Origin: a virus
Lineage: Duplodnaviria > Caudoviricetes
DNA length: 34,814 bases
Strand: one strand, 5' to 3'
IMG/VR virus record: IMGVR_UViG_3300011335_000821
Coordinates: 1 to 34,814 of that record
Positions 1 to 34,814 of the stretch are shown here, in pieces. How positions within the stretch are numbered: the first letter of the stretch is position 1; each line of letters opens with the position of its first letter. Made by a program: the position numbers and the translations under genes. The notes under the pieces were generated by a model. That model saw nothing but the letters and a program-made list of their open reading frames with translations, was not told the origin of the DNA and made no database searches.

Positions 1-291
1 TCAGAAAGGGTAGAAAAAAAGAAAAATGAAGTAGCTCAAGGAACATCAATGGCTGCAGATAATAAAGGTAAATCACGTTCGGGTGCAGGGGCTTTTGCAC
101 TTGGTGCAGGAACAGCCCTCGCCGCAAAGGGTATTGTTAAAAAATCTTCAAGAAAAATAAAAGAAATGATATCTAATGCTAAAGATAAAAAAATGGCAGG
201 TTCAGTTAAAGTTGGCGGAATGTATGGAGATGTAAAAAAATTAGCAAAAAGTTCTGCTAAATACGCAAAAGTAGCAGGAAAAGTAGCAGGA
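1..291. repeat. Terminal direct repeat / circular assembly overlap, left copy (matches 34524-34814)
   Basis: Hand alignment gives 283/291 identity, with mismatches at positions 5, 8, 12, 31, 42, 90, 154 and 261. Confidence 0.97.
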
Positions 292-366
292 AAAGCACTT
301 GATAGAAAAATTCCTGGTTCTTCAAAAATTATAAAGTCAATGTTTAGTGCTAAAGTAAAGAAGTAA
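1..366 (+). CDS. C-terminal part of the LysM-domain basic protein that starts at 34272 and wraps across the join (205 aa in total)
   Basis: Frame 1 is open from base 1. The ATG at 49 corresponds to 34572, exactly 100 codons after the ATG at 34272. Lys-rich, with a KVAGKVAGK repeat. Confidence 0.85.
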   Translation, partial: SERVEKKKNEVAQGTSMAADNKGKSRSGAGAFALGAGTALAAKGIVKKSSRKIKEMISNAKDKKMAGSVKVGGMYGDVKKLAKSSAKYAKVAGKVAGKALDRKIPGSSKIIKSMFSAKVKK

Positions 367-370
367 TGAT

Positions 371-763
371 ATGTATACAAAGCCTACATTGCGTGAGTCT
401 ATTAAAAACAAAATTATGGCAGGCACAAAAGGCGGTAATTCAGGACAATGGTCTGCAAGAAAAGCACAGCTTGTTGCTTTAGAGTATAAAAAAGCAGGCG
501 GAGGATATACAGGGGAAAAGAAATCCCCTCAAAAATCCTTGACCAAATGGACTGGACAAGACTGGGGAACTAAATCAGGGAAACCAAGCACTCAAGGAAA
601 AGAAGCAACAGGAGAAAGATACCTTCCCAAAAAGGCTATACAAAGTTTATCCGCTTCTGAATATTCAAAAACTTCTAAAGCAAAACAAGAAGGAACAAAA
701 GCAGGAAAACAATTTGTTAAACAACCTAAAAAAATAGCACAAAAGACATCAAAGTTTACTTGA
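371..763 (+). CDS. Small basic phage protein, DUF5872-like
   Basis: Motifs KGGNSGQWSARKAQL..EYKKAGGGY and SLTKWT.QDWGT..GERYLP, recalled as DUF5872; very Lys/Gly-rich. Confidence 0.75.
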   Translation: MYTKPTLRESIKNKIMAGTKGGNSGQWSARKAQLVALEYKKAGGGYTGEKKSPQKSLTKWTGQDWGTKSGKPSTQGKEATGERYLPKKAIQSLSASEYSKTSKAKQEGTKAGKQFVKQPKKIAQKTSKFT

Positions 764-785
764 CCCCTTCTTGGGGTCTTTTATT
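762..785 (+). terminator. Rho-independent terminator closing the late/basic-protein transcript
   Basis: GACCCC-ttctt-GGGGTC hairpin followed by TTTTATT, overlapping the stop codon of 371..763. Confidence 0.8.
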
Positions 786-813
786 TGACTAATATAATTT
801 AATTATGTATATT
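785..813 (+). promoter_or_regulatory. Sigma-A-type promoter for the DUF3310/phosphoesterase unit
   Basis: TTGACT (785-790), 17 bp spacer, TATATT (808-813); RBS AAAGGA before the ATG at 846. Confidence 0.65.
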
Positions 814-845
814 GAAAGTAAATGTTATAAAAGAAAGGAAATGTA

Positions 846-1064
846 ATGGATAACATTAATCCAACGCATTATAAAGAAGGCAAAGTGGAATGTATTGATG
901 CAATAGAGTCTGCAACTAACAATTTATCTGGCACAGATTCTTACTATGTTGGTAACATAATAAAGTATATCTGGAGATTTCAACATAAAAATGGAATTGA
1001 AGATTTAAAGAAGGCTAGATGGTATTTAGAAAGAATGATTCAAAATAAGGAGAGTGGAAAGTGA
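846..1064 (+). CDS. DUF3310 / SaV-like protein (family includes T7 gp1.7 nucleotide kinase)
   Basis: DNINPTHY...ECIDAI...GNIIKYIWR..HKNGIEDLKKARWYL is the family signature. Confidence 0.9.
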   Translation: MDNINPTHYKEGKVECIDAIESATNNLSGTDSYYVGNIIKYIWRFQHKNGIEDLKKARWYLERMIQNKESGK

Positions 1065-1849
1065 AATATATCAAAGCAGGACACGATAGGGAACTTAAAG
1101 AAATTATTTTATTTCCAATTGGTGATTTGCATATAGGTTCTCCACACTTCGATAAAAAAGAATTAATAAATCAGTTAAAATTAATTGATGCAAACAGGGA
1201 TAAAGCACGAATCATCATTATGGGGGATTTAGCCGAAACTGCATTGAAAGATTCAGTTGGAGCGGGTGTGTATGAGCAACAAGAAAATGCACAACAACAA
1301 ATGATGACAGCCAAGGTTTTGTTATACCCTTACAGAGATTTGATTGATGGCATTGTAACTGGTAATCATGAAGAACGAACTTATAAAAATTCTGGATTTG
1401 ATTTAATGTTATACTTTGCACAGATCATGGAATTAGAAGACAAATACATGAGATATCAAGGAGTAATTAGTTACACAATTTTCAAAAGGGACTTTAATGT
1501 TTCTGTTTGGCATGGTTCAGGTGGTGGTGGTACTGCTGGTGGGGCAATGAATCGTTTACAGAAGCAAGCAGATACTGTGTTCGCTGATTTATATCTTATG
1601 GGACATGTTCACAGAAGACAAGCACATACAAAGGTAATGTACGTGCCTGATAACAGGAATGGTAAAATAGATTTGGTGAAGCAGGTATTTGTAGTTACAG
1701 GTTCAGCACTTACTCATGAAGGTTCTTATGCAGAAATGGCAGGATTTGCACCAACGGAAAAAGGATTTCCTAAAATAACATTATCCGTTGAAATGCAGGT
1801 AAAAGGTAATTTTAAATTAAGAAAAAAAATAATAAAGGTGGAGATATAA
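1061..1849 (+). CDS. Calcineurin-like metallophosphoesterase
   Basis: All five metal-binding motifs are present in order: GDLHIG, MGDL, GNHE, WHG, GHVH. Confidence 0.9.
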   Translation: MKYIKAGHDRELKEIILFPIGDLHIGSPHFDKKELINQLKLIDANRDKARIIIMGDLAETALKDSVGAGVYEQQENAQQQMMTAKVLLYPYRDLIDGIVTGNHEERTYKNSGFDLMLYFAQIMELEDKYMRYQGVISYTIFKRDFNVSVWHGSGGGGTAGGAMNRLQKQADTVFADLYLMGHVHRRQAHTKVMYVPDNRNGKIDLVKQVFVVTGSALTHEGSYAEMAGFAPTEKGFPKITLSVEMQVKGNFKLRKKIIKVEI

Positions 1850-2043
1850 TGGAAACAAATATCTTTCTAGAAATAGATTTTGAAGATTGGTTCGATTATA
1901 TGTTTGAAAATTTAATAAAGAATGGGTTTGTAGCAGATGAAGAATTTATAGTTTTTTTTATGGAAACAAGTTTAAATTTTTTTGAAGAAAGAAGTTTATT
2001 TTCAAAAGTCGATATGAATGAAGGAATAGAATATGACGATTAG
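1849..2043 (+). CDS. Small acidic hypothetical protein
   Basis: TAATG stop/start coupling with the upstream gene, RBS GGTGGAG, D/E/F-rich 64 aa. Confidence 0.75.
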   Translation: METNIFLEIDFEDWFDYMFENLIKNGFVADEEFIVFFMETSLNFFEERSLFSKVDMNEGIEYDD

Positions 2044-2045
2044 TT

Positions 2046-2492
2046 TTATTTATTTTTATTCAGAATAAAATTCAATGCAATTTTAGGTATATTAATTTTT
2101 TTAGCTAATTCAGTTCTTTTCATAAATTTATTTTCTTCTAGAATTAAATACTGCAGACTAGTAATTTTATAATTCATCATTTTATTTAAAAATCCATCTT
2201 CCGAAAAATCACTTTGATTAATTTCGGAACTTGTTTTTTCTAAATTTAAATTGTGTCCTTCTTGAATCAACTGTCTTAGTAATCTGTACAACCTTTCTTT
2301 AGATACTTGCAATATTCTTGACATTCTATTTCTTGAAATTTTTTCTGAAGTTAATCTTAGGATTTCTTTTTTTAATTTATTATCCTCTGAAATTGTTTTA
2401 ATTTGTGCTTCTGTTAACTGTGTGGATTCTTCTAAGTATACAAGATCATATGATTGTCCTTGATATTTTGGTAATTCGAGTTCTTCATTCAT
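2046..2492 (-). CDS. HTH-containing protein (possible late regulator) with an N-terminal TerL-like peptide
   Basis: RBS AAGGAG. Two HTH-like segments (SRNRMSRILQVSKERLYRLL; KRTELAKKINIPKIALNFIL). Residues 10-36 match TerL residues 109-135. Last gene of the leftward arm. Confidence 0.7.
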   Translation of the reverse strand: MNEELELPKYQGQSYDLVYLEESTQLTEAQIKTISEDNKLKKEILRLTSEKISRNRMSRILQVSKERLYRLLRQLIQEGHNLNLEKTSSEINQSDFSEDGFLNKMMNYKITSLQYLILEENKFMKRTELAKKINIPKIALNFILNKNK

Positions 2493-2509
2493 TTTTTTTC
2501 TCCTTTTAT

Positions 2510-3001
2510 TTAACTATTTGGTAAAACTAAAACTTTTAATTTTTGACGACCGAATATCTGAGCGTCCATTAAATCTTCCATGTAAACATCTAACTTTCCT
2601 TCTGCAATTGCTGAGCCTCTATCCTGACATGTAAAAACCGTATCAAATGCAGGGATATACACTTTTATGCCAAACTCAAAACTGTATGGACAAGCTAAAG
2701 TAATTCTTTCAACTGCCATTTCTCCACTTGCTGTCACTCCATAGGCTTCGTGTCCTTCTCTTTTACCCGTTGATTCATACCCTGCTGTGTAAGCCGTAAC
2801 TTCAAATTCTTCGTAATCACTTATTAATTTTTTAATATACACAATTTCTTTTTTTGGGACATATACGATTTCCTTTTTAGAAACAGTTGGTTCTGATTTG
2901 ACAACATTCCAAGCTAATTTAACAACAAATACTAAACTATAACTTAAAATTAAAATTAAAAAAATCCAACAAAAAATACTCATTAGTATTCTTTTTATCA
3001 T
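2510..3001 (-). CDS. Membrane-anchored 3D-domain (MltA-like) cell-wall protein
   Basis: N-terminal hydrophobic helix, then EVTAYT...TASG...DRGSAI...KLDVY typical of the 3D domain. Confidence 0.88.
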   Translation of the reverse strand: MIKRILMSIFCWIFLILILSYSLVFVVKLAWNVVKSEPTVSKKEIVYVPKKEIVYIKKLISDYEEFEVTAYTAGYESTGKREGHEAYGVTASGEMAVERITLACPYSFEFGIKVYIPAFDTVFTCQDRGSAIAEGKLDVYMEDLMDAQIFGRQKLKVLVLPNS

Positions 3002-3009
3002 ATTTCACC

Positions 3010-3657
3010 TTACTTTCCATATAAATTATCCATATTTAAACCATCTTCTAAACTTTTTTGATAATATTCTTTGAAATATTTTTCAGTAACTTCAAAATTA
3101 GATAAATGTCCAAAACCTGTTGTGGTATCGCAATACATTTTCACTCCTGCTTTTTTTAACTTTAAACAAAAAGTTAAATCTTCTCCAAGTCCTCGTTTAG
3201 GAAAAAAATATGGTTTTTTTAAATTTTTAAAAACTTCTCTTTTGATTAACACACAAGCCATTCCCGCACCTTCGATTTCTAGAATCCCTTCACTGTAATC
3301 AATAGGAACTTCTAATAATGGTTGATTATTTTGATACGTTAACTTTGTATAAAAACATGGTTGGAAAGGTGGTGTCCTTTTGAAAGCCATTGCTGTCACA
3401 AACGGAAGATTATATGAAGCAAGTTTATCTACATCTTTTGGTTCAAATGTCATATCTGAGTCTATGAATAGAATTGCATCACAACTTGATGCTAAAAAAC
3501 CTTCAACCATTTTTTCTCTAACATCATAAATCAAACTGCTCGATGTACAAGTGAAATCAAAGGTATGTTCACCTCTATGTCCAAACAATTTCATAAAACT
3601 AATAAATGTTGCATAGTCTACTGATCTGTGTACAGGTATTCCTACCATAATTCTCAT
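3010..3657 (-). CDS. GT-A fold (family 2-like) glycosyltransferase
   Basis: N-terminal hhhGIP strand, DxD motif in LFIDSDM, GAGMACVLIKREVF, GEDLTFC and a C-terminal GH. Confidence 0.82.
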   Translation of the reverse strand: MRIMVGIPVHRSVDYATFISFMKLFGHRGEHTFDFTCTSSSLIYDVREKMVEGFLASSCDAILFIDSDMTFEPKDVDKLASYNLPFVTAMAFKRTPPFQPCFYTKLTYQNNQPLLEVPIDYSEGILEIEGAGMACVLIKREVFKNLKKPYFFPKRGLGEDLTFCLKLKKAGVKMYCDTTTGFGHLSNFEVTEKYFKEYYQKSLEDGLNMDNLYGK

Positions 3658-3696
3658 TATTATTCCTCCTTCCCGACAATGAAGTCGGGATATATG

Positions 3697-4050
3697 TTAT
3701 TCTTCTCTTTCAATACTTTGTTTCTGGTTAAATCCACTTGGATATCTTTTTTCTAATTTTTCAATATTGCTTCTAGCCACATCATTTAAATTTATCCCAT
3801 GAATTAATGCTAAATTTGAAACGTACCATAACACATCACCTAGTTCTAATTTAAGTTTTTCTTTATCAATTTCATGACCATGAAAATATACTTTCTTTAA
3901 ATAATCAACTACCTCTCCTGCTTCTCCCGCTAAACCCATAGATAAATTAGAAATAGATAAAAGTCTATCCACAAAGGATAATGTTAAAAAAGCTTCAGGT
4001 TTCATATTCATCGTTCTTTTTGAATAATGCTGATAATCACTAAAATTCAT
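3697..4050 (-). CDS. mazG: MazG-like nucleoside triphosphate pyrophosphohydrolase
   Basis: GLAGEAGEV..KK....H...ELGDVLWY...N..KL.KRYP.GF. Confidence 0.92.
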   Translation of the reverse strand: MNFSDYQHYSKRTMNMKPEAFLTLSFVDRLLSISNLSMGLAGEAGEVVDYLKKVYFHGHEIDKEKLKLELGDVLWYVSNLALIHGINLNDVARSNIEKLEKRYPSGFNQKQSIEREE

Positions 4051-4418
4051 TTTTTCACCTCCTCAAATTCGATTTCTACTCTTGGGTTAGCTTTGTCAAT
4101 TTCAAAGTCCATGATTCGTGGCAATGCCCACCTATCATCTACGTATATCCCTGCCGTTTCTAAGGCATCCATGAGTATTTTAAGTGTATTGTGCGTATCT
4201 CGCCTTCTGTGGTCTGGGAAGTAGTACCAAAGCTTTACAATCGTCTTGTACTGGCACGTTTGCCATCCGTTCTTCTGTTGCCAAACTTTTGTTAAGATTA
4301 CAGCATCTTCAAACCAACTCTTTGCTGACTTGCTCAATATCCTTGTAAGCCTGTGTCCAATTCGACCGTTAATGTACATGTGATTTACGCTTGGTGGTAA
4401 TCTCAAAGTTAGTTTCAA
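4047..4418 (-). CDS. rusA: RusA-family Holliday junction resolvase
   Basis: LPPSVNH, RRDTHNTLKILMDAL..AGIYVDD, NPRVEI; TTG start with a GGGTG RBS. Confidence 0.9.
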   Translation of the reverse strand: MKLTLRLPPSVNHMYINGRIGHRLTRILSKSAKSWFEDAVILTKVWQQKNGWQTCQYKTIVKLWYYFPDHRRRDTHNTLKILMDALETAGIYVDDRWALPRIMDFEIDKANPRVEIEFEEVKK

Positions 4419-4594
4419 AATATCACCCTGAATTCTATTTCTTTCTGAATTCTCCGCATCACTTCAGAACATGACTTTTCATTGAATTTAAACGTTGTTT
4501 TCATTTCTAAAAAAGCGTCTGCGTATTCATCCAAAAGTTCTTCAACATTCATTGATTTAATTTCATATTCTTCAAGAATTCTATCATAGTTCAT
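4415..4594 (-). CDS. 59-aa hypothetical protein (not in ORF track): MNYDRILEEYEIKSMNVEELLDEYADAF...EFRVIF
   Basis: Hand-translated; RBS GGAGGG before the ATG at 4594; its stop overlaps the rusA start. Confidence 0.75.
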   Translation of the reverse strand: MNYDRILEEYEIKSMNVEELLDEYADAFLEMKTTFKFNEKSCSEVMRRIQKEIEFRVIF

Positions 4595-4610
4595 CTCTAT
4601 CCCTCCAAAT

Positions 4611-4799
4611 TTATATTTTACCTTTTTTACCTAAATCAATTAAAAGCAATGCAATTTCCTCAATTGGTCTACGTACTACTTCCGACAATTCAATTATCTT
4701 TTTTCCACTTTTGTAACCATTTATAACCCTTTTTGCTTCTCCATTTGTCCAGTAATAATCTAAATCTGCTAGTGCTATGAATCCGTTCGAGTCCATCAT
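4611..4799 (-). CDS. Small HTH-like protein of the type found after helicase-loader genes in Bacillus phages
   Basis: RBS AGGAGGG; pattern LDYYWT..E...GKKIIELSEVVRRPIEEIALLLID. Confidence 0.7.
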   Translation of the reverse strand: MMDSNGFIALADLDYYWTNGEAKRVINGYKSGKKIIELSEVVRRPIEEIALLLIDLGKKGKI

Positions 4800-4971
4800 C
4801 TACCCTCCTTATTCTTTCCATTAGTTGTTCAGTGTCCCATAATGGTTCTCCGTATTCCAAAAACTTGTACATTGGTTCACTGATATTTAACTTTTGTGCC
4901 ATTTCCGTTTGTGATAAGTTATGCTTTTTTCTTATGGAAACAAGCAACTCGTTAAGTTTCATCTGTATCAC
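4690..4971 (-). CDS. XRE/Cro-type HTH protein
   Basis: LVSIRKKHNLSQTEMAQKLNISEPMYKFLEYG. The 3' end overlaps the next gene by 110 nt. Start is 4971 or 4962. Confidence 0.75.
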   Translation of the reverse strand: MIQMKLNELLVSIRKKHNLSQTEMAQKLNISEPMYKFLEYGEPLWDTEQLMERIRRVDDGLERIHSTSRFRLLLDKWRSKKGYKWLQKWKKDN

Positions 4972-5788
4972 TCTTTAACCTGTAATTTAAATCCTTTCCT
5001 TTTAACTCAACCCTGTAACCTCTTGTCATTTCATATATTCTGGATCCGATAGCTTCATCAAATGCAATGATTTCGTCCATCGATTTTTCTGAACTTATAA
5101 GCATTGGCAAATTGTTCATGTATCGGTAGTTAATTACCGCAAACATTTGTTCTAGCTGAAAAGCTGTGGGCTGAGTTCTACCTTTAAATAAATCGTCAAT
5201 AAACAGAACATCAATCGTCTGCATTTTATTAATCTTCGCTTCCATCTCATCAAAGTTCGACTTGATTTCATTAAAACCTTCAACGAATGGAAAGTAAAGT
5301 AAAGGTACAGCTTTTTCTAAAAGTTGATTAGCGATTGCCATTAATAGATGAGTCTTTCCGCATCCACTTTGACCTAATAACGCTGTAGAATTTACTCTGT
5401 CATGTCTTATGTCATCAAAGTTTCCTGAGTACATTATGGCACACATGTGAGCGTTACGAACGATGTCTTGAAGGTATGCAGGCGAAAAACTCTGGAAAGT
5501 TTTCTTTCGGAACTCAAATGTTATCTTTGAAGTATTTATAACTCTCTCTGCTCTACCTTGTTTAAAGCAATTACAAACTGCATAAAACTCTAATCCTTCT
5601 TCATTTTTTTTGACATAACCTCCATTATCCTGACAAATTTGACATTGATAAGTAATCGATTCCTGACGATTTTGCGAGTGCGATGTAATCGATTTGTTTG
5701 AATCTAGGTTTTGGCTCATCAGTTTCATTGCTTGTATTTTTTCTATTATCGTTTGGAAGTCCATATCCCTTAGACTTTTCATTTTCAT
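4952..5788 (-). CDS. DnaC/IstB-like AAA+ helicase loader
   Basis: Zn motif CQICQD...CNC, Walker A GQSGCGKT, Walker B VLFIDDL, IGSRIYEM. Start set at the ATG at 5788 (or 5782) after GGAAAGGG. Confidence 0.9.
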   Translation of the reverse strand: MKMKSLRDMDFQTIIEKIQAMKLMSQNLDSNKSITSHSQNRQESITYQCQICQDNGGYVKKNEEGLEFYAVCNCFKQGRAERVINTSKITFEFRKKTFQSFSPAYLQDIVRNAHMCAIMYSGNFDDIRHDRVNSTALLGQSGCGKTHLLMAIANQLLEKAVPLLYFPFVEGFNEIKSNFDEMEAKINKMQTIDVLFIDDLFKGRTQPTAFQLEQMFAVINYRYMNNLPMLISSEKSMDEIIAFDEAIGSRIYEMTRGYRVELKGKDLNYRLKSDTDET

Positions 5789-6476
5789 TGACCCTTTCCA
5801 ATACCCAACCAATCAAAACGTGATAGTGGGATTTATATTTTTTTCCTGAAGTCATAAGATAGTTGTTAAGGGTTTCAATTCCTTTATTCAACTTTTCTTC
5901 TGTTTCATATCTTTCAATTAACTTTTGATATTCTATATCAGATATTTCAACACACTCATTATATATTTTCTTTGTTAATTCTTTATCTTGTTTGACCTTT
6001 GTTGACTTTTGTTTTTCTGTATCATCTTCAACTATACTATCCTTACCTAACCTATCCTTACCTAACCTATCCTTACCTAACCTAACCTGTGTAGACGGAT
6101 TGTCTACATTCTGTATACATTTTGTATACACGCTTTCTTCACACTCATAAACTCCATCGACTTCGTTTATTTTTTCAAACTCCTCGCTGTAAATCGTCTT
6201 GGTATATCTATCCTTGGATATATAGTTGTGTAGCCTCCAATGTTTTATTACACATACCCCAGTTTCAAAGGGAATTAAGTATTGTTTAGCAATTAAAAGT
6301 TTAAAATCATCGTTAGAACAACCTGTCATCCTTTGTATTTTTTTTGGTGATGCAACAAACCCATCGTCATCCGCTCGCATGGATAAATCGTAATATAAAA
6401 GTCTAGCACTACTTGGCATGTCAATAAATTCATCGGTATCTATCACTTTTAAACTAAACATTCTTCGCTGAGCCAT
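5625..6476 (-). CDS. Phage replication initiator (replisome organiser)
   Basis: N-terminus MAQRRMFS..IDTDEFIDMP..ARLLYYDL.MRADDDGFV; internal iteron-like repeats; RLGKD repeats; lies directly upstream of the loader; RBS GAGG before 6476. Confidence 0.88.
   Translation of the reverse strand: MAQRRMFSLKVIDTDEFIDMPSSARLLYYDLSMRADDDGFVASPKKIQRMTGCSNDDFKLLIAKQYLIPFETGVCVIKHWRLHNYISKDRYTKTIYSEEFEKINEVDGVYECEESVYTKCIQNVDNPSTQVRLGKDRLGKDRLGKDSIVEDDTEKQKSTKVKQDKELTKKIYNECVEISDIEYQKLIERYETEEKLNKGIETLNNYLMTSGKKYKSHYHVLIGWVLERVNENEKSKGYGLPNDNRKNTSNETDEPKPRFKQIDYIALAKSSGIDYLSMSNLSG
6037..6081. repeat. 3 x 15-bp perfect tandem repeat CTATCCTTACCTAAC (encodes RLGKD x3)
   Basis: Copies start at 6037, 6052 and 6067. 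Confidence 0.95.
6090..6133. other. Putative replication origin: four 11-bp-spaced iterons inside the initiator gene
   Basis: TGTAGACGGAT / TGTCTACATTC / TGTATACATTT / TGTATACACGC with palindromic core TGTATACA. An origin inside the initiator gene is the lambda-O-type arrangement. Confidence 0.7.
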
Positions 6477-6600
6477 CTCTTTCCTCCTGTTCATCAATCA
6501 ACGTTTTAATCATTTTACCCATTGTCACCTTTTTCAAAGTTGCCATTACTTTGAGCTCGTAATGCGTATCATTATCCATCCAAATAATTTTTTTATCCAC
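6454..6600 (-). CDS. 48-aa ribbon-helix-helix-like protein (not in ORF track): MDKKIIWMDNDTHYELKVMATLKKVTMGKMIKTLIDEQ...
   Basis: Hand-translated; GTG start after a perfect GGAGGTG RBS; alternating strand followed by two helices, typical of RHH. Confidence 0.75.
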   Translation of the reverse strand: MDKKIIWMDNDTHYELKVMATLKKVTMGKMIKTLIDEQEERDGSAKNV

Positions 6601-6621
6601 TTTTTTCACCTCCATTTATAA

Positions 6622-6650
6622 ATTGTATCACACTATTAATCATATTACAA
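6622..6650 (-). promoter_or_regulatory. Sigma-A-type promoter of the replication operon
   Basis: TTGTAA, 17 bp spacer, TACAAT with an extended TGn, upstream of the RHH gene. Confidence 0.65.
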
Positions 6651-6790
6651 TTGATAATTTAAATACATAATTAATTTACTTAACACCTCTTTTTTTAGGT
6701 GAATCTACCCACATTTCAAGACATTCACTATACATTTTCCTTGTTTTTTTGACTACCTCTATCTCTACCTCTTTTTCTACCTCTTTATCA

Positions 6791-6982
6791 TCACTCACTC
6801 TTAACACCTCTTTTTTTCAAGTGAATTTCAGTTGATAAGTCCCCTGAATTACAAGAACTGATTATGAATCTTCTCCAACAATATTCAGTAAACCTACCTT
6901 TTAAAAAACTATTTCTAAAAATCCATAAAAACAAGTAAGCCCTTTGAGTGTAATAAAATCTTTTAAAGCGTAAAATAAACAT
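6791..6982 (-). CDS. Hypothetical basic protein (63 aa, MFILRFKRFYY...)
   Basis: ORF-track 6791..7081 re-started at the ATG at 6982 after GAAGGGAG. Confidence 0.55.
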   Translation of the reverse strand: MFILRFKRFYYTQRAYLFLWIFRNSFLKGRFTEYCWRRFIISSCNSGDLSTEIHLKKRGVKSE

Positions 6983-6983
6983 A

Positions 6984-7115
6984 TTAAAAACTCCCTTCAA
7001 TTTTTTCTTTATACTTTTTAAATTTAACGAACCAATACAATCTTTTTTCGTAACCCATGGAATTATCCAAACGATAGTCACAATAATTTATCATCAACCT
7101 ATAAAATATTTTCAA
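6984..7115 (-). CDS. 43-aa hypothetical protein (not in ORF track): MKIFYRLMINYCDYRLDNSMGYEKRLYWFVKFKKYKKKIEGSF
   Basis: TTG start after a perfect GAGGAGGTG RBS; its stop lies 1 nt before the next ATG. Confidence 0.65.
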   Translation of the reverse strand: MKIFYRLMINYCDYRLDNSMGYEKRLYWFVKFKKYKEKIEGSF

Positions 7116-7267
7116 GATTTCACCTCCTCTTATAACTTGCTTCCACAACGTCCACAGATGCCCTTAAATCAATTTTAAACCTTATTACCTATACTTACAT
7201 TGTATTGCTCCTATGTTGCTAATACAGGCATGATAAAAGGTTCACACCTGTATTGTATACATTCGCA

Positions 7268-7618
7268 CTAGAATGGTAGATCAATATCCTTACCTGCAAA
7301 AAGAACATCATCTGTAACTAAACTGCTTGTTTTTTCTTGCAATAGTTTATCTATAATTATTCTATCCTGATAAACTTTTTTGCCGTCCTTCTCATAATTA
7401 TTATTCTGCAACTTTCCTTCAAAGTGAATCTTATCACCCTTTTTGTAAGAATTCGCAATTTGTTCTGCTAGATCAAAGAAAACAACTAAGTTAAAATAAT
7501 CTGTTTTCTTTTTAGCATCCGTGATTGAAATGCTGATTCTTGAAAATGCTGTTCCATTAGCTGAATATTTAAAATCTACGTCCTTAACTAAAACTCCTTG
7601 CATAATAAGTTTATTCAT
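7268..7618 (-). CDS. ssb: Single-stranded DNA-binding protein
   Basis: MNKLIMQGVL..D, KKGDKIHFEGKLQNNNYEKDG, acidic tail DIDLPF. Confidence 0.93.
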   Translation of the reverse strand: MNKLIMQGVLVKDVDFKYSANGTAFSRISISITDAKKKTDYFNLVVFFDLAEQIANSYKKGDKIHFEGKLQNNNYEKDGKKVYQDRIIIDKLLQEKTSSLVTDDVLFAGKDIDLPF

Positions 7619-8406
7619 TTTGAACCCTCCATAATTTTTTTTCTCATTTCTTCTATTATCATTTTTTTTGTCATCCTACGAATGTTAGACCAATAATCTG
7701 AGTATTCTTTTTTTGCTTGTATTTTTTCTTTTATTGCTTGAAAGTCCATTTCCTTTAGATTTTCTTCTATTATTTCATTTTTTTCATCCATTAAATCTTT
7801 CCTTCTTTCATTAATTTTTTCTTTTATTTCGTATCTTTTAATTTCTCCCTTAGGATAAGGTAGGATAGGATAATTTAATTTATTCGTTATGCTTTTATTG
7901 CAACCATGGAATAAAACGTATCTATATTTTGAACTTCTGGTAACTCTTTCTGTCTTTACTCCTTTGTGGTGTCTAGAGTGCTTTCCAAATCCTGCTGAGA
8001 TATCTGTTCTTTTTTTTGTAATTCCTGTAAATAAAAAATTGCTTGCTTGATAAATGTAACCGATATGATTCATTTCAGAATCTGCATAAGACACAATAAT
8101 GAGTGGTTTCGGAAGTAGCTTTATGCATTTAGCTATAAAATAACTAGCTGTGTTTTTGGGTAATCCTTCAAAGATAACCAAACGATTTAATTCGATGACT
8201 TTTTTTTTATTTTCTTCACCACAAATCCCTTTACACAAACTAGGACTTGCAGGTGAACCGAAAGAACAAATTCCAACTAAATTTTCTTCATGAACCAAGC
8301 CGTAAGCGTAAGAAATTGAAGGCATCCGTTTGGCATAATGAATTCCTAATAAAAATGGTTTTGTATCTTCATATGATACTTTTTTAACTTCAAGATTTCT
8401 TATCAT
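7615..8406 (-). CDS. Mom-family (GNAT-like) adenine-modification protein with a C-terminal extension
   Basis: HY...LVGICSFG.P, IELNRL, PKNTASYFI, IVSYAD...HIGYIYQASNF.FTG, K.RYV match Mu Mom-like proteins. Confidence 0.8.
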   Translation of the reverse strand: MIRNLEVKKVSYEDTKPFLLGIHYAKRMPSISYAYGLVHEENLVGICSFGSPASPSLCKGICGEENKKKVIELNRLVIFEGLPKNTASYFIAKCIKLLPKPLIIVSYADSEMNHIGYIYQASNFLFTGITKKRTDISAGFGKHSRHHKGVKTERVTRSSKYRYVLFHGCNKSITNKLNYPILPYPKGEIKRYEIKEKINERRKDLMDEKNEIIEENLKEMDFQAIKEKIQAKKEYSDYWSNIRRMTKKMIIEEMRKKIMEGSK

Positions 8407-8418
8407 TTTTTTTATCCA

Positions 8419-8937
8419 TTATATTTTACCCTCTTTCATTAATTTTTTTGTTAAACCTTCTTCTAGCTGAGAAATGGTATATCCTCTTGTTTTGGAGGTT
8501 TCAAACCATTCTTCAAACCCTTCTAGATCACCCTTTCCAAGCTGATATTTTGCCTTTAATGCTGAAGGTGCAGGCTTGTCTTTCTCACCCTTTAAAACTT
8601 CCTGAATATCAATTGCATTTTCAACTTCCTCACGACTTGCAACACCTCGTTTGATTTCTAGACCAAGGTTAGCAAGGCATCTGCCAACCACAGAGGTTTC
8701 ACAGTTTTCTAAGGCTGAAGTCTTGTTGATGTAACTAGACCCTTCTTTTTCAAACGCATGACCTGTAGAGCTAATTACGTTCGTCTGATCCCTATAAGCA
8801 TAAGCTTTCATGATGATGATCCCGTCATTCCAACTTATCAATTCTGTATTTATTCTGCCTTCTGGGTAGAGTTCATAAAATTTTAAGATTCTTTCGTTTA
8901 CTGTAATGTAATCTTTTAAAATATCTTCTTTTGACAT
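8419..8937 (-). CDS. Rad52/Sak-like single-strand annealing protein
   Basis: DYITVNERI..F, STGHAFE....INKTSALENCETSVVGRCLANLG; lies close upstream of ssb. Confidence 0.72.
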   Translation of the reverse strand: MSKEDILKDYITVNERILKFYELYPEGRINTELISWNDGIIIMKAYAYRDQTNVISSTGHAFEKEGSSYINKTSALENCETSVVGRCLANLGLEIKRGVASREEVENAIDIQEVLKGEKDKPAPSALKAKYQLGKGDLEGFEEWFETSKTRGYTISQLEEGLTKKLMKEGKI

Positions 8938-8939
8938 TT

Positions 8940-9197
8940 TTATTCCTCCCGATTTTTTTCTACCATATATAATCCTTTTTCAATGCTTTCATATAACTTT
9001 GTGAAGTCATTATTCGTACCAAAAAATGTAACCGATGATCCATCTAAACAAACCTTCAATGTTAGTACGTCAAGATCAGCATCTTTTGGAAAAGTTTTTG
9101 AATTTAATACATCTTCTTTATCTTGATATAATCTTTCAAATGTTATTACTGCAGGTTCCTGATAAGAATTAGGAAAGTGCATGAATATGCTTGTCAT
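8940..9197 (-). CDS. Hypothetical protein
   Basis: RBS AGGAGGT; tightly packed in the operon. Confidence 0.75.
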   Translation of the reverse strand: MTSIFMHFPNSYQEPAVITFERLYQDKEDVLNSKTFPKDADLDVLTLKVCLDGSSVTFFGTNNDFTKLYESIEKGLYMVEKNREE

Positions 9198-9208
9198 TTT
9201 TTTACCTC

Positions 9209-9298
9209 CTATTCTTCAATATCTTTTTCAAATACTATGATTAACCCACTAACCACCACTAATAGTAAAAGTACAAAGCCGATTAAGTACCATATCAT
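9209..9298 (-). CDS. 29-aa single-TM peptide (not in ORF track): MIWYLIGFVLLLLVVVSGLIIVFEKDIEE
   Basis: RBS AAAGGGGGT; fills the gap between its neighbours. Confidence 0.7.
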   Translation of the reverse strand: MIWYLIGFVLLLLVVVSGLIIVFEKDIEE

Positions 9299-9313
9299 GT
9301 TCAATACCCCCTT

Positions 9314-9541
9314 TTAACTTTCAAATATCCTATATTTCTCTCTAATCCATCTTTTGACACATTCCCAGTCACAGTAATAATTTCCTTCTAACATTACATA
9401 CTTTTGTGTTATATGAACGATTTTCTCGCAAAAACAAAATCCGAGAAAATTTTTAGGTTTCATCATATTTCCACATTGACAAAAAGGAATGAATTGTTTT
9501 TTTTCTTCTTTGTTCCATTCTAATATTCGTTTTTCAGCCAT
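9314..9541 (-). CDS. Cys-rich, probable Zn-binding hypothetical protein
   Basis: CQC, CFC and CDWEC motifs; RBS AAAGGGGG. Confidence 0.7.
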   Translation of the reverse strand: MAEKRILEWNKEEKKQFIPFCQCGNMMKPKNFLGFCFCEKIVHITQKYVMLEGNYYCDWECVKRWIREKYRIFES

Positions 9542-9555
9542 CGTATTATCCCCCT

Positions 9556-9777
9556 TTAAGGTTCTATTCCTAATCTTTCAATCTCTGCATCAAGCTGATA
9601 ATACAAGTCCATCAGTTGACCAAGAGTAAAATATATACTTACTGTTGCATCGTGCGTTATATAACTCTCTGAAAGTTTATTACCTATAATAATATTTAAA
9701 CATTCCCTTCCCGTAACCTGAAAAATTTCTAGTTTAATTGATTGACCATCCTTCATGTGAATACTGTTGTTAGTCAT
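9556..9777 (-). CDS. Hypothetical protein
   Basis: RBS GAGGAGG; operon packing. Confidence 0.75.
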   Translation of the reverse strand: MTNNSIHMKDGQSIKLEIFQVTGRECLNIIIGNKLSESYITHDATVSIYFTLGQLMDLYYQLDAEIERLGIEP

Positions 9778-9779
9778 TA

Positions 9780-9989
9780 TTATTCCTCCTCTTTAAAATC
9801 AAATAGTTCATTAATACTGACTTCAAATAAATCTGACAACTTCTTTAATGTTTTGAGATTGGCTCCCTTGCCGTTCTCAATTTTGTAAATCGTCATTGGT
9901 GTTACTCCAATCTTTGCCGCTAGTTGAACTTGAGTCAAATCAAATTTTTTCGACTTCCTGAAATATTTTAGATTACTTTTTAGAATCAT
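9780..9989 (-). CDS. Cro/XRE-like HTH regulator
   Basis: NLKYFR...LTQVQLAAKIGVTPMTIYKIENG...LKKLSDLFEVSINELF; RBS AAAGGAGGTG before the ATG at 9989; no peptidase domain. Confidence 0.9.
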   Translation of the reverse strand: MILKSNLKYFRKSKKFDLTQVQLAAKIGVTPMTIYKIENGKGANLKTLKKLSDLFEVSINELFDFKEEE

Positions 9990-10009
9990 TTTGTCACCTC
10001 CTTTCATAT

Positions 10010-10039
10010 AGAATAACATATATCAATTATAAAAGTCAA
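10010..10039 (-). promoter_or_regulatory. Sigma-A-type promoter for the cro-like/recombination operon
   Basis: TTGACT, 18 bp spacer, TATTCT with an extended TGn. Confidence 0.55.
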
Positions 10040-10069
10040 CGTTTATCGTTTTGAAATAACAAACATTTA

Positions 10070-10276
10070 TTACTCTTTTATGAAAGGCTGAATTTTGAAA
10101 GCAATCTCAAAAAACATGATTTCGCATAAAGTTTTCAAATCATTGAATTCAATTTTGATGATCTGACTTTGATCTTCAATCATTATTTCAAATCCAGTTT
10201 CAACTTTATTGATATTTATTTCAGAATATTTTTTTAAATTTATTACATGATAACTTTTTTCCATAGTAGCCGCCAT
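10070..10276 (-). CDS. Hypothetical early protein
   Basis: RBS GAGGAG; shares HVINLKKY with the upstream gene. Confidence 0.7.
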   Translation of the reverse strand: MAATMEKSYHVINLKKYSEININKVETGFEIMIEDQSQIIKIEFNDLKTLCEIMFFEIAFKIQPFIKE

Positions 10277-10296
10277 TTTTTTATCTCCTCTTTATT

Positions 10297-10527
10297 TTAT
10301 AAAGTTTTAGAAAAATCAGAATTTTTAATCAGTTCTTCGATTTCTATAGAATTATAAATTTCTTTACTATTACAGTTCTCATCGCCTTTTTTATGAGAGT
10401 AGCTTCCGCAATCCTCGCATACTGTTTTGTGCCACTCTGTATATATAGAAACTTTCTTTTTTTCTAATTTTAAAAAATTTATTACTTCAATATATTTTTT
10501 TAAATTTATTACGTGAATCCTTTCCAT
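10297..10527 (-). CDS. Hypothetical early protein with a CxxC...H...C motif
   Basis: RBS AAGGAGTG; CEDCGSYSH...C. Confidence 0.7.
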   Translation of the reverse strand: MERIHVINLKKYIEVINFLKLEKKKVSIYTEWHKTVCEDCGSYSHKKGDENCNSKEIYNSIEIEELIKNSDFSKTL

Positions 10528-10531
10528 TTTT

Positions 10532-10778
10532 TCACTCCTTTACATAGTAGTCATTAAAAGTTTTGAAGCAATTCAGTGATAGAAAATATTCCAATATTTC
10601 TTCATCTTCGTATGCCATACCTGCATAATTTTCTGGTAAAACGTCCGAATCAATTAAGTTCAGTAGGATTTCATCCCATAAATAATTCTGGACATCTTTC
10701 CTTTCCGAGCTTACGATCCTCACCTTTTTTCTTTCAACTTCTTTAAATATTATTTTTTTGTAATCCTTGTAATCCATC
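10532..10778 (-). CDS. Hypothetical acidic early protein
   Basis: RBS AAGGAGGTG directly after its own promoter. ORF-track start is the TTG at 10780 with an ATG as second codon; the end given here is approximate. Confidence 0.7.
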
Positions 10779-10799
10779 AAATCACCTCCTTATATACTA

Positions 10800-10828
10800 A
10801 TCTTACATATATTTATTATACTTGTCAA
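10800..10828 (-). promoter_or_regulatory. Strong sigma-A-type early promoter
   Basis: TTGACA, 17 bp spacer, TAAGAT. Confidence 0.75.
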
Positions 10829-10830
10829 TA

Positions 10831-11286
10831 CTAAACTTCATATCTTTTGAAACTTTTTTTATAACTTTCCTCGTAACTTTTTTTCAAGATATTAAATTCA
10901 ATTTTATTTTGCAAAAAACCTTTTTTAATTTTTAAAAAATAATCATCATCTGGTACATCAAAGCCATAATTCTCGGTTAGAAAGTAAACATTGCAAAAAA
11001 CATTTTTATTTTTTGAAATTATTTCTTTAATTTTTCTTTCATAAATATCTGGAACACCCTCGTAATAGTCTAGAATTTTTTCTTGTTTTTTACTTAGATC
11101 ATAAATCACTCCATAAACTGCATTATCTTTTTCTGGGATTATGTTTGCAACTGTTTTGAAATTTCCGTTCATCTGAAAACACAAACTATAATCTAATAAT
11201 TTTGCTGTACCCACAATTTTGCTTTTGCCCACTCTTTCAAACATCTGTTCCTGCAAAGTGTTACTGCCGTATGCAAAGTAAAACAT
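10831..11286 (-). CDS. Gamma-glutamylcyclotransferase-like protein (YFAYGSN type)
   Basis: MFYFAYGSN..QM..R, ANIIP...VYGVIY...LDYYEGVP..Y. Confidence 0.9.
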   Translation of the reverse strand: MFYFAYGSNTLQEQMFERVGKSKIVGTAKLLDYSLCFQMNGNFKTVANIIPEKDNAVYGVIYDLSKKQEKILDYYEGVPDIYERKIKEIISKNKNVFCNVYFLTENYGFDVPDDDYFLKIKKGFLQNKIEFNILKKSYEESYKKSFKRYEV

Positions 11287-11302
11287 ATAAAACCACCTTT
11301 TT

Positions 11303-11668
11303 TTAAAAATTATTTTTTAATAATTGATGATTCTCTAAAATATCCAAATTATAAATGTAAATAAAAGCTTCAACCTCTTTATTTTTTAAGATTATTTTTT
11401 CATTTTTTCTTTTGTATAAATCGAATTCATCTCCTGAGTACCCTTCTAACATGTCTAATTTTTTTAATATTATTTTTTCATTTTTTTCAAAGGAATATAA
11501 TTCGCCTTTAACAATATCATTTTCTAAACCTGCAACCACCATTGGAAAAAGTCCGTTTGTGTAAATTTTATATCCTCTGACGTAACCATGTTTCATACTT
11601 TTGTAACCTGCCATCAAATAATGATTGTATTTGTTTCTTTTAAGCGTTCCGTAAACAAAGATGTTCAT
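11303..11668 (-). CDS. Gamma-glutamylcyclotransferase / AIG2-like protein (FVYGTLK type)
   Basis: IFVYGTLKR...NH, FPMV...VKGELY...LDMLEGY...Y.R; RBS AAGGAG before the ATG at 11668. Confidence 0.9.
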   Translation of the reverse strand: MNIFVYGTLKRNKYNHYLMAGYKSMKHGYVRGYKIYTNGLFPMVVAGLENDIVKGELYSFEKNEKIILKKLDMLEGYSGDEFDLYKRKNEKIILKNKEVEAFIYIYNLDILENHQLLKNNF

Positions 11669-11700
11669 TTTTTTCTCCTTTTTTTTCAAAAAATAATTTT

Positions 11701-11723
11701 AAAAAAACCCTCCTAAGAGGGTT
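11701..11723 (-). terminator. Rho-independent terminator
   Basis: Minus strand AACCCTC-ttag-GAGGGTT followed by a T run, at the stop of 11723..12034. Confidence 0.75.
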
Positions 11724-12034
11724 CAACCTTTTATTTCTTTTATAAATAACTGCAATAACAATTCCAACTCCCTATCATTACAGCTCAATGCTTGAAAATC
11801 TAATTCTGTTATGTTGTAATAATCTACATTCAAATTTCTGGATTTCAACGGTGAATATCCTGTGCTGATTAATATATTATTAATCACATAATAATCACAT
11901 GCCCAACCATTTTGACCAACGCTGTAAGCAATCGCATCCGTATTTCTTAACAAGTTCTGTAATCTGCAATAACCGATTCCTAAAATAGTATCATAATTTC
12001 TATTCATTTCTTTTTTTGTTACTTTGAATTTCAT
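11723..12034 (-). CDS. Conserved-looking hypothetical early phage protein
   Basis: IGYC.LQ.LL...AY..G..GW.CD.Y...ISTGY.P pattern recalled from Bacillota phage early genes; RBS AAGGAG. Confidence 0.75.
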   Translation of the reverse strand: MKFKVTKKEMNRNYDTILGIGYCRLQNLLRNTDAIAYSVGQNGWACDYYVINNILISTGYSPLKSRNLNVDYYNITELDFQALSCNDRELELLLQLFIKEIKG

Positions 12035-12070
12035 TTATCATCATTCTCCTTTTTTTTGTTACTTTAAATT

Positions 12071-12316
12071 TCATTTTAATCCGTTTATACTCCAATTTTT
12101 GCCTGTTATCTCGTGATCTCCGTTTGCATTTAAATATCCTTTATTAAAATAATTATCAGATACTACTGCAAAGCTTACAAAAACAAAAATATGAGTTTTG
12201 CATAATTCTTTAGCTAGTTTAACTGCCTTTGTTTTCGATAAATTAAATTTGGTATTTTCATTCATGCCAAGCGTATCATTCGACCAATTTACATTGTATT
12301 TAATAATTTTAATCAT
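12071..12316 (-). CDS. Hypothetical early protein
   Basis: 81-aa ORF in the leftward cluster; its RBS is abnormally close to the ATG. Confidence 0.6.
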   Translation of the reverse strand: MIKIIKYNVNWSNDTLGMNENTKFNLSKTKAVKLAKELCKTHIFVFVSFAVVSDNYFNKGYLNANGDHEITGKNWSINGLK

Positions 12317-12380
12317 CCTTTTTTTAATTTTATTTTTTTAATTTTTTTACGGTTTAAGGATCACCGTAAACCCTTGTATA

Positions 12381-12695
12381 TTAGTTATTGTAGTTTTCAA
12401 TGTATCTTAAATAATGATCCATGTCGTCAACAAACTCGTAAAAATCACTGATTTGGTAGACGGAATCAAGAAAAAGTTTTCCATTTCCGTCAATGATTAT
12501 TGATGCTGTTTCGTCACCGTGTTGCGAATGTTCTAACAAAAAGTAAACTTGATGTTTGTAGCTAAATTCGTGTATCACGTGCCAAGTGCCTATAAATTCT
12601 TTAACTCTAATCCCTGTGGATCCGATTGTTTTTCCGGACACCATAGCCTCAAACTCTGTATCAAACTCTTTGCTTACCATTGACAAGATTAACAA
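12381..12695 (-). CDS. Hypothetical protein resembling a large-polyvalent-protein-associated domain
   Basis: GTWHVI...FLLEH...GDE.A.III...G pattern recalled from polyvalent proteins of Bacillota conjugative elements. True start may be 12686 or 12680. Confidence 0.55.
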   Translation of the reverse strand: MLILSMVSKEFDTEFEAMVSGKTIGSTGIRVKEFIGTWHVIHEFSYKHQVYFLLEHSQHGDETASIIIDGNGKLFLDSVYQISDFYEFVDDMDHYLRYIENYNN

Positions 12696-12719
12696 CTCCT
12701 TTTTTTATCTTATAATCTT

Positions 12720-12748
12720 ATTATATAGGTTTATATGTAATTAGTCAA
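12720..12748 (-). promoter_or_regulatory. Strong sigma-A-type early promoter
   Basis: TTGACT, 17 bp spacer, TATAAT, with AT-rich upstream DNA. Confidence 0.8.
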
Positions 12749-12794
12749 CATATATTTATATTGTTTATTAAATAGATAAAATTAAAAGTGACTA

Positions 12795-13110
12795 TTTTTT
12801 GAGAAAATAAATTTAATTTTTTTTGTTGCACGCTGCAGATCTTACTTTTTTTAAAAAAATAAATTGAAATTCGTGCGAAGCAGCTCTTTGTTCATATTTT
12901 TTTAAGAAAATAAATTGAAATAAATTATAGTTAATCTTTTTTTTGAGAAAATAAATTAATTTTTTTTGAATTTATAAACATGGTCAATCATTTTTGAGAA
13001 AATAAATTCATTTTTTTTGAAGTGTTGGAGATAGTTAATCTTTTTTTGAGAAAATAAATTGAAATAATTTATGGTCAATCATTTTTTTGATAAAATAAAT
13101 TGAAATAAAT
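12795..13110. repeat. Seven-copy phased array of T(5-8)-RA(G/A/T)AAAATAAATT
   Basis: Cores start at 12801, 12853, 12904, 12945, 12996, 13048 and 13089. Confidence 0.9.
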
Positions 13111-13113
13111 CAG

Positions 13114-13138
13114 AAAAAAAAGACGACTTGCGTCGTCT
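13114..13138 (-). terminator. Rho-independent terminator of the amidoligase gene
   Basis: Minus strand AGACGAC-gcaa-GTCGTCT followed by T7. Confidence 0.88.
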
Positions 13139-13967
13139 AAATGTAAAACTCTTTGTAATCATCAAACGATAATTGTAACTTTTTGAACATCGCCTCGATG
13201 TTATCTATTGTTGGTGTGCGTCTTGCAAAGGTGTCAAGCACCTTAAACGAACTTGCTTTATACATCAATGCGTTCGTAAATTCAATCCAACGCACTGTAT
13301 CGTCTATGTCAAGCGTTGATTGCATTGCTCTAAACTCAAGCGTTCTATGCCTATTTTTAGATGCCACGTTTATATTTCGATATCTTATAGACGTGTTCGG
13401 GTTTAATTTTTCTGAGTCGGGCGTATAAATTTCCTCATCCATAATCAATTTTTCATATCTATCTAGTACGATACTATCAATCATATCATCAAATTGTCCG
13501 TCTATAGATGTGTATGGCTTACAGTAGCCGTTGTGTAGGCGTTTTTTTCCTACAAGGTCTTTGATCAGATGATCTGACTGTGCATAATACTTCATCACTT
13601 TGACAATATCAGACTTTGTCAGGTCGTTTGTAGCTAAGTCATGATGTATGTGTAAGCCACACGTATCATTAAATTGTACAGCACACTTTTTATTCAAGAC
13701 GGCTTTAATTTGGCGTAAATGACTTGTAAACTTTGATAGGTCTGTATACGGACGTGAGACCAGTTCATATCCATTTAAACCGCTACCTCTAACGCTACCA
13801 TCAGTTACTATCTTGTAGTCGCTAGTGACGCTATTGTGTCCGTACGGTTGATACTTTACGTCTATACCTGTTAGCGTTGTGATCCTATCGGCTACAGATG
13901 TACCATTCATCGTTGTCAAAAACTCTAGTTCATAGCCAAATTTAATTTGTCGTGTCATTTTAATCAT
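13137..13967 (-). CDS. Putative amidoligase (COOH-NH2 ligase, Amidoligase_2-like)
   Basis: FGYELEF, DGSV, GYELVS, CGLHIH, RYRNINV and TLEFR appear in the expected order. Confidence 0.88.
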   Translation of the reverse strand: MIKMTRQIKFGYELEFLTTMNGTSVADRITTLTGIDVKYQPYGHNSVTSDYKIVTDGSVRGSGLNGYELVSRPYTDLSKFTSHLRQIKAVLNKKCAVQFNDTCGLHIHHDLATNDLTKSDIVKVMKYYAQSDHLIKDLVGKKRLHNGYCKPYTSIDGQFDDMIDSIVLDRYEKLIMDEEIYTPDSEKLNPNTSIRYRNINVASKNRHRTLEFRAMQSTLDIDDTVRWIEFTNALMYKASSFKVLDTFARRTPTIDNIEAMFKKLQLSFDDYKEFYI

Positions 13968-13984
13968 TTCCCTTCATATTTTAT

Positions 13985-14017
13985 TGTATAAACTTTGTAT
14001 AAACTTTGTAGAAGGTT
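13985..14017. repeat. 11-bp tandem repeat TGTATAAACTT x2 plus a degenerate TGTAGAAGGTT
   Basis: Copies start at 13985, 13996 and 14007, in the amidoligase leader. Confidence 0.85.
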
Positions 14018-14041
14018 GGTTTTGTGTCACTTCTTACTCTT

Positions 14042-14071
14042 ACTATCTCATGAATTTATTATTTATGTCAA
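14042..14071 (-). promoter_or_regulatory. Candidate promoter of the amidoligase gene
   Basis: Perfect TTGACA at 14071-14066, but only a weak -10 (TGa-GATAGT, 18 bp spacer). Confidence 0.45.
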
Positions 14072-14410
14072 TAGGTTTATTATGTTTTTTTAAAATATAA
14101 TTTGTATTTTATTAATAATTTACGTAAATGTTATGGATCAGATAGCCCATCTCTGTCTTAATCGTAAAAAATACTATTTAATTTTAATAAAATAAAGTGA
14201 ATATTTATGCATGTTTTGGTATAAAAGTGTGTTTTGTAGAGGGTTTAGAGGGTATGTAGAAAGTTTAGGAGTAATAAAACAAGGGTAGGTAACCCAATGG
14301 AGAATTGATGTATATATATAGTACAGTGATATACAAATAGCCATTTTACCTTATATCCATTTTTTTCCATAATAAATAATCTATCAAGAGGATATGATAG
14401 AAAGGGCTTG

Positions 14411-14437
14411 TGTACATTATGTACATTGTGTACTTTG
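14411..14437. repeat. 3 x 9-bp tandem repeat (TGTACATTA / TGTACATTG / TGTACTTTG)
   Basis: Read directly in the large divergent intergenic region. Confidence 0.75.
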
Positions 14438-14670
14438 TAAAACAATATTCTTTTGGGTTTCCTCTCCCCCTGTACCCCCTCTCCTTCCCACGTGTACTTG
14501 TTTTCTTTCATTCTTTTAATGTCTTTTTCTTTCTTACTTTCTTTAATTCTTTTAAATATTTAATTAATTCGACATTAGATATACGGAATCCTTCTAAACA
14601 AAAATATGGTTGTGTGACAACTTTGTGAACATTATATAAAAAGGATAGATTTTTTATTGATTGGTAAATA

Positions 14671-14679
14671 TGATATGAT
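14671..14679 (+). promoter_or_regulatory. Extended -10 element upstream of terL (candidate activator-dependent late promoter)
   Basis: TGaTATGAT with no good -35 at 17 bp; RBS AAGGAG before 14719. Confidence 0.4.
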
Positions 14680-14718
14680 GGACATGCCTAAAAAATTTTT
14701 TGAAAAAAAGGAGAAACT

Positions 14719-16098
14719 ATGGAAATTAAAATAAATCCATATCCAAGACAAGTAGAGTTCTTTAAATCAAAAGCACGATACACAGCATATGGAGGTGCAA
14801 GAGGTGGAGGCAAATCTTGGGCGGCTAGAACAAAAGCAGTTCTTTTAGCAAGTAGATATGCAGGTATACAAATTCTATTGTTAAGACGTTCATTAAAAGA
14901 ATTAAGAGAAAACCATGTATTACCATTACAAAAGATGTTAAAGGGAGTAGCAAATTATTCTGAAATGAATAAAGAGTTTACCTTTCCAAACGGCGCTAGA
15001 ATTGTATTAGGTTATTGTTCAACAGATTCAGATGTACTTCAATACCAAGGACAAGCTTATGATGTTATCTTCTTAGAAGAAGCTACACAGTTTACAGAAG
15101 TTCAGTTTAAAACATTTACAGAGTCGAATCGTTCTAGTGGTATGATGTCTGAAAAGTTCTCTCCAAGGATGTATTTTACCTGTAATCCTGGTGGAATAGG
15201 TCATAATTGGATGAAAAGATTGTTTGTAGACCGTAGCTATATAGGTGCAGAAAAACCTGAAAATTATAACTTTATAAAATCAACTGTTTATGAAAATGAA
15301 TACTTGATGAAGAATAATCCAGAGTATGTAGAAAACCTTGAAAACCTGCCTGATGCACGTAAAAAGGCTATGTTATATGGAGATTGGGATGCGTTTGAAG
15401 GACAATACTTTGAAGAATTTAATAGAGATATCCACGTCATTGAACCATTTGATGTTCCAGACCATTGGGACAAATATGTGACTTTAGACTATGGACTTGA
15501 TATGTTAGCCGTTTACTGGATTACCATTGATACAGAAGGAACTGCTTATATCTATAGAGAATTCTGCCAATCCAATTTAATTATATCTGATGCGGCGAAA
15601 AGAATATCTTCTTTAACTAGAGAAAAAGTTAAAGTGTTTTATGCACCTCCAGATCTTTGGAACAGAAGACAAGATACAGGAAAGAGTGCGGCTGAAGTAT
15701 TTAATGAGAATGGATTATTCTTAGTCAAATCTAACAACGATAGAGTGCAAGGTTGGTACAATATAAAAGAATGGTTACAAGTATTTGATACCAAAGATTC
15801 ACAGACAGGATTGGATGTAAAGAGTACACGCTTGAAAATTTGGAAAAATTGTGCTATACTAATCAAAAATCTGCCATTATTACAACACGATGAAAAGAAA
15901 ACAAATGATGTAGCAAACGAACCTCATGAGCTTACTCATAGTCCAGACGCATTGCGTTATTTTTGCTCTATGAGACATCCTTCTTCTTCAAAAAATGATT
16001 CAAAACCAATTAGAAATGGATTTAATTCAGAAAAACCAAAAGAAAATGAATTAACAGATATGAATATACATAAATCATATGTTAATTATGGTTTCTAA
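14719..16098 (+). CDS. terL: Terminase large subunit
   Basis: PYPRQ adenine motif, Walker A GGARGGGKS, Walker B VIFLEE, coupling motif TCNP, nuclease LDYG and H.PDALRY. Confidence 0.96.
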   Translation: MEIKINPYPRQVEFFKSKARYTAYGGARGGGKSWAARTKAVLLASRYAGIQILLLRRSLKELRENHVLPLQKMLKGVANYSEMNKEFTFPNGARIVLGYCSTDSDVLQYQGQAYDVIFLEEATQFTEVQFKTFTESNRSSGMMSEKFSPRMYFTCNPGGIGHNWMKRLFVDRSYIGAEKPENYNFIKSTVYENEYLMKNNPEYVENLENLPDARKKAMLYGDWDAFEGQYFEEFNRDIHVIEPFDVPDHWDKYVTLDYGLDMLAVYWITIDTEGTAYIYREFCQSNLIISDAAKRISSLTREKVKVFYAPPDLWNRRQDTGKSAAEVFNENGLFLVKSNNDRVQGWYNIKEWLQVFDTKDSQTGLDVKSTRLKIWKNCAILIKNLPLLQHDEKKTNDVANEPHELTHSPDALRYFCSMRHPSSSKNDSKPIRNGFNSEKPKENELTDMNIHKSYVNYGF

Positions 16099-16110
16099 AG
16101 GGAGAAAATA

Positions 16111-16344
16111 ATGTTATATATTTTAATTTTTATAATGATCATGGTATTTCCTATTATTTCCGTTATTATATACAGAAAAGGCATTACTGATGGAATTGAT
16201 TTAATTAAAAATAAAGAAATAAAGCCATTAGAAAGTCCTCAAATTAAAATTTTTACAAAAAAAGAAGAAAAAGAAGATGACGTAGTAACTTCGGGATTTA
16301 ACAACCTGATGACATATGATGGTAATCCTCCGAAAGGGGTATAA
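16111..16344 (+). CDS. Small membrane-anchored protein between terL and portal
   Basis: N-terminal hydrophobic helix; RBS AAGGGAG. Confidence 0.75.
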   Translation: MLYILIFIMIMVFPIISVIIYRKGITDGIDLIKNKEIKPLESPQIKIFTKKEEKEDDVVTSGFNNLMTYDGNPPKGV

Positions 16345-16347
16345 CAA

Positions 16348-18069
16348 ATGGCGACGAATCCTAAAGGTTATATGGGGAAAGAAACAGAAGAATGGAAACA
16401 GTATCAAGCAGGAATAGATTATAACCATAAAGTAGATTTATACCAAACTGTAAACAAAAACGAAAGATTCTATGCAGGAGATCAATGGATGGGTGTTGTT
16501 AGCAACGGACTTCCTACTCCTGTTTTTAATATTTTAAAAAGGATTATAAATTATTTCGTTTCATCAATATTAAGTCAGAATGTATCATTACATTTCGTAC
16601 CAGAAAATGTAGGTGATGTAGCTTCTACTGAAGAAGAAGAAAAAATTAAAAAAGCTTCACAATTACTTTCTAGTTATTCAGCAACTTTGTTTGAAAAAAA
16701 TAAAATTAACAATAAATTAAGACAATGGTTATTGGATGCAGCAATTAGTGGTGATGCTTGTGGTTATGTTTACTGGAACTCTGAAATAGATACAGGACAA
16801 GCTTCAAAAGGCGATATAGATGTAGATACTGTAGATAACGTAAATGTTTTTTTTGGAGATCCAAATGAAGTAGATGTACAGAAGCAAATGTATATTATTA
16901 TATCAGCAAGAGAACTTGTTATTAATTTACAAGATGAAGCAAGAGCAAATGGTTTTCCTGAAGAAGATGTATTGCGTATAGGTAGTGATGAAGAAACTTT
17001 TTACCAATCAGGGGACAGATCGCAAATTCAACTTGATTACAGATTTTCAGGAATGGGGAAAACAACCTCACTTCTTAAATTATATAAAAAAGATGGAAAA
17101 GTTTTTGCTAAAAAAATAACAAAGTTTACAAACATTCGTGATGAGTGGGACACAAAACTAACATTATATCCTGTTACTTGGATGAATTGGGATGTTAGAA
17201 AAAATTCATATCATGGTCAAGCATTAGTTACTGGTATCATTCCAAACCAAATCTTTATTAACAAAATGTTTGCAATGGCAATGATGTCATTAATGCACAC
17301 AGCTTTCCCAAAAGTAATCTATAACAAGAATATGATTACAGCTTGGAACAATCAAGTTGGAGCGGCTATTGGTATTGAAAGAATGGGTAATGAATCGGTA
17401 GGTAATGTTGCTCAATACATGAACGCAGGTCAAATGTCTGAACAGGTCATGAGAACGATTGACTTAGCCATAAATTACACGAAAGACATGTTAGGTGCAA
17501 ATGATAACTTACTTGGAGATATTAACCCAGAGAGGGCTTCAGGTCGTTCTATCATTGCAGTACAACAAGCATCAGCAGTTCCTTTAGAAAGTATTAAACA
17601 AAACATGTATCAATTCTTAGAGGATATGGGTTACATTTGGTTAGATTATATTTCTAACTATTATGGAACAAGAAAGATAGATGCTGAAATTTTAGGTAAA
17701 CGTCAAATTGTAGAATTTAATTTTGATGATTTACAAAAGATGAAGTTTCGTTTAAAAATAGAAGTAGGGGCTTCTTCTTATTGGTCTGAACTTGCTTCCA
17801 TTGAAACTTTAGATAGATTGCTACAACAAGAAGCAATTACATTCAAACAATATTTAGAACGTATTCCTGTAGGACTTATTACACAAAAGCAATCTTTGCT
17901 CGAAGACATTAAAAACAAAGATGTCAAACAGCAATTCATATTTGAACAACTAGCTAAATTTGTTGATGGACTACCACCAGAACAACAACAAGCTATCCAA
18001 CAATTACCACCTGAAGAACAAGAAAGAGAAGTCATGCAAATGATGATGCAACAACAAGGAGGAATTTAA
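16348..18069 (+). CDS. Portal protein (P22-like size)
   Basis: 573 aa following terL; NERFYAGDQW, PVFNILK and ASGRSIIAVQQ patterns; Gln-rich tail. Confidence 0.9.
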   Translation: MATNPKGYMGKETEEWKQYQAGIDYNHKVDLYQTVNKNERFYAGDQWMGVVSNGLPTPVFNILKRIINYFVSSILSQNVSLHFVPENVGDVASTEEEEKIKKASQLLSSYSATLFEKNKINNKLRQWLLDAAISGDACGYVYWNSEIDTGQASKGDIDVDTVDNVNVFFGDPNEVDVQKQMYIIISARELVINLQDEARANGFPEEDVLRIGSDEETFYQSGDRSQIQLDYRFSGMGKTTSLLKLYKKDGKVFAKKITKFTNIRDEWDTKLTLYPVTWMNWDVRKNSYHGQALVTGIIPNQIFINKMFAMAMMSLMHTAFPKVIYNKNMITAWNNQVGAAIGIERMGNESVGNVAQYMNAGQMSEQVMRTIDLAINYTKDMLGANDNLLGDINPERASGRSIIAVQQASAVPLESIKQNMYQFLEDMGYIWLDYISNYYGTRKIDAEILGKRQIVEFNFDDLQKMKFRLKIEVGASSYWSELASIETLDRLLQQEAITFKQYLERIPVGLITQKQSLLEDIKNKDVKQQFIFEQLAKFVDGLPPEQQQAIQQLPPEEQEREVMQMMMQQQGGI

Positions 18070-18070
18070 T

Positions 18071-18214
18071 ATGTATGGTTCAAAAGGAAAAAAAGGGAAA
18101 GTTGATGTTGTTATGGCTATGATGTTTGGTAAAAAAACACCAATGTCAAAAAAAGCTAAACCACAAGTAATGAAATCTTATGGAAAAATGAGTTCAAAAA
18201 CTAAAAAAATGTAA
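18071..18214 (+). CDS. 47-aa Lys/Met-rich peptide (not in ORF track): MYGSKGKKGKVDVVMAMMFGKKTPMSKKAKPQVMKSYGKMSSKTKKM
   Basis: Hand-translated; RBS AAGGAGG; starts 1 nt after the portal stop. Confidence 0.75.
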   Translation: MYGSKGKKGKVDVVMAMMFGKKTPMSKKAKPQVMKSYGKMSSKTKKM

Positions 18215-18245
18215 CTTGCCCACCAAGGCATAGGAGGAAATTTAA

Positions 18246-18986
18246 ATGGATGACAACCAAATCATTGATTCAGCATTAGAGATAACACAAGAAACACCTA
18301 GTCAAGAAACAGTTACACCTGTAATTACAAATGATAATGATTATTTAGAAATAAAATACAATAAAGAACAAATACGTATTGATAGAGAACAAGCGAAAGA
18401 ACTTGCACAAAAAGGAATGAATTACGAAAAAGCAGTAGAAAGAGCGAAACAAGAAGCAAGAGACAGTTATATATCCGAACAGGGTTATGAATGGAACGGA
18501 AAAGCAATTACTACAGAATCCGACTACCAACAAGCTTTGAAAGAAAAAGAAATGATTGAGCAGTATCAACAAAAGGATTTACCTGATGAGGTAATTCAAG
18601 AACTTGTTGAAAATAGAAAGTTTAGAGAAAACTATGAAAAACAACAAAATGAAATACAAACTAAAACTCAGAGAGACCGAGATTTTCAAAACTTCTTAGA
18701 AGCATACCCTGACACAAAAGCAGATTCTATTCCACTTTCAGTATGGGAAACCGTAGAAAAAGGGGAGAGTCTAGTAAATGCTTATATGCGTTATGAAAAT
18801 CAATTGCTCAAACAAAAACTAAATATAGAACAAAAGAATCAAGAGAATGTGAATTCATCTATTGGTGCAGTTCGTTCTTCAGGAACAATAAACCCTTTTT
18901 ATACAAGGGAGCAAGTTAGTAAAATGTCTACAGCAGAAGTAAATCAGAATTGGAAACAAGTACAAGAATCTATGAAAAAATGGTAA
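18246..18986 (+). CDS. Capsid scaffolding protein
   Basis: Acidic and helical, directly before the capsid gene; IKYNKE...ELAQKGMNYEK and C-terminal YTREQVSKMS..E. Confidence 0.82.
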   Translation: MDDNQIIDSALEITQETPSQETVTPVITNDNDYLEIKYNKEQIRIDREQAKELAQKGMNYEKAVERAKQEARDSYISEQGYEWNGKAITTESDYQQALKEKEMIEQYQQKDLPDEVIQELVENRKFRENYEKQQNEIQTKTQRDRDFQNFLEAYPDTKADSIPLSVWETVEKGESLVNAYMRYENQLLKQKLNIEQKNQENVNSSIGAVRSSGTINPFYTREQVSKMSTAEVNQNWKQVQESMKKW

Positions 18987-19001
18987 AAGGAGAAATGCTA
19001 A

Positions 19002-19835
19002 ATGTCGATCTCAAATTTCATTCCACAAATATGGTCTACAAAAATTATTCGTACATTAGAAGATAATTTAGTAGGTAAAAGAATTTGTACGCTAGAGGCT
19101 GAAGGCGAAATTAAAAAATCAGGCGATACTGTATTTTTTAATGGACTAGCTGACCCAACGATTTCTGCATACTCTGGTAGTGTTTCTTATGAAGCATTGC
19201 AAGATGCAGGAGTAGTAATGTTAATTGACCAAAAAGATTATTTTGCTTTTAAAGTAAGCGACATTGAAAAAGCACAAGCAAATGTAGATGTAAAAGGTAG
19301 CCAAGCAGATCGATCTGCTTATAAACTTCAACAAGCCGCTGATTCTTACATCTTAGGATTACATGGACAAGCTTCATTAACTTCTTCCGCAACTGTAACT
19401 TCAGCTAATATTTTCTCAAGTATTGGAGAAGTTCAAAATTCATTAGCACAAGCTAACGTATCTGATAAAGATATGTGGATGATTATTACTCCTTGGGTTA
19501 GACTTAAACTAGAACTTGCAGGAGTTAAGTTCCAAATCAACAATGGTGTCAACGGAACTGGTGGAATGGCTTGGACAGATTCTCTTGGATTCGATATCTA
19601 TGTTACAAACCAAGTTGTTAATACAGGTACTGTAGCGTCTCCAGTTTCAAAAGTTTTAGCAGGTGCTTATAATTCAATTGGATTTGCCAGTCAGATTATG
19701 GAAACTGAAGCAGTTCGATTAGAATCCTCATTTGATACAGGTGTTCGTGGATTGCATGTTTATGGCGCTAAAGTAATTCAACCTAATCTTCTTCATACAG
19801 CTACGTTAACATATGCAGCTGAAACTACTATTTAA
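19002..19835 (+). CDS. Major capsid protein
   Basis: NFIPQIWS, EGEIKKSGDTV, IDQKDYFAFKV.D and F..GVRGLHVYGAKVI.P; follows the scaffold. Confidence 0.92.
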   Translation: MSISNFIPQIWSTKIIRTLEDNLVGKRICTLEAEGEIKKSGDTVFFNGLADPTISAYSGSVSYEALQDAGVVMLIDQKDYFAFKVSDIEKAQANVDVKGSQADRSAYKLQQAADSYILGLHGQASLTSSATVTSANIFSSIGEVQNSLAQANVSDKDMWMIITPWVRLKLELAGVKFQINNGVNGTGGMAWTDSLGFDIYVTNQVVNTGTVASPVSKVLAGAYNSIGFASQIMETEAVRLESSFDTGVRGLHVYGAKVIQPNLLHTATLTYAAETTI

Positions 19836-19857
19836 TTAATTAAGGAGGAAACCTAAA

Positions 19858-20301
19858 ATGGCAGCAAAAACAACAGCAACAACAGTAGCGGCTACAAGTC
19901 CGTTATTAAATACACCTACAGCAACTGCTTTTACAATAGCAGTAAATACAGGAACAACTTCAACAGATACTGAGTTTTTTGAAATCACAGTAACTAAAGC
20001 TGAACCTCGTGGTGTTATTATAATTTCAAACTTTAGTACAGTATCAACTTCCACAGTTCGATACACAGTAGTAGCTCCAACAGGAACTTCTAAATATTGG
20101 GCGGCAGGTTCTGATATTGCTGAAGGTACAATTGCAGGAGCTTTAGCAAGTGGTGCAAATCAAGCTTCAATTGTTATCGAAGGTGCAAAATATACTAACA
20201 CAAGTGGAAAGATTCGTGTAAATATTGCTTTATCAACAGCAGGTGTTACTACAGGTGGTCTTGCGGCAGTAACTAAAATTGCATACGTTCAACTTCCGTA
20301 A
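19858..20301 (+). CDS. Probable capsid decoration/cement protein
   Basis: Thr/Ala-rich, beta-type; strong RBS; lies between the capsid gene and a terminator. Confidence 0.6.
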   Translation: MAAKTTATTVAATSPLLNTPTATAFTIAVNTGTTSTDTEFFEITVTKAEPRGVIIISNFSTVSTSTVRYTVVAPTGTSKYWAAGSDIAEGTIAGALASGANQASIVIEGAKYTNTSGKIRVNIALSTAGVTTGGLAAVTKIAYVQLP

Positions 20302-20307
20302 TTAAAT

Positions 20308-20334
20308 AGGGGAGAGAAATCTCCCCTCCTTTTT
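20308..20334 (+). terminator. Terminator/attenuator after the capsid genes
   Basis: AGGGGAGA-gaaa-TCTCCCCT followed by CCTTTTT. Confidence 0.8.
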
Positions 20335-20344
20335 GGAGAAAAAA

Positions 20345-20578
20345 ATGAAAATTATTGGTACACCTAATTTATTAGTGAAATTTAGTAAACCAATAGGGAC
20401 TTTAAAATATATAAAATTTAATGATATTGGTGAATATGAAACAGAAAATGAATCAATTATTAAAAGACTTTCACAACATTTTAGTATTGGGAAGTTTCCA
20501 TGTAAATATTGTAATAAGTTCTTTGAAAATAAAGGTGATCTATTAGTTCATTACCGTAAACACAAGGAGGTAAAATAA
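20345..20578 (+). CDS. Small protein with a C-terminal classical C2H2 zinc finger
   Basis: FPCKYCNKFFENKGDLLVHYRKH; ATG at 20345 after GGAG. Confidence 0.8.
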   Translation: MKIIGTPNLLVKFSKPIGTLKYIKFNDIGEYETENESIIKRLSQHFSIGKFPCKYCNKFFENKGDLLVHYRKHKEVK

Positions 20579-20829
20579 TGAGTCAAGCAATTATTAGTTT
20601 GCTTAATGGATTAAAAGGAGAAGATTTTGTAGCCGTAACACCATCGGATAGCACTGTACTCACATTAACTCAAGGTATATATATAGGAACTTCTGGTGAT
20701 CTAGTTGTTTTAACAAAAGCAGGAACAACAGCTACTTTTAAAAATATAAGTTCAGGAGTTATTTATCCAATTCAGTGTACTAAGGTTGGAGTAAGTTCAA
20801 CTGCCGCTGATATTTTGGCGGTGTATTAA
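20578..20829 (+). CDS. Head spike base protein (RcGTA Rcc01079-like)
   Basis: AVTPSD..L....GIYIGTSGDL.V......TFKN...G..YPIQ..KV....TAADILA.Y. Confidence 0.8.
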   Translation: MSQAIISLLNGLKGEDFVAVTPSDSTVLTLTQGIYIGTSGDLVVLTKAGTTATFKNISSGVIYPIQCTKVGVSSTAADILAVY

Positions 20830-20831
20830 GG

Positions 20832-22241
20832 ATGAGTGGTTACGGAATTGCAAATGCTATAGGATTTAATTCTTTAGGATTTTCTCCAAAATCAATTTCA
20901 AATATGCAATTATGGTATGATGCAACCGATGTAGGTACACAAGGTTATTCATTAGATTTTGACGGTGTAGATGATTTAGCAACAGCGGATAATGAAATAA
21001 CAGCATATCCTTTTACATTTGAAACTTGGGTTAAATATGATGTAGTTGCCAGTAAAGCTTTTTTAGCTATTAATCAAAGTGATAATAATACTCGATATTG
21101 GGGATTAAGAGTAAGTTCTTCACTATTTACAATAGTATCAAGAAACACAACTCAATTTTTAACATCAGGAACAACTACAGTATTAGCTAATACATGGTAT
21201 CATATTGCAGGAGTTTTTGAGTCAAACACATCAAAAAAACTTTACGTAAATGGAGTTTTAGAAGCAACACAAACAGATAACGTAACTTTTAATAATTCAG
21301 CAAATAACAAATTATTAATGGGATTATATAGACCTGTAAGTGGCGAACCATTTAATGGCAAACTATCTGATGTAAGAGTTTGGAACACAGCGAGAACCGT
21401 AACAGAAATATTAGATAATTATAATAAGCGATTAATAGGTAATGAAACTGGTTTAGTTGGTTACTGGAAACTAAGCGAAGGCATATCCGCAGTAGCAAAA
21501 GATTTTACAAGCAATGCAAATGATGCAACAATAACTGAAGCAGTATGGATTGTGGACGAACCGTTTAGCAATGGAGTTATTTCTGATTATTCGAGCATGC
21601 GAATATGGAAAGATAAAAGTATTAATGGATATCATGCTACACAAGCAACAAGTGCAAATCGTCCAACATATAGAAGTAATCAAATCGATAGCAAAGCTAC
21701 AATACAATTTGATGGAACTGATGATTCTTTATCATTGCCTAGTGGTGCATTAAGCATATTGAATAATGTTGCAGGGGCAAGTATATTTATAGTTTATAAA
21801 GCTACAACTGATTTAACATTACAAACACCTTTATGGATTTCAAGTGGTACATCAGTGAATCAATCAAGAGTGAATTTAAGAAAATCTGCTACTAATACAT
21901 TTAGTTCATTTGGTCGCAGATTAGATGCAGATGCTACTGCGCAAAATGTTCAATCTACTACAACAAATATTGGTAATTATATTTTACAATCTGTAAAATT
22001 TGACTATCAAAATACTTTACTAGAACAATATTTAAATAATTCATTAGAAGGTCAAAGCTTAACTTTTCAAACTTCAGGAAACACAAGTAATACAAATTCA
22101 CTTTCTTTTACTTTAGGTTCTACTAATTCAAGTAGTTTTTTAAATGGTAATATGGCAGAGCTTATTATTTATAATAAAACATTAAGTACAGCTGAATTCA
22201 ATAATGTAAACAAATACCTTATGGCGAAATGGGGATTATAA
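20832..22241 (+). CDS. Head fibre / adhesin with two LamG (concanavalin-A-like) domains
   Basis: Gly-hydrophobic N-terminus, SLDFDGVDD, FTFETWVK, WYHIAGV, FNGKLSDVRVWNTART, LVGYWKL, and a second domain ending LNGNMAELIIYN...YLMAKWGL. Confidence 0.82.
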   Translation: MSGYGIANAIGFNSLGFSPKSISNMQLWYDATDVGTQGYSLDFDGVDDLATADNEITAYPFTFETWVKYDVVASKAFLAINQSDNNTRYWGLRVSSSLFTIVSRNTTQFLTSGTTTVLANTWYHIAGVFESNTSKKLYVNGVLEATQTDNVTFNNSANNKLLMGLYRPVSGEPFNGKLSDVRVWNTARTVTEILDNYNKRLIGNETGLVGYWKLSEGISAVAKDFTSNANDATITEAVWIVDEPFSNGVISDYSSMRIWKDKSINGYHATQATSANRPTYRSNQIDSKATIQFDGTDDSLSLPSGALSILNNVAGASIFIVYKATTDLTLQTPLWISSGTSVNQSRVNLRKSATNTFSSFGRRLDADATAQNVQSTTTNIGNYILQSVKFDYQNTLLEQYLNNSLEGQSLTFQTSGNTSNTNSLSFTLGSTNSSSFLNGNMAELIIYNKTLSTAEFNNVNKYLMAKWGL

Positions 22242-22242
22242 A

Positions 22243-22500
22243 ATGATTCATAGATACTTTGTTATTACAAAAGATAAGAAAGACGAAGCGAATTTATTTT
22301 GTAATTCTATTGGTGCAGAAGGCGATACTTTTACAATTCCACTTTTTAAGAATCAAGTTCATACTCATTACTGGACTGGTTGGTTAATGACTACAGAACA
22401 GTATTTACAAATGGCAAACAAGTACACTACAAATTTTGATAATTACATGGAAACTTTAGAAACTCTTGGTTTAGAAGTCAAAAGTGGAGTTGATGAATAG
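22243..22500 (+). CDS. Hypothetical protein (possible fibre chaperone)
   Basis: Tightly coupled to the fibre gene. Confidence 0.7.
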   Translation: MIHRYFVITKDKKDEANLFCNSIGAEGDTFTIPLFKNQVHTHYWTGWLMTTEQYLQMANKYTTNFDNYMETLETLGLEVKSGVDE

Positions 22501-23417
22501 TGGCTACAACTGTACAAGAAGTATTTGAAATTACAATGGATCTGATTGATGAAAGATTAGATACTGGTGTTATTGATGTGACAGACACAGCTTTATATAA
22601 AGTAAAAACTCCAGGTATTCTAAATGTTTTACAAGCAGAACTTTTAAAACAAGGCGATATTTATTCGACTTATTCTATTTCAAACAAACCAATAAACAAT
22701 GAACTTGGAACACGATCTGAATTTAATGTAGAGAATTATGAAGGAACAGAACAAACGTACGTTGCAAACTCTCAATGTAAAGCATATTATTTTGAAGTAG
22801 ATGACACTTCTACAGTGATTATAGAAGATTATACTTCTTCTTGGAATACGTTAGCAACTATAAGTGCTACTTCCACAAATGGTTTTACTGCATATAAAGG
22901 AATAGTAACACCTACTGTAAATGCAACTAAATCAAGAATACGTTTTACAGGAAGTTATTACTATAGACATGTAAACAGAGCATTGTTTAATGTTCCATTT
23001 TTAAATGCTACTAAAGTACCTGATTATAGACCTTGGATTAAAAAAACAATGCCATCTGATTTCAAAAGTGTAGATGAGATTATTAATGAATTTTATGAAA
23101 GAAATTATACAAAAGATGCAAATTTTAAATGGGAAGGTAGAAATCAACTTTATATAGATTATTATTACGAAGGAAATATTCGCATTGTTTACCATCCAAT
23201 CCCAACAAAATTAACCACAACAACAGAAGATGTTCAAGTCGATGATATTACGGCAAGAACTATTTTGCCATATGGATTAGCTGCTCATTTATTATTAACA
23301 GAAAATACTGAATCAGCTTCTTTCTTTCAACAAAGATATGAAGAACTTAAATTTTCAGGGACTAGACAACAAGCGGCTAGTGCTGAACAAATTGCTGACA
23401 TTTATGGAGGGATATAA
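22500..23417 (+). CDS. Putative head-tail adaptor
   Basis: Helical N-terminus, MPSDF, Y.PIP..L, ILPYGLAAHLL...FFQQRYEE; precedes the nozzle-like gene. Confidence 0.65.
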   Translation: MATTVQEVFEITMDLIDERLDTGVIDVTDTALYKVKTPGILNVLQAELLKQGDIYSTYSISNKPINNELGTRSEFNVENYEGTEQTYVANSQCKAYYFEVDDTSTVIIEDYTSSWNTLATISATSTNGFTAYKGIVTPTVNATKSRIRFTGSYYYRHVNRALFNVPFLNATKVPDYRPWIKKTMPSDFKSVDEIINEFYERNYTKDANFKWEGRNQLYIDYYYEGNIRIVYHPIPTKLTTTTEDVQVDDITARTILPYGLAAHLLLTENTESASFFQQRYEELKFSGTRQQAASAEQIADIYGGI

Positions 23418-25589
23418 ATGGCTGTAATACGTAAAACTTCATCCCCAAAACCTTTACGAGTAGAACGTTTTTTAGGTTTAAATGAAGATACAACAGGAGA
23501 TACTCAATTACAAATTGGCGAATCTCCCAATATGACAAATTTTAGATTAAGTGAAAATTACAAACTTAAAAAGCGTGAAGGATATACACAACTTTTTACT
23601 GGTTTAGGAGCATATAGCGTTAGAGGTATGTTTAATGGTTCTTTAAATGGCAGTGAAGAATTTTTATTTAATGTAAAACAAAAAATTTGGCGTGAAGAAA
23701 ATATAGAAAATACAGATTATAATTCGTTAGATGATACCAGTTATGTAAATGTAGATGTTGTTAAAACAACTGCATTGAATACACCTCTTGCGGGAACAAC
23801 AGGATTAGATGAATATACTATTTATAACAATAAAAATGGTACAACGCTAACAGAAGTTTCATCAGCGAATATAGATTTAACATCTAGTGCAGGAAAATAT
23901 TATTATCATACAGATAAAACTATTTGGATTATTGTAGCTAAAGGTACGTATGCTTCTATAAGTACGGCTAGAACAAGTTTAGGAATTTCTAAAGTGTATA
24001 TAGCAATTAATTATGCAGGGTCTTATAAAACTATAGCGGATTCAGATATGTATTTTTTCTCATTTGAAGATACAGTTACTATTCATGGAACTCCACAAAC
24101 ATATCCAAGTGGTTCAGAACGAACATATAACAGAGAAACTAAAGTATATATGTTAAACGGTGATGAATATTACGCATGGGATGGAACTATTTTTGAAGTT
24201 GTAGCAGGATATACTCCTTTAGTCCGTATTGGAACACCTCCTACAGGAGGTGGTACTGCATTTGAAGTGACTAATCTTCTAACTGGTTCTAAAAGACAGA
24301 AATTTAATGGTTTATTAGCAGCAAATACAGTATATCAATTAGCAGAAACTACTATAGCAAGTGTTGATTATGTTTATGCAGATAATAAATTAGTTTTAGC
24401 AGGTGCGAGTTCAGGACAATATACAGCTAATTTAACAAATGGAACAGTTCAATTAAATGGAAATGTTTTTTTAACAGGAACAAATAATGTAGAGATTTAC
24501 TGGACAAAAGGTGCAGGAGATAGAGCAGATATTACAACTAACAAATATGCTATGATTTTCGGTGGTCAAAACGACACCAGAGTATTTATCTACGGAGAAG
24601 GATTGCCTAATCAAAATCGTTATCATTATACTGATTTAGCAGATGGTGTTTTTTCAGCAGATTACTTTCCTACTACATTTTATCAAGAAGTTGGTTCTCC
24701 TAAATTTTCAATAACAGGAATTATTAGACAATATGATAGACAAATTATTTTTACAGATGAAGCGGCATATTATTCTTTTTATGAAACTACATTAATTAAT
24801 GATATAGCAGTACCATCTTTCCCGACATTTCCATTAAATGAAGCAAAAGGAAACATTGCATTAGGTCAAGTTCGCTTAATACAAAATAATCCATATAGCG
24901 TTTGGGTTGGTGTTCAAGAGTGGGTAGCAACTAACGTAAGGGACGAACGAAATGCAAATTATATTTCAAAACGTGTTCAAAAAACGTTAGATTCAAAAAC
25001 ATTATCTACTGTAAAAACAGAAGATTGGGAAAAGAATTATGAATATTGGATGGCATTTGATAATATAATTATTATTCATAACTATCGTTTAAATGTTTGG
25101 TATAAATTTGAATTAGATCATAATGTCACAATGTTATATATTAAAAAAGATAACATGTACTTTGGAACAGATGATGGTCAGATAATGATGTTTGATGTAG
25201 ATGTAAATTCAGATAATGGAAGTTTAATAAATGGTCATTTTGAAACAGGGTTTTATGATTTTGAAGCAGAATATTTACAAAAATTTATAGATGAAATATA
25301 CGTAAGTTTGCAACCTTCTACTAATACATCTGTAAATATAACATTTGAAACAGACAGAGATTCAACATCTCAAACATATGTTGCTTCAATTAAATTATTT
25401 TCATTTGAAAATATTAATTTTTCTAATTTTACATTTTTAACAAGTGTTGTTCCACAACCATTTAGATTTAAAATAAAAGCTAAAAAGTTTGTATATTTTA
25501 AGTTAAAATTAGATAATAATACTGATGATGAAAGTTTAACAGTTTTAGCATTAAATCTTCCGTATTCATATGGAAGCAAAACAAGATGA
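23418..25589 (+). CDS. Putative tail nozzle / DNA stabilisation protein (beta-propeller)
   Basis: 723 aa, all-beta; F.GLN...ESPNMTNF....LKKR.G N-terminus, W.KF, MYFGTDDG.I; podovirus gene order. Confidence 0.7.
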   Translation: MAVIRKTSSPKPLRVERFLGLNEDTTGDTQLQIGESPNMTNFRLSENYKLKKREGYTQLFTGLGAYSVRGMFNGSLNGSEEFLFNVKQKIWREENIENTDYNSLDDTSYVNVDVVKTTALNTPLAGTTGLDEYTIYNNKNGTTLTEVSSANIDLTSSAGKYYYHTDKTIWIIVAKGTYASISTARTSLGISKVYIAINYAGSYKTIADSDMYFFSFEDTVTIHGTPQTYPSGSERTYNRETKVYMLNGDEYYAWDGTIFEVVAGYTPLVRIGTPPTGGGTAFEVTNLLTGSKRQKFNGLLAANTVYQLAETTIASVDYVYADNKLVLAGASSGQYTANLTNGTVQLNGNVFLTGTNNVEIYWTKGAGDRADITTNKYAMIFGGQNDTRVFIYGEGLPNQNRYHYTDLADGVFSADYFPTTFYQEVGSPKFSITGIIRQYDRQIIFTDEAAYYSFYETTLINDIAVPSFPTFPLNEAKGNIALGQVRLIQNNPYSVWVGVQEWVATNVRDERNANYISKRVQKTLDSKTLSTVKTEDWEKNYEYWMAFDNIIIIHNYRLNVWYKFELDHNVTMLYIKKDNMYFGTDDGQIMMFDVDVNSDNGSLINGHFETGFYDFEAEYLQKFIDEIYVSLQPSTNTSVNITFETDRDSTSQTYVASIKLFSFENINFSNFTFLTSVVPQPFRFKIKAKKFVYFKLKLDNNTDDESLTVLALNLPYSYGSKTR

Positions 25590-25601
25590 TGAGGTGATAA
25601 A

Positions 25602-25928
25602 ATGTCATTAACAAAATTAACAACAGATCCAGAATTAGTAATACAAGCTTTACCAAATGAACCAACTATATCAGCAACTGCTCTGAAGGCTAAATTTGAC
25701 GAAGGTGCAGGATTAATTAAAACTTATATTAATAGTACATTAACAACAGAAATTGACGCAGAACTAGCCGCAGTGGTGTTAGGTGACATACCAGACGGAA
25801 CGATTACATTAACTAAGTTAAGTTCATCATTGCAAACTACAATTTCAGGAAAAGCAGAAAAAACATATGTAGATGCTAACATAATTGGTTCAACAGTTTA
25901 TTCTTATAATAACTTAGGAGGTTTTTAA
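25602..25928 (+). CDS. Putative tail-associated protein
   Basis: IQALPNEP..SA..LKAKFD and IPDGTITLTKL motifs typical of fibre/needle N-termini. Confidence 0.6.
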   Translation: MSLTKLTTDPELVIQALPNEPTISATALKAKFDEGAGLIKTYINSTLTTEIDAELAAVVLGDIPDGTITLTKLSSSLQTTISGKAEKTYVDANIIGSTVYSYNNLGGF

Positions 25929-25929
25929 T

Positions 25930-26373
25930 ATGCCAGCAAATACAACACCAATATTCCCTTTAACACCAAAAGTAAGTTTTGGAAAAGTTTTAACAGCAAA
26001 TACAAACTATGATGGTACAGGAACAGCAGGTCAAAAAGCAGTAATATTTACAGCAGGCTCAAATGGTGCAAGAATAGATCAAATTAGAGCAAGAGCATTA
26101 GGAACTAATATTACAACAGCATTAAGAATTTTTGTAAATAATGGTTCTGATAATACTGTAGCAACAAATAACACATTGGTTCAAGAAGCAACAATCTCAG
26201 CAACTACAGCTTCTCAAGTCGCGGCATTAGTAGATAATTTACTAACAGTTACAGTTGGTGCAGATACAGTTCCTGCTGTATTATACTTACCTGCAGGATA
26301 TACAATTATTGCAAGTGTAGGAACTACCATAACTTCAGGCATACAAGTAACTGTGTATGCAGGAGATTACTAA
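25930..26373 (+). CDS. Putative virion structural protein
   Basis: MPANTTPIF start; Thr/Ala-rich beta protein; RBS AGGAGG. Confidence 0.65.
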   Translation: MPANTTPIFPLTPKVSFGKVLTANTNYDGTGTAGQKAVIFTAGSNGARIDQIRARALGTNITTALRIFVNNGSDNTVATNNTLVQEATISATTASQVAALVDNLLTVTVGADTVPAVLYLPAGYTIIASVGTTITSGIQVTVYAGDY

Positions 26374-26942
26374 TGTTTAATGAATTATTAACAAGACCTG
26401 TAACAGAATCAGGGTTTAATTCATTAAAAATAAAAAAAGAAACATCAAATAAATATATTTATGCTAACGGAAAAGATTTTGTTTCTTTAACAAGTAATAA
26501 TCCATATCCAAATAATAGCATAACTAAATCTTCAGAAAAAATAAATTTAAATATTTCAAATTCAAATGCAGGAGTTTCTAATGTTGGTATAGTTACAGCA
26601 AAAGATTTGGTAGATGTGGCTCAAAATATTAAAATTAATATATCAGGTGTAAAAAGAATAGGTTTTATTTGGGATGCTACTTTAGGTGCTTCAAATGTAA
26701 CAACTTTTATTGCATTAGGAACTTCAACAGGTATGAGTTTTATTAATAATGCAAATGATTATGTTTCTGTATATAGTAGAACAAGTACGTTTACAAAAAG
26801 GTATGAATATCTTACTTTGCCTAACTTAACAACACAAACAGGATATCCATTTTTTTATCTTTGGTTTGTTTTAGAAGATGCTACAACTTTAGGTGGACAA
26901 ACTTCAAATTCTAATTTATATGAATTATTTTTAGAATATTAG
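26373..26942 (+). CDS. Hypothetical beta-rich protein (candidate receptor-binding tip)
   Basis: TAATG coupling; Asn/Ser/Thr-rich. Confidence 0.6.
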   Translation: MFNELLTRPVTESGFNSLKIKKETSNKYIYANGKDFVSLTSNNPYPNNSITKSSEKINLNISNSNAGVSNVGIVTAKDLVDVAQNIKINISGVKRIGFIWDATLGASNVTTFIALGTSTGMSFINNANDYVSVYSRTSTFTKRYEYLTLPNLTTQTGYPFFYLWFVLEDATTLGGQTSNSNLYELFLEY

Positions 26943-26951
26943 GGGTGAAAT

Positions 26952-27146
26952 ATGTATTACTGTAAATATAGAAGAACAGATAATCTCATAGAAGAAGTAT
27001 CATTAATACCATTGATACAAGATGAATTTTACTTTGTTAGTATTTCAAATTCAGAATTACCAATACAAAATTTTAATATATATGTAAAAGAAATAAATGA
27101 AAATAACGAAATAGTAACATACTCAGGAATTTTGAGAGAGGTGTAA
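26952..27146 (+). CDS. Hypothetical protein
   Basis: RBS AGGGGTG. Confidence 0.65.
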   Translation: MYYCKYRRTDNLIEEVSLIPLIQDEFYFVSISNSELPIQNFNIYVKEINENNEIVTYSGILREV

Positions 27147-27148
27147 TT

Positions 27149-28597
27149 ATGGCAACAATAGATAAAAAGAAAAATTTTTTACAAAAATTTAGTGATAAAG
27201 CTATGAGCACTATTAGATCTGATCGTGGTGTTAGCGTTAACTTACCTAATAAAAAATATACTATTCTTGATCGTAATCAACCTACACAAACATTACCATT
27301 TGTAACAGCTCCTTCATCTTTTAAAGCACCAACAACTACGTATAAGTCACCTGAGCAAGAAAGAAATGATAGATTGTTAGCGGCACAAGCATTAGCAAAG
27401 TATTCTAATACTACAACAACTTCCGCGACAGGTGTTCCAACAGGCACTACAAAAGTTTCTACAAAAGATACTACAACAGTTACTCCAAAAGATACTACAA
27501 CAGTTGCTCCAACAGCAGGTGGCAAACCAGTTAATGTTGAAAATGAAGTAGAATATTTAAAAGGTATACTTAATAATCCTGATTCAACTGATGAGGCTAA
27601 AGCATTTGCAATTAAAGAAGGTAAAAGATTATACGGTACAGATATTACAGAAAAAACTACTGACGAATTAAATTTAGATGCAATTAAAGCACAAGAAGCT
27701 TTTATAACAAAAGGTGTGGAAAGTAACGTTCAGGGACTTACAGATGCACAAACACAAGCACTTGCAAGATTAGAGGCACAAAGAGCAGGGATTGCTCCAC
27801 AGTATCAAGGTTTACGTACACAAGCTTCTAATCAAGCTATGCAACAAGCAAAGAACCTAGGTGAATATAGAGCCGCTAGAGGTCAAGCTATGTCAGGCTT
27901 AAGAGCTCAAGAAGAACTTCAAATGGGTGCTAACTTACAAGGTCAATTTGGACAAATTGGTTTAGCTGAACAAGGTGCTATTCAAGGTTTAGAAAACAAA
28001 AAAACAGAAGTTGCATTAGATTTTGAATCAAGGATTTCACAAGCTAAAACACAAGGAGAAGCAGAAAAAGAAAAATTTAAATTACAACAAACACTTAAAA
28101 ATATTGATGAAATAAAAGCAAAAGCTGCACAAGAAATTCAAAACGCTTATAATTTAGAACAACAAAAATTAAAAGAAGCTGCCGAAATAGCAAAAGATGA
28201 CAAAGATTATAATCGTAAAAAAGAATTAATTCAATTTCAAACTACTGAATCAATTAAAAAGGCTAATGCAGAAGCTCAGCTTAAAGCAAATCAAGCTACA
28301 GTTGATTATGAACGAGAATCAAAAGAAGTGAAAGAAGTAAAAGCAATACCTTATGATAAAAATCCACAGTATATATCATATTTAAATGAATTTGATTCTG
28401 ATGCAACTAAGCCTTCTACAAAAGGAAAGGCAAATTTATTGGCGGAAGAATTTTTGGATGAGAGCGGAAAAAAATTAAATGCAAAAGCTAGAACTGTTAT
28501 TACTAATATTAGAAGTGAATTTGGAGATGTGGCGGCAACAAAAGCTTTAAAAAATTTGGAGAAATTATTAAATTTACAAACATTTAATTTAGGATAG
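27149..28597 (+). CDS. Putative internal virion (ejection) protein
   Basis: Thr/Pro-rich linker, then Gln/Ala-rich helices (AARG..MSGL..Q) and a coiled coil; lies after the tail genes. Confidence 0.65.
   Translation: MATIDKKKNFLQKFSDKAMSTIRSDRGVSVNLPNKKYTILDRNQPTQTLPFVTAPSSFKAPTTTYKSPEQERNDRLLAAQALAKYSNTTTTSATGVPTGTTKVSTKDTTTVTPKDTTTVAPTAGGKPVNVENEVEYLKGILNNPDSTDEAKAFAIKEGKRLYGTDITEKTTDELNLDAIKAQEAFITKGVESNVQGLTDAQTQALARLEAQRAGIAPQYQGLRTQASNQAMQQAKNLGEYRAARGQAMSGLRAQEELQMGANLQGQFGQIGLAEQGAIQGLENKKTEVALDFESRISQAKTQGEAEKEKFKLQQTLKNIDEIKAKAAQEIQNAYNLEQQKLKEAAEIAKDDKDYNRKKELIQFQTTESIKKANAEAQLKANQATVDYERESKEVKEVKAIPYDKNPQYISYLNEFDSDATKPSTKGKANLLAEEFLDESGKKLNAKARTVITNIRSEFGDVAATKALKNLEKLLNLQTFNLG
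27462..27509 (+). repeat. 2 x 24-bp in-frame tandem repeat (KDTTTVxP)
   Basis: CAAAAGATACTACAACAGTT(A/G)CTC at 27462 and 27486. Confidence 0.85.
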
Positions 28598-28621
28598 ATT
28601 ATTTTGTAAAAGGAGTAAACT

Positions 28622-31600
28622 ATGGCTAGTTATAGAGATATCATGAATGAAACAAAATCTAATACTAAACTTAAAAGTTATAGAGATATCATCAATGAAC
28701 CAATATCTAATACTCAACTTAAGAGTTATAAAGACCTTATAAATGAAACGGATTCTGGTAGCGAAAACGTAATTACTTCAGATGAAGTTATTAAAAATTC
28801 TCCTATTATTCAAGAAGTAAAAAAAGATTTACCTAAAACAAAAGAAACAGGCAGATTTTTAAAAAGACTTACTGATTCTGCAGGCTTTGGTATATTAGGG
28901 CAGTTAGATAAAAAAGCAGGTAAAGATACTTCTTATCTTGATGCACGTTCATTTAAAGATGACGCATTAGGAGCTTCTTTAGATTGGGCGGCAACATTAG
29001 CAGGATATGCAATACCAGGTCTAGGTTGGGCAAAAGCAGGAAAAGCTTTATTGAAAGCTCCAAAAACTTTTAAATTAGCTAAAACTATTTTTGCACAAGA
29101 TATACCTAAAGGAACTAAAAATATAATAGTAAAAACAATTAAAGAACAAGCAAAAGAAGGATTAGTTGCAGGAGCTGCTTTTTCAGGTGCTGAAATTGGA
29201 GTAAGGGAAATGCTCAATCCTGATGATTACACTGCAAAAGATAATCTTAAAACATTAGGAATAGGTGCATTAAGTGGATTAGTAGCAGATCCGCTTGTTT
29301 TTGGTGCAATAAAAGGTGTTTCAAAATTAGCAAACAAAATAAAGAAAAGTCCTGAAGCTGAAGAACTTATTAAAAAAGCAAATGAAGTAACAGAAGAAGC
29401 TAAAAAAATAAATCCAGAAATTAAAGAAGATTTAATTAAAGATTTAAATAAAACAGTTAGTGAACCAGAGGAAATTTTGTACTCAAGCCCTGAACCTGAT
29501 ATTGTAAAACTATCAAAAGGCAAACAAGATAGAATGAGAAATATAGAAAGAAATGCAGAAATTGAAGAACAAAATAAACAATCGGGTATTGAATTTGATG
29601 TTAATTCAATTAACTCAGGAAAAGTTAAAGAAGAAGGAAAGATAGATCTTAAACGAAAAGCATTAACTTTTGAAAAAAATGTTATTGATAAAAATGCGTT
29701 TTTAAAAGAATTACCTAATGAAGAAATTTATAAACAGAAAATAGATGCAGGAAGAGCCGACTCTTTAGCTAATCAAACAAAAGGTAAAGCTTTTGTTGAT
29801 GTTGAAGGAAATAACCTTGGAGAATCATTAGACAGCATTACTAAAAATTTTTCTGAAGAAGAAAGAATATTATTAAATGATTTTTTAATTTCAAAACATG
29901 CTCCTGAAAGAATGGAAAAAGGAGATAATGTTTTTACTGAAGAATATCAAATACAATATGGTGCAACTCCAGAAAATATGAGAAGAAATACTAAAAAATT
30001 TGAAGATGATCCTAAAAATAAAAAAATAGTAGAAGCGGCAAATAAAATAAATGTATTTACAAAAAATATTAGAAGTTTATTATTAAAAGAAAAAATATGG
30101 AATAAGGAAATTGTTGATGAATTAGAAATGGAATACCCTAATTATGTTCCACTTTTAAGATATATTGATGAAGAAAAAAATGTTAGAATTTTAAAAAGAG
30201 CAAAAAAAGGTGGTTCTACTAAGGAAATAATTTCCCCTACACTAGCATTAGAAGAACAAATAAGATTGTATTATACATTCGTTTTAAACAATAGGACTAA
30301 TGTAACTCTTTTAAATTCAATTAAGAAAGACGATTCGGTATATAAACAACTCGGGATTGAAATTGTCGGAGAAACTAAAGTTGGAAAAACTTCAGAATTA
30401 GAAGATACAATGTCAGAATTTGAAGATTCGTTTAAAAAAAATACAGGAAAAGAAAAATATATATATGCAGTTGAAGATGGAGTTAAATATAAAATTAAGG
30501 TAGATGATCCAGAAATATACGAAGCATTGTCTTCAATAAGAGAACAAGATAGAGGTCTTGTTGTTGGTACACTTGAAAAGTTATCAAGAGCTACAAAACG
30601 TGGAGCAACTGGACTACTTGCACCTGTTTGGGCAGTAAAAGGAACATTCTATGATTCATGGATTGCTTTAAATAAAGCAAGAGATCCTATTCAACATTTT
30701 GGTCATTTAATTGGTTCATTTATTGGTTCTTTACCAAAGTCAGAGAAATTTGCACCTAATTTATCTAAAATGGCTGAGAATTTTTATTTAAGTGGTGGAG
30801 GATTCAACGAAACTTTAAAGTCTGCAACAGAATTTTTACCTTCAGACACTTCAACTTCTTTATTAAAAAAAGCAGCAAAAACACTTTTACCTATTGACGA
30901 ATCATCAATATGGGGAAGATTTCAACAATACTTTGGTAATGTAAATAGAATAGCAGCTTTTAATACAGAGTTAAAAAGATTGGGTGGAGAAAAAACAAGA
31001 GAAAATGTTGCACAAGCTATAAAATATGCAAGAGAAATAACAACTGATTATTCAATAAAAGGTAAATGGGCTGAAAAGGCAGAAATTGGATTTCCATATA
31101 CAACCGCTTCTATAGCAGGAGTTACTCAAAATTTAAAATTTTTATATAAAAATCCAATAAAAGTTATATCAAGAATAGTAATAGGTGTTTTAAGCCCTGC
31201 AATTTATGAATATGTAACATTTCGTAATGATCCTGATTATGAATTAATAAACAAAAGAGAGAAATATAGAAATATATATATTTCAAAAGACAAAGAAGGC
31301 AAATTTATAAAGATACCTATTGATCCACAATTAGGATTTATTAAACAAATGTTTATTAATTCTTTAGAAGCATTTCAAGAAAAAGATCCAGATACATTTA
31401 AAGGAGCCATGGAAGAACTTAGTAATATTTATTTACCTCCTCCTGTTTCAGGGATATTGCAACCATTAACAGATAAAAAAGGGAGTTTTACAGATATTAT
31501 AACTAAAAGCACTGGTGCACCTATTGCATCTTTGCTTTCTAACAAAGGATTTTCAGGAATACCTATTGTTCCATTAGAGTATGAATTATTACAAGTAGAA

Positions 31601-32152
31601 GAAAAATATAAATATAATGAAAATACAACTTCAATTGCTAAAAAATTAGCAGAATACACAAAATTAAATCCATTTAAAATTGATTACATTATTAGAAGTT
31701 ATGGTGGGGATTTTTCAAGATATTTAATGCCATTATTTTCAGAAAAAGGATTAGGAATTACTGGTTTAAAACAAGGTGGAACATTAAGAAGTGAAGAATT
31801 TTTTAGAGATTTTATAACAAACACAACTTTTAGTAATAATTTATCTGAACAATATTATACAGCAAAAAATTTATTAATAGAAGCAAAAAATCAAGAAAAA
31901 TTAGGAGTTAAATTACCGAAGTGGTACGATGAGAGAGCATACAATTATATGACTACACAATCAAAAGGTTCTCCAAGTAAATTTTTATCTTACATGAAAG
32001 AACTTAAAAGAGAAACTTCATTAAATAAAAATTTAAGTAAAGAAGAAAGAGAAAGACGATTGAAAGAAATTAAAACAGAAGAAAATGCTTTTTTTATTAA
32101 TGTTAATTCAATACTTAAACAAAAAGGTATTCCTCTAACAACAAAAAGGTAG
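28622..32152 (+). CDS. Large internal virion (ejection) protein with an LPD38-like C-terminal region
   Basis: 1176 aa; Gly/Ala-rich hydrophobic helices near the N-terminus; NYVPL.R, AREITTDY...G, FIKIP, G.PIVP and P.KIDYII..YGG patterns. Confidence 0.7.
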   Translation: MASYRDIMNETKSNTKLKSYRDIINEPISNTQLKSYKDLINETDSGSENVITSDEVIKNSPIIQEVKKDLPKTKETGRFLKRLTDSAGFGILGQLDKKAGKDTSYLDARSFKDDALGASLDWAATLAGYAIPGLGWAKAGKALLKAPKTFKLAKTIFAQDIPKGTKNIIVKTIKEQAKEGLVAGAAFSGAEIGVREMLNPDDYTAKDNLKTLGIGALSGLVADPLVFGAIKGVSKLANKIKKSPEAEELIKKANEVTEEAKKINPEIKEDLIKDLNKTVSEPEEILYSSPEPDIVKLSKGKQDRMRNIERNAEIEEQNKQSGIEFDVNSINSGKVKEEGKIDLKRKALTFEKNVIDKNAFLKELPNEEIYKQKIDAGRADSLANQTKGKAFVDVEGNNLGESLDSITKNFSEEERILLNDFLISKHAPERMEKGDNVFTEEYQIQYGATPENMRRNTKKFEDDPKNKKIVEAANKINVFTKNIRSLLLKEKIWNKEIVDELEMEYPNYVPLLRYIDEEKNVRILKRAKKGGSTKEIISPTLALEEQIRLYYTFVLNNRTNVTLLNSIKKDDSVYKQLGIEIVGETKVGKTSELEDTMSEFEDSFKKNTGKEKYIYAVEDGVKYKIKVDDPEIYEALSSIREQDRGLVVGTLEKLSRATKRGATGLLAPVWAVKGTFYDSWIALNKARDPIQHFGHLIGSFIGSLPKSEKFAPNLSKMAENFYLSGGGFNETLKSATEFLPSDTSTSLLKKAAKTLLPIDESSIWGRFQQYFGNVNRIAAFNTELKRLGGEKTRENVAQAIKYAREITTDYSIKGKWAEKAEIGFPYTTASIAGVTQNLKFLYKNPIKVISRIVIGVLSPAIYEYVTFRNDPDYELINKREKYRNIYISKDKEGKFIKIPIDPQLGFIKQMFINSLEAFQEKDPDTFKGAMEELSNIYLPPPVSGILQPLTDKKGSFTDIITKSTGAPIASLLSNKGFSGIPIVPLEYELLQVEEKYKYNENTTSIAKKLAEYTKLNPFKIDYIIRSYGGDFSRYLMPLFSEKGLGITGLKQGGTLRSEEFFRDFITNTTFSNNLSEQYYTAKNLLIEAKNQEKLGVKLPKWYDERAYNYMTTQSKGSPSKFLSYMKELKRETSLNKNLSKEERERRLKEIKTEENAFFINVNSILKQKGIPLTTKR
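28628..28748 (+). repeat. 2.5 x 48-bp in-frame repeat (SYRDIxNExxSNTxLK)
   Basis: Copies start at 28628, 28676 and 28724. Confidence 0.85.
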
Positions 32153-32160
32153 GTGCGATT

Positions 32161-32382
32161 TTGGATATAAATCAAGAAATACTTCAAAGAATAACAAGAG
32201 TAGAAACCAAATTAGACATCTTTGCATCTGCTAAAGAAACAGCAAATGAAGCTTTACAAACTTCAAAAGATGCACACAGACGAATAGAAAAAATAGAAAA
32301 AATGATTTGGTTTTTAGTTAGCACTGTATTAAGTTCTTTGATATTGAGTATTATGGGCTTTATTTTTAAAGGAGGATTATAA
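32161..32382 (+). CDS. xhlA: XhlA-family lysis accessory protein
   Basis: EILQRITRVETKLD coiled coil, AHRRIEKIE..W and a C-terminal TM helix; precedes the endolysin. Confidence 0.8.
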   Translation: MDINQEILQRITRVETKLDIFASAKETANEALQTSKDAHRRIEKIEKMIWFLVSTVLSSLILSIMGFIFKGGL

Positions 32383-32384
32383 TA

Positions 32385-32957
32385 ATGGAAAAATATTTTA
32401 ATGACTTCATAAAAATGTCGAGTCCTTATGGAAAAAGAAAAAGTCCAATCAGTGGAATTGAAGAATTTCATAGTGGTGTAGATTTAGTTAAAAAAGATAA
32501 AGGCGAAATATATTGCATTGTTGGTGGTAAAGTTGTATTTTCTAAATTTGCAGATAAAGGTACAGGTGTTGGTGGATATGGTAATGCCGTATGTGTTGTT
32601 GACTCTAACAACCATTTGCATTTATATGGGCATCTTGATAAAATAATGGCAAAAGAAGGAAGCATATTAGAAAAAGGTGATTGTGTAGGAACTCAAGGAA
32701 ACACTGGTCAAAGTGCAGGTTCTCACTTACATTATGAAGTCAGAACAAAAGTTACACCTTCATTTGGATGGGGATTTCATACAGATCCTATAAAATATTT
32801 AGATGGTTTCTTTAAAGAATTACCCGATGAAAACAAAGCTTGGAAAGAAGAAGGTCTGGAGTTTCTGCAAAAAGAATATGGTATATCAAAAGATTGGAAA
32901 TCTACAGATACTGTAAGTTTAGGTTTACTTGGAACTATTTTAAGGAGGAGCAAATAA
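32385..32957 (+). CDS. Endolysin, M23 metallopeptidase with a short C-terminal binding domain
   Basis: HSGVD, GYGN, YGHL, GNTGQS.GSHLHYEV, DP..YL. Confidence 0.92.
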   Translation: MEKYFNDFIKMSSPYGKRKSPISGIEEFHSGVDLVKKDKGEIYCIVGGKVVFSKFADKGTGVGGYGNAVCVVDSNNHLHLYGHLDKIMAKEGSILEKGDCVGTQGNTGQSAGSHLHYEVRTKVTPSFGWGFHTDPIKYLDGFFKELPDENKAWKEEGLEFLQKEYGISKDWKSTDTVSLGLLGTILRRSK

Positions 32958-33154
32958 TGGATAATCGTTATAAAAATTATGGTCTTTGGATGTCGTTAGC
33001 ATCTTTTGTTTTTTTAATAATTCAAGAAAACGGATTTCAAATAACACCTGAAAAATGGGATGTGTATATTAATTCAATTTTATCTATATTAATCTTACTA
33101 GGTATAATCAATAACCCAAATACAAAGAACAGAGGATTTAGTGATGATAAATGA
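32957..33154 (+). CDS. Holin
   Basis: NRYKNYGLWMSL, two TM helices, LGIINNP; RBS AGGAGGAG before the ATG at 32957. Confidence 0.88.
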   Translation: MDNRYKNYGLWMSLASFVFLIIQENGFQITPEKWDVYINSILSILILLGIINNPNTKNRGFSDDK

Positions 33155-33521
33155 TAAGCAAAGAAGATTCGCTGAAGAATACTTTTTAGATTCAAATTTT
33201 CAAAGAGCGTATATGCAAGCTTATGGTAGTACAAATAAGAGAAGTTCTAGAGAAATGGGTTCTAAACTTATTAAACATCCTGAAGTCATTTTAGAACTTG
33301 AGAGAATGAATAAAGAAAGAATGGAAAGAATTAACTGGACTTCAGACGAAGTGTTAAAAGAAATAAAAGAAATTGCACATTCTGAAGATTCATCTAAAGC
33401 AGAAAAATTAAAAGCACTAGAGCTTGCCGCGAAATCTATGGGTATGTTTAGAGAAAAAGTAGAGCATAGTGGCGGATTACAAATTATACTCGGTCAAAAC
33501 ATAGAGGAATGGGCAGAATGA
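33141..33521 (+). CDS. terS: Terminase small subunit
   Basis: NDKQRRFAEEY....N...AY..AY, S.L...P.V, VLKEI.EIA, KLKALELAAK..GMF.EKVEHSG. Confidence 0.88.
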   Translation: MMINDKQRRFAEEYFLDSNFQRAYMQAYGSTNKRSSREMGSKLIKHPEVILELERMNKERMERINWTSDEVLKEIKEIAHSEDSSKAEKLKALELAAKSMGMFREKVEHSGGLQIILGQNIEEWAE

Positions 33522-33826
33522 AAACAGCGGCGTGGACAAGGAAAGAAGGAAAGAATCCAAAAGGCGGATTAAACGCAAAAGGCAGAGCTTCTTACAAAGC
33601 TGAAACAGGCGGGACACTAAAATCCCCTGTTAAGAGTGGCGACAATCCACGTAGAGCTTCTTTTCTAGCTAGGATGGGTAATGTGAAGGGTGCAGAAAGA
33701 AAACCCAATGGTGAGCCAACTAGACTCCTTAAAAGCTTACAAGTATGGGGTGCTTCTTCTAAAGTTGATGCACGTACAAAAGCAAAAGCTATTTCTGAAA
33801 GATTAAAGAGAAAGAAGGAGAAATAA
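33518..33826 (+). CDS. Small basic protein, DUF6321-like
   Basis: AWTRKEGKNPKGGLNAKGRASY...LK.PV...RRASF.ARM; ATGA overlap with the terS stop. Confidence 0.75.
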   Translation: MKTAAWTRKEGKNPKGGLNAKGRASYKAETGGTLKSPVKSGDNPRRASFLARMGNVKGAERKPNGEPTRLLKSLQVWGASSKVDARTKAKAISERLKRKKEK

Positions 33827-34050
33827 TGTATAAAGAAGGCAAGAAGCATGAAATGAAAGAAGGCAAAAAAGAAATGATGAAAGAGTATGGAACTTCAAAT
33901 AAAAAAGTACAAAAAAAAATATCAAAAGTTATGAAAGAATTTAAAAAAGGCGAACTTAACATTGGTAAAAGCCCTAAAAAAGTAAAATCACAAAAACAGG
34001 CTGTAGCTATTGCATTGTCTGTAACAGGTTCATCTAAAAAGAAAAGGTGA
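33826..34050 (+). CDS. Small basic protein, DUF6496-like
   Basis: KKISKVMKEFKKGEL..G...VKSQKQAVAIALS. Confidence 0.75.
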   Translation: MYKEGKKHEMKEGKKEMMKEYGTSNKKVQKKISKVMKEFKKGELNIGKSPKKVKSQKQAVAIALSVTGSSKKKR

Positions 34051-34054
34051 AAAA

Positions 34055-34270
34055 ATGGAAAAGAAAAAAAAGTATTTAGATTATTATAAAGAAGTAATTC
34101 CTACACGAAAAAAAACAAAAGAAGCAATAAAATTAATAAAACCTGCTATTCCTAAAGTTAAAAAAATAGCAAAAGATTTTGCGATTGATGCAGTTTTAAC
34201 ATTAACTCCAGTTGGAAAAATTTTTAAAGGTGCTAAATTAGCATCAAAAATTATGAAAAGGGGAAAATAA
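34055..34270 (+). CDS. Small basic hypothetical protein
   Basis: Lys-rich with one amphipathic/hydrophobic segment; RBS AAGGTG. Confidence 0.7.
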   Translation: MEKKKKYLDYYKEVIPTRKKTKEAIKLIKPAIPKVKKIAKDFAIDAVLTLTPVGKIFKGAKLASKIMKRGK

Positions 34271-34271
34271 A

Positions 34272-34814
34272 ATGCCAAATTATAAAATTAAAAAAGGTGA
34301 CACATTATCTGCAATTGCTAAAAAAGAAGGAACTACAGTTTCAAAATTAATGAAATTGAATCCAACGATTAAAGATAAGAATATGATTATGTCAGGTACT
34401 AATTTAAATCTTCCTTATGATATGGGGAAATTGGAATCAAACGTAAAATCGGCTACTGATAAAGAAAAAACAGCTTCACTAAATCGACAATCTACTGGTA
34501 TAAGAGCGACATCAGCTCAAGGTTCAGCAATGGTTGAAAAAAAGAAAAATGAATTAGCTCAAGGCACATCAATGGCTGCAGATAATAAAGGTAAATCACG
34601 TTCGGGTGCAGGTGCTTTTGCACTTGGTGCAGGAACAGCCCTCGCCGCAAAGGGTATTGTTAAAAAATCTTCAAGACAAATAAAAGAAATGATATCTAAT
34701 GCTAAAGATAAAAAAATGGCAGGTTCAGTTAAAGTTGGCGGAATGTATGGAGATGTAAAAAAATTAGCAAAAAGTTCTGCTAACTACGCAAAAGTAGCAG
34801 GAAAAGTAGCAGGA
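34272..34814 (+). CDS. LysM-domain basic protein (runs off the end and continues to 366 via the terminal overlap)
   Basis: Hand-translated: MPNYKIKKGDTLSAIAKKEGTTVSKLMKLNPTIKDKNMIMSGTNLNLP is a textbook LysM; no stop before the window end. Confidence 0.92.
   Translation, partial: MPNYKIKKGDTLSAIAKKEGTTVSKLMKLNPTIKDKNMIMSGTNLNLPYDMGKLESNVKSATDKEKTASLNRQSTGIRATSAQGSAMVEKKKNELAQGTSMAADNKGKSRSGAGAFALGAGTALAAKGIVKKSSRQIKEMISNAKDKKMAGSVKVGGMYGDVKKLAKSSANYAKVAGKVAG
34524..34814. repeat. Terminal direct repeat / circular assembly overlap, right copy
   Basis: Matches 1-291 with 8 mismatches. Confidence 0.97.

Follow-up and report, generated by a model that had tools for sequence, protein, structure and literature searches.

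Among the described sensors of phage terminase, EcAvs2 encloses the folded ATPase over 2833 Å2 with a bridging ATP (PMC13601566, accessible portion), and in at least 12 of 14 STAND families the sensor wraps around the core of its target (PMC13581612, accessible portion). For the sensor Upx, the accessible text of PMC13601566 presents AlphaFold 3 models in which the terminase core strands beta1, 4, 5 and 6 are threaded through backbone hydrogen bonds in a sequence-independent manner, reports that Walker-B mutants of the terminase mostly still trigger Upx, and includes an Upx table in which 'Bacillota' occurs 271 times. The same text records that its authors raise a possible anti-defence origin for T4 vs.8, Ksap1 and Ksap2. 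In the large terminase subunit (TerL) of P74-26, a trans-acting R139 is located between alpha2 and beta3 (PMC5727402, accessible portion). Chimeric genes and mosaics produced by phage Rad52-like recombinases are described as the outcome of homology-driven exchange between genomes (De Paepe et al. 2014, PMC3945230, accessible portion).

Here we describe a small phage gene that begins with an in-frame, inverted copy of a terL segment. The window analysed was the whole virus record IMGVR_UViG_3300011335_000821, which has 34,814 bases, a G + C content of 31% and a 291-nt terminal overlap at 97%. Its genes include those for a P22-like portal, DnaC/DnaD-like loaders, SSB, RusA, MazG, Mom and an amidoligase; none of the ORFs of the window matched an integrase. 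This gene content suggests a phage of Bacillota, which we take to be podovirus-like; scans of GTDB genomes with the HTH and TerL alignments identified no relative and no host. The plus-strand block runs in the order terL, portal, capsid, tail, lysis and terS on to position 2043, and the order of lysis genes, terS and, later, a convergent HTH gene is common to loci L038, L040 and L044.

Several further features of the window were observed. The terminal overlap (1-291 with 34524-34814) is 97% and not 100% identical, which may mean that two strains were merged where the assembly is joined. The non-coding stretch before the amidoligase gene (12769-13110) contains three diverged direct repeats, each about 70-190 nt in length; they also occur in L013 and are possibly early promoters or an origin. 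The adjacent small genes 10070-10276 and 10297-10527 have a common N-terminal HVINLKKY motif (35 nt, 89%), and two gamma-glutamyl cyclotransferase-like genes (10831-11286 and 11303-11689) lie in tandem near an amidoligase.

The terL copy and the gene that carries it

Comparison of the window with itself by blastn found an 83 nt match at 80.7% identity (E 2.25e-15) between terL and the 5′ part of a 148-aa ORF on the opposite strand (Table 1). The window contains no longer inverted repeat, and a comparable self-match was found in 0 of 10 locally shuffled windows. Positions 2385-2465(-) align without gaps to terL 15043-15123(+), with 65 of 81 nt and 17 of 27 aa identical, and residues 10-36 of the ORF pair with TerL residues 109-135, which confirms the copy as the first-pass annotation of this sequence had described it. 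Only these TerL residues are present, and the copy is without Walker A. That annotation had also stated that the LEE form of Walker B was kept; this holds for the allele of the window, and LEE is present in three of the four carriers described below, carrier P0004 having LKE. The terL gene itself is uninterrupted and encodes 459 aa. The TerL model gives the donor segment a strand (115-121) and a helix (127-135) at low confidence (mean pLDDT 37.8), and a sequence search returned no relative with a solved structure.

Table 1. Positions of the chimeric ORF, its parts and related genes in the window
Feature	Position	Strand	Remarks
Chimeric ORF	2046..2492	-	148 aa; terL-derived N-terminal extension and two-HTH body
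Second HTH-like segment	2055..2159	-	Residues 112-146; best-conserved part of the family
First HTH-like segment	2256..2384	-	Residues 37-79
terL-copy part	2385..2467	-	Residues 10-36; loop YQGQ, Walker-B strand, next helix
Codons 2-9 (NEELELPK)	2466..2489	-	Part of the lineage-specific addition
Ribosome-binding site AAGGAG	2500..2505	-	7 nt 5′ of the ATG of the 148-aa ORF
Candidate single-strand annealing protein	8419..8937	-	172 aa; Slr1353_N, dsRBD-like; upstream of Mom and SSB
terL, large terminase subunit	14719..16098	+	Intact; Terminase_3/6N, PBSX-like; opens the plus-strand structural block
Donor segment in terL	15041..15123	+	TerL residues 109-135
terS, small terminase subunit	33141..33521	+	Follows the lysis genes; terL lies at the opposite end of the plus-strand block

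The 148-aa ORF is the final gene of the minus-strand early/middle block, and only 2 nt separate its stop from that of the convergent ORF 1849..2043(+). The lineage-specific addition is longer than the 27-residue match: it comprises 35 codons (2-36), in frame behind the ATG, and the ancestral start register of the HTH family corresponds to about residue 36. Codons 2-9 may be a more decayed version of terL codons 101-108, and no better source for them was found within the window. A ribosome-binding site lies 7 nt before the ATG, and after codon 1 no ATG, GTG or TTG occurs in frame until M57, so that the peptide should be translated if the gene is expressed, and the objection foreseen earlier, that translation really starts downstream of the peptide, is ruled against. 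No structured RNA was detected at the 5′ end of the gene (z 0.67), and 1700-3200 showed no excess of promoters or terminators. The convergent stops at 2043-2046 are in a region, 1700-3200, without a terminator-like site; plus-strand read-through past 2043 would be antisense to the HTH gene, and such a transcript would be 80% complementary to the terL mRNA over 81 nt (2385-2465). Antisense control of terL by a read-through transcript of this kind is conceivable.

Pfam gave only sub-threshold HTH matches for the 148-aa protein. The AlphaFold2 model has helices at 54-61/65-77 and at 112-120/126-133/137-146, so that the two HTH-like segments noticed in the first-pass annotation are borne out by the predicted helices but not by a family match above threshold. 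Residues 1-22 have a pLDDT below 50, a value which rests on only four near-identical alignment rows, and residues 28-49 form a single helix, in which residues 28-36 of the copy are joined to the first HTH helix. Searches with Foldseek (PDB, BFVD) and of the ESM Atlas returned weak generic HTH matches only, none with E<=0.001 or a score >=0.9. The HTH body probably regulates the middle region by binding DNA, and it represents a small, new family of two-HTH proteins encoded in the middle block. A late activator of the RinA/ArpU type was considered and rejected: there was no match to TIGR01636 or TIGR01637, and L041 has a separate RinA beside its syntenic HTH gene.

Other accounts of the inverted pair were also rejected. 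For a DGR TR/VR pair, at most 8 of the 16 mismatches fall at A on either reading, and no RT was found among the 61 ORFs. For a remnant of a homing endonuclease, intron or intein, the ORF gave no nuclease match, terL is uninterrupted and there were 0 Rfam matches. Phase variation was ruled out by reasoning: terL would be split if the DNA between the inverted copies were to flip. An assembly artefact was dismissed on finding the insert inside single contigs of other studies (X15, X17).

Donor and distribution of the copy

The copy differs from the terL of its own genome by 10 non-synonymous and 6 synonymous changes. At 15 of the 17 identical residues the codons are identical as well, versus 10.2 expected from codon usage (P 0.002). 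Over the 81 nt, the copy has 65 identities with its own terL, versus 64, 63, 62 and 59 with four other terL alleles. The rare codons CAG and GAG are found in the copy and in its own terL and not in L011-L013 or L015; on this sequence evidence the shared rare codons point to the terL of the own lineage as donor. On reading the flanks, we found no clear junction microhomology or target duplication, the junctions being about 20% diverged. A search for a longer donor with residues 1-40 gave six candidates, none of which scored; the own TerL was likewise not returned, hence this search was uninformative.

The segment might instead have been captured from the terL of a different, unsampled phage, with the conservative changes (see below) selected in that terminase. 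Such a capture would explain the conservative pattern directly, and K before YQG and S after it do occur in 9 and 8 of 44 TerLs, respectively. Nevertheless, it is very improbable. The pS between the copy and its own terL (0.37) is lower than that between the own terL and its 94% relatives (0.45-0.52), while the amino-acid change of the copy is ten times that between the own TerL and the same 94% relatives. Six residues of the copy are unseen in the 44 TerLs, a sample biased to close TerLs, and a degenerate pattern for the core of the copy gave 0 matches to a terminase in viral contigs.

The terL peptide was found in four of 15 rows of the HTH family, and 11 rows are without it; the 15 rows include loci L038, L041 and L044, of which L041 was added by synteny only and has a long branch. 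Only the four carrier rows match TerL significantly, and the 90% cluster of the 148-aa protein contains four carriers. The outgroups lack the peptide. P0003, which is 96% identical over the body, starts with MDIFLKK and has no extension, and its start register is that of P0025, an outgroup at 57%. A contig of run X12 has this peptide-less start too, preceded by the AAAGGAG that is also found before the ATG of the 148-aa ORF, and like P0003 it has V63I. An exhaustive search returned eight matches, seven of them family members of 113-136 aa that align from query residue 34-45; the eighth, P0027, is a repeat protein and was dropped. In the protein tree P0003 is placed beside P0001 inside the carriers (91/89), apparently on one site, S94, and loss of the peptide in P0003 is possible. 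The register that P0003 has in common with the outgroup P0025 favours gain of the peptide.

The insert was also present in contigs of three further studies, whole in X15 and X17 and in part in X16; the peptide region is uncovered in X8 and X14, and X18 gave short low-identity pieces only. None of 50,697 GenBank phage records contained a match for the ORF, and viral scans with the neighbouring genes 2510-3001 and 3010-3657 yielded zero loci. In a search of limited sensitivity, the 28 other loci that matched the peptide were all TerL frames, 26 with an upstream Walker A and 2 cut or broken; a 29th match, L037, was obtained mainly via the HTH part and was left out of this count. Among 35 short proteins with this TerL segment there were 0 fusions of the same kind, all being plain TerL fragments. 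The runs holding the locus are mostly DNA from river, lake, aquaculture and freshwater sediment, together with one coded organism label, and no RNA dataset was listed among them. When the window was compared with L038, the HTH gene (window 2046-2384; L038 4759-5100) was only about 30% identical amid flanking DNA of about 90% identity, which suggests allele swapping at the locus.

Origin and evolution of the N-terminal tail

We favour, at a probability of roughly 0.6, a recently formed chimeric gene of which the N-terminal tail is a tolerated passenger under weak constraint, drifting away from terminase. About 80-105 bases of the own terL would have been copied in inverted orientation and in frame behind the ATG, with illegitimate recombination or a template switch as the putative route of insertion. 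The frame would stay open because the HTH body, apparently having no other start, must be translated through the tail. Residues 28-36 are predicted to extend the first HTH helix, and this extension, along with the exclusion of disruptive residues from an exposed tail, would account for conservative changes in a copy that has presumably been decaying since its insertion.

A second in-frame short copy is present in the same genome, taken from the start of dnaC (5728-5778) and placed in the tail region of Mom (7713-7763). The candidate annealing protein encoded at 8419..8937, which we take to have a dsRBD-like Rad52/Sak fold, is 58% identical to the product of the gene at the same position in L044 and is a possible agent of short templated copies. 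As a background, among 80 loci (848 kb without deduplication) a dispersed self-copy of 40-250 nt was found in 10, and in 5 of these each end of the copy lies within an open frame.

Some of these self-copies, those of L008 and L009, look like intergenic hairpin repeats (L009 read). In L009 the hairpin-like repeats, of about 70-100 nt, occupy 12603-12776, 13835-13931, 15035-15320 and 18513-18731; they are also found in L008 and sit between structural genes of an unrelated GC-rich phage. In the window, the Mom-like ORF has a 31-aa stretch within 7615-7843(-) that is absent from P0022, and P0024 ends before the stretch. It consists of a 46-nt copy (89%, 8403-8448) of the end of the upstream gene plus the start region, and of a 51-nt in-frame copy (86%, 5728-5778) of the dnaC start. 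A separate 58-aa gene may have become fused to Mom once Mom had been inserted; alternatively, the stretch may have arisen as a patchwork by templated insertion.

The rate of change of the copy is close to neutral. Omega was 0.81 on the copy branch (CI 0.28-2.4, from uncorrected counts and with the two branches taken to span equal times), 0.49 among carriers (0.12-2.35) and about 0.02 for the TerL segment, the wide intervals admitting real purifying selection. The TerL segment is nearly invariant, with 1, 1, 0 and 2.5 protein changes to four relatives; with the TerL protein fixed, synonymous changes accrue on two branches and non-synonymous changes on one. The synonymous share was 0.375, which agrees with the 0.34-0.45 expected when a copy evolves neutrally and its parent is constrained. 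When the 10 new residues were looked up in 44 distinct TerL segments, a sample leaning toward close TerLs, six occurred in none, three in one and one in eight, and the six changes unseen in TerL include that of the near-invariant F of TQF. The four carriers vary at 5 of 27 sites in the peptide versus 2 of 112 in the body (P 0.003). All five of these carrier changes, including E21K in Walker B, move or stay away from TerL, and residues 10-24 are invariant in three of the four carrier proteins. Evidently, the copy has been released from the constraint of TerL.

The substitutions are nonetheless milder than those of a neutral simulation. All 10 score >=0 in BLOSUM62 (P 0.0002-0.0012; 0.0008-0.0011 with free boundaries), a probability inflated by picking the case from a very large scan, and the P for their Grantham distance is 0.034. 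Their earlier description as all conservative therefore stands as far as scores of zero or above and comparison with the simulation go, and is weakened by a score of exactly 0 for four of them (F>L, V>A, F>I, F>I). The five further carrier changes also all score >=0, with P about 0.04 (BLOSUM62) and 0.062 (Grantham), values which are free of the inflation by case picking and which count a charge reversal (E21K) as conservative. We read this mildness as weak selection on chemistry. The insert has moreover persisted through about 0.2 substitutions per site without deletion. Selection on the copy is relaxed; full neutrality is not shown, and the conservative bias remains.

The conservative bias is also what would be expected if the tail, born as debris, now tunes the HTH protein through the length of helix 1, its stability or dimerisation, or translation initiation, with chemistry selected and TerL identity not. 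The predicted helix 28-49, which runs from the copy into the HTH, the loss of all four Phe with a lower hydropathy, and the retention of the insert across studies agree with such an exaptation, as do the changes relative to terL in A fraction (from 0.37 to 0.44) and in folding energy (from -7.3 to -3.5 kcal/mol). However, the rate of change is indistinguishable from neutral, a peptide-less allele coexists, and the A shift is equally expected from mutation bias toward the 0.48 A of the body. We consider a tuning role unlikely.

Neutral recombination debris had been offered as the fallback in the first-pass annotation, and with the terL origin, the near-neutral rate and the 11 of 15 family rows without peptide it proved closest to the data. 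A tolerated passenger of this kind gives a clean, dated snapshot in which a fragment of one phage gene has supplied another gene of the same phage with a new N-terminus. The donor is available together with a sister allele that lacks the peptide and with several carriers that are diverging, and the locus is a small useful example of chimeric gene birth.

Terminase sensing, packaging and described systems

The main proposal of the first-pass annotation had been that the peptide acts as a decoy for the terminase sensors Avs1-3, or that it contacts TerL or TerS and couples gene activation to packaging. The segment does contain the loop before the Walker-B strand, and on our reading R139 of P74-26 TerL would map onto the YQG loop. 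The Avs decoy fits poorly, since EcAvs2 binds a folded ATPase over about 2800 Å2 with bridging ATP (PMC13601566, accessible portion), and in the accessible portion of PMC13581612 the STAND families envelop the target core in at least 12 of 14 cases, whereas the peptide is mostly a core strand. The copy offers neither the Walker A nor the ATP-binding folded core sheet of an Avs ligand. As to packaging, the HTH protein is not RinA/ArpU, and the RinA of L041 is separate from the HTH gene. Homologues had been expected to keep the peptide and to co-vary in it with TerL; 11 of 15 family rows are without it, and the peptide varies at 5 of 27 sites against a nearly invariant TerL segment. A decoy maintained or regained across phages would track TerL, and the peptide was seen in one lineage only, with limited search sensitivity. 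The proposed dN/dS check gave an omega of about 0.8, roughly a neutral rate. A complex prediction in which the 148-aa protein was paired with residues 1-228 of TerL, the ATPase domain, returned no answer (score 0.02) and is uninformative either way. On these grounds the Avs and packaging proposals, taken together, are extremely improbable.

Upx was the only sensor found that is described as binding unfolded terminase strands regardless of sequence, and is therefore the only one that a short peptide could plausibly engage (PMC13601566, accessible portion). A Walker-B strand that is unfolded and produced from the middle block ahead of TerL might occupy such a sensor by beta-augmentation without triggering it. 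Sequence-independent threading would fit a peptide in which chemistry is kept and identity lost and in which E21K is tolerated; the gene content suggests a Bacillota host, and Bacillota are named 271 times in the Upx table (PMC13601566, accessible portion). Set against this, the peptide offers one strand where four are threaded, and the Walker-B strand is not necessarily one of the four. A binder might equally trigger the sensor. The peptide is missing from 11 of 15 family rows, 0 of 35 short TerL-segment proteins are fused, and the rate is near neutral. Fusion to a DNA-binding protein is unnecessary for a decoy. We regard occupation of an Upx-type sensor as quite improbable. In its most novel form, itself improbable, it would be a newborn self-derived decoy, in which the phage's own Walker-B strand, made early and unfolded on an HTH carrier, would plug the sensor by beta-augmentation; selection would then keep the chemistry of the strand and not its identity, and the DNA homology to terL would be eroded.

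A literature search found no peptide ligand or inhibitor of Upx and no description of a terminase-fragment decoy, the accessible part of PMC11564622 containing nothing relevant, and the anti-Avs proteins in the accessible part of bioRxiv 10.1101/2025.06.06.658234 are unrelated to the terL peptide. Should the decoy reading hold, a peptide derived from the phage itself would inhibit a terminase sensor, something without precedent in the literature search. It would also exemplify a wider class of miniature copies that phages carry of those of their proteins that are sensed, and would directly test the predicted unfolded-strand recognition by Upx. Natural alleles with and without the peptide allow a cheap test of the decoy reading.

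Compared with the described systems, the locus has partial likenesses to several. Upx is predicted to thread four terminase strands (PMC13601566, accessible portion), whereas the peptide offers one. T4 vs.8, Ksap1 and Ksap2 are, like the 148-aa protein, phage accessory proteins with a resemblance to the terminase ATPase; they differ in being folded or predicted to be folded (vs.8 with Walker A and B) and in activating Avs2 (PMC13601566, accessible portion), while the copy, a 27-residue piece made up of a single strand and a single helix, is joined to an HTH protein. As with RinA/ArpU of Bacillota phages, a small HTH gene closes the middle block, but the 148-aa protein is without a TIGR match and has two HTH segments in about 113 aa. 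The mosaics attributed to Rad52-like recombinases or to illegitimate recombination (PMC3945230, accessible portion) share with this locus the movement of short DNA between unrelated places of phage genomes, and a candidate annealing protein is encoded here. Unlike in those mosaics, where exchange is driven by homology between genomes, no flanking homology was seen in our case, the donor is in the same genome, and the fragment moved is an inverted piece smaller than a domain.
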